Source of the DNA: an uncultured delta proteobacterium
Lineage (GTDB): Bacteria > Desulfobacterota > Binatia > Binatales > Binataceae
Direction: 5' to 3'
DNA length: 64,000 nucleotides
Assembly: GCA_963794325.1 (NCBI GenBank)
Contig: CAWCDG010000007.1
Coordinates: forward strand, 128,001 to 192,000
Below are positions 1 to 64,000 of the stretch, piece after piece. A program made the position numbers and the translations under genes. Numbering within the stretch: position 1 is the first letter of the stretch; each line of letters begins with the position of its first letter. The notes under the pieces are model-generated. The model made no database searches. It saw only the letters and a program-made list of their open reading frames with translations, and was not told the DNA's origin.

Positions 1-1118
1 TCGGCGCCGATGATTTTGAAATAACCGTGCAGCAGATCGAGAACAGGCAGGAACGCCGATGCCTTGCCATGCGAGACCGAGAACGTCTCGAGCACCATCC
101 AGCCCGACTGATTCTTCGCCTTGAACTCGAACATCAGACGCGACTTGCCGACGCCCGCCTCGGCCATGGCCGCGACGATCTGCCCGTGACCGGCTTTGGC
201 CTGCTCCGCCGCTGCTTTCATCGCGTCCATCTCGCGCTCGCGTCCGACGAACTTCGACAGCCCACGTCCCGCCGATCGTTGCAACCGGGTCCGCAGAGGT
301 CCGAGGCCCGTGACTTCGTAAACATTGACTGGATCGCTGACGCCTTTGACCTTGGTCGGGCCCAATGGCTTCAGCGCAAAGTAGCCCTCGACCAGCTTGC
401 GAGTTTGCTCGCTGATCGCGATCGAGCCGGTCGGTGCGAGCGCCTCCATCCGCGACGCGAGATTCGTCGTGTGCCCGATCGGCGTGTATTCAGTGTGCCC
501 GCCTCCGGTCGAGATCGACCGTACGACCACTTCGCCAGTGTTCACGCCGACGCGCGCTTCGATCGGCAGGTTGCCAGCCTCGCGAAGTCGCGCGGAGTAT
601 CGCGTCAGCTCATCCTGCATCCGCAGCGCCGCGTACAATGCGCGCTGCGGATGGTCTTCGTGCGCGACCGGCGCGCCGAACAGCGCGAAGATGCCGTCGC
701 CAGTAGATTGCACGATGTAGCCGTCGTAGCGGCGGACCGCGTCGATCATCAGCTTTAGCGCCGGATCGATGATCGCGCGCGCCTCTTCAGGATCGAGATC
801 CTGCTCCAACTCGGTCGATCCTTTGATATCCGCGAACAGCGCCGTGACCGTCTTGCGTTCGCCTTCGACCGCCGACACGTCCGCTTGCTCCGCTGCCACG
901 CGGACTGCTTGCGCGGCTTGAATGACAGATGGATCAACGGTTGACGGCGAGGTCAGCGATGCCGCGCACTCGTCACAGAACTTGGCGCCGGGTTTATTGG
1001 CCGCTCCGCACTTGGGACACTTTGCCGCGAAGGGCGCCGCACATTCGGTGCAGAATTTCGCACCTTCGCGATTATCAGCACCGCATTTCGTGCAACGAAT
1101 TTTTCCCCCGGCCGTCAC
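1..1118 (-). CDS. Double zinc ribbon + class III adenylate/guanylate cyclase + AAA (STAND) protein, runs off window edge (partial)
   Basis: Not in the ORF track because there is no stop in the window. Manual translation from GTG at 1118 (overlapping the upstream TAG) gives IRCTKCGADN..FCTECAAPFAAKCPKC..FCDEC..EGERKTVTALFADIKGSTELEQDLDPEEARAIIDPALKLMIDAVRRYDG..SAFLPVLDLLHGYF, a close paralog of 1118-4519. Confidence 0.9.
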   Translation of the reverse strand, partial: MTAGGKIRCTKCGADNREGAKFCTECAAPFAAKCPKCGAANKPGAKFCDECAASLTSPSTVDPSVIQAAQAVRVAAEQADVSAVEGERKTVTALFADIKGSTELEQDLDPEEARAIIDPALKLMIDAVRRYDGYIVQSTGDGIFALFGAPVAHEDHPQRALYAALRMQDELTRYSARLREAGNLPIEARVGVNTGEVVVRSISTGGGHTEYTPIGHTTNLASRMEALAPTGSIAISEQTRKLVEGYFALKPLGPTKVKGVSDPVNVYEVTGLGPLRTRLQRSAGRGLSKFVGREREMDAMKAAAEQAKAGHGQIVAAMAEAGVGKSRLMFEFKAKNQSGWMVLETFSVSHGKASAFLPVLDLLHGYFKIIGA

Positions 1119-4100
1119 TAAGTCTCCCGGAGTTCCGCAAGCAGCGCCTTGGCGTACTTCAGGTCGGCGGTGTCGAAGCCTTCGGTGAACCAGTTGTAAA
1201 TTTCGGCGAGCATGGCGCGGGCTTGGTCGCGCTTGCCTTGCGAATCGAGGAGCCGCGCGAGTGATGTCGTCGCGCGCAGTTCCCACGACTTTGCATGCTG
1301 CTTGCGCGAAATTTCGATCGCGGTGCGGAAGGATTGCTCGGCTCGCGGCGCATTCAAGGAGTCCTTGCCCAGCAGCAGTTCGCCCTTCACCCGATGCACC
1401 TCCGCCTCATGCAGCCTTTGGCCGGTGCGCTCGATGATCGGGAATGCTTCGTCGATGGTGCGAAGAGCTTCATCGAACCGTCCGATCCGGCCCAGAGCCT
1501 TGGCGATCAATACTAGAAAGTACTCGCCCAGGAGATCGGAGCCGGAGGCATTGTGCTCCGATAGGTGGCGTCGCATCCGCGCGATGCCGTCGAGGTCGCC
1601 AGCCATCGCGTCCGCAAACCCCAAGTATATTTCACAGAAAGCGCGGCGAGTTAAGCCGCCGCTTTCGGTCGATAGCGCAAGCGCTGCTTCCGCCGTCTCT
1701 CTCATTTGCTCAAGCTCGCCGCGGAGTTCAAAAATGTATTTCGCGAGGTTGTTTACCGCCTCCAAGACAGCTTTTGATCCTGATTCGTTCGCGATGGTGG
1801 TCGCCGAACCCAATCGCTCCAGCGAACGATCCGGGTAACCGAGGAACCAAATATTCCATGCCGAGATGACGCGATTTAACCCCCCACTCATCATCTCGGG
1901 AATGAACCTTTGATGCTTCGTCCCGGCGCGCCCCGGCTCCGCTGTCGAGTCTGGCTGATTCCACACGCGGTCCAAACTTTCGGCAGCGCGCTCGAACTCG
2001 CCGGAGTACATCCATGCGAGCGACAATATGAACGCCACCCTGGCGGTTTGCTCGGCAGTCCCGTTTTTCTCGGCCCGTGCAAGTAGCTCGGGGGCTTTTT
2101 CGCACGCTTTGCGGATGTCGGGACGGCTCAGGACAACCATCAAGGTTCCGGCGAGCGCCGACATGGTCTTTTCCCAGTTGATTCCGGGCCGCTCGCAAAG
2201 CTCCGCCGCGCGGGCAGACGACTGCTCGAGCTCGGGCGAGCTCCAGCCCTTGATCTCCCTCAGAGGTTGGTTGACCGCGACCCGGAGGTCCAACTCGAGC
2301 TCGGCGCGGCGGTCGTCATCGGGAAGCTTCTGCAGCTGTTCGAGCCCGCTTTCGAACAGCACGACGGCTTCGGCATTAGACCCACGATCGGAGCACTGCT
2401 GGATGGCGCGCAGACAATATTCCACCGCCTTGGCCGAATTGCCGCCGCGCGAATAGTGATGTGCCAGCTCGGCAACATGGTCATCGAGGCTCTCAGCATA
2501 AATCGATTCCAGTGCCGCGCCGATTCGCCCGTGCAACATTCGCCGGCGTTCGTTCAGGACCGAGTTGTACGCGACGTCATGCGTCAGCGCGTGCTTGAAG
2601 ATGTACTCGATGTCGCCCGATGCGGGCTGTTCGTAGATGAACTCGCCAAGCTGGAGTTCGGACAGCATCGGCTCCAACTCCAGACCACCCTTCGCCGCCA
2701 CCTTGCTCACCACCCCCAGTTTGAATTCGGTACCAATCACGGCCAGCGTCTGCAGCAGATCCTTGTGATCCGGCGTCAGCCGGTCGATGCGCGCGGCGAG
2801 AATGGCCTGCACGGTCGGGGGAATCTTGAGCTCGCTGAGCGGTTTGGTGAGCTTCACCGTTCCGTTGCGCAGCAACGCGCCCTCATCGAGCAAGACCTGC
2901 ACGGTCTCTTCCATGAAAAACGGATTGCCCTCAGTTTTTTCAGTAATGAGCTTCTTGAGCGCTGCCAGTTCTGCGCTGTCGCCGAGCAGCGCGGTCAGCA
3001 TTTCGTCGGCGCTCTCCTTGCCCAGCGGATCGAGCCGCAATTGTGTGTAGTAGGTCTTGCTGTTCCACTGATGCGAATATTCGGGCCGGTAGTTCACCAG
3101 CATCAAGATGCGCGCGGTGCCGATTGAGTCAGCCAGCAGATTCAGGAAGCCCTGCGACTCCTCGTCGACCCAGTGCAAGTCCTCAAAGATAACGATGAGG
3201 GGTTGGTTAAGCGACTCGCGCGACAGGATGCGCTTGATCGCGTCGAGCGAGCGCCGCTTTCGGATCTGCGGCTCCATTTCGGCAAGCGGACTGTTCTCGT
3301 CGCTCAGACCGAGCAGCGCATGGAGATACGGGAGCGCGTCCTCCAACGAGCGATCGAGTGTCAGGACCTTGCCGTTGATCTTCTCGCGGCGTTTGCGCTC
3401 GTCGTCATCGGAGCTGATCTCGAAGTAGCTCCACAGCAAATCGATCAGCGGCAGAAATGCCGACGCCTTGCCGTGCGAGACCGAGAACGCTTCGAGCACC
3501 ATCCAGCCCGATTGTGCGACCGCCTTGAACTCGAAAAACAACCGCGACTTGCCGGTACCCGCCTCGGCCATTGCCGCGACGATCTGCCCGCGACCAGCCT
3601 TAGCCTGCTCGGCTGCGCGCTTGAGCGCGTCCATCTCGGCCTGCCGTCCGACGAACTTCGACAACCCGCGTCCTGCCGAGCGCTGCAATCTGGTCCGCAG
3701 AGGTCCGAGGCCGATCACTTCGTACACGTTGACCGGGTCGCTAACGCCCTTCACCCTGGTCGGGCCGAGCGGCTTGAGCGAGAAGTAGCCCTCGCAGAAT
3801 TTGCGCGTCTGTTCGCTGGTTGCGATCGAGCCAGTCGGCGCGAGCGCCTGCATTCGCGACGCAAGATTGGTCGTATGCCCGATCGGCGTGTATTCAGTGT
3901 GACCGCGGCCAGTTGAGATCGAGCGCACGACCACCTCGCCGGTATTCACACCGACGCGCGCTTCGATCGGCAGGTTCCCGGCCTCGCGCAATCTCGCCGA
4001 GTATCGTTTCAGCTCTTCCTGCATGCGCAGTGCCGCATAAAGTGCGCGTTGCGGGTGATCCTCGTGCGCGACCGGCGCACCAAACAGCGCGAAAATGCCG

Positions 4101-4519
4101 TCGCCGGTGCTCTGCACGATGTATCCGTCGTAGCGGCGCACCGCGTCGATCATCAGCTTCAGCGCCGGATCGATAATCGCGCGCGCCTCTTCAGGATCGA
4201 GATCCTGTTCCAGCTCGGTCGATCCCTTGATGTCCGCGAACAGCGCGGTGACCGTCTTGCGCTCGCCCTCGAGCGCTTCGGACGCACCGCTATCGGCCGC
4301 GACCCTGATTTGCGGCTTGGCCGGCGCAGCGGCCGCGGGCGCATCGGCTTTCGCGGCGCCAATCGCGGTACCGCATTTCTTGCAAAATCGCGCTCCCGGA
4401 CTCACCGAGGCTTTGCAAGCCGGACAAATCAATTCCAGCTTCGCGCCGCATCCCTCGCAGAACGAAGCGTCAGAAGGATTATCCTGATTGCATTTCGCGC
4501 ACAGCATCCAGTTACCCAT
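1118..4519 (-). CDS. Double zinc ribbon / class III nucleotide cyclase / AAA ATPase / TPR protein
   Basis: Four CxxC pairs at the N-terminus, cyclase motifs LFADIKGST and STGDG, Walker A AEAGTGKSRL, FEDLHW, and C-terminal WELRATTSLARLL..WFTEGFDTADL. The start may be ATG 4507. Confidence 0.93.
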   Translation of the reverse strand: MGNWMLCAKCNQDNPSDASFCEGCGAKLELICPACKASVSPGARFCKKCGTAIGAAKADAPAAAAPAKPQIRVAADSGASEALEGERKTVTALFADIKGSTELEQDLDPEEARAIIDPALKLMIDAVRRYDGYIVQSTGDGIFALFGAPVAHEDHPQRALYAALRMQEELKRYSARLREAGNLPIEARVGVNTGEVVVRSISTGRGHTEYTPIGHTTNLASRMQALAPTGSIATSEQTRKFCEGYFSLKPLGPTRVKGVSDPVNVYEVIGLGPLRTRLQRSAGRGLSKFVGRQAEMDALKRAAEQAKAGRGQIVAAMAEAGTGKSRLFFEFKAVAQSGWMVLEAFSVSHGKASAFLPLIDLLWSYFEISSDDDERKRREKINGKVLTLDRSLEDALPYLHALLGLSDENSPLAEMEPQIRKRRSLDAIKRILSRESLNQPLIVIFEDLHWVDEESQGFLNLLADSIGTARILMLVNYRPEYSHQWNSKTYYTQLRLDPLGKESADEMLTALLGDSAELAALKKLITEKTEGNPFFMEETVQVLLDEGALLRNGTVKLTKPLSELKIPPTVQAILAARIDRLTPDHKDLLQTLAVIGTEFKLGVVSKVAAKGGLELEPMLSELQLGEFIYEQPASGDIEYIFKHALTHDVAYNSVLNERRRMLHGRIGAALESIYAESLDDHVAELAHHYSRGGNSAKAVEYCLRAIQQCSDRGSNAEAVVLFESGLEQLQKLPDDDRRAELELDLRVAVNQPLREIKGWSSPELEQSSARAAELCERPGINWEKTMSALAGTLMVVLSRPDIRKACEKAPELLARAEKNGTAEQTARVAFILSLAWMYSGEFERAAESLDRVWNQPDSTAEPGRAGTKHQRFIPEMMSGGLNRVISAWNIWFLGYPDRSLERLGSATTIANESGSKAVLEAVNNLAKYIFELRGELEQMRETAEAALALSTESGGLTRRAFCEIYLGFADAMAGDLDGIARMRRHLSEHNASGSDLLGEYFLVLIAKALGRIGRFDEALRTIDEAFPIIERTGQRLHEAEVHRVKGELLLGKDSLNAPRAEQSFRTAIEISRKQHAKSWELRATTSLARLLDSQGKRDQARAMLAEIYNWFTEGFDTADLKYAKALLAELRET

Positions 4520-5097
4520 TCAACTCTTCGAGCAAAGCCTTGGCGTCCTTCAAGTCGGCGGTGTCGAAGCCCGCGGTGAACCAGGCGTAGATTACCTCGA
4601 GCATCGCGCGTGCCTCATCGCGCTTGCCTTGCGATGCGAGCAGCCGCGCAAGGCTGGTGGTCGCGCGCAGTTCCAACATCTTCGCATTCATCTTTTGCGC
4701 GAGCGCGATCGCTTCGCGGAAATCGGTCTCGGCCGCTTCCGCCTGACCGATTTTCCGCCGCAGTTCGCCGCGTACAGTTAGTAGCTCGGGCCTGGCTAAA
4801 ATTTCCTGAAGGTTCGCTTCGACTGCTTGCTGGATCGTGACCAAGGCATCGACGAACATGCCATCCAATGCCTGAACCTCGGCCAGGCAGATCATACTTT
4901 CGGCAATTCTGAGCCCGTATCCTGCTTCGATCGATCCGGCCAGTCCTTGACGGATCAACGAGAGGCCATCGCGCGAACCGCCAAGTTGTATCCGCGCCCA
5001 GCCCGCGATGCTCAGGAGAGTATCTCATCGCGGTCATCCCGTGCTCTTCACAGATTGCCAGGATTGGAGTGACCGCGGCTTCGGCGCTCTTTGGATC
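4512..5097 (-). pseudogene. C-terminal TPR remnant of a third cyclase/STAND paralog (5' truncated, frameshifted)
   Basis: ORF 4512-4958 ends LELRATTSLARLL..YAWFTAGFDTADLKDAKALLEEL, like its paralogs. Homology extends upstream (DTLLSIAGWARIQLG) and, after a frameshift near 5024, to DPKSAEAAVTPILAICEEHG. Confidence 0.8.
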
Positions 5098-6444
5098 CTG
5101 GATTCGCGCGCGCACTTGCGCCTTGGTCCATTTCTCGCGCGCGAGCGTATCGGCGTGCTCGGGCGAGATGACCAACAAGATCTCGCCGGCGTTGTGCTGC
5201 TTGGGATGCCAGCATGCTTCGAGTCCCATGCCGAGACTGCCGGCCAGCGCGCGTGCCGTGCGCGAAGTCTGATCCGCAATCTGCCGCGATCCCGCCTCGA
5301 GCCCGAACACCGTCACCACGTTCTCATCTTTCTTGAAGCCGCGCTCGACATGCAGCGGCTCCCACGGACTGCGCTCCTCCCATTCGGCGAAGCAGGTCGT
5401 GAACTTGCCGATTGCGCCGAGCGTCGAGCGCTCGATATCTCCGGGCTTCGCGCCGCCGACGTTGCGCAGCACCAGCTTCAGCGCGCGCCCGATAGTCGCG
5501 TTGGAACGCGTGCCGTAGCCGAGCGCCATCATGCCCATGTTCATGTCGAGGCGATGCCGAATCGGACCGTTCACGACGATCACCGGCGTCGCACCCCAGG
5601 TCGTCGACATGATTCCGTGGATGTTGAACTCGTCGGTGCACACCGCTTCGAGCGCGGCGATCACGACCGGCAGATACTCGGGGCGGCATCCCGCCATCAC
5701 GGCGTTGACCGCGACTTTCTCGACCGTCACCGGCGCGAGGTTCGGTGGCACGATCGCAATCACGTCGCGCGGATCGCGCCGCGTACCGGTCAGCATCCAC
5801 ATCACACGCTCGGGCGTCGGCGGCACCACCGGCAATCCGTCGGTAAGCCCGCGCTCGAACATGAATTCGAATACGTCCTCTGCGTCGCCCAGCTCGATTC
5901 GACGCGCGGTCAGCTTGTCGCCGCGCGCCTCCGCTTCAAGATGCTCCGCGATTCCCGGCTCGACCGATTTGGAGCCGCACCCCGGCCGCGACTCCGGATA
6001 CGAGTTCCAATCGATAGCCGGCGGCTGCTTGCCTGATAGTCGCGACAACTCCGCGAACATCTCGCGCCAATCGTCACGCCCGAAGCCGATGAAACGTCGC
6101 AGCTCGCGGCCCTGCGCGTCGGCGAGGATGATCGTCGGCACCGTGTCGAGGTCATATTCGAACGAAACCCTGAGCGCCGAATCGTCGAGCATCGGAACTG
6201 TCAGCGCATATCGCTCGACGAGTTTCGCGTTGCCATCAGCATCCTGTCCGATCGCCCACACATCGACCGACGCTCCAAACGCGCGATGCGCCGCCTCGAT
6301 CAGCGGCATCGTCATCCCGCAGGTCGGGCAATCTTCCTTGACGAAGCAGAGCAGGGCGGACCGGGTGGACGGAAACGATCGCGAGGTTCCTGCACCGTCG
6401 CGCAACTCAAATGCCGGCAATAAGGTTTTCGTTGAGTCGTTCAT
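5098..6444 (-). pseudogene. TlpA/thioredoxin-like (CPTC) domain fused to a UGSC-associated-type domain (DGLPVVPPT family), 3' truncated by fusion to the cyclase remnant
   Basis: KEDCPTC redox motif, PGCGS, GLTDGLPVVPPTPERV, EKVAVNAVMAGCRPEY, NATIGRALKL. After KAQVRARIQ the sequence switches abruptly to cyclase TPR-like sequence. Confidence 0.7.
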
Positions 6445-7694
6445 TCCGTGGCCGGAGACGTTTCCGGAACCATCAAAAATCGATGCTGCTTCGGAGAATA
6501 AAACTCGACTGCCGCGGTTATCAACGCCTTGTCCGCGACGCCGCCGGCAATCATCACTTCGCCGTCGTTCAGTAGTGTCGCAGTATTCGTCAGCCGCGCG
6601 ACACTGGTTTGACCCACATGAGAGAACGCGTTGGTGTCCGGCAGGAAAACTTCAGCGTCGCGCATCCCGACCACAATCGGTCCCTGAATTCTAAATCCAC
6701 CGACGACCAGCACCTTGCCGTCGTCGAGCATCGTCGCAGTCGCAAGATAGTGGGGCGCACTCATGTCGCCGGTTCGAAGGAAGGCGCCCGATTCAGGATC
6801 ATAAATCTCCGCGGAGTTGAGCGGCGTCAGCGAAGCGATATTGCGAAGCCGGCTCGTCATCATTCTCCCGCTCTTGCCGCCGACGATCAGCACGCGCCCG
6901 TCGTTGAGTTTGACCGCGGCCGCGCCGACGCGATCGCTCTTCATGTGCGCGCGCACCGGATTGAAGCTGCGGGTCGCCGGATCGTAGATTTCGGCGGTGT
7001 CATACGAGATATAGCCGCCCGGCATCCCGCCGCGCCCGCCTCCCGCAATCAACACTTTGCCGGTGCCGAGTAGCGCCGCGACATGCGCGACGCGCGGCTG
7101 ATGCAGATGGCCGGTGCGGCTGAACGTCCCGCTCGAAGGATCGTAAATCTCGGCGGAGCTCAGCGTATGGATTCCATTGTCACTGCCGCCGGCAATCAGC
7201 ACGCGCCCATCGCGAAGCATCGTGGCCGTATGCCCTTCGCGCGACACCGACATCGAACCGGTCGGGCTGAAAGTGCCGGAGGCCGGGTCGTAAATTTCGG
7301 CGCTGGCCAGCTCCGAGCGAAATCCCGCGTTTTGGACGCCACCGGTCAGCAGCACGCGTCCGTCGCGCAGCATCGTGATTGTCTGTCCCGCCCGCGGCAC
7401 TGTCATCGAGCCGGTCGGCGAGAACGTTCGCGCGACAGGATCGTAAAGCTCGGCGCTCGAGAGCACGCCGCCTATTTCTCCGGTCGCGGTGCCGCCGCAA
7501 ATCAGCACGCGCCCGTCGCGGAGCCGAATCGCGGCCGCATTCGCGCGCGGGGTAGTCATCGCGAGAGCCTCGACGCGGTTGCCTTGCGGATTTTTGACAA
7601 AGGCCGGCGGCGCCTCGGTCACACCACCGCCAGCGCACGCCGTAATTCCGGCCGCAAGAAGAAACGAGAGCGCGACAAGATATCGATGATTCAC
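6441..7694 (-). CDS. Kelch-repeat (beta-propeller) lipoprotein
   Basis: Lipobox-like GITAC after a hydrophobic signal; about six repeats of L(R/N)DGRVL..GG..SAE(I/L)YDP. Confidence 0.88.
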   Translation of the reverse strand: MNHRYLVALSFLLAAGITACAGGGVTEAPPAFVKNPQGNRVEALAMTTPRANAAAIRLRDGRVLICGGTATGEIGGVLSSAELYDPVARTFSPTGSMTVPRAGQTITMLRDGRVLLTGGVQNAGFRSELASAEIYDPASGTFSPTGSMSVSREGHTATMLRDGRVLIAGGSDNGIHTLSSAEIYDPSSGTFSRTGHLHQPRVAHVAALLGTGKVLIAGGGRGGMPGGYISYDTAEIYDPATRSFNPVRAHMKSDRVGAAAVKLNDGRVLIVGGKSGRMMTSRLRNIASLTPLNSAEIYDPESGAFLRTGDMSAPHYLATATMLDDGKVLVVGGFRIQGPIVVGMRDAEVFLPDTNAFSHVGQTSVARLTNTATLLNDGEVMIAGGVADKALITAAVEFYSPKQHRFLMVPETSPATE

Positions 7695-7713
7695 AGTGAC
7701 CTCGCGCGCTGAA

Positions 7714-8328
7714 TCATAGGCCCGGCGCGTCGGGTTGGAAAGTTATTTGATCGGCGAGCGGACGCCGTGGCGAAGCGCGTTCATCGACGCACGGAGGAAC
7801 ATCAGTCCGGGGAAGACGCCGCGCTTGCGCGGTTTGGTTTGCGGTTCGAGCGCCACGGACGAGTTCGCGCACCAATCCGGGCAATTGATCCACGCTGACG
7901 CGCGACCCGATCTCTTCGAGCGCACGGAAGCGCACGACGCGCTCGCGATCGATCACGAATGACGCGGGAAACGCGATGCCGCCTTTTTCGTCGCTGTTGA
8001 GCAGGCCGTACTTTTTGACGACCTCGCGGCTGGTGTCGCAGAGCAGCGGAAACTTGAGGCCGAACTCCTGGCGGAGTGTCTCCGTGCGAGCGGCGTCGTC
8101 AACCGAGATCGCAACCAGCTCGGCGCCGGCTGCGCGAAGATCCTCGAGATGCTCGGAATAATCCGCCAACTGGCGGAGGCAAAACGGTCACCAGTGGCCC
8201 CGATAAAAAACGACGATGCACATTCCGCCGGCGACCAGGTCGTCGAGGCGGCGTATGATGCCGGTCGAGTCGGCGATCGCGAACTCGGGGGCCTTCTCGC
8301 CAATCGACGGGATGTGCCGTTCATCCAT
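7714..8328 (-). CDS. AhpC/TSA (peroxiredoxin-like, redoxin) selenoprotein with UxxC motif
   Basis: ATG at 8328 gives MDERHIPSIGEKAPEFAIADSTG..CIVVFYRGHW-TGA(8190-8188)-PFCLRQLADY..LVAISVD..FPLLCD, in frame with ORF 7714-8169. The TGA sits at the first Cys of the family motif FYRGxWCPxC. The true C-terminus may be at 7743 (frameshift). Confidence 0.85.
8162..8177 (-). promoter_or_regulatory. Bacterial SECIS-like hairpin
   Basis: mRNA reads UGA-CCGUUUUGCC-UCCGCC-AGUU-GGCGGA: a perfect 6-bp stem whose G-containing loop starts 16 nt after the UGA. Confidence 0.65.
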
Positions 8329-8462
8329 CGCTAAAACAATAGCCGCGGTCGCGAGTTAGAGGAATATTGAACCTCCGCCAAGGATCGATGTTTCGATTGA
8401 CCAGCTGCTACCCGGTTATGCTAATCGTTTCGCCCTATGAAACGCAGCTCAAGGAGAAAACG

Positions 8463-8828
8463 ATGAAAGCTTTCGCTTTAATCGCAGGTGCCGTTGCGAT
8501 GCTCGTGCTATGCGCCGCGCCATGCCGCGCACAGGATCCGGCCGTGACCGATCCGGCACACTTCAAAGTCGAGTTGAACAACGATCGCGTGCGCGTGCTG
8601 CACGTCACCGTCGAGCCGAACACCAAAGTCGACGTGCACGAAATCGGCGATGCGGTCATCGTCCCTCTGACCGACTACGATTCGACCCTGAAGCGTCCCG
8701 ATGGACAGACGTCAGTCGTCGAGCGCAAGACCGGCAAGGCCGTCTGGGTTACGCGCGGCGTCCGCGAAGTCGAGGCCGGCGCCAAGGGCGTTGATGCGCT
8801 GCTGATCGAGATCAAACACGCGCCGTAG
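8463..8828 (+). CDS. Secreted cupin-like small protein
   Basis: AAGGAG RBS, signal peptide MKAFALIAG..CRA, and QDPAVTDPAHFKVELNNDRVRVLHV cupin-like pattern. Confidence 0.75.
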   Translation: MKAFALIAGAVAMLVLCAAPCRAQDPAVTDPAHFKVELNNDRVRVLHVTVEPNTKVDVHEIGDAVIVPLTDYDSTLKRPDGQTSVVERKTGKAVWVTRGVREVEAGAKGVDALLIEIKHAP

Positions 8829-8840
8829 ATATCGTCGCCG

Positions 8841-9752
8841 TCAGTCGAGGATGAATTCGCCGCTGCCGACGATCGCGCATCGTCCGCCGATTCGGATTGC
8901 GAACGCGCCGCTGTCCTTGCGCGCGACCTCGACCCGTATTTCACTGGGCCGTCCCATCTCGACGCCTTGCTGGATCGTGAACGACCGTTTTGGTGCTGGG
9001 TTGATCAATCCGTAGGTGGCGGCGTACGCGCCGAACGGAGCCGAGGCGCCGCCGGTCGCCGGATCCTCGGCAACTCCGTCATGCGGCGCGAACATCCGCG
9101 ATCGCGGAGCGAACTCGCGGGTCTGGTTTGCGACGAACATATATGTGGCAAGCACCGGCTCACCCGGCTTGAACAGCGCCGCAAGCGCCACTGCGTTGGG
9201 CGCGCATTTCGCGAGCGCATCCAGGCTGCGAACCGGGACAAACATAAACGGATAGCCAGTCGATACACTCTGAATCGGCAGATCGTCGCGAATATCTGCC
9301 GCGGTGATCCCAAGCGCCTTCGCGATGCGCTCGCGATCATCACGCTTCGCGCCGAACTCCGCCTCCCGATGCGCCATCCATACGAAGTCAGGCTTGCCGT
9401 TGGTACTCTCGACCGTCACCGTCACCGGCCCGATCCCGAGCTGCAACGTCGCATCGACACTGGCCGAATCGAGCGCTATCTCGCCGCGACTCGCGAGCAC
9501 CCAGGTAGTGCCGACAGTCGGATGCCCAGCCATCGGCATTTCATGCTTCGGTGTGAAGATCCTCACGCGGCGAACGCTCGAAGATTCGGGAGGCATCACG
9601 AACGTCGATTCACTGAAGTTCATCTCGTGCGCCAGCTCCTGCATTTCGGTCGCGCTGAGCGGAGCCGCGTCGGTGAATACGGCGAGCTGATTACCGCCGA
9701 ACGGCTTGGAGGTGAAGACATCGACGAGGACGAACGAGGTTTTTCTGGGCAT
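8841..9752 (-). CDS. PhzF family isomerase/epimerase
   Basis: VDVFTSKPFGGNQLAV, EMNFSESTFV, RIFTP..EMPMAGHPTVG, EDPATG, QGVEMGRPS. Confidence 0.95.
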   Translation of the reverse strand: MPRKTSFVLVDVFTSKPFGGNQLAVFTDAAPLSATEMQELAHEMNFSESTFVMPPESSSVRRVRIFTPKHEMPMAGHPTVGTTWVLASRGEIALDSASVDATLQLGIGPVTVTVESTNGKPDFVWMAHREAEFGAKRDDRERIAKALGITAADIRDDLPIQSVSTGYPFMFVPVRSLDALAKCAPNAVALAALFKPGEPVLATYMFVANQTREFAPRSRMFAPHDGVAEDPATGGASAPFGAYAATYGLINPAPKRSFTIQQGVEMGRPSEIRVEVARKDSGAFAIRIGGRCAIVGSGEFILD

Positions 9753-9848
9753 TTAAGAATTGTGGCGCGCGCCACGGCGCGCGCAACGATGGCGGGCACG
9801 GCGGCCCGCCCCACTGTAGGCAGGCCGCCCGCGCCGGTTTCGGGAGGC

Positions 9849-11084
9849 TTACTTGCCGACGACGAAGACGCAGCTGGTGGTGCCGCTGCCGCCGATGTTC
9901 AGCATCGCAAATTTCTTTGCGTTCTCGACTTGGTAGTCACCCGCGCTATGCGTTATCTGCCGATGACAATCGAGCATCTGACGCACGCCCGTCGCGCCGA
10001 CCGGATGGCCCGCGCCAATCAGCCCGCCGCTCGGATTGATTGGCAGCTTGCCGCCGAGCTCGATCACGCCTTCCTCGACCGCCTTCCACGACTCGCCGGG
10101 CTTGGTGATCCCGAAGTGATCGATCGCCATATATTCCGAGGTAGTGAAGCAATCGTGCGTCTCGATTCCCGACAGTTCGGCCGCCGAACCGATCCCCGCG
10201 CGCTTGAACGCATCGAGAATCGCCTGCCGCGTATGCGGCAACACGTAGGCGTTGTCGCGGCTCTCTAAAACCTTGGTGTCGAATTCGAGCGGCGCCGTAT
10301 GATGGCCCCATCCGAGGATGCGCGGGATATCGGCAAGCTGCTTGCCATTGCGCTTGGCCCACGCGCTCGCAAACTTTTCCGACGCGAGGAAAATCGCGAC
10401 CGATCCGTCGGTCACCTGCGAGCAATCGCTCACCTTGATTCGGCCGCCGATGACCTGGTTGAACTTGCTCTCGTGCTGCGCGTGACTCTCGCTCATGAAC
10501 CAGTTGCGAGTCTGCGCGTTGGGATTGCGCTTGGCGTTGGAGTAGTTCACCGCCGAGATATGCGCGAGGTGTTCGTCCTTCAGCCCGTAGCGCTTGTCGT
10601 ACTCGTCGCCGAGCCGCCCGAAAAGTTTCGGAAACGGGAACTCGATCCCCTTGGCCTCGCGCTCGTACCACGCCGCGGTGCCGAGGTAATCGCCGCCGGT
10701 GGTCGAATCGACAGTCTTCATCTGCTCGACGCCGACCACGCATGCCAGGTCGTAACGCTCGGCTTCGATCTCGGCCGACGCTGCGATCAGCGCAATCGAG
10801 CCCGACGCGCACGCCGCCTCATGACGGCTGGTCGGCAGCCCCGAAAAAGTCGGATCGATCTCGACGAAAAACGCGCCGATATGGCCCTGCTTGGCGTACA
10901 GCTCGGCGGCGAAGTTGCCGACGTGAGCGGTCTGAACTTCGCGCGGCTCGATCTTCGTCGCTTCAAGCGCGGCCAAAGTCGCCTCGCGCATCATCGCCAC
11001 GAAATGCTTCCCTTCCTTCGACCAATTGCGGGCAAAGTCAGTTTGCGCTCCGCCCAATACGTACACCGGCGCTGGTTTTGTCAT
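9849..11084 (-). CDS. Acetyl-CoA acetyltransferase (thiolase family)
   Basis: EAACASG, ETHDCF, NPSGGLIGAGHPVGATG motifs. Confidence 0.93.
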   Translation of the reverse strand: MTKPAPVYVLGGAQTDFARNWSKEGKHFVAMMREATLAALEATKIEPREVQTAHVGNFAAELYAKQGHIGAFFVEIDPTFSGLPTSRHEAACASGSIALIAASAEIEAERYDLACVVGVEQMKTVDSTTGGDYLGTAAWYEREAKGIEFPFPKLFGRLGDEYDKRYGLKDEHLAHISAVNYSNAKRNPNAQTRNWFMSESHAQHESKFNQVIGGRIKVSDCSQVTDGSVAIFLASEKFASAWAKRNGKQLADIPRILGWGHHTAPLEFDTKVLESRDNAYVLPHTRQAILDAFKRAGIGSAAELSGIETHDCFTTSEYMAIDHFGITKPGESWKAVEEGVIELGGKLPINPSGGLIGAGHPVGATGVRQMLDCHRQITHSAGDYQVENAKKFAMLNIGGSGTTSCVFVVGK

Positions 11085-11153
11085 CGCGCGCTCCTATTGA
11101 TTACTAGCGTAATCATACGACAAACAATCTAACCATCCAACAGGGGAATTTCA

Positions 11154-12440
11154 TCAACCGACAAACGTCCGGCCATACTCGAGTACGCCGCCGGAAAACA
11201 TTTTAGCATCGCGCGACGCGGCTTGTTCGACAGTTTCGGGAACCGTCAGCTTCAACTTTTGCAGCATCGCCACGGTGTTCTTCGCGCCGATCAAATCGAC
11301 GATCGCGGTGGGCGGCGCCCAGTTGAAACCGTACGACATTATCGAGTCCACATCGGCCGCGCTGGCGGCCACTTCGCCGACGCGATTCAGCGCATAGCTG
11401 ACGTAACCGAGCACGACGCGACGGCACAGGTCGGCATCGGCGCCCTTCGCATCGGCGAGGACCTTCAACGCCTCCGAATAACGGCCCACGCGATGGAATC
11501 CCTTCATCTTCTCGACGAACTCGATCGGCGCGGGCTTCTCCAGCTTGTGGTGCCCGCCGGTTTTCGGATCGAGCACGAAAACTTCCTTCCCCGCGCGACG
11601 GTAGAAGCCGCCAGTCTCGGGCGTCTTGTCGCCGAGACATCCCTTCGCAAGCCCGGCGTTCATGTACGCGGGCATCGCGAAAGATTCATGCGCCTCGTCT
11701 TTGCAGTTCGCATGGACGTTATCGACGATCGCTTTGTGCACGTCCCATCCGACCAGATCGACGGTCGCCAGCGGCGCCATCGCGCGCCCGGTGTGCGGTC
11801 CGATCAGATAATCGATGTATGCGACGCCGTGCTCGGCGGCCAATTGCGCAGTCTCGTTCAGCACCTTGAAGCCGACGCGATTGCCGACGAACGCCGGCAT
11901 GTCTTTGGTGACGATCACCTTGCGGCCCAGCCGCTTCGTCAGCATCGCGACGACGTTGTTGACGACGGCAGGATCGGTATCGGGACCCGGAATCACTTCG
12001 GTGCCGACGATCACGTGCGGCGGATTGAACAGATGGACGCCCAGAAAATTGCGGCGAAACGATTCGCTGCGCCCGCGCGCCATTTCCGCGATCGACAATC
12101 CCGAGGATCCGGTCGCGATGATCGATTCAGGACGCCGGTTCTTGTCGATCAGATCGAAAAATTGTTTTTTCAGCGGCAGATCTTCAGCGAGAGATTCAAA
12201 GACGAACGCAGCCTCGCCGACCGTGCGGCCGAGGTCGCTGTCGTACGCACCCAACGCGATTCGCTCTGCGATCGCCTCCGCGCGCGCGTCATTCTGCGCG
12301 TCCTTCAATCCTTCCGCAGCTTTGGACGCCGACCGCGCCAGCATCGTGACGTGGTATCCGGCGCCCGCGAAAACGCATCCCGCGCCGGCACCCATCGTGC
12401 CGTTCGCGCCGATAATTACGACCTTGTTATTGTCGCCCAA
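11154..12440 (-). CDS. 3-hydroxyacyl-CoA dehydrogenase family protein
   Basis: Rossmann motif IIGANGTMGAG, ESLAEDL..K, HLFNPP, FVGNR; TTG start at 12440 after GGAG. Confidence 0.9.
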   Translation of the reverse strand: MGDNNKVVIIGANGTMGAGAGCVFAGAGYHVTMLARSASKAAEGLKDAQNDARAEAIAERIALGAYDSDLGRTVGEAAFVFESLAEDLPLKKQFFDLIDKNRRPESIIATGSSGLSIAEMARGRSESFRRNFLGVHLFNPPHVIVGTEVIPGPDTDPAVVNNVVAMLTKRLGRKVIVTKDMPAFVGNRVGFKVLNETAQLAAEHGVAYIDYLIGPHTGRAMAPLATVDLVGWDVHKAIVDNVHANCKDEAHESFAMPAYMNAGLAKGCLGDKTPETGGFYRRAGKEVFVLDPKTGGHHKLEKPAPIEFVEKMKGFHRVGRYSEALKVLADAKGADADLCRRVVLGYVSYALNRVGEVAASAADVDSIMSYGFNWAPPTAIVDLIGAKNTVAMLQKLKLTVPETVEQAASRDAKMFSGGVLEYGRTFVG

Positions 12441-12557
12441 GTGCTCTCCGATCCTCGCGAAATTGTGGTTTGGCAGCCGCAGGCCGCGAGAGATGTTAGC
12501 CGAGGTAGGCCAGCTATGCCACAGGCGCAAGAACCCTTCGCGAGGGCTTCCGAAGAG

Positions 12558-12899
12558 CTATTTCGTGAAGGCTTGGGACAGGAATTCCTTGACGCCTTCG
12601 CGGCCCGTCAGGCTCACCCACACCGGACCGGATTCGGGCGCCACGTCGATTCTGAAATCCAGAAAAGGGCAGCACTTGCGCTCGAAGGAGATCCATTCGG
12701 CGAGTTGCGCGAGCGGCATCCGCTTGGTCGAGATTTGCACCTCGATTCCGTTCGGCAGCTCACACTTGCCGATCGCCGCGGCGGCGAGCATTCCCCGCAA
12801 TTCGTTGTACCGCGCGTTATCGGACGCAGGTATCGCGTCGAGCCGGCAGGCGATCGGCGTCTCGAAGATTTCAGCATTGCAGCATACGTTGGTCGCCAT
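12558..12899 (-). CDS. Cys-rich hypothetical protein (PIAC..L / ERKCCPF family), putative metal-binding
   Basis: GAGGAG RBS; N-terminal CC, PIACRL and ERKCCPFLDF. Confidence 0.75.
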   Translation of the reverse strand: MATNVCCNAEIFETPIACRLDAIPASDNARYNELRGMLAAAAIGKCELPNGIEVQISTKRMPLAQLAEWISFERKCCPFLDFRIDVAPESGPVWVSLTGREGVKEFLSQAFTK

Positions 12900-12910
12900 G
12901 AATTTCTCCT

Positions 12911-14434
12911 CTAAGGCTCATGCCAAACACGTCCCGCCGAGCCAATCAAGTCGTCGGCTTCCTTCGGTCCCCAGTTCCCAGCGGGATACTCGACGATCGG
13001 GACGCGCGCACTGTCCTTCCACGAATCCAGAATCCCCTGTACGAACTCCCACGACTTCTCCACGAACGGCGCGCTGATAAACAGCGTATGGTCGCCGTCC
13101 ATCACGTCGAGCAGCAGCCGCTCGTATCCGTCGGGCGACGCGCCGGCGCCGAACGCCGCCTGGTAGCTGAGATTCATCCGCACCGGCTGCAGCACCAGGT
13201 CGAGTCCCGGCCGCTTGGTCATCACGTCGAACGAAAAACCTTCGTCGGGCTGAATCCGAATGATGAGCGCGTTCGCCGGAACCTTCGATTCACGATTGAA
13301 CAGTATTTGCGGCACGTCCTTGAACTGGACGTAGATCGAACTCGCGCGCGCCTTCATCCGCTTGCCGGTGCGAATGAAAAACGGAATCCCCGACCATCGC
13401 CAGTTGTCGATATACGTTTTCAGCGCGACGTACGTTTCGGTGCGCGAATTGTCGGCGATTCCCTGTTCGTCCATATAGCCGGGGACCGGCTTGCCGTCCG
13501 CATCGACACCCGCCGCGTAGCGCGCCCGCACCGTATTCGCACGCGCATTTTGCGGCGTGATCGGACGAAGCGTGCGCAGCAAATTGAGCTTCGCCTCGCG
13601 AATCGCCGCCGCGTCGAGTGATACTGGCGCTTCCATCGTCAGCAGCGACAGCGTTTGCAGGATATGGTTCTGCACCATGTCGCGCAGCGCGCCCGAGTTG
13701 TCGTAGTACATCGCGCGGGTGCCGACGCCTTCCGCTTCCGCCACCGTGATCTGCACGTGATCGACGTTGCGCGCGCCCCACAGGCGCTCGAAAATGTTGT
13801 TCGAGAAGCGCAGCGCGAGCAGATTCTGCACCGTCTCCTTGCCGAGGTAATGATCGATTCTGAAAATCTGCGATTCGTCGAGATATTTCACCAGCACTCG
13901 ATTAACTTCGAGCGCGCTCGGCAGATCGTGGCCGATTGGTTTCTCGACGACCACGCGCGTGAAATTCGGTGCGTCGGGTTTGTTGATCAGGCCTGCTTCG
14001 GTGAGCCGCTCGACCGACTCGCCAATCGCTTCGGGCGGAATCGCGAGGTAGTAAACGCGATTGGGCGGGATACCGCGAGCCTTTTCGATAGCTTCAAGTT
14101 TTGCTTTAAGTTTTTTGAAACCGTCCGGACGGTCCAGCCCGGACAGGTAATCGAGGCTGTCGGCAAACTTTTTCCAGCAGTCCTCATCGACCTTCAGCCG
14201 CGAGAATCTGGTGGTCCAGTCATGCGCGCTTTTTCGGAAATCGTCGATCGACATTTCGCGCCGCGCAAATCCGAGCACCGCGCTTTTCGGGGGCATCATG
14301 CCTTCGCCGCATGCGACCAGATTGTACAGCGACGGGATCAGCTTGCGCTTGGCCAGATCGCCCGACGCTCCGAAGATTACGACGGTGCATGGCGGCGCCT
14401 GCTGGGCTCGTTGTATAGTTAAGAGGGTGTCCAT
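12911..14434 (-). CDS. zwf: Glucose-6-phosphate 1-dehydrogenase
   Basis: IFGASGDLAKRKLIP, VEKPIG, RIDHYLGKETVQN, RDMVQNH, RWSGIPFFIRTGK. Confidence 0.97.
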   Translation of the reverse strand: MDTLLTIQRAQQAPPCTVVIFGASGDLAKRKLIPSLYNLVACGEGMMPPKSAVLGFARREMSIDDFRKSAHDWTTRFSRLKVDEDCWKKFADSLDYLSGLDRPDGFKKLKAKLEAIEKARGIPPNRVYYLAIPPEAIGESVERLTEAGLINKPDAPNFTRVVVEKPIGHDLPSALEVNRVLVKYLDESQIFRIDHYLGKETVQNLLALRFSNNIFERLWGARNVDHVQITVAEAEGVGTRAMYYDNSGALRDMVQNHILQTLSLLTMEAPVSLDAAAIREAKLNLLRTLRPITPQNARANTVRARYAAGVDADGKPVPGYMDEQGIADNSRTETYVALKTYIDNWRWSGIPFFIRTGKRMKARASSIYVQFKDVPQILFNRESKVPANALIIRIQPDEGFSFDVMTKRPGLDLVLQPVRMNLSYQAAFGAGASPDGYERLLLDVMDGDHTLFISAPFVEKSWEFVQGILDSWKDSARVPIVEYPAGNWGPKEADDLIGSAGRVWHEP

Positions 14435-14596
14435 CTTGATGGTTTCCTTATGTATTGCGCCGATGCGCGCTCTACTGGCAACCCGCTGCGATGATTGATA
14501 AGTCTGACATGTTTCCGGCCTTCATGAAAAAGCGCCTCGTCAGAAATTCGCGCACCACTTCAACCTGCAAGCATCCTGAAAATGGCGACTAACTAA

Positions 14597-15040
14597 ATGC
14601 CGGAAGCGAAATCCTTATCAACCGGCTCTCCCGAGCTCGCCCCACTTAAAGAATGGATTCCCGTGCTGGTGTGGGGCGCAGTGATCTTCAGCCTCTCGAC
14701 CTCGGCCTTTTCCGCTATCAACACGGTCAAGGTAGTCGACCCGATACTGCGCTTTTTGATTCCCGGAATCTCCTCCGCGTCGGTTGACGTATGCCACATG
14801 CTCATCCGCAAATCCGCGCATTTCACGGAGTATGGAATTCTTTTCTGGCTGCTGGTGCGCGGCCCGATGGCGCGGCGGCCATACCTGGCGCTGATGCTTT
14901 GTGTGGTGTACGCGCTGACCGACGAGGGCCATCAGGTTTTCGTGCCGGGCCGCACCGCATCACTATATGATGTGGCGCTGGACTCGAGCGGCGCGCTCTT
15001 CAGCCATTTCCTGACCACCGCAATCGCCGAACTCGCGTAA
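14597..15040 (+). CDS. VanZ family membrane protein
   Basis: IRKSAHFTEYGIL, YALTDEGHQVFVPGRTASLYDVALDSSG. Confidence 0.9.
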   Translation: MPEAKSLSTGSPELAPLKEWIPVLVWGAVIFSLSTSAFSAINTVKVVDPILRFLIPGISSASVDVCHMLIRKSAHFTEYGILFWLLVRGPMARRPYLALMLCVVYALTDEGHQVFVPGRTASLYDVALDSSGALFSHFLTTAIAELA

Positions 15041-15051
15041 GGGTTCCGCAT

Positions 15052-15723
15052 TCAATTCGATTCTTCAATCTTCGCACTGATCCGCTCAACCCGGCCAAAA
15101 AACGCGCGCAGATTTTTCATGTCGGCAGGAATTTTGAGCTCGCCGGTAAACGCCAGATAATACAACTGGCCATACAGCGCGAAATCCGCCAAACCGATCC
15201 GGCCAGTAAGGAACGGCGCGTTGCCGAGTTGCTCCTCGAACGGTGCCAGTGAAACACGAAAGCGCTCCCAGTTGGCCGAATGATCGGCGATAGTGCGATC
15301 GACGAAGCCCTTGCCAAACTTGCGCTCGCGAATGAAGCGCCACAGCGCGCCGCGATCCGCGCCCTGGCGGCTGTAGTAAGCAAGCTCGTCGGCGAGCGCG
15401 ACTGGATACACCGACTCCTCGAGATGGTTGTCGATATAGTCGGCGAGCACCAGATGCATCCCGCGCCATCCGGCGGGAAAAATCGTCGGCTCGGGATAAA
15501 GCTCCTCGAGCCGCATCGCGATTCGCGCCGAGTCGACAATCGTCTCGCCGTTGTCGAGCGTGACCGCCGGCACTGTGATCTGCCCCGACGCGAGCAGCAA
15601 TTCCTTGCGCTCGAGGTAATCGACCTCGACCACTTCGAACTCGACGCCCTTGAACGCAAGCAGCTTGCGCACCTTGGCGCAGAATGGACTCCCGAGAAAC
15701 TGGTAAAGCTTCGCCGCCATCAT
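15052..15723 (-). CDS. Glutathione S-transferase family protein
   Basis: KLYQFLGSPFCAKVRKLL, QITVP, DSARI, LADFALYG; ATG overlaps the upstream TGA. Confidence 0.88.
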   Translation of the reverse strand: MMAAKLYQFLGSPFCAKVRKLLAFKGVEFEVVEVDYLERKELLLASGQITVPAVTLDNGETIVDSARIAMRLEELYPEPTIFPAGWRGMHLVLADYIDNHLEESVYPVALADELAYYSRQGADRGALWRFIRERKFGKGFVDRTIADHSANWERFRVSLAPFEEQLGNAPFLTGRIGLADFALYGQLYYLAFTGELKIPADMKNLRAFFGRVERISAKIEESN

Positions 15724-16409
15724 CGTCCCCTGAGTGCGTGAATTACATCGTCGAGATCGGAATCCGAAATCGAGGGACGCACGACGTCGGCCGCCGCCAG
15801 ATCGCGTGCCGGCAGCATGTGGCATAGCGCCAGCACTTTCATGCCCGCGCGATGCGCCGCCTCGATTCCGGCGTGCGTGTCCTCGACCACCAAACATTCG
15901 TCCGCCAGCACCGGATCGCGCTGTCGCAGCAAATATCCGATACGGCCAAGCGCCGCGATAAAACCGTCGGGCTCGGGCTTGCCGCGATCGACATCCTCCG
16001 CCGCGATAATATCGAGAAACAAATCGCGCAATCCGGCACGCCGAAGAATTGTTTGGGCTTCGGCGCGCAGCGTTCCGGTCGCGATCATCAGCGGAAACCG
16101 CTGCGCGCAATCGCGCACAAACTTCTCGGCGCCCGGATAGAGAACGTCGCGCTCTGCAATGATCGCGTGATACACCGCAGTCTTGCGCGCGATCAGATCA
16201 GCGACGTGCTCTTCGTCTGCATTTTTGCGATTCTCGCGCAGCACGGTCGCGAAACAATCGCGATCGTTGAGCCCAATCAACCGCGAAGTGTAGTCATCGA
16301 AACCAATCTCGATCCCATCGGCACGTAGAACCTCGTTGAAGGCCGAAAAATGCAACGGTTCGGTGTCGACGAGCGTCCCGTCGAGATCGAATATGACCGC
16401 GCGAATCAT
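15720..16409 (-). CDS. HAD-superfamily phosphatase (beta-PGM-like)
   Basis: MIRAVIFDLDGTLVDT, GKPEPD, VVEDT..GIEAA. Confidence 0.92.
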   Translation of the reverse strand: MIRAVIFDLDGTLVDTEPLHFSAFNEVLRADGIEIGFDDYTSRLIGLNDRDCFATVLRENRKNADEEHVADLIARKTAVYHAIIAERDVLYPGAEKFVRDCAQRFPLMIATGTLRAEAQTILRRAGLRDLFLDIIAAEDVDRGKPEPDGFIAALGRIGYLLRQRDPVLADECLVVEDTHAGIEAAHRAGMKVLALCHMLPARDLAAADVVRPSISDSDLDDVIHALRGR

Positions 16410-16626
16410 GCCGGAGTACTGTCTTACATGCGACTGAGCTTTGGAAGTGGAGGAAGGAGCAGCCTGAGGAAGTGATGAATCGGCATCCTGCGCTGACCCA
16501 GAACCCTCACCGCCGGCGGCTGCGCCCGCCGGCCGCCTCTTCCGTAAAGTAACGGGCGAGGTAAGATTCGGACGCCTTCCGCCCAGAACCTTTCTAACAG
16601 GGGCGAAGCCCCGCATCTTTTCTTCT

Positions 16627-16690
16627 CACTGGGTGCAGGGGTCACCCCTGCCGAAGGAAGCGTGAAACCCACCGCGGGTTTCACATTCAA
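16627..16690 (+). repeat. Dispersed double-hairpin repeat family A, copy 1
   Basis: CACTGGGT-GCAGGGGTCACCCCTGC-CGAAGGAAGC-GTGAAACCC-ACCGC-GGGTTTCAC-ATTCAA; related copies at 29515, 29627, 37442 and 45918. Confidence 0.85.
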
Positions 16691-17889
16691 TTAAGTTGTC
16701 CCTTCCCCAACAACGCGACGATCTCCCGCTGGCGCGGCTCGCCGCTGACTAGTGCGCGTCCGTCCTCGATTGTCAGGTCGAGTTCGCTGCGGATGCCGAA
16801 TTTTCCGGGGAGATAAATTCCCGGCTCGACTGAGAAACAGGTGTTGTCGATAAGCCTGCGATCGTCCAGCGTCTCGAGCGAGTCCAGGTTCGCGCCGGTG
16901 CCATGCACTTCGCGGCCGATCGAATGGCCCGTGCGATGTACAAACGCGTCGCCGAAGCCGGCCGTCTCGATTACCGAGCGCGCGGCGCGATCTGCTTCGC
17001 GCCCGCTGACATTGTCACCGGCTCTCACGCGGCGCTGCACCAGATCAACCGTCGCGTCGCGCGCATCCGCGACAATCTTGAAAATGCGCGCGTGCTCGGC
17101 GGGAACCTTATCGCCGGCGAATGCGACCCAGGTGAAGTCCGCGTAGATACTGTCAGCAGCCGCCTCTTTGGCCCACAGGTCGAGCAGGATGAAATCGCCC
17201 AATTGGATCGCACGATCATGTTTGGCAGTCGGCCCGTAATGCGGGTCCGCACTATGCTCGTTGACGGCGACGATCGGCGGCGCGTGAGTCACGAGGCCTC
17301 GCGCTGCGAATCGCGCCATCACGGATTCCTGTATCTCGACTTCGCTGACTGCGCGACCTGCCGAAATCGCATGTGCGATCTCAGCGAACGTTTCATCGAC
17401 GATCGATCGAAGCGCGCGCGCCGCGCGTTGATGACTCCCAAGCTGATCGCGCGTCAAGGTCGCCTCGAAGCGCTGGATAAGATCGGCGGCGGTGACGACC
17501 TCGACATTCATCGCGCGAACTATTTCGACCGTGCCCGCATCGACCCGCGACACGTATGGAATCGCGCAGCCCGGCGAATAGTCCATCGCGATTCGCCGCG
17601 CACCCTCGAGCACCTTGCGCAACGCCGCGATCATCTCGATGTGCGAGCGATAGACGATCTTTTCGATTGCGAGCGCGTCGAGCCGATGCGCCTCGACCGC
17701 CGACACTATCGCCTTGGCTTTGCCACGCGCCGGGACGTAGCAGAACCATCGCCGCGTCGCGATGCCATCTTCCGATAGCCCAAGGATTCGATAGGCGAGT
17801 GGATCGCTCAAGCGGAAGTCGTAGAACAGCCATCCGTCGAGCTGCGCATGACCGAGCGCAAGCGCGATTTCTTCGAGTCGCGTCGTCAC
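16687..17889 (-). CDS. M24 family metallopeptidase (Xaa-Pro aminopeptidase-like)
   Basis: DGWLFYDFR, ADPHY, LLDLWAK..YADFTW, HRTGHSIG..HG, EPGIY..GIRSE; GTG start overlaps the upstream TGA. Confidence 0.92.
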   Translation of the reverse strand: MTTRLEEIALALGHAQLDGWLFYDFRLSDPLAYRILGLSEDGIATRRWFCYVPARGKAKAIVSAVEAHRLDALAIEKIVYRSHIEMIAALRKVLEGARRIAMDYSPGCAIPYVSRVDAGTVEIVRAMNVEVVTAADLIQRFEATLTRDQLGSHQRAARALRSIVDETFAEIAHAISAGRAVSEVEIQESVMARFAARGLVTHAPPIVAVNEHSADPHYGPTAKHDRAIQLGDFILLDLWAKEAAADSIYADFTWVAFAGDKVPAEHARIFKIVADARDATVDLVQRRVRAGDNVSGREADRAARSVIETAGFGDAFVHRTGHSIGREVHGTGANLDSLETLDDRRLIDNTCFSVEPGIYLPGKFGIRSELDLTIEDGRALVSGEPRQREIVALLGKGQLN

Positions 17890-18389
17890 GAATTGAAACG
17901 GCCTCCCCACGCGTGTGCGCTCTCCGGTTCGATTTTCACGATTGGATTTTTTTCCGGAGTAAAGGTCATCGCGCGGTACAGCAGGTATTTGTCGCGCAGA
18001 TGCCGCAGCGCGACTAGGTACTCCTCGGGATCCTCGACCACGCGCGCGTTTCCACGAATCAGCACGTAAGCGAGCTGCGACCAATCTTCTTCATAATGAT
18101 CGATCACGAGCGCGACGCGCGGATTCTCCGCGATATTGCGCATCCGCTTGAGCCCCAGGCCGCTTTGACGCTTGGGCTTCTCGTCGATCGCGAAGTAGAT
18201 GCGCTCGCCGTCGAACCAGTAGCAGAGCGGAACGTTGTGCGGTGCGCCGGCCGCGTCGGCGGTTGCCAGATGTGCCAGGCGGGCGGCGGCGAGGAATTCC
18301 CGCACGTGCGGATCGGCAAGCGCAGCCAGGTCGTTGGGTTGGGCGGTCGAATCGTTCGATGCGGTCTGAGTCGTCTTCGTCTTCATCAT
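17886..18389 (-). CDS. PPOX-class putative F420-dependent enzyme (Rv0121-like)
   Basis: ARLAHLATAD..PHNVP, AIDEKPKR, RMRNIAENPRVALVIDHYEEDWSQL. Confidence 0.88.
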   Translation of the reverse strand: MMKTKTTQTASNDSTAQPNDLAALADPHVREFLAAARLAHLATADAAGAPHNVPLCYWFDGERIYFAIDEKPKRQSGLGLKRMRNIAENPRVALVIDHYEEDWSQLAYVLIRGNARVVEDPEEYLVALRHLRDKYLLYRAMTFTPEKNPIVKIEPESAHAWGGRFNS

Positions 18390-19120
18390 CGTTTCTCCAA
18401 TCGATCAAGTGCGCCGCGCGCGGCTCGCGCCAACGATTCGTCAGCGGTGTCGATCGCCGCGGACTCGAGCGCAGCCATCGTGTCGGCGGTGGCGTTTTGA
18501 ATATTTCCCAGGGCCGAGGCTGCGGCGCGTCGCACGCCCGCATCGGCATCGGACTTCATGCATTCGAGCATTACTTTGATTGCTTGACCTGATGCGTCGC
18601 GTATCCGCGACAGAACTGACAGCGCAGCCAGACGCACGTGCACATCTGGATCGTGCACGGCGACCTGGACGACAGCGAGCAGTTCTGGTCCTGCGAGCTC
18701 GAGGTCGCGGATGCAGTAAAGCGCCATCTTGCGCGCGTTGCGGTCGTCTCCAACTGCGAGTTTGAGCAGCCGCGCGCCAATCTCCGCGAGATTTTCGTGC
18801 CCGAGCCGCACCATCAAATTGGTCGCTGCCCAACGGATATCTCCGTCGTCATCCGCCATCGCCTCGCACAGCGCGTCCGCGGAATCCATCGCAAACGCGG
18901 CCGCTCCGATTTGCGCGAGCGCATAGGCAGCGGCCCATCGCACGCGTCGATCGGCGCTGGCGAGTGACTCGCGAAGTTTTTCAGTGACGATGGGATCGCC
19001 TGACGCCGCAATCGCAACGAGTTCGTCGATCGCGCGGCGTTGCACGGTTTTATGCTCGTCGCCAAGTTCGCCGATCAGATTTTCGACGACGGCCGCGTCT
19101 TTGCGATCGTTATCTTTCAA
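18386..19120 (-). CDS. HEAT-repeat protein
   Basis: Repeated D..VRWAAAYAL / DIRWAA / HVRLAAL / GVRRAAASALG units. Confidence 0.85.
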   Translation of the reverse strand: MKDNDRKDAAVVENLIGELGDEHKTVQRRAIDELVAIAASGDPIVTEKLRESLASADRRVRWAAAYALAQIGAAAFAMDSADALCEAMADDDGDIRWAATNLMVRLGHENLAEIGARLLKLAVGDDRNARKMALYCIRDLELAGPELLAVVQVAVHDPDVHVRLAALSVLSRIRDASGQAIKVMLECMKSDADAGVRRAAASALGNIQNATADTMAALESAAIDTADESLARAARGALDRLEKR

Positions 19121-20166
19121 TTCACACCTGCGATCAGGCGCACGAGATTGGACAGCTCGCCAGCGCCAAGAAAGAAGTTGTCATTGTGCCCGAAGGTCTT
19201 CGTCACCGCATGCGAGATCGACGCAAGGTCGAGCGCACGGCCATGAAGTTCGTTTTCAAGTTCAACGATCGCCGGCGAGTTGGCGATGAAGTCCCCGCTG
19301 AGCCGCATGGCTTCTATGGTCTTATCTCCATTGAGCGCGACGGCTGCTTCAATCGCCCCGAGTTGCGATCCGATTCGATTCGCCAGTGTCAGCTTCAGCC
19401 CTGCGGTTGGCCCGACCAACCAGTTCGACGCTGCAATCGCGCGGCCGCGATGTTGCGCCTGCGCAGTTTCGATCGCCGTCAACTCTCGTCGCCGTGTCTC
19501 GCCGAGCGTGTTCCGGTACCCCGACGCGATCGCTTCGGCGAGCTCATCGAAAGAAATGTCGCGAGCGATCTCCCGCACTACCTTGGTCGCGGACGCGGCG
19601 TCGTACATTCGGCACGACAGCGCGCCGTCGGGGTCGATACGTTCCAAATCGTGCACGACTTCTTCCATCCCACGATTGTGCGCAATCGACACTTCGAAAA
19701 GCATCGCGCCCGACGGGTTAGTCTCGAACGTGCACATCGCAAGCTCGCGGTGATCGAAAGTTATCGCGTCGCGTCCCGGGTAGAAACATTCGATGCCGAT
19801 CGCGCGCATCGCGGACAGCAGGCCGCGCGCGTAGCGATTCATGATCTGATCGGGCTTCAGTCGGGTCGTGTCTTCGTTCAACAGCGCGGTGCGCGTCGGA
19901 AGAATCAGCGCCAGCCCCAGCCATCCCTGTCCGGCGCCGACGACACGGCCACCGGTGAGCCGCCGAATCGCGTTGATTCCGTCTCGCTCGGGGGGTCCGC
20001 CATATAGATGATAGCGGCCGATCGAAATAGCGCGGCCCAACGACCCGTAGATGAGCAGGACCGGCGGCGTCTCACGCGTCGCGATCGCGTCGAGCAAGTG
20101 CAGCTCGAGACCGAGGAGATCGTCGGTAGCAATTGCGGGCGCGAGGATTACGTCGAGGTCGGCCAC
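19117..20166 (-). CDS. Divergent lipoate-protein ligase (LplA-like) with C-terminal LplB-like domain
   Basis: ISIGRYH, IRRLTGGRVV, C-terminal RLSGDFIANSP. Confidence 0.7.
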   Translation of the reverse strand: MADLDVILAPAIATDDLLGLELHLLDAIATRETPPVLLIYGSLGRAISIGRYHLYGGPPERDGINAIRRLTGGRVVGAGQGWLGLALILPTRTALLNEDTTRLKPDQIMNRYARGLLSAMRAIGIECFYPGRDAITFDHRELAMCTFETNPSGAMLFEVSIAHNRGMEEVVHDLERIDPDGALSCRMYDAASATKVVREIARDISFDELAEAIASGYRNTLGETRRRELTAIETAQAQHRGRAIAASNWLVGPTAGLKLTLANRIGSQLGAIEAAVALNGDKTIEAMRLSGDFIANSPAIVELENELHGRALDLASISHAVTKTFGHNDNFFLGAGELSNLVRLIAGVN

Positions 20167-20215
20167 CAGAAAATTATAGCAGGGCTGAGGGCTTCCGACC
20201 GGAGCAGGCCTTCCC

Positions 20216-22129
20216 CTACGCGGCTTTTGCCAGCGACTTGCTCTCCGGTGCGAGCTTGATTTCCGCGGCCGCTGCGCTCTCCGCTGTCCGCGGCAGCAGG
20301 CGCGCCGAATTGAGGATAAACGCCAGCTCCGAAGTCACGTGGATAAACGCGGCGAGCGTCGGACTCAGCATCCCAGCCGACGCGAGCGCGATTCCTACGC
20401 TGTCGACCGCGAGCGTGCCGGCGAAATTCCACCAGATTATCCGACGCGTCCATCGCGCTATCGCAACTGTCTCGGTGAACTTGAGCAAATCGTTGCCGAG
20501 CAGGACCACGTCCGCACTCTCTCTCGCGACGTCGGTCCCCGATCCCATCGCAACGCCCACGCTCGCTTCGGCCAAGGCCGGCGCATCGTTTACGCCGTCG
20601 CCGACCATTGCAACGATGCGGCCCGACGCCACGAGACTCTTGATGCGTGCGAGTTTCATTTCCGGCAGCAGGCCGGCTTCGACCTCGCTGATCGCCAGAT
20701 CACGCGCCACCTTCGCAGCCACCTGCGCGGTATCTCCCGTCAGTAGGACGCTCCGGATGCCCATGTTGTGCAGCGCGTCGATCGCGGGCCGCGCCTCCGG
20801 CCGCACGGTGTCGGCAATTGTGATCGCGCCAAGGAAGCGACCGCCGCGTGCGACGAAAACCTCCGAGGAGGCATCCGTCGATTTGGCAAAGTTGCGCGGA
20901 ATTTCTACCGCATGTTCTGTCAGTAGCGCGCCATTGCCAACCAGGATCGTCGCGCCATCCACCACAGCCGTGATGCCGCGTCCGGGCACGTAATCAAAAC
21001 GCTGCGGCTCATGCGGCGAACGGTTCTTCGCCGTCGCGTGAGTGACAATAGCTTTGCCCAGCGGATGCTCGGAGCGCATTTCCGCCGACGCCGCCGCATC
21101 GAGCACTTCAACTTCCGACACGCCATCTGCGGGAATGACCGCCTGCAGTTCGGTCCGGCCGAGAGTGAGAGTGCCGGTCTTGTCGAGCACGACAGTATCG
21201 ACCCTGCCCAAAGTCTCGAGGTAGAGACCGCCTTTGATGATCGCGCCGAGACGCGCCGCACGGCCGATGCCACCGAGAATCGCCAGTGGCGTGCCCGCCG
21301 CGATGCCGCACGCGCCCGCGACGATGATCACGGAAATCGTGGACCGCGCATCTCGGGTTATGATGAACGTGATCACCGCAGCCGTGAGCGCTGAATAAAC
21401 CAGGTATCCAGCCAGTCGATCCGCCAATTGCTGCACCGGCGCGCGCGAACGTTCAGCATGCTCGACCGCTTCGATAATCATGCCGTAGCTGGTATCGCGC
21501 CCAATCCGCTCGACGCGAATCTCGAGCGCCCCCGACTGGTTGATGGTTCCGGCGTACACGATCGAGTCGGGTCCTCTTTCGACCGGCATCGACTCGCCGG
21601 TGATGCGCGACTGATCGACGAAGGAATGCCCGCTGGTCACGGTACCGTCGATTGGCACCAGACCGCCGGGATTGACGAGTACACTATCGCCCACGCGCAG
21701 TTGGTCGATGGAAGTCTCGCGTATGCCATTTGCGTCGCGAACCGTTACCGAACGCGGAAGGAAGTCGAGCAGTTGCCGGATTGCGCGACGGCCGCGGGAA
21801 ACGGTCATCCCTTCGAGTACTTCGGCCAGCAGAACGAACAACGTGATGATGAGTGCGGTGAGGTATTGTGAAATACCGGCCGCCGCGACGATCGCGATGC
21901 TCATGGACAATTCCATGGTCATCCGGCGCGCGACGGCATTTTCGGCCGCTTCTTTGAAGATCGGCCAGCCGCCGATCAGAACGCCCAACACGCCGATCAG
22001 GCTCACTCCTGCGATCGGTTCCCATACGCGCAGCCACACCGCTGCCGCCGCGATTGCGACGACGATGATTCGCGCCGCTTCGACCATGCTTATGAAATGA
22101 TCGCGCTCGCGCTCTTCATGTTGATCCAT
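20216..22129 (-). CDS. Heavy-metal translocating P1B-type ATPase
   Basis: ITGES, DKTGTLT, SEHPLG, LTGD, MVGDGVNDAPAL; TM motif VAGACG rather than CPC. Confidence 0.93.
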   Translation of the reverse strand: MDQHEERERDHFISMVEAARIIVVAIAAAAVWLRVWEPIAGVSLIGVLGVLIGGWPIFKEAAENAVARRMTMELSMSIAIVAAAGISQYLTALIITLFVLLAEVLEGMTVSRGRRAIRQLLDFLPRSVTVRDANGIRETSIDQLRVGDSVLVNPGGLVPIDGTVTSGHSFVDQSRITGESMPVERGPDSIVYAGTINQSGALEIRVERIGRDTSYGMIIEAVEHAERSRAPVQQLADRLAGYLVYSALTAAVITFIITRDARSTISVIIVAGACGIAAGTPLAILGGIGRAARLGAIIKGGLYLETLGRVDTVVLDKTGTLTLGRTELQAVIPADGVSEVEVLDAAASAEMRSEHPLGKAIVTHATAKNRSPHEPQRFDYVPGRGITAVVDGATILVGNGALLTEHAVEIPRNFAKSTDASSEVFVARGGRFLGAITIADTVRPEARPAIDALHNMGIRSVLLTGDTAQVAAKVARDLAISEVEAGLLPEMKLARIKSLVASGRIVAMVGDGVNDAPALAEASVGVAMGSGTDVARESADVVLLGNDLLKFTETVAIARWTRRIIWWNFAGTLAVDSVGIALASAGMLSPTLAAFIHVTSELAFILNSARLLPRTAESAAAAEIKLAPESKSLAKAA

Positions 22130-22142
22130 CGGCCGACTCCGC

Positions 22143-22418
22143 CTATCGCAGGTACGCTTGAACGATCTCGATCAGTTCTTCGGCGCCCTTCGCGCGAGAG
22201 CCTCGCTCATGATCCGGATCGACGACATGCATCCGAATATGGTCCTCGATGATCTCAGCCATCAGGCTGTTCATTGCCCCGCGCGCAGCGACGACGAGAT
22301 GAAGGACTGCGGAGCAGCCCTTTTCCTCTTCGACCGCGCGCTCGAGCGCCTGCACTTGCCCAAGCACCCGCCGCACCCGGTTGAGAAGCTTGGTTTTCTC
22401 TTTGATCGTGTGTCCCAT
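22143..22418 (-). CDS. RcnR/CsoR/FrmR-family metal-sensing repressor (RcnR-like)
   Basis: MGHTIKEKTKLLNRVRRVLGQV..KGC..ARGAMNSL..EDHIRMH, 91 aa, with GGAG RBS. Confidence 0.9.
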   Translation of the reverse strand: MGHTIKEKTKLLNRVRRVLGQVQALERAVEEEKGCSAVLHLVVAARGAMNSLMAEIIEDHIRMHVVDPDHERGSRAKGAEELIEIVQAYLR

Positions 22419-22431
22419 GGCCGGATAACTC

Positions 22432-22531
22432 CTATACCCAAGGGGATATAGTATTGCGCGAAAAACCGCAAATATCCAACGGCCGGTATGCACACAAGGG
22501 GTGACCTCAAATGACACTATACGGGGTATAG
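22432..22531. promoter_or_regulatory. Two CsoR/RcnR-type operator candidates
   Basis: CTATACCCAAGGGGATATAG (22432-22451) and CTATACGGGGTATAG (22517-22531): AT-rich inverted arms around a G/C tract, upstream of the repressor. Confidence 0.65.
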
Positions 22532-22662
22532 CATTGCCCCTCGCTCGGTAAGGGGAGATGAGGAAACAAATCAGCTGGCAGGGATGAAAGACGCCGCTTG
22601 CCCTGAATTTGGATGCAAGCGTAGTGTCCGAATCATGAGAGTCTCCTTCCGCGGAGGATGCC

Positions 22663-24369
22663 ATGAGCGAAATCACCGGTGCTGAGCTGCTGCTGCGATG
22701 CCTGGTTGCCGAGGGTGTGCGCTTCGTGTTCGGAATCCCCTGTCCCGAAGTCGATCCGCTGCTCGCCAAGCTCGAGCAGTACGAAGTCCGATTCGTGCCG
22801 GTTCGCCACGAGGCTGCGGCGGTCCATATGGCGGAAGGGCTGTACAAGACGACCGGCCAGATCGCGGCGGTGCTCGGCAATCCGGGCCCCGGCTCCGCGA
22901 ATCTGCTGCCGGGCGTGATCACGGCGCGGCATGAGGGCGTACCTGTCGTCGTCATTACCGCGCAGCATCGAATGGGGATCGTCTATCCGTCGCCGCCGTC
23001 GACCTTCCAGGGTCAGGACCAACTCGAAATCTTCAAGCCCGTCGTGAAATGGAGCGGCCCGATTTTATCGTGGGACAGAATTCCCGAAGTGATGCGGATT
23101 GCCTTTCGCGAGATGTGGACCGGGCGGCCGGGACCGATTCAGATCGAAATACCCGCGCCCGTGATGTACGCGACCGGCGACGACGCAAAAGTCGCCGTGC
23201 TGACGCCCAAGGAATACCGCGCATCGGGTCCGCGCGCATCAGAAGGGCAGCTCGATGAGGCGGCGGCGATGCTGATTGAAGCCAGGCGGCCCCTGGTCAT
23301 CTCGGGCGCGGGAGTCGATCGCGCCGGCGCTAACGAAGCGCTGCTGGGCGTCGTCGAGCTACTCAACTGCCCGGTGGTCGGCACGATCGCCGGCCGGTCG
23401 TCGGTGCCGCTCGACCATCCGAATTTTCTCTACGGCTACGGCGCGGGTGCGGACCTCGCGCGCCGCGAGTCCGACGCGATCCTCGTGGTGGGCTCGCGGA
23501 TGGGCAACCTCGACATTCCTTACGACAAGTACTGGGGCGATCCCGCCCATCAGAAGCTGATCCAAATAGACATCGATCAGCGCAACATGGGCGTCACGCG
23601 GCCGCTCGCGCTCGGGATTGTTGCCGACGCGAAGAACGCGCTTGAAGGTTTGATCCGCGTGCTCAACGTAAATCGCGCCCAGCCGAAAAACGGCGACGAT
23701 ATGGGACGCTACCGGCAGACCGCCCGCGAATGGCGCGAAAAGCGCTTCGCCTCGGTCGCTAAGTGGAGCGGGCCGGGAATCCATCCGGCGCACGCGATCG
23801 AAAAAATCGGCAAACTGTTCGGCGCCGACAGCATCTATGTAGCCGACGGCGGCAACACCTCACTGTGGTCGCTATGGTTTCTGCCATCGACCAAACCGCG
23901 CTCGTACTTGAACATCCTCGAGCTGGGAATGCTCGGCACCGGAATTCCGTCTGCGATTGGCGCGAAGCTCGGCAACCCATCGCGCGAGGTGGTCTGCGTC
24001 AGTGGCGACGGCGCCGCAGGATTTAATTTCATGGAGATGCAAACGGCCGCGCGCGAAGGCCTGAAAGTCATGGTCATCGTGTTCGCCGAAGGCTCATGGA
24101 CGATGGAGGAGCCCAATGAACGGCGGCTGTGGGGCAAGACCTTCGGCACCGAGATGGGCACAGTCAGATGGGACAAGGTCGCCGAGGGCCTCGGCTGCAA
24201 ATCGTTCTATGTCGATCGAATGGAAGATCTCGAAGCGGCGCTCAGCGGTGCGCGCGCAGCTGACGGTCCAGCAGTAATTTGTTTGAAGACCAATCGCGAC
24301 GCCAACCTCGCGATTCCGGGAGAACTCGGCCTCCGTTTCGGCGAGGTGTATCAGGGCCCGATGGGATAG
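22663..24369 (+). CDS. Thiamine pyrophosphate-dependent enzyme (acetolactate synthase-like superfamily)
   Basis: FVFGIP, VRHEAAAVHMA, GPGSAN, TPP motif SGDGAAGF. Confidence 0.92.
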   Translation: MSEITGAELLLRCLVAEGVRFVFGIPCPEVDPLLAKLEQYEVRFVPVRHEAAAVHMAEGLYKTTGQIAAVLGNPGPGSANLLPGVITARHEGVPVVVITAQHRMGIVYPSPPSTFQGQDQLEIFKPVVKWSGPILSWDRIPEVMRIAFREMWTGRPGPIQIEIPAPVMYATGDDAKVAVLTPKEYRASGPRASEGQLDEAAAMLIEARRPLVISGAGVDRAGANEALLGVVELLNCPVVGTIAGRSSVPLDHPNFLYGYGAGADLARRESDAILVVGSRMGNLDIPYDKYWGDPAHQKLIQIDIDQRNMGVTRPLALGIVADAKNALEGLIRVLNVNRAQPKNGDDMGRYRQTAREWREKRFASVAKWSGPGIHPAHAIEKIGKLFGADSIYVADGGNTSLWSLWFLPSTKPRSYLNILELGMLGTGIPSAIGAKLGNPSREVVCVSGDGAAGFNFMEMQTAAREGLKVMVIVFAEGSWTMEEPNERRLWGKTFGTEMGTVRWDKVAEGLGCKSFYVDRMEDLEAALSGARAADGPAVICLKTNRDANLAIPGELGLRFGEVYQGPMG

Positions 24370-24371
24370 GG

Positions 24372-25400
24372 CTACGGCTTGATCCCGCTGACGATGCTCA
24401 TATAGCCGAAGGTCGGCTTGACCTTGATATCTTTGAAGCCTGCCTCGCGCAGCATTTCCGCGAGTTCGTGTCCCGAATACTGCCTGCCAGTCGTCCAGCC
24501 GAGCATGATCATCGTGTACGCAGCCGCCGCGAACGGTCCGGTCTTGTCCTTGTTGTAGAGCACCTCGTGGATGATCAATCGTCCACCCGGGTTGAGGCTC
24601 TCGAAGCTCTTGCGGCTCAGAAAGCGACACTTGTCAGGTGGCCAGTCGTGATAGATGTAGGAGTAGAAGTGAAGATCGGCCTGCGGAAACGGATCGTTCC
24701 ACATATCGCCGACCTGAGTGCCCACGCGATCCTGCAAACTGGCTTGTTGCGCGATTTCGCGCGCGACCTCGCACACCGGCGCAATATCGAACACCGTCGC
24801 CTTCAACTTCGGCCATCGCGACACCGCGCCGATACTATGCGCACCGGATCCGCCGCCAATATCCAGCATCGTCTTGCACTTGGACAGACTAATCGCGTTC
24901 GGCCACGCCATCGCCGCGGCCATGCTGATACTGTGCATGGCTAGCGTGAACGATCTGGCTGAGTGGGCCTGCTCTTCGTGCGATTTGAAGACTTCGGCGC
25001 CGCCGTAAACCTGCGGCGAGTCGGTACGGACTGCTTTCTCAAGACTCTCGATCGAGCAAACCGGGTAGTTGTTGATTAACAGGTCAAAGTAGCTGCCGAA
25101 GTAGGTGGGGCTCTTTTCGAGCAAGTAGTCTTCGGAGAGCGGGGTCAGCTCATAGCGGCCGCCCTTGAGCCGGACGAAACCGAGAGCAGCGTTGGCGGCG
25201 AGGATTGTCTCGGCGGGCCGATCCGCGATCTCCAGGTGTTTGCAGATCTCGGCAAACGAGCGCGGCCTGCCGGCGAGAAACGGAAAGAGCTTGAGTTTGT
25301 GCGCCAGCAGCACGGCTGGTGCGCCATAAACCGAAAAGACAACATCCCAGAGCGGGCGGTCGTCGCGGCGCGGCTTTTGGAGAGTCGTTTTCCTACTCAA
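24372..25400 (-). CDS. SAM-dependent O-methyltransferase (dimerisation + Methyltransf_2 type)
   Basis: MLDIGGGSG, GDMWNDPFP, IYHDW. Confidence 0.9.
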   Translation of the reverse strand: MSRKTTLQKPRRDDRPLWDVVFSVYGAPAVLLAHKLKLFPFLAGRPRSFAEICKHLEIADRPAETILAANAALGFVRLKGGRYELTPLSEDYLLEKSPTYFGSYFDLLINNYPVCSIESLEKAVRTDSPQVYGGAEVFKSHEEQAHSARSFTLAMHSISMAAAMAWPNAISLSKCKTMLDIGGGSGAHSIGAVSRWPKLKATVFDIAPVCEVAREIAQQASLQDRVGTQVGDMWNDPFPQADLHFYSYIYHDWPPDKCRFLSRKSFESLNPGGRLIIHEVLYNKDKTGPFAAAAYTMIMLGWTTGRQYSGHELAEMLREAGFKDIKVKPTFGYMSIVSGIKP

Positions 25401-25892
25401 GCGCCGCGGCCCATGCGCGCGTCAAACTCCTGCGCTACCTTCTCGTCGTTTTCCCGTTGTTTTGTGCTCACCGGAGACCTCGCTGGTAGCAGAGGTTTTC
25501 CTTGTAGCCCGCGTTCCGCGCTATGCGCAAGCGCGCGGCGTCGGGCTGCGCTTCGACGAGCTATATTTAGGCCCGATGGATGAGACGCCGCGTCAACGGC
25601 CAGAAGTTTTCGGAGATTTGAAAATCGGACTCCGGGTCTGGTCGGCTGGCAGGTCAGGAGTGTCGGAATTTATTACAGGATTTCGTAGGGACAGCAGGAG
25701 AATTCGAAGCTGATAGTCCACCATATGAAGCTTCATAGCTTGCAAAGACTCTTGAGTCTGCTTCAAAAGCCTCTCGCATTCTGGAGTCCCGCCCGACATC
25801 GTCGCAACTAAAAGCAATGTGCGGACCACCGTGCCAACAGGAAAATTATTCCCACTGGAGTGCGGAGACGATCCGCGAAATGCGACGAGCTT

Positions 25893-26936
25893 CTAGTCGC
25901 GCGATTTGTGCGCCGCCTCGCACGGCACGACTTCAAGCGTCAGTTGTTCGGTGCCTCGAATCAGTGTGACCTGCGTGCGAACCCCGACCTGACTCATTGT
26001 CAGATGACGCTGGAGGTCGTCGATGCCGGCGATAGGCGTATCGCCGAGCCGGACAATCATGTCGCCTTCCTTGATTCCGCCGACCGCGGCCGGACTGTTC
26101 GCCTCGACCGACGCGACTCGGACCGCGGTCTCCGCAGGCAATCGATAGAAGCGCACGAAGCGGCGCGGCATCTCGAGATTATGCCCCGCGATTCCGATGT
26201 AACCGCGGCTTATCTTCCCGTCCTTGATCAGATGACCGGCGACCAGCTTGGCGCTGTTGATCGCTATCGCGAAACAGATTCCCTGCGCCGGCAGGATGAT
26301 CGCGGTGTTGACGCCGATAACCTCGCCGCGCGAGTTGACCAGCGGTCCGCCCGAGTTGCCGGGATTCAGCGCGGCGTCGGTCTGGATCACGTTGTCGATC
26401 AATCGCCCCGAACCTGCTCTGAGCGATCGCCCAAGCGCGCTGACCACGCCCGCGGTTACGGTGCATTGGAAGCCGTACGGATTTCCAATCGCGATCGCGA
26501 GCTGCCCGACGCGAATCGCATGCGAGTCGCCCAGCGCGACGGCCGCCAGCTTCGATCCGCTGATTCGAATCACGGCCAGGTCGGTCTCAGGATCGTCGCC
26601 GATTAGTTCCGCTTTGGATTTGCGGCCGTCGGATAGCGTCACCCAGATTCGCGACGCGCGATGAACCACGTGACTGTTGGTAATAATGTAGCCGTCGGGC
26701 GCGACGATAAATCCCGAACCGCTGCCGGCCGGCGCGTCGGGATTGCGCGAATTGCCCCGCGGCCCGGCCGCATGAGCGACCTCGATATTCACTACCGCCG
26801 GACTGACGGACTCGGCCGCACCCGTCACCGCGCGCGAATAGGCGTCGAACAGCAGGTCGTCGGACGAATCGTGAGAGAACGGACGGCTCTCATCGAGCAC
26901 GGCGCCATCCGAAACCAATTTCAAAGATGAACGCAT
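25893..26936 (-). CDS. HtrA/DegP-type trypsin-like serine protease with PDZ domain
   Basis: GSGSGFI..TNSHVV, TDLAVI, IQTDAALNPGNSGGPL; ATG at 26936 after GGAG; no obvious signal peptide. Confidence 0.93.
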   Translation of the reverse strand: MRSSLKLVSDGAVLDESRPFSHDSSDDLLFDAYSRAVTGAAESVSPAVVNIEVAHAAGPRGNSRNPDAPAGSGSGFIVAPDGYIITNSHVVHRASRIWVTLSDGRKSKAELIGDDPETDLAVIRISGSKLAAVALGDSHAIRVGQLAIAIGNPYGFQCTVTAGVVSALGRSLRAGSGRLIDNVIQTDAALNPGNSGGPLVNSRGEVIGVNTAIILPAQGICFAIAINSAKLVAGHLIKDGKISRGYIGIAGHNLEMPRRFVRFYRLPAETAVRVASVEANSPAAVGGIKEGDMIVRLGDTPIAGIDDLQRHLTMSQVGVRTQVTLIRGTEQLTLEVVPCEAAHKSRD

Positions 26937-27044
26937 CTTGGATTCTCCTGGAGAGTAAAGATAATCACGATTTGCGGTTCGTGAGCGCATATTGTGATGC
27001 GCGCCAAAATCGGTATAAATCGTTGCCACACGGGGGTTCGAAAG

Positions 27045-27335
27045 ATGAGGAATATCTCAGACGTTAGATCCGTCCGCTCTGCCAGAATCGCGATATTTTT
27101 TATTGCGCTGACGGTCGCGATTTCCGGATGCTACCTCTTCTCGCCGTCACAGGCGCAGGAGGACAAGGCGCAGACCCGGCTGCATTTCGACATCACGCAA
27201 TGCCAGCAGACCTCGCCGAATCTTTACAAATGTCCAGGCGTCGACCGGTCGATTTGCGGGGCATTTTATTCGGGCGAGCAGGTTGACTGCGTGTCCCTGG
27301 ACAAAGACGGGAACGTGATGGTGATGAAGCAATAG
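27045..27335 (+). CDS. Small Cys-rich putative lipoprotein
   Basis: Hydrophobic signal with lipobox ISGC and four further Cys. Confidence 0.65.
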   Translation: MRNISDVRSVRSARIAIFFIALTVAISGCYLFSPSQAQEDKAQTRLHFDITQCQQTSPNLYKCPGVDRSICGAFYSGEQVDCVSLDKDGNVMVMKQ

Positions 27336-27663
27336 TAGCGGCTGTCTCGAAGTAGTAATTTTAAGCAGTAAGTACATAAGCCGCCGATAGGAATCCGCGG
27401 CAATTTTGAACTCGCGTACACGCCCGATAAATCGACATAGCGTGTCTTGACGCGCTATCTACCATCTGCCATCGTCATCCGACCGAGGCATTGAATCTCT
27501 CTGTCTCGCTATGATTGTCAGCGACTTGGATTGCGCAGTATCCGAGGCGTGGCCTTAAGCTTTGAAGGGCGCTAGTCTGCTGACCGCGCATATCTTGAGC
27601 CAGGATGAGTATCGGGGGACTTCGTGCCGCACACAGAAGAAATTCTGGATATAGAGAGCTAAT

Positions 27664-29487
27664 TTGACCATCGGGCTCGAAATAGCTCTCACTTTCTTAT
27701 CCGCCTTTCTGGTCGCGCTCGTGATGACGCCGGTGGCAAAGGCGGTTTCGCTCCGCTTCGGCATCGTCGCCCAGCCGTCGAGCGACCGCCCGCATGAAAA
27801 GCCGACCGCCCTGCTGGGCGGCGTCGCGGTGCTGGCCGGCTTCGTCGTCGCGATCGGATTCGTCGGAATCCTCACCGGATTGCCCTACCACAGTATCCCA
27901 TGGCTCGCCGGATTCGCGGTCGCCATGTGCCTGGTCGGCCTGCTCGACGACATCGTCGATCTGCGGCCGCGCCACAAACTGGTCCTCGAGCTTGCCGCGA
28001 TCTGCATCCTGGTCTGGTGGGGCCCGCAACTCGATTTCTTTCCGTATCACGCCGTCAACATCGCGCTGACGGTCTTCTGGCTGGTCACCGCAACCAACGC
28101 CTTCAACTTAATCGACGGTATCGACGGCCTCGCCGCCGGGGTCGGAATTGTCGCGGCGCTGAGTATCGCGAGCGTCGCGGGACTTCATCAGCACACCGGC
28201 ACGATGATCGCGGCGCTCTCGATCGCCGGAGCGCTGGCGGGATTCATGTTCTTCAACTTTCCGCCCGCGACCGTCTTCATGGGCGACGAAGGCGCGCTCG
28301 CCGTCGGCCTCGTGCTGGGAGTCCTGTCGATTCAAGGCAGCCGCTTCGGCGAGGGTTCGCTGCCGGCGCGCCTTGCGATGCCGTTGTTGGCGCTGATGGT
28401 CCCGATTCTCGACACCGTGACCGTGACCGTGACGCGCCTTGCGACCGGAAATCCCATCTCGAGACGCGGTCTCGATCATTCGCATCACCGGCTGACGCGG
28501 CTGGGCATGTCGACCACCACCGCAGCGGCGGCGTTGATCGGCCTGCAGGTGATTGCCGGCGGATGCGCGATCGCGCTCAGCCTCGTGCCGGGTTATGACG
28601 CCGTCCTGCTGATTCCGTTCATGGCGCTGTTCTTCGCGCTGGTCGCGCTGTTCCTGATGGATCGATCGTTCGACGCCGAGGCGCCCGGCCAAATCGAGGA
28701 CCTGCCGGCGATCGCGCGCGTCATCCTGAGCTTCGGATACAAGCGGCGCTTCGTCGAATTGATCCTCGACGTCGCGCTGGTCGCGGCGGCGTACTTCGGT
28801 GCGATGCTGCTCCGATTCGACTTCGATCTCAGCATCGCGCAAGTCGATAAGATGCTCGCAGGGCTGCCGTGGATCGTGGCCATCGGATGCGCCTCGTTCT
28901 TCGTAGCGGGCGTCTATCGGGGAATCTGGCGCTACACCGGATTGGCCGAGAGCCTCCGCTTCGCGCTCGCGGCGATGCTCGCGGGCCTGGCCGTCAAGCT
29001 CGCATCGCACGTTCTGCCGATCGAGATTTCGCGATCGACGGCCGTGATGTTCGTCCTGCTGCTGTTCAATTTCCTGGTCGGCACGCGATGGTCGTTCCAT
29101 CTGTTCCAGCGCATCGTCCGCTTCCTGGCGCATTCCGCACGCCGCCTGGTTATCGTCGGCGCCGACGCCCGCGGAGCCGCCGCCGTCCAGCATCTGCATT
29201 CGACAATCGGCGCCGAACTACTCGGCCTGCTCGACGACGACACCTTCAAGCACGGCAAACTATTCCACGGCTACCGGGTGCTCGGCTCGGTGGACGACCT
29301 CGACGCCATCATGATGCGCACGCCGTTCGACGAAATCGTAATCGCGCAGGAAACCCTGTCCGCCCCGCAACTGACGGCACTCGAATCATTCGCGACCAGC
29401 CATCGAATAACTCTCCGCCGCTTCCTCCTCGGCGTCACCGATATGCCCGCCCCCAAACTCGCCGACCGCCAACTAACCACCGCCTGA
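27664..29487 (+). CDS. WecA/MraY-type polyprenyl-phosphate HexNAc-1-P transferase fused to a CapD-N-terminal-like membrane + Rossmann module
   Basis: LLGGVAV, VGLLDD, NAFNLIDGIDGL, NFPPATVFMGDEG, DHSHHRL, followed by GVYRGIWRYTG and LVIVGAD..GLLDDD. Confidence 0.88.
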   Translation: MTIGLEIALTFLSAFLVALVMTPVAKAVSLRFGIVAQPSSDRPHEKPTALLGGVAVLAGFVVAIGFVGILTGLPYHSIPWLAGFAVAMCLVGLLDDIVDLRPRHKLVLELAAICILVWWGPQLDFFPYHAVNIALTVFWLVTATNAFNLIDGIDGLAAGVGIVAALSIASVAGLHQHTGTMIAALSIAGALAGFMFFNFPPATVFMGDEGALAVGLVLGVLSIQGSRFGEGSLPARLAMPLLALMVPILDTVTVTVTRLATGNPISRRGLDHSHHRLTRLGMSTTTAAAALIGLQVIAGGCAIALSLVPGYDAVLLIPFMALFFALVALFLMDRSFDAEAPGQIEDLPAIARVILSFGYKRRFVELILDVALVAAAYFGAMLLRFDFDLSIAQVDKMLAGLPWIVAIGCASFFVAGVYRGIWRYTGLAESLRFALAAMLAGLAVKLASHVLPIEISRSTAVMFVLLLFNFLVGTRWSFHLFQRIVRFLAHSARRLVIVGADARGAAAVQHLHSTIGAELLGLLDDDTFKHGKLFHGYRVLGSVDDLDAIMMRTPFDEIVIAQETLSAPQLTALESFATSHRITLRRFLLGVTDMPAPKLADRQLTTA

Positions 29488-29514
29488 CCGAGAATAATCG
29501 CCTGCGCGGCGGGT

Positions 29515-29542
29515 CGGCAGGGGGTGACCCCTGCACCCAGTG
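29515..29542 (-). repeat. Repeat family A, partial inverted copy (GCAGGGG hairpin only)
   Basis: Reverse complement reads CACTGGGTGCAGGGGTCACCCCCTGCCG. Confidence 0.75.
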
Positions 29543-29595
29543 ATAAGAAAATCGCGAAATGTCGAGGACGACCTTTCGCTCCCAGGGTTTGTTTT

Positions 29596-29621
29596 TGTGT
29601 CATTCAGATCTGAATGACACA
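29596..29621. repeat. Perfect 26-bp palindrome related to repeat family B termini
   Basis: TGTGTCATTCAGA|TCTGAATGACACA. Confidence 0.85.
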
Positions 29622-29626
29622 GGAAA

Positions 29627-29735
29627 AAGAACCTTCGAGCAAAATGGCGTCCTCGCCATTTTGCGATTAATACTAAGGTGCAGGGCTTAGCCCTGCCGAA
29701 GGAAGTGTGAAACCCACCGCGGGTTTCACATTCAA
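29627..29735 (+). repeat. Repeat family A, three-hairpin long form
   Basis: GCAAAATGGCG-TCCT-CGCCATTTTGC, GCAGGGCTTAGCCCTGC, GTGAAACCC-N5-GGGTTTCAC; closely similar inverted copy at 45918-46025. Confidence 0.88.
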
Positions 29736-29763
29736 TAAAGTGATTTACCCTTCCCACACTTTT

Positions 29764-30537
29764 TTGTCTGAATTCGCGACTCGGCTGCGTAATCGCCTCG
29801 AATACGCCCCGAAAATACCGCGGATGTATCGCAATTGGTGGGCATGGCCGCTGCCAAGGCTCGGAGTTGATACCGTTCTCGAACTCCGGAACGGACTGCG
29901 GTTTTCGGTCCGTGCCCGCACTACCGACCTCGCAGTTCTCAATGAAGCCGTCTTTTTGAATCCGTACCTCGCGTCAGGACATGTCGAGCTGCGCGAAGAT
30001 TCCGTCGTGATGGACGTGGGCGCCAACCTGGGAGACTTCGCGATTCAGGCTGCCGCGCGATGTCCCCGCGGGCGCGTGTACGCGGTCGAACCGATGAGCG
30101 AATATTCTTCCGTGCTCGAGACCAACAAGCGATTGAATCGGCTATCCAACCTCGAAATCCTGTCTGTAGCTCTCGGTGACCATGAAGGCGAGATCAAGCT
30201 CTCGATCGCGGGCGCCGAGTCTGGCGCCTATTTCAACGGAACCACGAAAGCGAAAACGAATACCGAAACCGCGCGGCTAACGACCCTGCCGCAACTGATG
30301 CGAGACTGCGGGCTTGAGCGAATCGATCTCCTGAAGATGGATTGCGAAGGATCGGAATGGGACATCCTGCCGGCGTCGCGCTCAGTCCTCCCTCAAATCC
30401 GGCAGATCTGCATGGAGATTCATCCCGCTCGCGGCTGGACAGCCGAAAGCCTCGCCGAATGGCTCCGCGCAAGTGGATACGAGGTCTGGTACAACGAGCC
30501 CCCCGCCAAGACCATCCTATGGGCCCGCCGCCGCTGA
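29764..30537 (+). CDS. FkbM family methyltransferase
   Basis: VMDVGANLG, YAVEP, IDLLKMDCEGSE. The start is uncertain (GTG 29740 or TTG 29764); the ORF-track start at 29707 lies inside a repeat. Confidence 0.88.
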   Translation: MSEFATRLRNRLEYAPKIPRMYRNWWAWPLPRLGVDTVLELRNGLRFSVRARTTDLAVLNEAVFLNPYLASGHVELREDSVVMDVGANLGDFAIQAAARCPRGRVYAVEPMSEYSSVLETNKRLNRLSNLEILSVALGDHEGEIKLSIAGAESGAYFNGTTKAKTNTETARLTTLPQLMRDCGLERIDLLKMDCEGSEWDILPASRSVLPQIRQICMEIHPARGWTAESLAEWLRASGYEVWYNEPPAKTILWARRR

Positions 30538-30595
30538 GGTTGTCCGTTGTGCCGGCCAGTAATATGGTAAGGAGGTAATACCGAGGGAATTAACA

Positions 30596-30856
30596 ATGGC
30601 GGCTTCCAGACGTTCTGCAGTTCGCGCAATCGCAAGCAGCAGACTGACCAGTAAGGGCCAGGCTACGGTACCGCTACCGGTCCGCAAAAAACTGAATCTG
30701 GAGCCCGGGGACACGCTGTTATTCGAGGAGTCGCCAGCTGGAGTGGTACGCCTGCGCAAGGCCGAGCCGCTCGACCTCGAGTTCCTATCGGCGCTGGAAA
30801 ATACTCTCTCGGAATGGAATTCGGACAACGACGAAAAGGCTTACGGTGATCTGTAG
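30596..30856 (+). CDS. AbrB/MazE-family antitoxin
   Basis: SRLTSKGQATVPLPVRKKLNLEPGD AbrB fold; overlaps the toxin start. Confidence 0.9.
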   Translation: MAASRRSAVRAIASSRLTSKGQATVPLPVRKKLNLEPGDTLLFEESPAGVVRLRKAEPLDLEFLSALENTLSEWNSDNDEKAYGDL

Positions 30857-31178
30857 GCGAAACGACGTCGTCGTCGTGCCGTTTCCCTTCACCGACAGTC
30901 GCACCGTCAAGCGACGCCCGGCCCTCGCTCTCTCATCAGAAAGCTTCAGTCACGAGAGCGGCCACACGCTACTGGCGATGATAACGAGCGCGGCAAATCC
31001 GCCGTGGCCGCTCGACGTGTTGATTGACTCTGGCAAGGCGGGACTCCGGGCGGCGTCGAGGGTTAGAATGAAACTCTTCACCCTGGACAACCGCCTGATA
31101 GTGCACAAGGCAGGAGTCCTCACGGCGGCCGACCAACGAGCGGTAGCGGCAGCGGTCAGAAAGTTGATAGCCAAATAA
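30846..31178 (+). CDS. PemK/MazF-family toxin
   Basis: DVVVVPFPFTD..KRRPAL..LAMITS..GL..SRVR. Confidence 0.9.
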   Translation: MICRRNDVVVVPFPFTDSRTVKRRPALALSSESFSHESGHTLLAMITSAANPPWPLDVLIDSGKAGLRAASRVRMKLFTLDNRLIVHKAGVLTAADQRAVAAAVRKLIAK

Positions 31179-31222
31179 GGTTCGCGATCTCCTTGGCGCA
31201 CGAATCAAGACAGTTCTGCGCA

Positions 31223-31569
31223 TTTCTTGTCTTTGTGTCATTCAGAGCCGCCGCGGCGAAGAATCCTGGTTCTTTGATTTCCCATCTCCCTGCTAAGGAG
31301 AGGATCGAAAGTGAGGGACCTTATTCAGCACGCGATTTCATATCGCGCGCGATTCAAGATTCCGCTCGTTGCGTTATTCAGAGCGAAGCAAGCCCTGATT
31401 TTGACGGAAGCAGGAAGCTCGCATGCACCATGGTCGGGGTGCGTCGGCAGGCATGCAGAAAGATCCGGGATTCTTCGGTGCGCTCAGAATGACGCAAGGA
31501 AAAGGGGCACAGCACAAGAAAAAGCTCCGCGATTCTTCGCTTGCTCTAGAATGACGCGAAGACAAGAAA
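31223..31569. repeat. Nested inverted-repeat element (family B, GTCATTC..GAAGAATC)
   Basis: Outer arms 31223-31265 and 31531-31569; inner arms about 31369-31390 and 31469-31497; solo arm at about 37241-37268. Confidence 0.75.
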
Positions 31570-31630
31570 GGCGGGTCCTCAAAAATTGCGGGGTCGCCAA
31601 TTTGCGATTGCTGTGATAACAAGGCGCCTT

Positions 31631-32986
31631 ATGGCGCTTTCATTTCCTAAAGATTTTTTGTGGGGTACCGCCAGCGCTTCTTATCAGATCGAGGGCGGTC
31701 ATAACGAGGACGGGAAGGGCGAGTCGATCTGGGATCGCTTTTCGCACACGCCCGGCAAGATTAAGCACGGCGACACCGGCGACGTCGCGTGCGATTTCTA
31801 CCATCGCTATGCCGACGACATCGAGTTGATGTCGCAGCTCGGACTCAACGCGGCGCGGATTTCGCTCTCGTGGCCGCGCATCATGCCCAGCGGCAAGGGG
31901 CCGGTGAATCAGAAGGGCCTCGACTTCTACCGCCGCGTCGTCGACGAGATGCTCGCGCGCAACATCCAGCCGTGGGTTACGCTCTATCATTGGGATTTGC
32001 CGCAGACGCTCGAGGATGCCGGCGGATGGCCGAATCGCGACCTCGCCGAATATTTCCGCGACTACGCAGGGGTGGTGGCCGACGCGCTCGGCGATCGCGT
32101 GAAGCATTGGATGGCCTTCAACGAGCCGTGGATTTTCACGATCCTCGGTTATCACCTGGGGATACATGCACCGGGGCGCCGCGAAATCCAAAGCGCGATC
32201 AAGGCGACGCACACCGTCAATCTTGCGCAGGGGATGGCGGTGAGGGCGATTCGCGAATCGAAGAACCGTCCCGAGGCGGTCGGTACCGCCTTCAGCATGT
32301 CGCCGGTGCATCCGGAAACCCATTCGCTCGAGGACCGCACGGCGGCCGAGCGATGGAATCGGTTTTACAATATGTGGTTCCTCGACACCGTGATGCACGG
32401 CAAGTATCCGGAGGCGTACCTGAACGGATCGGTCGAGGATCACGTCGAGATACGCCCCGGCGACATGGACCTGATCAAGGCGCCACTCGATTTCATCGGA
32501 ATCAATCTCTACACGCGCGCGGTGGTCGCGCACGACTCGAGCGATCACAACATGGGCGTGAAGCAGGTCAGGCCCAAGGCCGACGAAGTCACCGAGTTTG
32601 GATGGGAAGTTTATCCGCAGGCGCTGTCGGAAATGATCCTGCACATCACGAAGTCCTATCCCGGCATCCCGATCTACGTGACCGAGAACGGATGCTCGTA
32701 CGGCGACGGGCCGGGCGCCGACGGCAAGGTCAATGACCAGCGCCGGGTGAGCTTCCTGCGCCGGTTTATCTTCGAGGTGGGGCAGGCGATGAAAGCCGGC
32801 GCCGACGTGCGCGGTTATTTTCTGTGGACGTTCACCGACAACTTCGAATGGGCCGAAGGATTCCAGCAGCGCTTCGGAATCGTGCACTGCGACTTCAAGA
32901 CGCAGCAGAGAATCGTCAAGGAAAGCGGGCATTGGTACTCGCGACTCGCGCGCACCGGCACGCTCGATTTCGATCCGGTGATCTGA
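31631..32986 (+). CDS. Glycoside hydrolase family 1 beta-glucosidase
   Basis: FPKDFLWGTASASYQIEG, TLYHWDLP, FNEP, YVTENG, DNFEWAEG. Confidence 0.96.
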   Translation: MALSFPKDFLWGTASASYQIEGGHNEDGKGESIWDRFSHTPGKIKHGDTGDVACDFYHRYADDIELMSQLGLNAARISLSWPRIMPSGKGPVNQKGLDFYRRVVDEMLARNIQPWVTLYHWDLPQTLEDAGGWPNRDLAEYFRDYAGVVADALGDRVKHWMAFNEPWIFTILGYHLGIHAPGRREIQSAIKATHTVNLAQGMAVRAIRESKNRPEAVGTAFSMSPVHPETHSLEDRTAAERWNRFYNMWFLDTVMHGKYPEAYLNGSVEDHVEIRPGDMDLIKAPLDFIGINLYTRAVVAHDSSDHNMGVKQVRPKADEVTEFGWEVYPQALSEMILHITKSYPGIPIYVTENGCSYGDGPGADGKVNDQRRVSFLRRFIFEVGQAMKAGADVRGYFLWTFTDNFEWAEGFQQRFGIVHCDFKTQQRIVKESGHWYSRLARTGTLDFDPVI

Positions 32987-33010
32987 GCACGTGACTGAGC
33001 CGGGGCCGCT

Positions 33011-33601
33011 ATGAACGGCGGCGAATTCCTGATGTGGCTGCACCTGTGCGCGATGGCGTCTTACGTCGGCGCGCAGTTCGCGGTCATTTATATGCTGATT
33101 CCGGCTGCGGAGACCGCGCCCAACGAGGCCTCGCGGCGCGCGAGCCTGATCGCGGGCTTCAAGTTCTACAACCCGTTCACGATCGGCGTGCTGGGAATTA
33201 TTGTGATTAGCGGGGCGATGCGGCTGACGGACTTGAAAGCGTCGATGAAGTTCGACTACTTCGCGCGGATCGGTTCCGCGCTCGAACTGAAGTTGCTGCT
33301 GGCGTTTCTGCTCATCTTCATCCAGACCTACATCACGTTCGGGCTGGCATTCAGGATCGGCCGCCAGGAAGAGGTGGCCGCACACGGCGACGGCGACGCG
33401 TTCACGGTCGAACAGCTCAACTCGATGCTCCGCCGAATCCGCGCGATGGCGTGGTTCACGATCGTGCTGGCTGCCGCCGTCATCTGGGTATCGCTCACCA
33501 TGGTTGCGCGCGCGGTGGACGAGCCCGCCCCGGTTCCGCGCATCTCCGCGCGATCGACATCGAGCCGGGTGCCGGTGTTGGCGACGCGCGTCATGACTTA
33601 G
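33011..33601 (+). CDS. Four-TM membrane protein (CopD/DUF2269-like)
   Basis: WLHL..YVG first helix, four hydrophobic segments, LELKLLL. Confidence 0.7.
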   Translation: MNGGEFLMWLHLCAMASYVGAQFAVIYMLIPAAETAPNEASRRASLIAGFKFYNPFTIGVLGIIVISGAMRLTDLKASMKFDYFARIGSALELKLLLAFLLIFIQTYITFGLAFRIGRQEEVAAHGDGDAFTVEQLNSMLRRIRAMAWFTIVLAAAVIWVSLTMVARAVDEPAPVPRISARSTSSRVPVLATRVMT

Positions 33602-33774
33602 TGCGCGAGCGCGAGCAGCGAGCCGACGATGTACGCGACGGTGATGACGCCGAATATCGCGCCCGGCAGTTCGTTCAGCATGCTGTACTGCGCAAACCGG
33701 ATCTCTTCGCTGACTGGAGCCTCGACGACTGAGGCGATTCCTGCGAACCTTGCTTCTGTGGTTGATGCGTTCAT
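33598..33774 (-). CDS. 58-aa single-TM microprotein, paralog 2 (below the ORF-track cutoff)
   Basis: RBS GGGAG; MNASTTEARFAGIASVVEAPVSEEIRFAQYSMLNELPGAIFGVITVAYIVGSLLALAH*; homologous to 33807-33983. Confidence 0.8.
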   Translation of the reverse strand: MNASTTEARFAGIASVVEAPVSEEIRFAQYSMLNELPGAIFGVITVAYIVGSLLALAH

Positions 33775-33806
33775 TTCAATTCTCCCGTAAAACTTTTCGG
33801 ACGACT

Positions 33807-33983
33807 TTAGGCCAACGCCACCAGCGAGCTGACGATGTATCCGAGCGTGATCAAGCCGAACACGATTCCGGGCAATTCGCTGAGCAGACTATTCTGCGCG
33901 AGCCGGGTTCCGGCGGTGGCTTCGACCACTTCGTTGTTGCTGGTGATTGCGTTGAGAGTTGCTTCGTTGGTGATTGCGTTCAT
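33807..33983 (-). CDS. 58-aa single-TM microprotein, paralog 1
   Basis: RBS GGAGGG; MNAITNEATLNAITSNNEVVEATAGTRLAQNSLLSELPGIVFGLITLGYIVSSLVALA*. Confidence 0.8.
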   Translation of the reverse strand: MNAITNEATLNAITSNNEVVEATAGTRLAQNSLLSELPGIVFGLITLGYIVSSLVALA

Positions 33984-34020
33984 TTTCGGTCCCTCCGTGT
34001 TCGTTGACTGACAGGGGGTA

Positions 34021-34037
34021 AAGCAAGGGCTGTACCA
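34021..34037 (-). promoter_or_regulatory. sigma54 -24/-12 promoter
   Basis: Minus strand TGGTACAGCCCTTGCTT has exact GG-N10-GC spacing, about 40 nt upstream of ATG 33983. Confidence 0.75.
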
Positions 34038-34099
34038 TCGAAAAAACTCTCGATTTAGCAACGATTCTCCACTGTGGAGCTTCGCGATAGGCTTCCGAT

Positions 34100-34132
34100 A
34101 ATTAATGAAAAGTTATAAAAATCAATGGTTTA
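34100..34132 (+). promoter_or_regulatory. IHF-binding site
   Basis: AATCAATGGTTTA (34120-34132) matches WATCAANNNNTTR and is preceded by an A/T tract. Confidence 0.65.
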
Positions 34133-34298
34133 GCGGAAATCGCAGAATGCGAGATAGAAACGAGCCTTCTTTCGTTTTCGCGGTAAATTTCCTTTATCGC
34201 GAATCGTCGCAACTGCACCTATGCAGCTATAATGCTGCGGTGCGGCTCCTCGGGCGCCGCTATTTGATCCTGTTCGATACGTCTGCGAGAGTGGCCTG

Positions 34299-35072
34299 AT
34301 GGCGAGTGAGACGAATCAGGAAGCGCCGCAATCCAACGGCAAAGCGACCGGAGGATTGAAGCCAACGACCGCGACGCTGCTGGCCGACGCGATCGCGTCG
34401 CCCATAGGGCAGCCTCATTTCATCCGCAGTCTCGCGCTGCACTTCGCCGAGACCACGATCTTCCTGGTCGCGGCAATCGGCGCGATCGCGCTGGGTCTCG
34501 GAATCACCGCCTACTTCGCCGAGCATGACTACATGCTCGCGTACCTGGTCGCTTACGCTGGATTTCGTTTTTCGGATTTGATTGTGCGCGAAGATGCGGA
34601 GGACCGGCCGGCGCACGAGGAGCTCGCCCGCCGGATCTATGTGCAGCTCCCGATCCTTATTGTGTTTGCGGCCGCGCCGTTCGAGCGCACCTACGTTTAC
34701 GGTGGCGCGGCGCCGGCGTTGTCGAGCGCGATCGGGCTATTGATCGAACTGCTCGGGATGTGGCTCGCGCTCGGCGCGCGAATTCAACTTGGATTTTTCA
34801 CCGCGGGGCGGACGCCCGAGCATCCGGTGCTGGTCAAGCGGGGATTCTATCGCCACATCAGGCATCCGATTTATGCCGGGACATTCCTGGTGACGTTCGC
34901 ATGGACGCTCATTTACGGCGCGCCCGTCACCGCGATTCTCACGCTGATCATCGGAGCAGTTTTCGCGCATCGACAGATGAAGTCCGAAGAGGAAGCGCTG
35001 CGTGCGCGATTCGGCGAGGAGTACGATGGCTACCGGCGCGAAACCGACGCGTTGATTCCGGCTATCTGGTGA
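34299..35072 (+). CDS. Isoprenylcysteine carboxylmethyltransferase / PEMT-family membrane protein
   Basis: LVKRGFYRHIRHPIYAG, EEEALRARFGEEY..Y. Confidence 0.85.
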   Translation: MASETNQEAPQSNGKATGGLKPTTATLLADAIASPIGQPHFIRSLALHFAETTIFLVAAIGAIALGLGITAYFAEHDYMLAYLVAYAGFRFSDLIVREDAEDRPAHEELARRIYVQLPILIVFAAAPFERTYVYGGAAPALSSAIGLLIELLGMWLALGARIQLGFFTAGRTPEHPVLVKRGFYRHIRHPIYAGTFLVTFAWTLIYGAPVTAILTLIIGAVFAHRQMKSEEEALRARFGEEYDGYRRETDALIPAIW

Positions 35073-35685
35073 GGTCGCTGCGCGCCTGGAACTGGCAGAG
35101 GATGAGCGAGCAGTAGTCGTCGCCGTCGCGGCGGCTGACAAACCTCGCCCCGCATCCCGCGCATTCGCGAATCGATTCGTCACGCTTTAGCAACACGATC
35201 AGCTCTGGCTCGATGGCTGAGTCGTCGATGTTCGGTGCTGGCGGCTTTCGCTCCTCTGGCGACGCTCCGTCGGCGACGAGCTTGCGATTGGCACCGGTTA
35301 GTGCGAGTTGGTCGGCGCGATTATTGGTCGCATCGCTGCCGTGGCCGCGGACCCATTCGAATCGTACGCGACGCTTCGCCACTTCGGCGTCGAGCAGTTG
35401 CCATAAATCGTTATTCTTGTTGCGCTTGTAATGCAGCGTCATCGAATCCACGACGTACCTGCTGTCGCTGCGAAGAACCACCTCCGCGCCGGGAGGAGTC
35501 ATGCGCAGGCCCTCGATCGCGGCCATCAATTCCATGCGGTTGTTGGTGGTCGCAGAATCGTGACCGTTATCTTCCGTCACAACTCCATTGGGATCGCGCA
35601 CCACGACGCCCCACCCGCCCGGGCCGGGGTTACCGAGGCATGAGCCGTCAGCGTACACGAGATATTCGCGAGAAGCGGGAGCCAT
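35062..35685 (-). CDS. rnhA: Ribonuclease HI with C-terminal 4-Cys extension
   Basis: YADGSCLGNPGPGGWG, TTNNRMEL, SDSRYV, WVRGH, NRADQLA. Confidence 0.9.
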   Translation of the reverse strand: MAPASREYLVYADGSCLGNPGPGGWGVVVRDPNGVVTEDNGHDSATTNNRMELMAAIEGLRMTPPGAEVVLRSDSRYVVDSMTLHYKRNKNNDLWQLLDAEVAKRRVRFEWVRGHGSDATNNRADQLALTGANRKLVADGASPEERKPPAPNIDDSAIEPELIVLLKRDESIRECAGCGARFVSRRDGDDYCSLILCQFQARSDLTR

Positions 35686-35694
35686 GGGCGAATT

Positions 35695-37152
35695 CTAGCT
35701 GAGGCCGCGGATATTTCGCAGCCGGGTGAACCAGTCGGCGTATTGGCTCGCGGCACGATCCCACGAAAAATCGGACGCGAAGCAGTTTGCCATCAGCGCC
35801 CGCCACTTCGCGCGATCGCGGAAGGTCGTTACCATCCGATTCAGCGCAGCGACCATTTGATCGGCGTCGAACTTGTCGAATGAGAAGCCGTTGCCGGTCT
35901 GCGTCGTGGGATCGAACTCGTGCACGGTGTCGCGCAATCCGCCGGTGGCGCGAACTACGGGTGCAGTGCCGTAGCGCAATGCGTACATCTGGGTCAGTCC
36001 GCACGGCTCGAATCGCGACGGCATCAGGAATGCGTTGCTACCGGCCTGGATTCGATGCGCCATCGTGTTGTTGAACTCGATAATCGCGCGAAGTTTATCC
36101 GGATAACGTTTCTCGGCATCCTTGAAAAATTTTTCGAGTACTTCATCGCCGCTCGCCAGCATGACGAGCTGCAAGTCCAGGCGCATCACGGCGTCGAGCG
36201 CGTCCCGCAGCAGATCGACGCCTTTTTGGCCGGTCATGCGGGTGACCATTCCCACTACCGGCCAGTTTTCATGATTGGGCAGCTTAAGCGAATCGCGCAG
36301 CTCGCGCGTGCATTTGCGTTTGCCATCGGGCTTCGCGGGCGTGTAGGTCGCCGCGATATCGCGATCGGTGGCGGGGTTCCATTCGTCGTAGTCTGCGCCG
36401 TTCAGGATTCCGACGAAGTTCGGGCCCTTGTCGCGAATCACTCCCTCGAGGCCAAAGCCGAGTTCCGGGTCGGTGGTGATTTCGTGGGCGTAAGTCGGGC
36501 TCACGGTCGAAGCGCCGTCGCTCAGAACGATGGCGCCCTTCATCAGGTTCAGATGTCCGTAAAATTCCAGGTAGTCGGTCGAATTGTAGGCGGCGTCGAG
36601 ATTCAGCAGCGCAAAGTCCTCGCGCTTGCTGATTCCCTGGAACGCAAGATTGTGAATCGTGAAGACCGACAGCGCCCGCTTGAAGCGGGAGCGAAGCGCG
36701 TTGTCGGCGCGCATCGCAATCGGGGTGGTCGCCGCGTGCCAGTCGTGGGCGTGGACTACGTCGGGCGCGATTATCTCGGCGGACGCGATCGCCGCGGCGC
36801 GGCCAAAGAAAACGAAGCGGCGCATGTTGTCGGGATAGTCCTTGCCATTCTCGCCGTAGATTCCGCTGCGCGCGAAAAATCCCGGGTGGTCGATCAGGTA
36901 CATCGGCACGCCATGCGGATCGGTCGCGCGCAAGACGGAGAAACGTTCGGTGCTCGAGCCGAATGGCATCGAGATGTCGCGCATCATCGACGCGGTCTCG
37001 ACGTTTTCCTTGATGGATGTGTAGCCGGGTACGATCAGCGACGTTTCGTGGCCGATCGCTTTCAGTGCGCCTGGCAATGAGCCAATCACGTCGGCGAGGC
37101 CGCCGGCTTTTGCGTGGGGCGTAGCTTCGGCGGCGACGATGGCGATTTTCAC
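35695..37152 (-). CDS. glgA: Glycogen synthase
   Basis: KAGGLADV, HAHDWH, TIHNLAFQG, MPSRFEPCGLTQM. Confidence 0.96.
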   Translation of the reverse strand: MKIAIVAAEATPHAKAGGLADVIGSLPGALKAIGHETSLIVPGYTSIKENVETASMMRDISMPFGSSTERFSVLRATDPHGVPMYLIDHPGFFARSGIYGENGKDYPDNMRRFVFFGRAAAIASAEIIAPDVVHAHDWHAATTPIAMRADNALRSRFKRALSVFTIHNLAFQGISKREDFALLNLDAAYNSTDYLEFYGHLNLMKGAIVLSDGASTVSPTYAHEITTDPELGFGLEGVIRDKGPNFVGILNGADYDEWNPATDRDIAATYTPAKPDGKRKCTRELRDSLKLPNHENWPVVGMVTRMTGQKGVDLLRDALDAVMRLDLQLVMLASGDEVLEKFFKDAEKRYPDKLRAIIEFNNTMAHRIQAGSNAFLMPSRFEPCGLTQMYALRYGTAPVVRATGGLRDTVHEFDPTTQTGNGFSFDKFDADQMVAALNRMVTTFRDRAKWRALMANCFASDFSWDRAASQYADWFTRLRNIRGLS

Positions 37153-37365
37153 CGATACAATTGCGAGGAACTCGGAATTTGGACCCTCACCGGCGCCGGA
37201 AGCGCGGCCCCTCCCTGATAGGGAGAGGCGAGGAAGGATCGGGTTCCTTCGCTGCGCTCAGGATGACACAAAAAGAGGAGGACACAAGAAATCGGCATTG
37301 CTCAGTTACAGCTTGAATCCCGTGAAGTAACGGGCGAGGTAGGAAGGAGCGCGCCCGCGCGCAAG

Positions 37366-37410
37366 GAACCTAACCCCTAACCCCTTCCCGCGCGGGAAGG
37401 GGAACCGGAT
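37366..37410. repeat. Repeat family C (CCTAACCCCTAACCCC + hairpin), copy 1
   Basis: 45 bp, matching 48630-48674 at 43 of 45 positions. Confidence 0.88.
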
Positions 37411-37441
37411 CCGCGAGGACGCGCGCGTCCTCCCTTCTTAA

Positions 37442-37502
37442 CACTGGGTGCAGGGGTCACCCCTGCCCAGGGAGGTGTGGAACCCACGGTGGGTTCCACA
37501 TT
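37442..37502 (+). repeat. Repeat family A, copy with compensatory change
   Basis: CACTGGGTGCAGGGGTCACCCCTGC..GTGGAACCC-ACGGT-GGGTTCCAC. Confidence 0.85.
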
Positions 37503-37517
37503 AGATAAAATCCTTCC

Positions 37518-39965
37518 CTAGTTCAGTACGGTTCGCTCGGTTCGCGCGGTCGCCGGGGTTGGGGCCACGGGTTCTGCGCCCGGCTGTGCGGCGCCGTCTG
37601 CGTCGCGCAGAGCATGCCGGATGACCTCGTCGACGGTGTCGACGAAAATCATTTCGAGCTCTTTGCGGAGTTCAGGCTGGATATCCTCGAGGTCGCGCTC
37701 GTTGCGCCGCGGCATGATGATCGTTTTGATTCCCGCGCGCCGTGCGGCGAGCACTTTCTCCTTGATTCCGCCAACCGGCAGCACTTTGCCGCGCAGCGTA
37801 ATCTCGCCGGTCATCGCGATATCCGAGCGAACCGGCCGCCCGCTCAGCAGCGACGCCAGCGACGCCGCGATCGTCACGCCGCCCGACGGACCATCTTTGG
37901 GGATTCCGCCCGCGGGGATGTGGACGTGGATGTCGGACTTGTCGTAGAAGTCCGGCTGGATTCCGAGTGCAGCCGCATGGCTGCGCACGTACGACAGCGC
38001 CGCCTGCGCCGATTCTTTCATCACGTCGCCGAGCGAGCCGGTAAGGTTGAGGCCCTTCTGCCCCGACATCCGGGTGCTCTCGATAAACATTATCTCGCCG
38101 CCATTGGGCGTCCACGCCAGGCCGGTGGCAACTCCCGGCTCCTGCGTGCGTTCCGCGACTTCCGAAAAGAAGCGCGGCGCGCCGAGATACTTCTGAACGT
38201 CGTCGCCGCTGACGACCGCGGGCGCCGTGCCGCCTTCAGTAATCGAACGCGCGATCTTGCGGCATACGCGAGCGATCTCGCGCTCGAGATTTCTCAGCCC
38301 CGCCTCGCGCGTGTAGCTGTGAATTATCTCGCGCAGCGCCTCTTCCGAGAACTCTATCTTCTGATCGCCGAGTCCATTCTCGATGAGCTGCTTGGGAATC
38401 AGGTGACGCTGCACGATTTGCAGCTTTTCTTCCTCGGTGTATCCCGGCAGCTCGAGGACTTCCATCCGGTCGCGCAGCGCGTGCGGCACCGGGTCGAGCA
38501 TGTTGGCGGTGGTCAGGAACAGGACCTTCGAAAGATCGAAGGGCACGTCCAGATAGTGATCGGCGAAGGTGTTGTTCTGTTCGGGATCGAGCACCTCGAG
38601 CAGTGCCGAGGCCGGGTCGCCGCGGAAGTCCATGCCGAGCTTGTCCACCTCGTCGAGGATGAACAGCGGATTGTTCGAGCCCGCGTTGCGGAGCCCCTGG
38701 ATAATTCTTCCCGGCAACGATCCAATGTACGTACGTCGATGCCCGCGAATCTCGGCCTCGTCGCGGATGCCGCCGAGCGACAGCCGCACGAATTTGCGGC
38801 CGAGTGCGCGCGCGATCGATTTGCCGAGCGAAGTTTTGCCGGTGCCAGGAGGACCGACGAAGCACAGGATCGGCCCCTTGGTATCGTTCTTCAGTTTGCG
38901 CACGGCGAGAAATTCGAGGATGCGCTCCTTGATTTTTTCGAGATCGTAATGATCCTCGTCGAGCACCTGGCGCGCGTGCCGGATGTCGAGGTTGTCCTCG
39001 GTCGAGACGCCCCACGGCAGGCTGACGAGCCAGTCGAGATAGGTGCGCACGACGGTATGCTCGGCCGATTCCGGCGGGATCATCTTGAGGCGCTCGAGTT
39101 CCTTGTCGGCGACTTTGCGCGCCTCGGGGGACATCTTCGCCTCTTCGATCTTCTTCTCGATCTCTTCGACTTCGGAACTGCGCGGGTCACCTTCGCCAAG
39201 CTCTTTCTGAATCGCCTTGAGCTGCTGGCGCAGATAATATTCGCGCTGATTTTTGTTGAGCTCGGTCTGCACCTGCGACTGGATCTTGTGCCCGAGTTCG
39301 AGCATCTCGATCTCGCGCCCAAGGATCGCGATCAGCTTTTCCAGCCGTCCGCGAACGTCGAGCGTGGCGAGAAGGTCCTGCGCTTCCTCGATTGGAATCT
39401 TCAGGTAAGAGGCGACCATGTCGGCGAGCCGGCTGGCCTCCTTCACCTGCATCGCCATCACCTGCAATTCGTCGGGCAGGTAGGGCACGAGCGAAACGAA
39501 CTTGGAGAACTGGCTCACCAGATGCGCATGGAGCGCGTCGATCTCTTTGTCGGATGATACCGGCTCGACCAGCCGCGTCACATGCGCGAGGAAATATGGC
39601 TCGCGCTGCGTGAATTGCCCCAGATTGATTCGCGCGAGTCCCTGCACCAGGACGCGCACGCTCTGATCGGGATAACGCAGCATCTTGAGGATGCGCACCG
39701 CGGTGCCGCTCGGGAACAATCCCTCGGGCGTGGGCTGCTCGTCTTCCGGATTTTTTTGAGCTGCGAGCGCGATGACCTTATTGGTCTGCCCGCACTCCTC
39801 GATAAGCTTCAGCGAAGACGGCCGCGATACCAGGAACGGATGTATCTGACTTGGGAAGATCACGATGCCGCGCAAGGGCAGCACCGGCAAAATATCGGGT
39901 ATTTCGGCCTTGCTCAGATCCTCTTCAATCTCGAAACGTTTTTCCCCTTTCGGTTTATCTGCCAT
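37518..39965 (-). CDS. lon: ATP-dependent Lon protease
   Basis: LPVLPLR N-domain, GPPGTGKTSL, LDEVDK, KDGPSGG, LPVGGIKEK. Confidence 0.97.
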   Translation of the reverse strand: MADKPKGEKRFEIEEDLSKAEIPDILPVLPLRGIVIFPSQIHPFLVSRPSSLKLIEECGQTNKVIALAAQKNPEDEQPTPEGLFPSGTAVRILKMLRYPDQSVRVLVQGLARINLGQFTQREPYFLAHVTRLVEPVSSDKEIDALHAHLVSQFSKFVSLVPYLPDELQVMAMQVKEASRLADMVASYLKIPIEEAQDLLATLDVRGRLEKLIAILGREIEMLELGHKIQSQVQTELNKNQREYYLRQQLKAIQKELGEGDPRSSEVEEIEKKIEEAKMSPEARKVADKELERLKMIPPESAEHTVVRTYLDWLVSLPWGVSTEDNLDIRHARQVLDEDHYDLEKIKERILEFLAVRKLKNDTKGPILCFVGPPGTGKTSLGKSIARALGRKFVRLSLGGIRDEAEIRGHRRTYIGSLPGRIIQGLRNAGSNNPLFILDEVDKLGMDFRGDPASALLEVLDPEQNNTFADHYLDVPFDLSKVLFLTTANMLDPVPHALRDRMEVLELPGYTEEEKLQIVQRHLIPKQLIENGLGDQKIEFSEEALREIIHSYTREAGLRNLEREIARVCRKIARSITEGGTAPAVVSGDDVQKYLGAPRFFSEVAERTQEPGVATGLAWTPNGGEIMFIESTRMSGQKGLNLTGSLGDVMKESAQAALSYVRSHAAALGIQPDFYDKSDIHVHIPAGGIPKDGPSGGVTIAASLASLLSGRPVRSDIAMTGEITLRGKVLPVGGIKEKVLAARRAGIKTIIMPRRNERDLEDIQPELRKELEMIFVDTVDEVIRHALRDADGAAQPGAEPVAPTPATARTERTVLN

Positions 39966-40123
39966 AGAGTTAGTCGAACCTCTTGAGGAGGGACCCCGCC
40001 GCGACTGCACCGCTTCCACGCAACCCAAATTTCACCGTAATATAAGGTAGTGACGCAGACAAGGTTACCTCTTGAGTAAGAAGCTAATCACGGACTTAAG
40101 TTTGCGCCACCGACGGAAAAACG

Positions 40124-40549
40124 TTGCCTAATATTGGATTTGATAAGTTATTCAGCGAGGAAGAAGCCAACGAGCTGATTCCGCGGCTGGAAATATTAAT
40201 GCGTCAGCTCCAGATGCAGGCGACGTCGTTGCGGGCGCGAATCGAGGAATTATCGGTTGACGATCCTTCGATTCTGCATTCCGCGATGAGCGAGATTGTC
40301 GGGCGCTATCCGGAGTTGCGGTCGTTCGCGACCAACATGGCCGAGGCTGCCGAGCAAATCGAATCGTTCGGATGCATCCTCAAGGACATCGATCTCGGCT
40401 TGATCGATTTTCCGTACGACGCGGGCGACGACATCGTATTTCTATGCTGGCAATTCGGCGAGTCGCGCCTCGTCGCATGGCATAGCGTCGATAGTGGATT
40501 CTCCGATCGCCAACCGCTGCCCGGCGCACCGAGCCGATACCTCAATTGA
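40124..40549 (+). CDS. DUF2203 family protein
   Basis: FSEEEANELIP, LKDIDLGLIDFP, LCWQFGE..WH..GFSDRQPL. Confidence 0.85.
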   Translation: MPNIGFDKLFSEEEANELIPRLEILMRQLQMQATSLRARIEELSVDDPSILHSAMSEIVGRYPELRSFATNMAEAAEQIESFGCILKDIDLGLIDFPYDAGDDIVFLCWQFGESRLVAWHSVDSGFSDRQPLPGAPSRYLN

Positions 40550-40580
40550 TCGCCACGCCGCTGCTTACTAGTTAAAAGAG

Positions 40581-41051
40581 ATGATCATCGTATTGACGAT
40601 TTACCTCGCCGCACTCGGATGCTGGCTCGGCGGAATTGTTTTTTTCTCGTTCTTCACGGCGCCGGCGGTCTTCACGGTTCTGCCGCGACCGGAGGCCGGC
40701 CAACTGATCAGCACAATTTTCCCACGCTACTACATGCTCGGTTACATCGTGGGGACGGTAAGCCTGGTGCTCGCGATCTACTTCACGGCAGTGCGCGCGC
40801 CGCGGATATGGTGGGGCGGCACGACGCTAGCGCTGGCTGTAGCGCTCGGAATCACCTTCTATGCCGGCAGGGTGATTCTGCCGCGCGCGGACGCGATTCG
40901 CACCGTCAATGAAGATCCAAATCCCGACCCGGTGAAAAAAGCCGAGTTCGACCAGCTGCATCGCAACTCGGTGATTCTGAACGGGACCGTGCTGCTGTTG
41001 AACATCGCGGCAATCGTCGGCACCGCAGGAGCATTGACCCCGCGTGGCTGA
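40581..41051 (+). CDS. DUF4149/TMEM205-family membrane protein
   Basis: WLGGIVFFSFFTAPAVF..AGQL..IFPRYY, EFDQLHRNS. Confidence 0.85.
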   Translation: MIIVLTIYLAALGCWLGGIVFFSFFTAPAVFTVLPRPEAGQLISTIFPRYYMLGYIVGTVSLVLAIYFTAVRAPRIWWGGTTLALAVALGITFYAGRVILPRADAIRTVNEDPNPDPVKKAEFDQLHRNSVILNGTVLLLNIAAIVGTAGALTPRG

Positions 41052-41802
41052 GCATCGTTACAAGGCGGTCGTGATCGATCTGTTCGACACGCTGGTCACC
41101 TGGAATCCGGAAGGGCTGCCGCTGATGCAATTTCGCGGGCGCGAAATTCGCAGCACTACTCCGCTGCTCTACTCGACGCTGGAAACCGCGCTGGGCAAGC
41201 AATTCGATCGCGAGAAATTTTCGGAGGCGCACGCGTCGGTTTACTCCGACATATTTTCTGAACGAGCCAGGCACGACGCGCTCGAGATAACCTGCCTGGA
41301 GCGGTTCGCGCGGACGTTGAAGATTCTCGAAGTCGAGGAACCCATCGCGGCTCCGCTGGCCGAAGATCTGCGGCGAATCCACATGGCGCGGGTGCGCGAG
41401 GTGACAAAGGCGCCGCCCGCGCGAATCGAGGCGATGAAGAAAATCGCCGTGGAGCATCGCCTCGGCCTCATCTCGAACTTCGACGATTCCGAAACCGGCC
41501 ACCAGATCATGCGCGATACCGGCATCCGCGAGCTTTTTACCGCGGTGATCATCTCGGCCGACACCGGCTATCGAAAACCCAATCCGCTCATCTTCAAAAA
41601 ACTTCTCAACGCGATGCGCCTCGAGCCCGCCGAAATCCTGTTTGTCGGCGATACTCCGCTCGATGACGTGGTCGGCAGCAAGGGTGTCGGAATGCATTCG
41701 GCGTGGATCCGCACGCGCAATCGGGAGCTGCCCGAGGGTGTTCCAGCGCCCGATATCATTATCTCTGACCTCGCGGAACTCCCCGCTGCGCTCGGTCTGT
41801 AG
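41044..41802 (+). CDS. HAD-family hydrolase
   Basis: DLFDTL, ISNFD, RKPNP, FVGDTPLDD. Confidence 0.9.
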   Translation: MAEHRYKAVVIDLFDTLVTWNPEGLPLMQFRGREIRSTTPLLYSTLETALGKQFDREKFSEAHASVYSDIFSERARHDALEITCLERFARTLKILEVEEPIAAPLAEDLRRIHMARVREVTKAPPARIEAMKKIAVEHRLGLISNFDDSETGHQIMRDTGIRELFTAVIISADTGYRKPNPLIFKKLLNAMRLEPAEILFVGDTPLDDVVGSKGVGMHSAWIRTRNRELPEGVPAPDIIISDLAELPAALGL

Positions 41803-41820
41803 TCAATCCGCCGGACTTCG

Positions 41821-42300
41821 ATGAAACGGCGGCTGGTTGTAGCGGTGATCGGCGCGGGTGATGCTCCGAGTGCGATTTGCAAGCTGGCGTTTGAAACAGG
41901 CAGAGAAATTGCGCGATGCGGCGCTGTGTTGCTGAACGGCGGGCGCACCGGCGTGATGGAATCGGCGGCGGCCGGGGCGCGCGAGGAAGGTGGGCATACG
42001 ATTGGAATCCTGCCGGGGTATGATCGGCGCGCGGCGAACCGGCATGTCGAATTTGTGATTGCTACCGGCATCGGCGAGGCGCGCAATGCGGTGATCGTCG
42101 CGAGTGCCGACGCGGTAATCGCGCTGGCGGGCGAGGGCGGCACGCTGGCTGAGATCGGCTTCGCGAAAAAATTCCGCAAGCCAATCGTCGCGATCGATTC
42201 GTGGCCAGAAATCAACGGATTGCATCGCGCCGACACTCCCGCCGACGCGGTCGCACTCGCGCTCAAGCTCGCCGCGTCACGTTCGCGACGGAGAAGTTGA
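41821..42300 (+). CDS. TIGR00725 / SLOG (LOG-like) family protein
   Basis: VIGAG, GGRTGVM, IGILPG, ARNAVIV, GGTLAEI. Confidence 0.9.
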   Translation: MKRRLVVAVIGAGDAPSAICKLAFETGREIARCGAVLLNGGRTGVMESAAAGAREEGGHTIGILPGYDRRAANRHVEFVIATGIGEARNAVIVASADAVIALAGEGGTLAEIGFAKKFRKPIVAIDSWPEINGLHRADTPADAVALALKLAASRSRRRS

Positions 42301-42714
42301 ATGGCCGCCAAACAGGATCGAAGCAGCTTCATCCAACTGCTTGAACGAGCGCCGTTCTCGGCGATGCTCGGGCTGAAGATCGAGTCGGCCGCCGACGGCT
42401 CGGCAGTAGTTCGGATGCCGTTCGATTTGCGCATTCTCAACGAGGGCGGTCCCTCTGCGCCCATTCATGGCGGCGCGATCGCAGCGCTCGCCGACGTGGC
42501 GGCATGCGCCGCCGTATGGAGCCTCGCCTCGACGACGCGCACCGCGACGATTTCGATGACCGTGAACTACACCGGCTTCGCCGTGAATTCCGATCTGATC
42601 GCTCGCGCACGGGTTAAGCGCACCGGCAAGCGCATCGCGAGCCTAGCCGTGGAAATCGTCGATGCCTCCGACGCCCTGATCGCCGACGCACTGGTGACCT
42701 ACAAAATCGCGTGA
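42301..42714 (+). CDS. PaaI family thioesterase
   Basis: PFSAMLG, IHGGAIAALAD hotdog motif. Confidence 0.9.
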   Translation: MAAKQDRSSFIQLLERAPFSAMLGLKIESAADGSAVVRMPFDLRILNEGGPSAPIHGGAIAALADVAACAAVWSLASTTRTATISMTVNYTGFAVNSDLIARARVKRTGKRIASLAVEIVDASDALIADALVTYKIA

Positions 42715-42797
42715 CGCCCTCGCATCGATTAGTTCGACCCGCTCGCTTACAATGAACCCCGACTGATTGCTAACAAGGCACGGGAAGGGGAAGGAAT

Positions 42798-44132
42798 ATG
42801 TTTTCTCGCGTTCGATTCGACCGCAAGTGCATTCTCGCCGCATGTGCGATTCTCGCTGTTGCGCTATCGCTGACGGTGGCTCCTGCAGCCCGCGCCGTCA
42901 ACAACGTCCCCGATGCCATGCCGACCGGCACCGAGACCGTGCTGTATTCCTTTGGGGTCGGCCCCACTCCTGCCAAGTGCAACAAAGACGACGGCGCCGA
43001 CCCCAAGGGCTCGCTGACCTACGTCCCTGCCACCGGTCTGCTCTTCGGCGAAACCTCGAGCACTACCTCGAAGGGCCCAGGCTTCGGCACGATTTTCCAG
43101 ATCATGCCTGGCGGCGCCGGCTACGCGATCGATAACTTTTTCCAGGGCGCGAAGGCTGACGGCAACGGCCCGCAGAACAATGCGATGACTCTGGTCGGCA
43201 GCGTCCTCTATGGCACGACGCTCACTGGCGGGCACAATGACAGCGGCGCCATCTTCAGCATAAACGACGACGGCAGCGGCTATTCGACGCCGCTTTTGTT
43301 CAACTTCACGACGCCGCCCGCGAAGAATAGTGGCGATCAGCCGTACAGCAATTTCGTCGCCATCGGCAGCGTGCTCTATGGCATGACCTCGCAGGGAGGC
43401 CTCAATGGCGCCGCGCCCGAGGACGGCACTATTTTCGCCTTCAACACCTCGACCGGCACTTACAAGCGCCTGTACTCCTTCGGCGGCGCGCACGGCTTCG
43501 ATCCGCACGGCCAGTTGATTCTCGATCCCAATGGCAAAACGTTTTACGGCATGACGCATTCGGGAGGCACCGCCGATGCCGGCGTCGTGTTTTCGTTTTC
43601 TTCGACGTGCAATGCCAGCACCGGAAAGTGCAAAGCCAGGTACAAGGTCCTGCACAATTTCAGTTGCCCCAATAAGGGCTTTCCGATGTGTATCAACGGC
43701 AACGGCGCTACTCCCGATCACGGCACGCTCGTGCAAAACGGATCGACGCTGTTTGGCTTGACGACCGAAGGCGGCAAGTACGGCAACGGCATCCTGTTTT
43801 CGATTCGGACCAACGGCCAGCACTTCACTATCGTTCATAGCTTCGGCAATCCGGGCAGCAACGACGGCGCCAATCCGATGGGATCGTTGCTGCTCAACGG
43901 CACCACGCTCTATGGGACTACCCGGCTGGGCGGTAACAAGGGCAACGGCAGCGTTTTTCAAATCAATACGGACGGCACCAGCTACGATCGAATTTGGGAC
44001 TTCCAGGATGCGCCCGACGGTCAGAAACCTGTCGACAACGTGATACTGATCGACAGCACGCTCTACGGCATGACCGAAGTGGGCGGACAATGCGGCAACG
44101 GCGCGATCTTCTCGCTCGTGCCTCCTCAATGA
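42798..44132 (+). CDS. Secreted GloVer-type (TIGR03803-like) tandem repeat protein
   Basis: Signal peptide; repeats LYG(T/M)T..GG..G.IF...Y..L.SF....DG..P. Confidence 0.82.
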   Translation: MFSRVRFDRKCILAACAILAVALSLTVAPAARAVNNVPDAMPTGTETVLYSFGVGPTPAKCNKDDGADPKGSLTYVPATGLLFGETSSTTSKGPGFGTIFQIMPGGAGYAIDNFFQGAKADGNGPQNNAMTLVGSVLYGTTLTGGHNDSGAIFSINDDGSGYSTPLLFNFTTPPAKNSGDQPYSNFVAIGSVLYGMTSQGGLNGAAPEDGTIFAFNTSTGTYKRLYSFGGAHGFDPHGQLILDPNGKTFYGMTHSGGTADAGVVFSFSSTCNASTGKCKARYKVLHNFSCPNKGFPMCINGNGATPDHGTLVQNGSTLFGLTTEGGKYGNGILFSIRTNGQHFTIVHSFGNPGSNDGANPMGSLLLNGTTLYGTTRLGGNKGNGSVFQINTDGTSYDRIWDFQDAPDGQKPVDNVILIDSTLYGMTEVGGQCGNGAIFSLVPPQ

Positions 44133-44908
44133 GTATGCGGGTGTCATCGACGCTGGAAATAATCCGCCGTGCCGGTAAGCCGCACGGCCTCAACCTGATA
44201 GCGGCCACTCCTGTCGCGCGATATGACGCCGCGGTCAAGGGAGGCCCGCGCGCATCGGCGATCGATCCGATTGCACACTCGATCGTCGTAATCGGCAACG
44301 GCGGCGGCGCGCTGTGGGACGCGCTGAAATCTCATGCTGCGCGCAATCCAGGATGGTGGAATCGAGAGAATCCGCTCGACGACTTCACGCGCGAAGTTGT
44401 CGAGCGCGACCTCGCCGTACCGCTGCGCGCGTCGGGCCTGCGATGCACCACCGTTTATCCGTTCATGAGCAATGGCCGGACGCTCAGCTTTATCGAGCTC
44501 GGCAAAGTCGCAGGCATCTGTGGGCCAAGCATCCTGGGCGTCACGGTGCATCCTGTATATGGACCGTGGATCGCGTTTCGCGCCGCGCTCCTGCTCGACG
44601 AAGAACTTGATTCGCCGGGCGACGCACTCAGCTTCGACCCGTGTCCCACTTGCACGGCGCGCACCTGTATCCCCGCGTGCCCGGCGAATGCGGTAAGCGT
44701 CGAATCAGGATGGGACATTCCGCGTTGCCTGACGCATCGCGTGGAAGTAGAGCCGGATTGCACCCCGCGATGCCACGCGCGCGCCGGATGCGTCCTCGGC
44801 CCCGAGCATCGCTATCCCGACGAGGAACTCGCCTATCATCAGATGCGCGCGCTCCGCTCGATGCGCCCGTACTACGAAACGCACATCAAACCCACTCGCC
44901 AAACCTAA
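44129..44908 (+). CDS. MMACHC/QueG-like domain + Cys-rich putative Fe-S protein
   Basis: NPLDD, HPVYGPWIAFRAALL, CPTC..CIPACP, C..RCHARAGC. Confidence 0.7.
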   Translation: MSMRVSSTLEIIRRAGKPHGLNLIAATPVARYDAAVKGGPRASAIDPIAHSIVVIGNGGGALWDALKSHAARNPGWWNRENPLDDFTREVVERDLAVPLRASGLRCTTVYPFMSNGRTLSFIELGKVAGICGPSILGVTVHPVYGPWIAFRAALLLDEELDSPGDALSFDPCPTCTARTCIPACPANAVSVESGWDIPRCLTHRVEVEPDCTPRCHARAGCVLGPEHRYPDEELAYHQMRALRSMRPYYETHIKPTRQT

Positions 44909-44940
44909 TAATCCCGATATAATCCACCACGAGCACTACG

Positions 44941-45915
44941 ATGCCCTTTCCAATCAATCGCCCGCGCCGTCTGCGACGCACCGAAACAATCCGCCGCATG
45001 ATTCGCGAGACGCGCCTCTCCCCCGACGATCTGATTCTCCCGATGTTCGTTTGCCCGGGACGCGGCGTGAAGAAAGCGGTCGCATCGATGCCCGGTGTGG
45101 CGCAGATGTCGGTCGACAATATCGTCGCGGAAGCGCGCGAGACCTGGGCGGCCGGTGTCCCAGCGGTCATCCTGTTTGGAATTCCTGAACGCAAGGACGC
45201 GAACGGCAGCGAGGCATGGAACGACGACGGCGAGGTGCAGCGCGCGATTCTTGAGATCAAGGAACGCGTGCCCGGGATGGCGGTGATCACCGACGTCTGC
45301 ATGTGCGAATACACCGACCATGGGCATTGCGGCGCGCTCACGGGCAACGATGTCGACAATGACGCGACGCTCGAACTGCTGACACGATCGGCGCTGTCGC
45401 ACGCGCGCGCGGGCGCCGATATCGTCGCGCCGTCGGACATGATGGACGGGCGGGTCGGCGCAATTCGCACGGCGCTCGACAGCAACGGCTTCAGTCACGT
45501 CGCAATCATGGCGTATTCGGCGAAGTTCGCGTCGGCCTTTTACGGGCCGTTTCGCGAGGCGGCGGAGTCTGCGCCGAAGTTCGGAGATCGGCGCTCGTAC
45601 CAGATGGACCCGCCGAACGGTGACGAAGCGATGCGCGAAGTTGCGCTCGATCTGGAAGAGGGCGCGGACATCGTGATGGTCAAGCCGGCGCTGCCGTATC
45701 TCGATCTGATCTACCGGGTGAAACAGGAATTCAATGCACCGGTAGCGGCCTACAATGTCTCGGGCGAGTACTCGATGATCCGCGCAGCTGGAATCAACGG
45801 ATGGATCGATGAAGAGCGCGCCACGATGGAAGTGCTGACGTCGATCAAGCGCGCCGGCGCCGATTTAATCCTGACCTATTTCGCGAAAGAAGTAGCCCGC
45901 AAACTCCGCGGATGA
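44941..45915 (+). CDS. hemB: Porphobilinogen synthase
   Basis: [41 protein letters not shown]. Confidence 0.97.
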
Positions 45916-45917
45916 AA

Positions 45918-46025
45918 TTGAATGTGAAACCCTCCGCGGGTTTCACGCTTCCGCGGCAGGGCTAAGCCCTGCATCTTACTACCAATCGCAAAACGGCGAG
46001 GACGCCATTTTGCTCTGAGGTTCTT
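45918..46025 (-). repeat. Repeat family A, three-hairpin long form (inverted)
   Basis: Reverse complement aligns with 29627-29735 over about 108 bp. Confidence 0.88.
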
Positions 46026-46032
46026 GATTTTG

Positions 46033-46108
46033 GTGGCACAGGCTTTAGCCTGTGATTTTCTGGTCCGTGCAAATCCAGGAAAGAATCACGGGCTGAAGCC
46101 TGTGCCAC
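46033..46108. repeat. REP-like doublet, family D (GTGGCACAGGCTTTAGCCTGTG)
   Basis: Inverted pair 46033-46057 and 46084-46108; another copy at 61143-61167. Confidence 0.78.
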
Positions 46109-46117
46109 GTGCAGAGT

Positions 46118-47677
46118 TCATCTCTTTCTTTTGCCCCTCGCGAAATACTCGCGAATCGCTTCTGTCAGCGCCTCGATCGTGTACTCACGCGGCTTTACGA
46201 CAACCTCGAATTCCCGCTCTTCAGCGGTTGCCGCCGTGATGGGACCGATCGCCGCTGCTCTGATTCCCTTCCCCGACGTGCCAAGCATCTCGCAGAAATT
46301 TGTGACGGTGCTCGAACTGGTAAACGTCACGAGATCGATCGCTCCCAACGTTATCAACTCGCGCACTCGCGCTATCTGCGCGCCCTTGGGTTTGATCGTC
46401 CGATAAGCGGGCGCGACGACGACTTCCTTCGCGCCCTTGTCGCGCAGAATTTCCGGCAGCGCTTCGCGTGCGACTTCGGCGCGCGGTATCAGAAATCGCT
46501 TGCCGCGAATCTGCTTGATTCCAATGGCGGGCACTATTCTCTCGGCGCGATATTCGTCGGGAACTGCCGCGACCTGGAGGGCGTAGTCGGCGAGGCGCGC
46601 GGCGGTTGCGGGTCCGATTGCCGCGATCGACGCACGTCCGAGCGCGCGAATATCGCGGCCGCGCGACTTAAGCCGTTCCATAAAACTTTCGACTCCCATC
46701 GCACTCGTGAAAATTATCCAATCGAATGAATCGACGCGCTTGATTGCTCGATCGAGCGCCGCGTAGCTGCGCGGTGGGGCGGTTTCGATAGTCGGAAATT
46801 CGACGACCTCCGCGCCGAGCCGCCGAACCTGTGTCGCGAACTCGGACGCCGCGTCGCGCGCGCGCGTTACCACTATGGTGCGCCCGAACAGCGGCATGCG
46901 CTCGACCCAATTCAGATGCTCGCGCATGCCGGCGAGCTCGCCGACGACGATTACCGCCGGCGCGCCGATCCTCTCGTGCGCTGACACGTCCGCGAGCGTT
47001 GCCAGCGTCGCGCTCACTGTTTTCTGTGACGCTGTCGTGGCCCATTGCACACAGACAGCTGGGGTTTCATCGGGAAGTCCGGCCGCGCGGATTCGCTCGA
47101 GCGTCGCGCGCATCCGCGCCGTCCCCATCAGGATTACGATCGTGCCGCCGTGACGGGCCGCCGCGACCAACTCATCCCACGGCACCGCGCTCGAGCCCTT
47201 GGTTTCATCTTCATGGCCGGTAACGAACGCGACGAAGGAGCCGTGACCGCGATGCGTCAGCGGAACGCCGGCGAACGCCGGGGCCGCAATCGCCGAGGTA
47301 ACTCCCGGCACGATTTCGAATTCAACCTGCGCGCGCGCCATCGCCTCGGCCTCCTCGCCGCCGCGTCCGAAAATAAACGGATCGCCGCCCTTGAGCCTCA
47401 CGACGACGCGCCCATTGCGCGCGTGCGTGATCAGCATCGCGTTCAGCTCGGACTGCTCGATGCTTTTTTCCGAGCCGCCACGTTTGCCGGCATAGATCAG
47501 TTCGGCGTTTGGTGGCGCGAGCCGAATCAGTTCCGGGCTGACGAGATTGTCGTAGATAACGACGTCGGCGCGGCTGAGAACATCGGCGCCGCGGATCGTG
47601 ATCAGGTCGGAGGCGCCGGGACCGGCGCCAACCAGGAAGACTCTGCCGCGATTAGGCTTCTTCGCGCGCGCGCTCAT
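46118..47677 (-). CDS. cobA: Uroporphyrinogen-III C-methyltransferase / uroporphyrinogen-III synthase fusion (CobA-HemD)
   Basis: LVGAGPG, RLKGGDPFIFGRGGEE, then PLFGRTIVVTR, IGPATA, FTSSSTV. Confidence 0.94.
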   Translation of the reverse strand: MSARAKKPNRGRVFLVGAGPGASDLITIRGADVLSRADVVIYDNLVSPELIRLAPPNAELIYAGKRGGSEKSIEQSELNAMLITHARNGRVVVRLKGGDPFIFGRGGEEAEAMARAQVEFEIVPGVTSAIAAPAFAGVPLTHRGHGSFVAFVTGHEDETKGSSAVPWDELVAAARHGGTIVILMGTARMRATLERIRAAGLPDETPAVCVQWATTASQKTVSATLATLADVSAHERIGAPAVIVVGELAGMREHLNWVERMPLFGRTIVVTRARDAASEFATQVRRLGAEVVEFPTIETAPPRSYAALDRAIKRVDSFDWIIFTSAMGVESFMERLKSRGRDIRALGRASIAAIGPATAARLADYALQVAAVPDEYRAERIVPAIGIKQIRGKRFLIPRAEVAREALPEILRDKGAKEVVVAPAYRTIKPKGAQIARVRELITLGAIDLVTFTSSSTVTNFCEMLGTSGKGIRAAAIGPITAATAEEREFEVVVKPREYTIEALTEAIREYFARGKRKR

Positions 47678-48624
47678 TCGCGCCCAAGCAGAGCCGCGGC
47701 GCCGCGCGCGAGCATTTTTTGCGCAAGCCGCTTGCCGGAATTTTCCGCAGTGGCCGGCGCAAGGTCGGACGCCAACGTTTCTTCTATCGACTCCGACAAC
47801 TCCTGCGCGCCGTCGGGACTGAACAACATTGCCGCGAGTGAGAGCGTGTCGCCGTCGATCCTTGCGCGCACTCCGACCGGTGTCGTGCATGACGCCTCGA
47901 GCGTTGCGAGGAACGCCCGCTCGGCCGCGGTCTCATAGAAGGTGCGCGGGTCGTTGATCGCATCGAGCGCACCATCGAGTGCATCACTTTTGCGATCGGC
48001 CAGCGTTTCGATCGCGAGCGCGCCTTGGCCACCGGCCGGGATAAAGTCGCTCGCGTCGAGTTCAACGAAAACGAACTTCACATCGTTGACCCGGCCCAAG
48101 CGCTTCAGCCCCGCCATCGCGATTATGATTGCGTCGAAGCTGCCGTCGATCGCTCGCGCCAAACGGGTATCGACGTTGCCGCGGAGCGGAAGAATCTCGA
48201 GTCCGCGGTTCATCCTGAGCGCCTGGAAGCGGCGGCGCGACGACGAGGTGCCAAGCGTTGCGCCCTTGGGCAGCGAGGAAAGCGTCGAGCCGTCGCGGGT
48301 CACCAGGATGTCGGAGGTATTCTCGCGTTCGAGAACGGCAGCTATGCGAAACTGCGATGGGAGTGCGGCGGGGAGATCCTTCATCGAATGGACTGCGGCG
48401 TCGATCGTTCGATCGGTGAGCGCCTGTTCGAGCTCTTTTATGAAGAGACCTTTGCCCCCGACATCTGCGAGCGACGCTGAGGTCATTTTGTCGCCGCTGG
48501 TGCGGATCTCGATGATTTCGATTTCGATTCCGGGGATCTGCGCGGTGAGACGATCGCGAACTATCGACGCTTGCACTAGCGCGAGTTTGCTGGGGCGGGA
48601 GCCGATTCTGATTTTTAGCGGCAT
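47674..48624 (-). CDS. hemC: Hydroxymethylbilane synthase
   Basis: IGSRPSKLA, GGKGLFIKE, VHSMKD, LRGNVDTRL. Confidence 0.96.
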   Translation of the reverse strand: MPLKIRIGSRPSKLALVQASIVRDRLTAQIPGIEIEIIEIRTSGDKMTSASLADVGGKGLFIKELEQALTDRTIDAAVHSMKDLPAALPSQFRIAAVLERENTSDILVTRDGSTLSSLPKGATLGTSSSRRRFQALRMNRGLEILPLRGNVDTRLARAIDGSFDAIIIAMAGLKRLGRVNDVKFVFVELDASDFIPAGGQGALAIETLADRKSDALDGALDAINDPRTFYETAAERAFLATLEASCTTPVGVRARIDGDTLSLAAMLFSPDGAQELSESIEETLASDLAPATAENSGKRLAQKMLARGAAALLGRE

Positions 48625-48629
48625 TCGAA

Positions 48630-48707
48630 GAACCTAACCCCTAACCCCTTCCCTCGAGGGAAGGGGAACCGGATGTGAGGGGGCGCTTCCCGAGCGGGAA
48701 GGGGAAC
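48630..48707. repeat. Repeat family C, copy 2 plus a partial third hairpin
   Basis: GAACCTAACCCCTAACCCCTTCCCTCGAGGGAAGGGGAACCGGAT, then TTCCCGAGCGGGAAGGGGAAC. Confidence 0.88.
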
Positions 48708-48740
48708 GGTCGCGAAGAAGGACCTCAACACGCCGCGTGG

Positions 48741-50078
48741 TCACTCGAGGTCCGGGTCGTCGTCGTCGTTGTCGGGGTCGTCGAGATTGTCGTCTTGCGC
48801 GTCGAGTTCGGCGCCTAGCAGGCGGCGCGCGACTTCGGCGGCGAAGTTGGCGTCGAGGGTTTTGTCGTCGCGCTGCTTGAGACCCGACAAAATACGATGA
48901 AGCAATTTGTTGGTCAGGCCGCGGGTCAGCAATTCCACGCGCTCGCGCTCGGCGGGAGCAAGCTGCGCCATCCATCCGCGCGCGCGGCCCAACTCGTCGT
49001 CGCGCAATCGCTCGACGCTGTAACGGATGTCCTTGATGGTCGGCGTCAGGTCCAGGCCGGCGAGCCATTTGAGGAATGACTCGAGTTCCAGCTCGACGAT
49101 CTGCTCCGCTTTCTCGGCTTCGCGCTCGCGGTCTCCAAGCGATCGTTGAACTAGAGCGCCGAGATCGTCGATATCGTACAAGTACACGTTTTGCAGCGCG
49201 TTCAGACGCTCGTCGAAATTTCGCGGCACGCCCATGTCGATCAGAAACATCGGGCGGTAGCGGCGCTCGCGAATCACCGGCTCAAATTCGTCGGGAGTCA
49301 GGATGGGCCTGGTCGATGAGACCGAGCCGATCAGCACGTCAACCATCTTGAGGTACGGCTTGTAGTTGTCGTACGGCACCGCGGTGCCGCCGAGGTCGCG
49401 GGCGAGTGCGACCGCGCGATCGAAAGTGCGCGAGGTTATCAGCAGCGACTCGATTCCCAGTGCGCTCAGTTGCCGCGCGGTCAGCTCGGCCATCTTGCCC
49501 GCACCCATCAGCATCACGGTCTTGTCTTTGAGCGTGTCGAAAATCTGCCCCGCGAGCGCGACCGCTGCAGTGCTGACCGACACCGAACCGTGACCGATGA
49601 GAGTGCCCTTGCGCACGCGCTTGGCGACGGTGAATGCCTTGTGGAATGCGCGATGCAAAATCAAGCCGACGCTCCGCGCTTCTGACGCCTGCGCATACGC
49701 GAGTTTTAGCTGACCCAGTATTTGCGGCTCGCCGATGACCATCGAATCGAGGCTCGCGCCGACGCGAAATAGATGACGCGCGGCCTCGCGGCCCGCGAAA
49801 CTGTAAACTGCGTCGTCGAATTCGGTCTGCGCGACGCTTCGATCGGCGGACAAAAATTTGAGCGTTTCTTCCACTGCGCGCGACGCATCGGTGGCGACGC
49901 CTACCACCTCGACGCGATTGCAGGTCGAGATGAGAGCCGCCTCTGCCACCGCGTGGCATGACTCCCTCAGACGGTCCAGCGCGGGAACGATTTCGTCATC
50001 GGCAAACGCGAGCCGTTCACGCAGCGCGACGGCGGCGCTGCGATGGTTAATCCCGACGATGAATAGCGTCTGATCCAT
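48741..50078 (-). CDS. hemA: Glutamyl-tRNA reductase
   Basis: GINHR, STCNRVE, LDSMVIGEPQILGQ, GAGKM, DMGVPRN. Confidence 0.96.
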   Translation of the reverse strand: MDQTLFIVGINHRSAAVALRERLAFADDEIVPALDRLRESCHAVAEAALISTCNRVEVVGVATDASRAVEETLKFLSADRSVAQTEFDDAVYSFAGREAARHLFRVGASLDSMVIGEPQILGQLKLAYAQASEARSVGLILHRAFHKAFTVAKRVRKGTLIGHGSVSVSTAAVALAGQIFDTLKDKTVMLMGAGKMAELTARQLSALGIESLLITSRTFDRAVALARDLGGTAVPYDNYKPYLKMVDVLIGSVSSTRPILTPDEFEPVIRERRYRPMFLIDMGVPRNFDERLNALQNVYLYDIDDLGALVQRSLGDREREAEKAEQIVELELESFLKWLAGLDLTPTIKDIRYSVERLRDDELGRARGWMAQLAPAERERVELLTRGLTNKLLHRILSGLKQRDDKTLDANFAAEVARRLLGAELDAQDDNLDDPDNDDDDPDLE

Positions 50079-50089
50079 TTCTTGAACTA

Positions 50090-50917
50090 TCAGCCGAAAC
50101 TGCCGCCGTGCTTGCCCGGAAAAATCAGGTTAACGCCGACGAACGAGCCAACCAACACGCTCGCGAGCACAATTGTCAGAGTCGCGGCGCGCCGCCCACG
50201 CCATCCCACGGTGAGCCGCGATTCGAGCAGCCCGGCGTAGAGGATCCAAATCACCAGCGACCATGATTCCTTGGGCTCCCAGGACCAGAAATGTCCCCAC
50301 GTCGCGTCGGCCCATATCGCGCCGCTCACGATCGCGAGGCTGAGCATCGCGAAGCCCCATCCCAGCAGGTGATAGTTGATCCGGTCCAGCTTTTCGAGGC
50401 TCGGCGCGGCTTCGTTGGCGGGACCGATCGCGCGTTTCGATTTGAGGCGTGACTCGTAAGCGAGATAGACGATACTCACGCTCGCCGCCAGCACGAACAT
50501 CGTGTAGCCGAGGATTGCGAGCGTGACGTGAATCGGCAGCCATACGCTGCGCAGCGTGTCGGGCAGAACCACGCGCCCCTCGCTGGTCGTGAGCGAGGCC
50601 GCTCCCAGAGCGATTGTGACAGCGGGCGCGACGAACGCGCCAATCACCGCCAGCCGCAGTCGGACGATCATCACCAGTCCCGCGAGCGCGGTGAGCCACG
50701 CCAGGAAGGAGAGCGCCTGCGCAAAATTCGCAACCGGGATATTGCCGGCCTGCAGTCCGCGCGCGGTTAAATCAAGCGCATGGAAAATCGCACCGGCGCC
50801 GAGTATCGCAACCGCGTAGCCGGTCGCACGCGCGCGTCCGGACAATCGATCGAACACAAACAACGCCGCCGAGAGCGCGTAGCATGCGAGCGCGGGCATT
50901 AGCCACAATGTGTTCAT
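50090..50917 (-). CDS. CcsA/HemX-like cytochrome c assembly membrane protein
   Basis: WLPIH, GAIWA..WGHFWSWEPKE WWD motif. Confidence 0.88.
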   Translation of the reverse strand: MNTLWLMPALACYALSAALFVFDRLSGRARATGYAVAILGAGAIFHALDLTARGLQAGNIPVANFAQALSFLAWLTALAGLVMIVRLRLAVIGAFVAPAVTIALGAASLTTSEGRVVLPDTLRSVWLPIHVTLAILGYTMFVLAASVSIVYLAYESRLKSKRAIGPANEAAPSLEKLDRINYHLLGWGFAMLSLAIVSGAIWADATWGHFWSWEPKESWSLVIWILYAGLLESRLTVGWRGRRAATLTIVLASVLVGSFVGVNLIFPGKHGGSFG

Positions 50918-50926
50918 CGTTCTTTT

Positions 50927-51604
50927 TTAGTGAAAGTGTTCCGCGCGCGCGACGCCCAGCGTTGCGAGACTAACACCCGCACCCAGATGAGTAGCAAGTA
51001 TCCGATCGATTGCTGCAACGTCGCCAGCGGCAATCGCGTCCGGCAGTGCGGAGTCGGCGAGTTCCTTCAATCGTCGCATGCGATCGGCCGGAGCGATTTC
51101 ATCGGCATGCAATCGCCGTCGCGCGGCACGCAACACCTCGAGGGTGAGCGCGTACTCGGTCCCGAACTGATCCTCCAAGGTGCGTCTGAGGCGCGCGGCA
51201 AATGCCGGCGACGCGCCACCGGTCGAGATCGCTATCTGAAGATCGCCCCGATTCACAACAGCCGGCGAGATGAAGGTACACAACTCGGGAACGTCGATTA
51301 CATTTATAAGGATCCGGAGCGCGCGCGCCTCGGCGACAAGATCGCGCTGCAACTTCGGGTCGTCGGTCGCGGCGTATACTATGACGCATCCGCTCATGTC
51401 GCCGGGTTGATAATGACGAGCGACGTGCGTCACCAATCCGCCGGCGACGACCGCCGACAACTGCGGCGACAGGCTCGGGCTGACGACCTTTACCTTAGCG
51501 CCGGCCTGGAGCAGCGACTCGACTTTGCGCGCCGCGACTTCGCCGCCGCCTACAACCATACATTCGCGGCCGGTCACGTCGAGAAATATCGGAATGTATG
51601 CCAT
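50927..51604 (-). CDS. Precorrin-2 dehydrogenase/sirohydrochlorin ferrochelatase (SirC/Met8-like, CysG N-terminal)
   Basis: VVGGGEVAARK, ATDD, NVID.PELCTF, AISTGGASP. Confidence 0.92.
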   Translation of the reverse strand: MAYIPIFLDVTGRECMVVGGGEVAARKVESLLQAGAKVKVVSPSLSPQLSAVVAGGLVTHVARHYQPGDMSGCVIVYAATDDPKLQRDLVAEARALRILINVIDVPELCTFISPAVVNRGDLQIAISTGGASPAFAARLRRTLEDQFGTEYALTLEVLRAARRRLHADEIAPADRMRRLKELADSALPDAIAAGDVAAIDRILATHLGAGVSLATLGVARAEHFH

Positions 51605-51651
51605 GAAACTTAAGCGATTTTATTACATGATGACGCAATGAGACAGCACCG

Positions 51652-52020
51652 ATGATGCGCGCGTTAAATCAAACCCGGGAGACCGTGCTGTGCGCGCGGC
51701 TCGAGAACGCCGGTGGCCTGGCGGGCCAGGGGCGCGGCCTGCTGGGTCGCGACACACTCGAGCCCGGCACAGGCATGCTGTTCGAGAACGGCCGATTCAC
51801 GCCGTTTATGTGGATGCACATGTTCTTCATGCGCTTCGCCATCGATATCGTTTTCCTCGGGCGGGGTGACACTGTCATTAAGATAAATCGGCGGCTGAGA
51901 CCATGGCGGGTATCGTCGGTGGTGTTCGGTGCGCGAAAAGCGCTTGAGCTTCAGGCCGGTGCGTCGGACGAGAGTGCGACTCAGGTCGGAGACCATATTG
52001 TCTTCGATGGCATGGACTAA
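51652..52020 (+). CDS. DUF192 family protein
   Basis: RGLLGR..GMLF..HMFFMRFAIDIVFL..LEL.AG. Confidence 0.88.
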   Translation: MMRALNQTRETVLCARLENAGGLAGQGRGLLGRDTLEPGTGMLFENGRFTPFMWMHMFFMRFAIDIVFLGRGDTVIKINRRLRPWRVSSVVFGARKALELQAGASDESATQVGDHIVFDGMD

Positions 52021-52124
52021 AATGTCCACCACATATAGATGTTCTATCGCTTAATCTATCTACGTTAATTCGACGCCTCTTTGACTGTCTTTATTTCCCA
52101 AAGATAGGCCTTTTGTACCATTCT

Positions 52125-52161
52125 GTTGCGGCTTCGCAACCAACAGTTGCATCACTGCGGC
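52125..52161 (+). promoter_or_regulatory. Tandem putative enhancer (UAS) sites GTTGC-N6-GCAAC
   Basis: GTTGCGGCTTCGCAAC (52125) and GTTGCATCACTGCGGC (52146), 21 bp apart, upstream of the sigma54 site. Confidence 0.5.
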
Positions 52162-52216
52162 TGCCATAATCTGCGTTGAACGGAAAAAGTCGAAGAAATT
52201 GCTCAATAGATCAAGA

Positions 52217-52232
52217 TGGCACGAGAGATGCT
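52217..52232 (+). promoter_or_regulatory. sigma54 -24/-12 promoter upstream of the flp pilins
   Basis: TGGCACGAGAGATGCT, GG-N10-GC. Confidence 0.7.
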
Positions 52233-52425
52233 CACGGTAATTCTCGCTTTGGCACTGTATAAAGTGCCTCTATCGAAGCTTGGCTTTGTTCGGGGGAAGG
52301 GAATGCATGGGGGCTCGCCTCGCGCCGCCGGACCAGCGGCGCGAGGTTTGAGGTTCGGCTCGAGTTGATTGACGGGGACTAACGGCCAATCTCGGCCCAA
52401 TAAAGATTCGGAGGACACGCGGCTA

Positions 52426-52596
52426 ATGGACAAAATCGCAGGAATGTTGGTGGAGATGCGCGAGTATCAGCGCGGCCAGACGATGGCCGAATACGCGCTT
52501 ATCCTCGCCGCCGTAGCCGTCGTGGTGTTCGCCGGCTATCAGACGATGGGCACGACCATCACCACGCTGCTTTCCAGCGTGGACGGCAAGCTCTAA
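52426..52596 (+). CDS. flp: Flp family type IVc pilin 1
   Basis: GGAGG RBS; RG|QTMAEYALIL hydrophobic Flp motif; 56 aa. Confidence 0.92.
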   Translation: MDKIAGMLVEMREYQRGQTMAEYALILAAVAVVVFAGYQTMGTTITTLLSSVDGKL

Positions 52597-52689
52597 TTCG
52601 AGAAAGGCAACAGCTCGGGGTGGCGGATTAACTCATCCGGTACTTCAAAAAATAGACACGCTAAAAATTTGCACGGAGGTAATGAAGAC

Positions 52690-52860
52690 ATGAATGCGAT
52701 CAGGAAATTAGTAGTTCAGGTGCGCGAGTACGGCCGCGGACAGACCATGGCTGAGTACGCGCTGATCCTGGCGGCGGTGGCGGTTGTGGTGTTCGCCGGC
52801 TACCAGACGATGGGCACGACTATCACCACGCTCCTGAGCAGCGTGGACGGCAAGCTCTAA
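52690..52860 (+). CDS. flp: Flp family pilin 2
   Basis: GGAGGT RBS; mature sequence identical to pilin 1. Confidence 0.92.
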   Translation: MNAIRKLVVQVREYGRGQTMAEYALILAAVAVVVFAGYQTMGTTITTLLSSVDGKL

Positions 52861-52943
52861 TTCGAGAGGGAATCCCGGGTGGCGGACTAACCCATCCGCC
52901 ACCCGACATCAACTTAACGGGTTTGAGGAGGAACGGAACGAAT

Positions 52944-53114
52944 ATGCGGTCGATCACGAAATTTGTTGTACGGGCTCGCGAGTACAATCGCGGACAGACC
53001 ATGGCCGAGTACGCGCTGATCCTGGCGGCGGTGGCGGTAGTGGTTTTCGCGGGCTATCAGACGATGGGCACGACCATCACGACGCTCCTGAGCAGCGTCG
53101 ATACGAGTCTCTAG
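52944..53114 (+). CDS. flp: Flp family pilin 3
   Basis: GAGGAGG RBS; mature sequence differs only at the C-terminal TSL versus GKL. Confidence 0.92.
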   Translation: MRSITKFVVRAREYNRGQTMAEYALILAAVAVVVFAGYQTMGTTITTLLSSVDTSL

Positions 53115-53141
53115 TAATCGCGACGGCTTGACGGCCGTCCG

Positions 53142-53186
53142 GAAATTCTCCTGGCAGGAATCAAGGTTTCCGGCCAGGAGAATTTC
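53142..53186 (+). terminator. Long stem-loop after the flp cluster (terminator/stabiliser)
   Basis: GAAATTCTCCTGGC / GCCAGGAGAATTTC form a perfect 14-bp stem. Confidence 0.6.
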
Positions 53187-53470
53187 GTAATTAGATCGCC
53201 CTGGGAGGGGAGGCAGTCGATCAGGTGTCTATACAATTTTAGTCCAATCGTGGCACCTCGGCAAAATTTACCATGATGCTAGACTCAATTTCTCTCCACA
53301 CGACAATTTTTCCGACCTTTTTCATCAAACATCTGGCTATTACTGGCTCGGATTTGCTAATCAATTCCACCACGGGCCTGAGTCTCCTTTTAACACGTAC
53401 GAGATGCTAGGATGGCTAACAATTTAGAAGATAGCCGGTCTGCCGCGAGCGGCCGGAGGGGAGGGGTGAT

Positions 53471-54559
53471 ATGAGACGACCGATGGTGTTCGTCCTGCTG
53501 GCCGGGTTAGCGGCGATGCTGGCTTCGGTAATGGTCTACTCGGCTTTGAAACGCCGAGAGCTCGAAGTTCAAAACGCAATGTCGCATAACGTCCAGGTGG
53601 TGGTGGCGGCAATGGACCTTCCGCTCGGCACGAAGATCGAGCCGGGAGAAGTTAAAACGGCGCGTTGGTCGGCCGACAGCCTTCCGGAGGGAGCGTACAC
53701 CGATGCCGGACAGGTGCTGGGCACCTACGTGAAGAATTCCCTGGTAGCCAACGAGCCGATCGTACGGTCCAAGCTCTTCACCGGGGACAAGACGGCGGGA
53801 GTAATGCCGTTGTTGATTCCGTTCGGAATGCGCGCGGTGTCGGTGCCAGTGGATGAGGTCAGCGATGTCGCGGGCTTCGTACTGCCGCATACGCGAGTGG
53901 ACGTGCTGGTCGCGACTCAGTCGGAAGGGGCCGGCGACAAGGCGTTTTCGAAAGTGATCCTGCAGAATGTCGAGGTACTCGCGGTCGCGCAGGAAGTCGA
54001 GCAGAAGAAGGACGAGCCGCAAATCGTGAAAGTCGTCACGTTGCTGGTGACGCCGCAGGAGTCAGAACGCCTGGCACTCGCGAGTCATTCCGGAACGCTG
54101 CGCCTCGCGATGCGCAATTACAACGACAACAAGATCGTACTGACCAGTGGCAGCGACGTCGCGCAGATGCTGCGGGCCTATAGCCTGGCACCCGACGTTC
54201 CGGTGATGGCGGTACAGCCCGAGCGTCACATGGCCGCGGCACCGCATCGGCCGAAACCGGTCGAGATCGAGATTCTTCGCAATGGGAAATCGTCCGAGTC
54301 AGTTTCGTTCGTGAATGAAGCGGCGGCGAATTTCGACGGTTCGAGCAAATCAACCGGCCATGTCCGCAAGGCCGCGGTGAAAACCGACGAAGACAGCGAT
54401 GCAGCTGCGACCGATACCAGTGAGGACACGAGCACGGAATCCACGACCGTGGCGAGCGCTCCTGAACCCGAACATCACGACTTGACGTCGCCGCCGGCCA
54501 GCGCGCCAAACGCAACGGCCGATCACGTGCCGACGCCAAAGACGATCGACATACCTTAA
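53471..54559 (+). CDS. cpaB: Flp pilus assembly protein CpaB/RcpC
   Basis: SAF domain VVVAAMDLPLG, GMRAVSVPVDEVSDVAGFVLP..RVDVL, VTLLVTP. Confidence 0.93.
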   Translation: MRRPMVFVLLAGLAAMLASVMVYSALKRRELEVQNAMSHNVQVVVAAMDLPLGTKIEPGEVKTARWSADSLPEGAYTDAGQVLGTYVKNSLVANEPIVRSKLFTGDKTAGVMPLLIPFGMRAVSVPVDEVSDVAGFVLPHTRVDVLVATQSEGAGDKAFSKVILQNVEVLAVAQEVEQKKDEPQIVKVVTLLVTPQESERLALASHSGTLRLAMRNYNDNKIVLTSGSDVAQMLRAYSLAPDVPVMAVQPERHMAAAPHRPKPVEIEILRNGKSSESVSFVNEAAANFDGSSKSTGHVRKAAVKTDEDSDAAATDTSEDTSTESTTVASAPEPEHHDLTSPPASAPNATADHVPTPKTIDIP

Positions 54560-54589
54560 GCGAGCCGCGAGGAAGACGAGGGGAAGAAG

Positions 54590-56455
54590 ATGAAATCCAA
54601 ACAAGCACATGGACTGCTTCCGTGGCTAATCGCAGCTATCAGCATGTTGATGTTTCAGCCCGGGCTGCTGTTGGCAGACGACGCCACGACCATGGCTCTC
54701 TCCCTGAACGCGGGTGAGAGTTACATAATTAATAACGTCAGCCCCGGCGAGACGCCGGCGGTGAATGTGATCTCAAATCCGCACGCGCTGGTGGTGCATA
54801 ACGAAGAGCCGGGCAAGGTCGTCCTTTTGGGCGCGGAAGCCGGCGAATGGACCGTTTCGGTGAAGACCGCGGACGGCAACACCATCAAATATGACGTGAC
54901 GGTCAAGTCGATCGCCAACATCAACGACATCAATCATCCGGGCACCAGTCCGGGGCCAATCACTGGCAGCGGTGCCTCGACGGGTACTGCGGCGCCGGTG
55001 GTAGCCAAGATGGACGCGGGCACCGGACCGGCTGCTTCAACGTCGTCTTCCTCGTCATCTTCATCGTCAAGTTTTGGGACCACCACGGAAACAGTGGCCG
55101 CTGCAGCGCCCAGCGCTCCTCAGCCCGCGCCCGTAGCGTCAACGCCTCCTGCTCCTGTCAGCCATTCCAGTTTCGATTTCAATACGCCAGCCGCTTCCTA
55201 TGCACCACCGCCGGCCGCCTCGAGTCAGGCCGCTTCAGCTGCGTTGTCGAACGAGCGGTATCGGGTTGATCCGTCGGTCAGTCTCAATGGCGGCGAATTG
55301 GGCTCCGGTGCGGTGTCAGGCGGACGGCATTATCTGCCTGAAGACGGCGTGCAGCTGCAGACCGGATCCTCGAAAATCATCGACTTTGCAACCAAGCTGC
55401 GCCGCGTGTCGATCGCCGATACGACGGTCGCGGATATCCAGGTAATCAATCCATTCCAGGTCAATCTAATTGGCCACAAGCCGGGCTTCACGACGCTTGC
55501 GATCTGGGATCAGACCGGGCAATACCAGGAGCGTCCGGTACGAATCGATCCCAACGGCAAGCAGCAAGTGCTGCTCAACACGGTGATAGCTGAGCTGGAC
55601 CGCTCCGCCATGGAAAATCAGGGCACCAACCTGGCGTTGTCTCTCACCCACGCTGGAATATCGCTGGTCAGCTTGCCCGGCGCCGTAGCAACTCCGTTTT
55701 CGCCGACCGCAAGTATAACGTCCCCCTCGGGCGTGGTTAGCTCACTCGGCCAGACGTTGGCGCCGGGTGGCGCTCTCACCGGGCTGCTGCTGTCGCAAGG
55801 CCTGACCTATGGGGTGGCGGCAGGAAACAGCAACTACCAGCTGCAGGGATATTTTCAGTATCTGGAAAACCATCAGCTAGCGAAGATTCTCGCCCAGCCC
55901 CATTTGCTGGCTAATTCCGGCGAGGAGGCGAAGTTCCTGTCCGGCGGCGAAATTCCAATCGTCATCGCGCAGGCGTTGAACACTTCGGTCGTGTTCAAAC
56001 AGTTTGGTACGTCGGTCGAATTCGTTCCGACCGTGGTTGGAAAAAACGATATCGAGCTGTTGGTGAAGCCTGAAGTGTCGGAGCCCGACTACGCACATGG
56101 CGTACAGCTGTTCGGCTTCAGCGTGCCGGCATTCGTGACTCGGCGCGCCGAGACGCTGGTGCAGCTCAAGGACAATCAGACACTGATCATCGCCGGCCTC
56201 ATCCTGCATGAAAAGAAGACGCAGATCCAAAAAGTGCCCTACATGGGTGACATCCCGTACCTCGGTGGGCTGTTCCGCACTACCGCCTATTCGAACACTG
56301 AAACGGACCTGGTTATGAGCGTGACGCCGCAAATCGTACAGCCGCTGCCCGATGGCGCCGCAGTTTACAACCCGACTTCAGTGCCGGATCTGACCCGCGA
56401 GCAAATCGAAACCCGTCGTCTGGCGCAGCCTGACGTAACAAGGCCGAGATTCTAG
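54590..56455 (+). CDS. cpaC: Tad secretin CpaC/RcpA
   Basis: RVSIAD..VAD, QVLL..IAEL, SGEEAKFLSGGEIP, FGTSVEFVPTV, KVPYMGDIPYLGGLFR. Confidence 0.9.
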   Translation: MKSKQAHGLLPWLIAAISMLMFQPGLLLADDATTMALSLNAGESYIINNVSPGETPAVNVISNPHALVVHNEEPGKVVLLGAEAGEWTVSVKTADGNTIKYDVTVKSIANINDINHPGTSPGPITGSGASTGTAAPVVAKMDAGTGPAASTSSSSSSSSSSFGTTTETVAAAAPSAPQPAPVASTPPAPVSHSSFDFNTPAASYAPPPAASSQAASAALSNERYRVDPSVSLNGGELGSGAVSGGRHYLPEDGVQLQTGSSKIIDFATKLRRVSIADTTVADIQVINPFQVNLIGHKPGFTTLAIWDQTGQYQERPVRIDPNGKQQVLLNTVIAELDRSAMENQGTNLALSLTHAGISLVSLPGAVATPFSPTASITSPSGVVSSLGQTLAPGGALTGLLLSQGLTYGVAAGNSNYQLQGYFQYLENHQLAKILAQPHLLANSGEEAKFLSGGEIPIVIAQALNTSVVFKQFGTSVEFVPTVVGKNDIELLVKPEVSEPDYAHGVQLFGFSVPAFVTRRAETLVQLKDNQTLIIAGLILHEKKTQIQKVPYMGDIPYLGGLFRTTAYSNTETDLVMSVTPQIVQPLPDGAAVYNPTSVPDLTREQIETRRLAQPDVTRPRF

Positions 56456-56532
56456 TCCGGGGAGTGACGAGACATAGCCGAGCATTTAGTGCATGATATG
56501 GCACCGCATAGCTGAAGCAGGGAGAATGTGAA

Positions 56533-57756
56533 GTGTCATCGCTCGGTAAAAAAAATGATGGACGGCATGGTGGGCTGAAGGTCCAATTGGTCGGCCAAGG
56601 CGACGAGCACCGAACCGAAGTTCGGGATGCTCTCGCCGCCTTGGGCGACCCCATGCTGAACATTGACGAGATAGAACCGGATCCTGACGCCGCCACTGAC
56701 GTCAACTTTGACGTAACAATGGTGGTGTTCAACGGCAACGACGAACTCTCGCTGAGTTATCTCAACACGCGGGCCGTGCAAGAGCCCCGGCCCGCCCTTT
56801 TTGCGCTACTGCACGATCGGTCGCCCGATCTAATGAAACGAGTGCTGCGGGCGGGCGCCGACGAGCTTCTGTTCCTGCCCCTGGATCCCGGCGACGCGAC
56901 CCGTGCGCTGCTCAAGATAAGCGAATCTCGCCGGCGCGAAGAAGTTCACGTCGGTGGCGGCACGATCGTTTCTCTGGTGAGTCTGATCGGCGGCACCGGA
57001 GTGACGAGTCTGGCGGCGAACCTCGGTCTGGCGCTCCGCTACGCGTTCGACAAGCGGGTCGCGGTCGTCGACCTGGACCTGCAGACCGGCGGGCTCTCGG
57101 TGTTTCTGAATCTCGAGCCCGAGCGCACGATCATGACGCTGACGGAGGGGACCCGAAAGCTCGATTCGATTCAACTCGAATCGGCGCTCAGCAAGCATGC
57201 GTCGGGGATCTACCTGCTCGCGGCGCCCAAGCGGATCGAAGACAGCGAGTTGGTGACCGACGCGACGGTAGGCGCCACGCTGGACCTGATGCGTCAGCTG
57301 TTCGACTTCGTGATCGTGGATTGCGGGACGCATATCGACTCGAACACGGTCGCAGCGTGGGAGCGCTCGAGTCATCTGTTCTATGTTCTCGATCAGTCGA
57401 TCGGCGCGGCGCGATGCGCGTGGCGATTCGTCGATCTGGTGGGACGGCTGGGCATGCAGGGAGTCGAGCCCAACTTCATTCTGAGCCGCTTCGTACCAGG
57501 TCATCCGATCACAGAAGATCAACTGAGCCATACGCTGGCCCAGTCTATCTACATGCGGATTCCGCGCGACGAAAAGGTTCTCGAGCGGGTGCAGTTGAGT
57601 GCGCAGGATTTGTGGCAGGTGGCGCCGAACTCGCCGCTGGCCAAGAGCGTCGAGGATCTCGCGCGGCGGCTCGAAGTCGGCGCTGAAGCCACCCAAGGCG
57701 ACACTTCCAATTCTCTTGTCTCTCGCCTCTTGAATGTTATCGGGGCCCGCAGTTGA
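56533..57756 (+). CDS. cpaE: CpaE/TadZ pilus localisation ATPase-like protein
   Basis: Atypical receiver domain (RAGADE), deviant Walker GGTGVTS, VDLDLQ, IVDCG. Confidence 0.88.
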   Translation: MSSLGKKNDGRHGGLKVQLVGQGDEHRTEVRDALAALGDPMLNIDEIEPDPDAATDVNFDVTMVVFNGNDELSLSYLNTRAVQEPRPALFALLHDRSPDLMKRVLRAGADELLFLPLDPGDATRALLKISESRRREEVHVGGGTIVSLVSLIGGTGVTSLAANLGLALRYAFDKRVAVVDLDLQTGGLSVFLNLEPERTIMTLTEGTRKLDSIQLESALSKHASGIYLLAAPKRIEDSELVTDATVGATLDLMRQLFDFVIVDCGTHIDSNTVAAWERSSHLFYVLDQSIGAARCAWRFVDLVGRLGMQGVEPNFILSRFVPGHPITEDQLSHTLAQSIYMRIPRDEKVLERVQLSAQDLWQVAPNSPLAKSVEDLARRLEVGAEATQGDTSNSLVSRLLNVIGARS

Positions 57757-57765
57757 GGTACTTCG

Positions 57766-59142
57766 ATGAAGCTCGTTGACAGAATATCGCAGCAGAATGC
57801 GGCGACTCCGGTGCCGTTTCAGCGTTCGCTGATGAGTAACGGCGGTGCGAAGCGCAACGTCAAAGACGCGCAGGCCGAAGGATTTCAGCAGCTCAAGCTC
57901 GCCGTTCACAACCGGTTGTTCGAGATGCTCGACGTTACGCGGCTCGAGAGCCTCGAACCGGCTCTGGCGGCGCAGAAAGTCACTGAGGCGATCTCCGCGA
58001 TTCTCGACGATGAGGGACGGCTTCTCACCGACTCCGACAAGACTCATCTAATAGAAGAAATCAAAAACGAGCTGCTCGGACTCGGGCCGCTCGAACCGCT
58101 TTTGTGGGACGACGAGATCACCGACATCCTGGTCAACGGGCACAGCCAGGTTTACGTCGAAAAGCGCGGTAAGCTGCATGCCACCGAAGTGAAGTTCCAG
58201 GACGATCAGCACTTGATGCTGATCATCGATCGGATCGTGTCGCAGGTCGGCCGCCGAGTCGACGAAGCATCGCCGATGGTTGATGCGCGCTTGCCCGACG
58301 GTTCGCGTATCAACGCGATCATTCCGCCACTGGCGCTCGACGGCCCGTCGCTTTCGATTCGCCGATTCGGCCGCAAGCGCTACAACATCGACGATCTGGT
58401 CGAGAAGAAAACCATTGTGCCCGAGATCGTCGAGTTCCTGCGCACTATCGTGCGGGCGCGGCTCAACATCCTGATTTGCGGCGGCACCGGCTCGGGCAAG
58501 ACCACCATGCTCAATTGCATGTCGCTGTTCGTGCCCGCCGATGAGCGAATTGTGACGATCGAAGATTCGGCCGAATTGATGCTACAGCAGCCGCACGTAG
58601 TCAGGCTCGAAACGCGGCCGGCCAACGTCGAAGGCAAGGGCGAAGTCAGCCAGCGCGACCTGGTGAAGAATACCCTGCGTATGCGGCCCGATCGCATCAT
58701 CGTCGGCGAGGTTCGCGGCGGCGAAGTGTTCGACATGTTGCAGGCGATGTCCACCGGTCATGACGGCTCTATCGCCACCATCCACGCCAACACTCCTCGC
58801 GACAGCCTGGGACGTCTCGAGATGATGATGCTGTTGTCGGGCGTGCAGATTCCGCAGCGCGCGATGCGCCAGCAGATCGCATCGGCACTCAACATTATCG
58901 TTCACGTCTCGCGCCTGTCGGACGGCTCGCGCAAAGTAATGCGCATCTCTGAGATCAGCGGCATGGAAGGCGAGATGGTGATGATGCAGGACTTGTTCGA
59001 ATTCAAGCGGACCGGAATCGGGCCGGGCGGCGAAGTGATCGGCCAGTTCCTTGCGACCGGCATCCGGTCAACCTATTCGCAGCGGCTGGAAGCGGCAGGA
59101 TACAAACTCGACGGCAAAATTTTCCGCAACACTATCGGATAA
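57766..59142 (+). CDS. tadA: Tad assembly ATPase CpaF/TadA
   Basis: [50 protein letters not shown]. Confidence 0.96.
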
Positions 59143-59148
59143 ATACCT

Positions 59149-60096
59149 ATGGATTTTTTGATGGCAAGCGGCATATTCGCGATCGTCTTCGTGTTCGTGC
59201 TGCTCCTTACCAGCAGCCGCGGCACCGAAGTCGAGCAACAGCGCGAGGTGGCCCGGCGCCTGACGCGCCCTCCCGATGAGATAGATATCAACGTGATGCG
59301 CAAGCAGCGGCCCCAGGAGGGAGCACTGTTTGGCGCGCTGTACAAGCTGAACGTGGCGCAAAACCTCGAAGAGGCGATGTGGCAGGCGGGCATGTACATG
59401 CGGGTCGGCGACATGCTGTTGATAATCGTGTTGGCATTCGGCGCGGGATTGTTCGGCGGCAATCTTTTCTTCCACGATATGTGGTTCGCGCTGGGTACCG
59501 CGCTGGTAACGGGCATCCTGCCGCTGCTCTACATCCAGTTCCGCAAGAAGCGGCGCCTGAAGGCCTTTGCCACCCAGTTGCCGTTCGCGCTTGACCTGAT
59601 CAAGTCCTCACTCGAAGCGGGACACTCACTGCAGCGCGCGCTGCAAGTCCTGGTCAGCGAATTCGCCGATCCCCTCGGCAGCGAGTTCCGCACCGTGCTC
59701 GAGCAGAACCGGATCGGACTGCCGCTGCCACGCGCGCTCGAAGATATGCTCAAGCGAGTTCCGGAGGACGACCTCCGGCTGCTGGTCGTTGCAGTACGCG
59801 TGCAGACCGAAGTCGGCTCGAGCTTGGCGCAGATTGTGGGCCGGCTATCCGAAATCGTGCGAATCAGGCAGCGCTTGCGGATGCAAATCCGGGCGCTGAC
59901 GGCGCAATCGCGCATGGGCGGCATGGTCGTGGGCTGCCTGCCGGTCGTGGTGCTTTTTCTGTTCAGCTTGATTCAACCGGGTTACACGGATCAATTGTTT
60001 CATGATCCGACCGGTCAGAAGATTCTGAAATTTGCGATCGGGTCGGACTTGCTCGCCCTGATAACTATCAGGCGACTACTGAGAGTGAACTACTAA
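59149..60096 (+). CDS. tadB: TadB inner-membrane platform protein
   Basis: T2SSF domain QLPFALDLI..LEAGHSL, EVGSSLA; directly follows tadA. Confidence 0.9.
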   Translation: MDFLMASGIFAIVFVFVLLLTSSRGTEVEQQREVARRLTRPPDEIDINVMRKQRPQEGALFGALYKLNVAQNLEEAMWQAGMYMRVGDMLLIIVLAFGAGLFGGNLFFHDMWFALGTALVTGILPLLYIQFRKKRRLKAFATQLPFALDLIKSSLEAGHSLQRALQVLVSEFADPLGSEFRTVLEQNRIGLPLPRALEDMLKRVPEDDLRLLVVAVRVQTEVGSSLAQIVGRLSEIVRIRQRLRMQIRALTAQSRMGGMVVGCLPVVVLFLFSLIQPGYTDQLFHDPTGQKILKFAIGSDLLALITIRRLLRVNY

Positions 60097-60097
60097 T

Positions 60098-61033
60098 ATG
60101 AGCCCATTCGCGATTGGAATAGTGGTCTTTCTGCTGGCGGCCGGGGCCTGCCTGGCATTGTTTATGGCTATCTCGCCGCAAAGCCGCGCGGTTGACGAAC
60201 GCTTCGCCGACTTGGCGGTCAAGGTGCGCGCAACGCAGGGCGCACTCGAAGGCGACGATCAGGACGACAACGTGCTCCGGATGCTTTTCAGATGGGCCTC
60301 CAAGCGCGTCCCGGCTCCGGACCTGGACACTCCCAGCGGCGAGAAGCTCCAGCAAACTCTCGCACAGGCGGGATATCTGAAGTCGAGCGCGGCGCACTCT
60401 TACCAGGTGATGCGTGTGCTGCTGGCCGTCGGCGGGGGCGTGTTGGGGATGCTGGTTGGACTCATCTTTCACCCGGCGTCGTCGACCCCGCTGCTGCTCG
60501 GAATCGGTGGCATCGGAATCGGAATTTTCGTGCCCAGCTACTACCTGGGTCGTCGCGCGCGGCTGCGTCAGGGCAACATCGCAAGGCAACTCTCAGACGT
60601 GCTGGACCTGTTGGTGGTGTGCGTCGAGGCGGGCATGGGATTGTTCGAGGCGATTCGAATCGTCGGCGCGGAATGCGAACGTCATGGGCAGGAAATCGGC
60701 CAGGAGTTGAACCTCGTCGCAACCGATATTTCCGCGGGCGCGTCGCTTGGACAGGCATTGCGCGGGCTGGCCGATCGGACTGCGGTCGAAGATATCAAAC
60801 CGCTCGCGGCAACTTTGATTCAGAGTGAACAACTTGGCGCGCAGATCGGACCTGCATTGCGCGCCAGTTCCGACGCCCTGCGCATGCATCGCCGGCTGCA
60901 TGCCGAGGAAGACGCGCAGAAGGCCTCGATCAAGATTCTGTTCCCGCTGGTCATCTTCGTGCTGCCCTCGATGATCGCGGTAATCATCGGACCAGCCATG
61001 ATCTCCGTCTTCCATACGCTCACCTCGAACTGA
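60098..61033 (+). CDS. tadC: TadC inner-membrane platform protein
   Basis: LDLLVVCVEAGMGL, LIQSEQLG, KILFPLVIFVLP. Confidence 0.9.
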   Translation: MSPFAIGIVVFLLAAGACLALFMAISPQSRAVDERFADLAVKVRATQGALEGDDQDDNVLRMLFRWASKRVPAPDLDTPSGEKLQQTLAQAGYLKSSAAHSYQVMRVLLAVGGGVLGMLVGLIFHPASSTPLLLGIGGIGIGIFVPSYYLGRRARLRQGNIARQLSDVLDLLVVCVEAGMGLFEAIRIVGAECERHGQEIGQELNLVATDISAGASLGQALRGLADRTAVEDIKPLAATLIQSEQLGAQIGPALRASSDALRMHRRLHAEEDAQKASIKILFPLVIFVLPSMIAVIIGPAMISVFHTLTSN

Positions 61034-61069
61034 TTGAGACCGCCGCCGAACGGCGCTCACAAAAACTAC

Positions 61070-61104
61070 ACAGGCCCCGGATCAGATATTGATCCGGGGC
61101 CTGT
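61070..61104 (+). terminator. Stem-loop after tadC
   Basis: ACAGGCCCCGGATCA-GATAT-TGATCCGGGGCCTGT, perfect 15-bp stem. Confidence 0.7.
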
Positions 61105-61241
61105 AGCTTTCTGGCCTGAGTCGTATTTGCTATTGACCAGGAAATCACAGGCTAAAGCCTGTCCCACAAAAATCATGCCTCTCTCCGAAGTGGCACCGGC
61201 TTCAGCCGGTGATTCTCCGCGCTGGCCCGCCCGAGTAAATG

Positions 61242-61273
61242 AAAAAGCGGCCGCGGATTGGTCCGCGGCCGCT
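61242..61273 (-). terminator. Intrinsic terminator of the response regulator gene
   Basis: 12-bp stem AGCGGCCGCGGA/TCCGCGGCCGCT followed by a T-run on the minus strand, 15 nt after the stop. Confidence 0.78.
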
Positions 61274-61287
61274 CCATCAAATCAAAA

Positions 61288-62772
<1,485 letters not shown>

Positions 62773-62951
62773 CTCTACAGGGCCGCGGTTCTCTATGGGG
62801 GGCAAACGCGGCTTAGTGTAGCATTCTCGCCCTCGTCTGTAGGGCTGTCAATATAGGGTAAAAGAGTCTGGATTCCCTACGGTTTTTGCGCGCTAGGGCG
62901 TTGCGGAACTGAAACGCGGCGGTTTTTACCAGTCTGCGGAGACTGGCTTTG

Positions 62952-63212
62952 CTAGTTCGAGGAGGTGTTACGTGAGGTGAGCGGTATCGGCAGCAATCCC
63001 GGCGGCGAACTCAGGTATCCCAAAGCGGGCTCATCCTGGTAGTCGGCTTCGTCGCGAATCTGACGCGCGTTGTCGCGGGCCTCGCAGTCGCCCTGATCCT
63101 GGCAGGTGCTTTTCATGGCGGCAGTTTGGTCGGGATCGGATGCCGCGCATCCATAAAGGCCAGCAGTCGTTGCGAGCACGACGGCGGCCAAAATGAATCT
63201 GAGCGTGCGCAT
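62952..63212 (-). CDS. Small putative lipoprotein
   Basis: Signal peptide with lipobox LYGC; C-x5-C pair. Confidence 0.65.
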   Translation of the reverse strand: MRTLRFILAAVVLATTAGLYGCAASDPDQTAAMKSTCQDQGDCEARDNARQIRDEADYQDEPALGYLSSPPGLLPIPLTSRNTSSN

Positions 63213-63313
63213 AATGGTTCCGCGGATAACCTAGCAGATTATTTGATCGCGACGATACGACGCGGGCACGGTTGCCGAAAAATCCCCGGCGCGCCAGACG
63301 AAAAGCATCTCAG

Positions 63314-63661
63314 TCAGATTGTGACAAACGCGTCGAGCTTGGCGCGGACCAACTGGGCGATGTCGAGCGGCACTTTGGCGCCCGCATAGCGGACCGGGCG
63401 CGCCGTCGTGTCGATGCTACGAATGTGGCTGGTCAGGATTTCGCCGCTGATCGGCAGCCCGGACGGAAGAACCACGCTGGTCGGAAACGGTCGTACGTGG
63501 GAGGTAATCGGACAGACGACCGCCAATCCGGTGTTTTCCGAAAACACTGCCGAAGAGACTACCAAGCCTGGCCGCCGGCCGGCCTGTTCTCTTCCCTTTG
63601 TCGGATCAAAATCGGTCCAGATGAGGTCGCCGGCGTCAGGAATGTAGATCGTCGGCGTCAT
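63314..63661 (-). CDS. mazF: MazF/PemK toxin
   Basis: YIPDAGDLIWTDFDPTKGREQAGRRPGLVVS..VCPITS. Confidence 0.92.
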   Translation of the reverse strand: MTPTIYIPDAGDLIWTDFDPTKGREQAGRRPGLVVSSAVFSENTGLAVVCPITSHVRPFPTSVVLPSGLPISGEILTSHIRSIDTTARPVRYAGAKVPLDIAQLVRAKLDAFVTI

Positions 63662-63918
63662 TCCTCGACGATCTCGCGGCCTGCGTCCGGTCCCCACTCG
63701 AAGGCCTCGTTATAAACTTTTCGCCACTGTCTCGCGCTCTTGCCTTTGAACAGCTCGTCCAGAGTGAAGCGTGGGACCGGACGGCGGATCACGATATCTC
63801 CGTCACGGGTTTCAATCTCGACATGCTCGCCGTCGGTAAGGCCCGCCGCTTTCGCGATCTGACCGGGGAGCCTGACAGCGAGGTTCCTTCCCCATTTTCC
63901 GACTATGACTTGCGGCAA
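63658..63918 (-). CDS. mazE: MazE/AbrB antitoxin
   Basis: KWGRNLAVRLP..FTLDEL..EWGPDAGREI; ATGA overlap with the toxin. Confidence 0.92.
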   Translation of the reverse strand: MPQVIVGKWGRNLAVRLPGQIAKAAGLTDGEHVEIETRDGDIVIRRPVPRFTLDELFKGKSARQWRKVYNEAFEWGPDAGREIVEE

Positions 63919-63932
63919 TTTCGCGCTCCGAT

Positions 63933-63951
63933 TGCTGAGATATTCTCAGCA
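63933..63951. promoter_or_regulatory. Palindromic operator candidate for mazEF autoregulation
   Basis: TGCTGAGA-TAT-TCTCAGCA immediately upstream of mazE. Confidence 0.6.
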
Positions 63952-64000
63952 TATCCCATATTCCGGATTGCGGAAAGGAGGGCTGAGCCAGGAGCGCGTG

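Follow-up and report, generated by a model that had tools for sequence, protein, structure and literature searches.

Does an in-frame TGA end translation, or is it decoded as selenocysteine (Sec)? This question is raised by a minus-strand gene in the window, the whole stretch of 64,000 nucleotides analysed here from an uncultured delta proteobacterium of the family Binataceae. Reading the strand from 8328 to 7714 with TGA taken as U gives MDERHIPSIGEKAPEF...VVFYRGHW-U-PFCLRQLADYS..., in which the TGA had been proposed to mark a selenoprotein. We consider it very probable that minus-strand positions 8328-7743 encode a cytoplasmic selenoprotein of the AhpC/TSA fold, about 194 residues long, whose UGA is decoded through a SECIS element and whose UxxC motif performs thiol-disulfide chemistry.

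Extent of the gene

The whole gene would occupy 7743..8328 on the minus strand, from an ATG (8326-8328) to a TAA (7743-7745), an extent inferred from its orthologues, which count 194 aa (197 in one case), as expected from the 194-codon gene of the relatives, and end in ...GVRSPNK-stop. The original prediction was restricted to 8150-8328, a range that includes the hairpin, the TGA and the N-terminal portion; the gene itself continues to about 7743. Codons 1-46 (8191..8328, minus strand) appear under table 11 as a separate ORF of 46 aa (ORF 8188..8328), with 24 to 42 of the 46 residues identical across orthologues. The putative Sec codon UGA follows in frame as codon 47 (8188..8190, minus strand), and is TGA in orthologues and in short-read contigs. 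It forms part of the redox motif W46-U47-P48-F49-C50 (8179..8193, minus strand), whose columns are invariant and which stands at the N-terminal end of a predicted helix (48-59), the first long one of the protein. The Pfam domain AhpC-TSA (PF00578) covers residues 9-134 with 103 bits for a cut-off of 26, and FYRGHW-TGA-PFC was therefore rightly described as having redoxin-like sequence on both sides, since this match spans the TGA.

Gene callers propose a truncated ORF (7714..8169, minus strand) of 151 aa in the window and 141 aa in relatives, which starts at the TTG of Leu54 at 8169, partly within the hairpin loop, and is publicly annotated as 'peroxiredoxin'. Such a truncation had been anticipated, and the 120 database homologues listed measure 140-151 aa with at most 68% query coverage, one being the window's own 151-aa call and the other 119 measuring 140-145 aa. 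Taken at face value, the TGA would be a true stop separating a 46-residue peptide from a distinct protein of 141-151 residues initiated at TTG 8169, as the table-11 ORFs on either side and the hundreds of 141-aa calls in databases would have it. This is very improbable, as a single Pfam domain crosses the TGA, and the truncated product would be devoid of the redox motif and of two core strands. Moreover, every orthologue maintains the same frame on either side of the TGA, purifying selection acts on the upstream 46 codons, and the TTG 'start' corresponds to an internal Leu codon that belongs to the hairpin and is conserved.

Conservation of the UGA codon

Codon 47 is TGA in 19/19 genus-level sequences (the window and 18/18 same-genus orthologues, 58-83% identity), and eight more orthologue-grade matches from other genera, at 45-55% identity, have one TGA each. 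The codon is also kept in 80/80 loci from a scan of public genomes; as these loci were retrieved by peptide patterns including FCLRQLADY, the constancy of this peptide is partly built in, whereas the choice of codon should not be. The TGA is unchanged in independent short-read contigs covering codon 47 (three runs). These contigs are DNA; among the runs listed for window positions 7600-8500, none was an RNA run. Homologues had been proposed for alignment in search of Cys/TGA pairing, and Cys was found at the Sec position only in more distant relatives, five of which present YRGDY-C-PFA at about 33-35% identity. No Cys form was seen at codon 47 in any orthologue-grade sequence examined. The median dN/dS over 153 pairs is 0.23 in codons 2-46 and 0.14 in codons 48-158, which indicates that purifying selection is acting both upstream and downstream of the TGA.

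A nonsense mutation would have been the expected reading if relatives all had TGC or TGT and the genome lacked Sec machinery; instead, the TGA is kept and the sel genes are present. The idea of a nonsense mutation or sequencing error in a decaying gene could draw on a second defect of the window's copy (an extra base at 7849) and on an assembly that is 85% complete. We give it practically no credit in view of the same-codon TGA in 19/19 and 80/80 sequences, its presence in the short-read contigs of three runs and the low dN/dS downstream.

Selenocysteine machinery of the host genome

The search for selA, selB, selC and selD recovered all four in the window's genome, with the protein models above their curated cut-offs: selA at 569.7 bits (cut-off 268), selB at 375.3 bits (cut-off 242) and selD at 376.9 bits (cut-off 125), the latter with one in-frame TGA at a known Sec/Cys site. 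The tRNA-Sec (selC) scored 72.4 bits and was called by ARAGORN as tRNA-SeC with anticodon tca. There are no internal stops in selA and selB, and 16/22 AhpC-TSA matches of the genome are without in-frame TGA; the six others have theirs within a redox motif (UxxC or UGC), with a hairpin downstream. Altogether, an in-frame TGA located at a redox site or at a site known for Sec was seen in seven genes of the genome. The completeness of the assembly is 85%.

These data also bear on the possibility that UGA is read as Trp, Cys or Gly, either by a near-cognate tRNA or because the code is changed across the genome, with no selenocysteine involved. Low-level read-through of UGA is known in bacteria, and the inserted residue is not told by sequence data alone. 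A standard residue is nonetheless highly unlikely given the complete Sec machinery, a hairpin within the SECIS limits (see below) and the six AhpC/TSA matches with their TGA in a redox motif next to a hairpin. In addition, selA, selB and the 16/22 AhpC-TSA matches without internal stop or TGA show that TGA does not serve generally as a sense codon. Under Sec decoding, the UGA of codon 47 would be read as selenocysteine, UCCGCC-AGUU-GGCGGA would act as the SECIS, bringing SelB and its Sec-tRNA(Sec) to the ribosome, and the machinery would be supplied by the genome's own selA, selB, selC and selD.

The SECIS-like hairpin

The RNA 3' of the UGA reads UGA-CCGUUUUGCC-UCCGCC-AGUU-GGCGGA. The hairpin was found as initially described, with its loop 16 nt after the UGA, at 8162..8177 on the minus strand (5' arm UCCGCC 8177-8172, loop AGUU 8171-8168, 3' arm GGCGGA 8167-8162), and the stem begins 10 nt from the UGA. 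The bacterial SECIS criteria given in the legend of Fig. 2 of PMC13188914 are a loop of 3-9 nt, a stem of 4-16 bp, a G in loop positions 1-2, a spacing of 16-37 nt and an MFE <= -7.5 kcal/mol. All agree with the values observed here (loop of 4 nt AGUU, stem of 6 bp, spacing of 16 nt, -11.0 kcal/mol). The spacing coincides with the lower bound of the published range.

The -11.0 kcal/mol of the hairpin alone were equalled by 3/200 shuffles of the 18-mer and 5/200 of the 36-mer, and a 61-nt piece did not surpass its shuffles in stability (z -0.17, 85/200), so that folding of the single sequence is weak evidence. Judging from the alignments, support beyond chance comes from comparative evidence. 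Among 18 genus sequences, hairpin codons are monomorphic in 4/5 cases versus 1/51 for other invariant degenerate codons (Fisher p 6.7e-5). CAG, UUG and GCG in the hairpin are found in 80/80 loci, whereas variation is free in the adjacent codons for Pro, Phe, Cys, Asp and Tyr. All 6/6 stem pairs are present in 79/80 loci: when the stem differs from the commonest one (22 loci), the change is a single C-to-U that keeps a G.U pair in 21 loci, and one locus (CUA) loses one pair.

Pair counting, limited to the 27 sequences in the AGUU register, revealed two-sided changes at pair 17-26 (GC to UA) and at pair 18-25 (CG to GC; CG to GU). The count of two pairs changed on both sides represents few independent events and was matched by 116/500 shuffles; the number of two-sided cell changes and the covariation score were matched by 0/500, in sequences that are related. 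Hairpins of other sequence occur at the same place in distant W-U-P-[FY]-C homologues, with loops GGU, GUC, GUU and CGGGA, in a set of 25 loci chosen from rows already flagged '1 TGA'. A single structure shared by all W-U-P-x-C homologues was rejected because the loops of the subfamilies stand at different distances: counted from the U of UGA, they begin at nt 20, 24, 25 or 28. Rfam returned nothing relevant for window positions 7600-8500, the lone hit being a 13-bit chance match to Plant_SRP.

The C-terminal tail

A C-terminal tail of ~30 residues (EPQTKPRKRGVFPGLMFLRASMNALRHGVRSPIK; 7746..7848, minus strand) is kept in the orthologues; in Acidobacteriota relatives its conservation is looser. 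It is predicted in the AlphaFold model, with lower confidence, as a strand (168-170) and a helix (173-186), and a Pfam search of the tail gave no match. One extra base at 7849 (minus strand) relative to the orthologues puts this tail in the +1 frame (window ORF 7743..7925), so that the window's copy, as assembled, has a frameshifted tail. The base is absent from 6/6 aligned orthologues, and the short-read contigs of 3/3 runs covering the site leave out one base (at 7850), which rules out a programmed frameshift at 7849. Most likely, the extra base reflects either a mistake in the assembly or variation between strains.

Fold and probable chemistry

The AlphaFold model of the protein (mean pLDDT 84.5, pTM 0.85) places residue 47 directly before helix 48-59, and its top structural matches are peroxiredoxins/BCP, such as 3hjp_A (TM 0.90 on target, rmsd 1.6). 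Canonical peroxiredoxins present the Pro, Thr/Ser and Cys of PxxxT/SxxC as well as a conserved Arg. When compared with 'FFPAAFSPVC' of 2cx3, the Ser aligns with U47 and the Cys with C50, and the Arg of 'IAYRGLF' in peroxiredoxin-2 aligns with Pro121. The Cys is thus the only residue of the set that is kept, and the protein is not a canonical peroxiredoxin because Arg43, Sec47 and Pro121 stand in place of Pro, Ser/Thr and Arg, respectively. The catalytic position attributed to the UGA by the original prediction is correct as the first residue of a thioredoxin-type UxxC; the peroxidatic site of a peroxiredoxin is however Cys50, the Sec being aligned with the Ser/Thr of TxxC.

The peroxiredoxin equivalog models all score below their cut-offs (52 vs 211, 48 vs 261, PrxQ 45 vs 260), including PrxU (NF040737, 33.2 bits vs 270), whose TxxU is replaced by a Sec at the T position. 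The SelL-related redox protein model (NF040769) reaches 48.2 bits for a cut-off of 120 and the WAxxUGC_long model 19 bits for a cut-off of 300. The best NCBIfam match is ResA (NF002854), with 54.5 bits, below its cut-off of 170. Most likely, Sec47 would attack as the nucleophile and Cys50 would resolve, leading to a selenenylsulfide. The protein may then be a thiol-disulfide oxidoreductase or reductase, a role deduced from motif and fold only.

A peroxidase is a possible but distinctly less probable function, in which peroxides would be reduced by Sec47, in the manner of glutathione peroxidase, or by Cys50, in that of the peroxidatic Cys of peroxiredoxins; the other residue would resolve and thioredoxin would recycle the enzyme, Sec decoding being unchanged. 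The fold nearest to peroxiredoxins/BCP, Cys50 at the position of the peroxidatic Cys and the 'peroxiredoxin' label of the truncated calls are in favor of such an activity. The three substituted residues and the scores of every peroxiredoxin equivalog, far under cut-off, argue against it, as does the filing of UxxC AhpC/TSA proteins as thioredoxin-like in PMC1088965 and PMC9312934.

Phylogeny, neighbourhood and significance

A quick tree with SH-aLRT support splits the sequences in two, one clade being Acidobacteriota and the other Binatota; a few labels are odd. There is no good case for a recent horizontal transfer between phyla, given this split. All-against-all clustering of the ORFs of the window and the 80 loci identified thiolase-like (44 loci), dehydrogenase-like (42) and PhzF-like (31) neighbours. 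Shared neighbours were limited to close relatives, and none was conserved across phyla in this clustering. The two largest ORF clusters are artefacts of spurious GC-rich ORFs.

We tentatively raise the idea that the gene is the founding example of a soil UxxC AhpC/TSA subfamily with Binatota and Acidobacteriota clades, characterized by a basic tail, the loss of Pro/Thr/Arg, a Cys kept at the peroxidatic position and a near-invariant SECIS, although this is rather doubtful. If such a distinct subfamily exists, a specific substrate or partner would be bound via the tail, and the protein would not be a generic thiol oxidoreductase; on this reading, the lack of Cys forms in the orthologue-grade sequences examined would point to Sec being obligatory. 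Likewise, the host lineage would represent an unrecognised selenoprotein-rich soil group, with at least six AhpC/TSA genes carrying an in-frame TGA as well as a Sec-containing SelD. The main value of the locus concerns annotation, as 120/120 listed relatives are recorded as proteins of 140-151 residues without redox centre; because of such database entries, redox capacity and selenium use are under-counted in these abundant soil bacteria. The locus also offers a natural data set on how a SECIS within a coding region freezes synonymous sites, with 80 sequences from two phyla sharing one nearly invariant hairpin. No new principle is involved, as publications from 2005 onwards have described both UxxC AhpC/TSA selenoproteins and the model of the bacterial SECIS.

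Comparison with known systems

AhpC/TSA-like proteins had been invoked as known selenoprotein families, and a UxxC AhpC/TSA family is indeed described in PMC1088965, PMC2398784, PMC9312934 and PMC13188914. The selenoprotein is thus hidden from gene callers, but not from the literature. In PMC1088965 and PMC9312934, UxxC AhpC/TSA selenoproteins are classed as thioredoxin-like, apart from the TxxU peroxiredoxins. By its domain and motif, the gene fits the known, still only predicted, family of Prx-like thiol:disulfide oxidoreductases (PF00578, UxxC/UxxU), also termed 'Prx-like protein' or 'Prx-like 1', and covered in PMC1088965, PMC2398784 (Table 2), PMC1794560, PMC9312934 and PMC13188914. It shares with the family, as portrayed there, the AhpC-TSA domain, a UxxC replacing TxxU/TxxC, a predicted redox role and the existence of Cys homologues. 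The members in print come from Geobacter, Syntrophus, Desulfotalea and marine metagenomes, whereas the window's gene belongs to a soil lineage (with relatives titled, e.g., Candidatus Binatus) and has a sister clade in Acidobacteriota. It further differs from the members printed there by its conserved ~30-residue C-terminal tail and almost invariant hairpin sequence. The ten literature matches listed for selenoproteins of the Binat lineage were unrelated hits on words.

Compared by printed constraints, the hairpin resembles the bacterial SECIS consensus (bSECISearch model) in loop size, stem length, an early loop G followed by U, spacing and energy, but it stands at the minimum spacing (16 nt), with a short stem (6 bp) and no evident lower stem. 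PrxU (TxxU) is alike in Pfam family, fold and in being a selenoprotein with a SECIS inside the ORF; there, Sec substitutes the peroxidatic Cys, whereas in the window's protein the Cys is retained and Sec would occupy the Thr position, three residues before it. The CxxC oxidoreductases ResA/TlpA/CcmG similarly present a W-C-x-x-C-type motif at a helix start, and the sequence matches include structures of ResA. Unlike them, the window's protein has no evident N-terminal signal peptide or membrane anchor, and Sec would replace the first Cys. Finally, UGC Prx-like / WAxxUGC proteins are also AhpC/TSA-family selenoproteins, two of which are encoded in the window's genome (WASW-U-GC), but their motif is UGC, and that of the window's protein UPFC.

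Selenocysteine gene and its decoding machinery

A hidden selenoprotein, with a UGA at the catalytic position and a downstream hairpin, had been proposed for the window; it maps to the minus strand, and every element of the original prediction is present in the sequence. Two open reading frames share one frame there (table 11), the first (8328-8188) encoding 46 aa and ending in FYRGHW-TGA, the second (8169-7714) encoding 151 aa from a TTG. Translation of TGA as selenocysteine (Sec, U) from 8328 to 7714 yields a single protein with the motif FYRGHW-U-PFCLRQLADYS, the in-frame TGA (8190-8188) being codon 47. The redoxin-like sequence noted on both sides proved to be one AhpC-TSA domain that crosses the TGA (Pfam, residues 9-134, 103 bits, cut-off 26), and the Redoxin model also matched (73 bits). 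Across 18 genus-level sequences (153 pairs), the median pairwise dN/dS was 0.23 upstream of the Sec codon (codons 2-46) and 0.14 downstream of it (codons 48-158). Given the Pfam match across the TGA and these low ratios, both flanks are therefore translated in one frame and under purifying selection.

The genes selA, selB, selC and selD were all found in the genome of the window (C7:128001-192000 within a 4.45-Mb assembly of 10 contigs, 85% complete), with protein models above their cut-offs. On contig C4, selD (376.9 bits, cut-off 125) and selB (375.3 bits, cut-off 242) lie directly side by side (C4:1158546-1161572), and selA (569.7 bits, cut-off 268) and the tRNA-Sec (72.4 bits, gathering score 47; typed by ARAGORN as tRNA-SeC with anticodon tca) are located elsewhere on the same contig. 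The selA and selB genes contain no internal stop; selD contains a single in-frame TGA (CKAAG-U-AGKLG), behind which lies a hairpin of its own. No internal stop occurs in 16 of the 22 AhpC-TSA matches, and TGA is no general sense codon in this genome. In each of the six others a redox motif contains an in-frame TGA and has a hairpin behind it; the motif is W-U-P-[FY]-C in three, WASW-U-GC in two and YG-U-IFC in one. Besides the gene of the window, these are C4:561191-561586, C9:63075-63470, C4:1177659-1177997, C2:78860-79198 and C4:388226-388519, with SADW-U-PYC twice, WASW-U-GC twice and YG-U-IFC once. The host lineage looks rich in selenoproteins.

With the machinery present, the TGA conserved and a hairpin that agrees with the SECIS model, the selenoprotein interpretation was right, and the locus is well supported as a real selenocysteine gene.

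Conservation of the TGA codon

When 41 genomes were searched in six frames (the source genome of the window, 24 congeners and 16 further members of the class), an orthologue at 58-83% identity was identified in 18/24 same-genus genomes, each with exactly one in-frame TGA; five of the remaining six gave distant matches only (30-36% identity) and one gave none. Codon 47 is TGA and FYRGHWUPFCLRQLADYS is invariant in all 19 extracted sequences, window included; one of the 18 orthologues, L034 of genome G024, is flagged unpublished, and its omission leaves 17/17. Eight more orthologue-grade matches (45-55% identity, one TGA each) were found in other genera among 301 genomes of the class, one of them in the unpublished genome G233.

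Scanning 185,579 species genomes with sequence patterns recovered 427 relatives, and codon 47 is TGA in 80/80 of the best 80 retained. Their titles include Candidatus Binatus, Binataceae, "uncultured delta proteobacterium" and several Acidobacteriota groups, with single records from Dormiibacterota, Tepidiformaceae and Vulcanimicrobiaceae. The constancy of FCLRQLADY among these 80 is partly built in, because the scan patterns contained that peptide; in pattern-free searches, LRQLA[DE][YF] was found in six of seven fetched family-level orthologues, the seventh reading LRQLSEY. In a quick tree built from 77 of these 80 loci (SH-aLRT support only; L148 and two loci with <130 residues after the TGA omitted), two clades are separated, one of Acidobacteriota and one of Binatota, and the Sec codon and hairpin appear to be older than this split. 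Two loci are oddly placed in the tree, L076, titled Acidiferrales, within the Binatus clade and L122, titled Dormiibacterota, within the Acidobacteriota clade; they represent either mislabelled or mis-binned bins or rare transfers.

All close orthologues examined carry TGA, and a Cys aligned with Sec occurs in five relatives at about 33-35% identity (L042, L043, L045, L046 and L048). These read YRGDY-C-PFA, a motif without the second Cys, and have a long hydrophobic N-terminal extension, suggestive of a membrane-anchored branch of this family with a single Cys. A PrxQ-like relative reads FYPKDD-T-PGC-T at the aligned place.

A probable SECIS element downstream of the UGA

The RNA 3' of the Sec codon reads UGA CCGUUUUGCC UCCGCC AGUU GGCGGA, with a 6-bp stem (8177-8172 paired with 8167-8162, minus strand) and the loop AGUU (8171-8168) lying 10 and 16 nt from the UGA, respectively. 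The bacterial SECIS model, as printed in one review, comprises an apical loop of 3-9 nt and an upper stem of 4-16 bp (PMC13188914, Fig. 2 legend), a G in the first or second loop position, mostly followed by G or U, a UGA-loop distance of 16-37 nt and an MFE <= -7.5 kcal/mol (PMC13188914). The isolated hairpin falls within each of these published ranges (4 nt, 6 bp, A-G-U-U, 16 nt, -11.0 kcal/mol), its spacing being at the lower limit. The predicted SECIS-like hairpin is supported both by its fit to the published model and by its conservation in relatives.

Single-sequence folding gives weak support, since shuffles of a 61-nt piece are about as stable as the piece itself (z -0.17); shuffles folded as well as the hairpin in 3/200 cases for the 18-mer and 5/200 for the 36-mer. 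The comparative support is stronger. In the 18 genus sequences, a single codon is used at four of the five hairpin positions Leu51-Arg52-Gln53-Leu54-Ala55 (6-, 6-, 2-, 6- and 4-fold degenerate), versus 1/51 monomorphic among the other invariant degenerate codons (Fisher p 6.7e-5). CAG, UUG and GCG are each kept in 80/80 of the best 80 relatives, and in the same loci codon choice changes freely at the flanking Pro, Phe, Cys, Asp and Tyr. A stem other than the commonest occurs in 22/80 loci, 21 with one C-to-U change that retains a G.U pair and one (CUA) with one pair broken, and all six pairs form in 79/80.

Pairing is intact in 86% of cells among 27 sequences of the AGUU register and falls to 17-69% once the partner is shifted by 1-3 columns. 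GC is replaced by UA at pair 17-26, and CG at pair 18-25 by GC and, in one case together with an Ala-to-Ser replacement, by GU. This covariation is supportive, not decisive, because independent events are few and 116/500 shuffles reach the same count of two pairs changed on both sides. In 25 more distant homologues, drawn from matches already flagged with one TGA, W-U-P-[FY]-C is found in 25/25, each with a hairpin of different sequence at the same place (e.g., AGCUGCAG-GGU-CUGCAGCU, UCAGCUC-GUC-GAGCUGA and CAGCU-CGGGA-AGCUG).

Annotation, neighborhood and C-terminal tail

The expected truncation by gene callers is systematic. Among 5.8 billion predicted proteins, 413 matches were found, and all 120 of those listed are 140-151 aa long and span 58-68% of the query (165 residues), the first being the window's own 151-aa ORF; names, where given, are "peroxiredoxin", "peroxiredoxin Q/BCP" or "thioredoxin-dependent peroxiredoxin". 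The truncated calls begin at the Leu54 TTG (8167-8169), partly within the hairpin loop, and the invariance of this TTG (80/80 relatives) explains the uniform 141-aa miscall in databases.

The gene is flanked by a Kelch-repeat protein gene (6441-7694, minus) and, divergently, by a small ORF (8463-8828, plus) with a signal-peptide-like start (MKAFALIAGAVAMLVLCAAPCRA...) and no Pfam match, beyond which lie a PhzF-like gene (8841-9752) and a thiolase-like gene (9849-11084). Conservation of the neighborhood is confined to close relatives.

Orthologues are 194 aa long (one 197). Their conserved C-terminal tail, ...PRKRGVFPGLMFLRATMNALRHGVRSPNK, is modelled by AlphaFold as a strand and a helix at lower confidence and has no Pfam match. 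In the window this tail lies in the +1 frame (ORF 7743-7925) because of one extra base at 7849, missing from 6/6 aligned orthologues. The base is also missing from short-read contigs of 3/3 soil runs, all from one study, of which one may be the source sample; with 3-4 further differences from the window nearby, these contigs may derive from a close strain. Over the TGA, short-read contigs are identical to the window. The C-terminal parts of three relatives (L098, L099 and L103) are truncated or frameshifted too, the aberrant tail of L103 resembling that of the window, which may reflect an assembly problem that recurs at this position in genomes of this kind. In our reading, an assembly error or a recent variant accounts for the extra base, which we do not regard as biological; as the assembly is 85% complete and in 10 contigs, other indel errors may be present.

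Predicted function and relation to known selenoproteins

AlphaFold, run on the closest intact orthologue with an alignment of 18 sequences (mean pLDDT 84.5, pTM 0.85), places residue 47 directly before helix 48-59. The top Foldseek matches are peroxiredoxins and BCPs (3hjp_A, TM 0.90 on target, rmsd 1.6 over 158 columns; 5ovq_A, E 6.7e-14). Profile alignment to solved structures sets U47 against Ser, C50 against Cys and Arg43 against Pro of 2cx3 (FFPAAFSPVC), and Pro121 against Arg of peroxiredoxin-2 (IAYRGLF). The aligned Pro, Thr/Ser, Cys and Arg are the catalytic residues of peroxiredoxins and, judging from these alignments, three of the four are replaced. Because of these replacements and of W-U-P-F-C, which resembles the W-C-x-x-C motif of thioredoxin-type oxidoreductases, we infer a thiol-disulfide oxidoreductase, in which Sec47 would be the attacking residue and Cys50 would resolve; a peroxidase role is a live alternative. 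No NCBIfam model attains its own cut-off for this protein, the best being ResA (54.5 bits, far under its cut-off of 170), and inspection of the translated N-terminus reveals no evident signal peptide.

"Prx-like 1, pfam00578, UxxC" is tabulated with 225 selenoproteins and 2,740 Cys homologues (PMC2398784, Table 2), and this UxxC kind was recorded in Geobacter, Syntrophus and Desulfotalea (PMC1794560). Two reviews carry a "Prx-like thiol:disulfide oxidoreductase, PF00578, UxxC/UxxU", placed under predicted families in one (PMC9312934) and under "predicted with high confidence" in the other (PMC13188914). Our protein has both published defining features, PF00578 and UxxC, and by these features as printed it is a new member of the already published kind. 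Since this kind is already known, the locus is of modest interest, mainly for annotation; within the UxxC PF00578 proteins, it perhaps represents a distinct subfamily.
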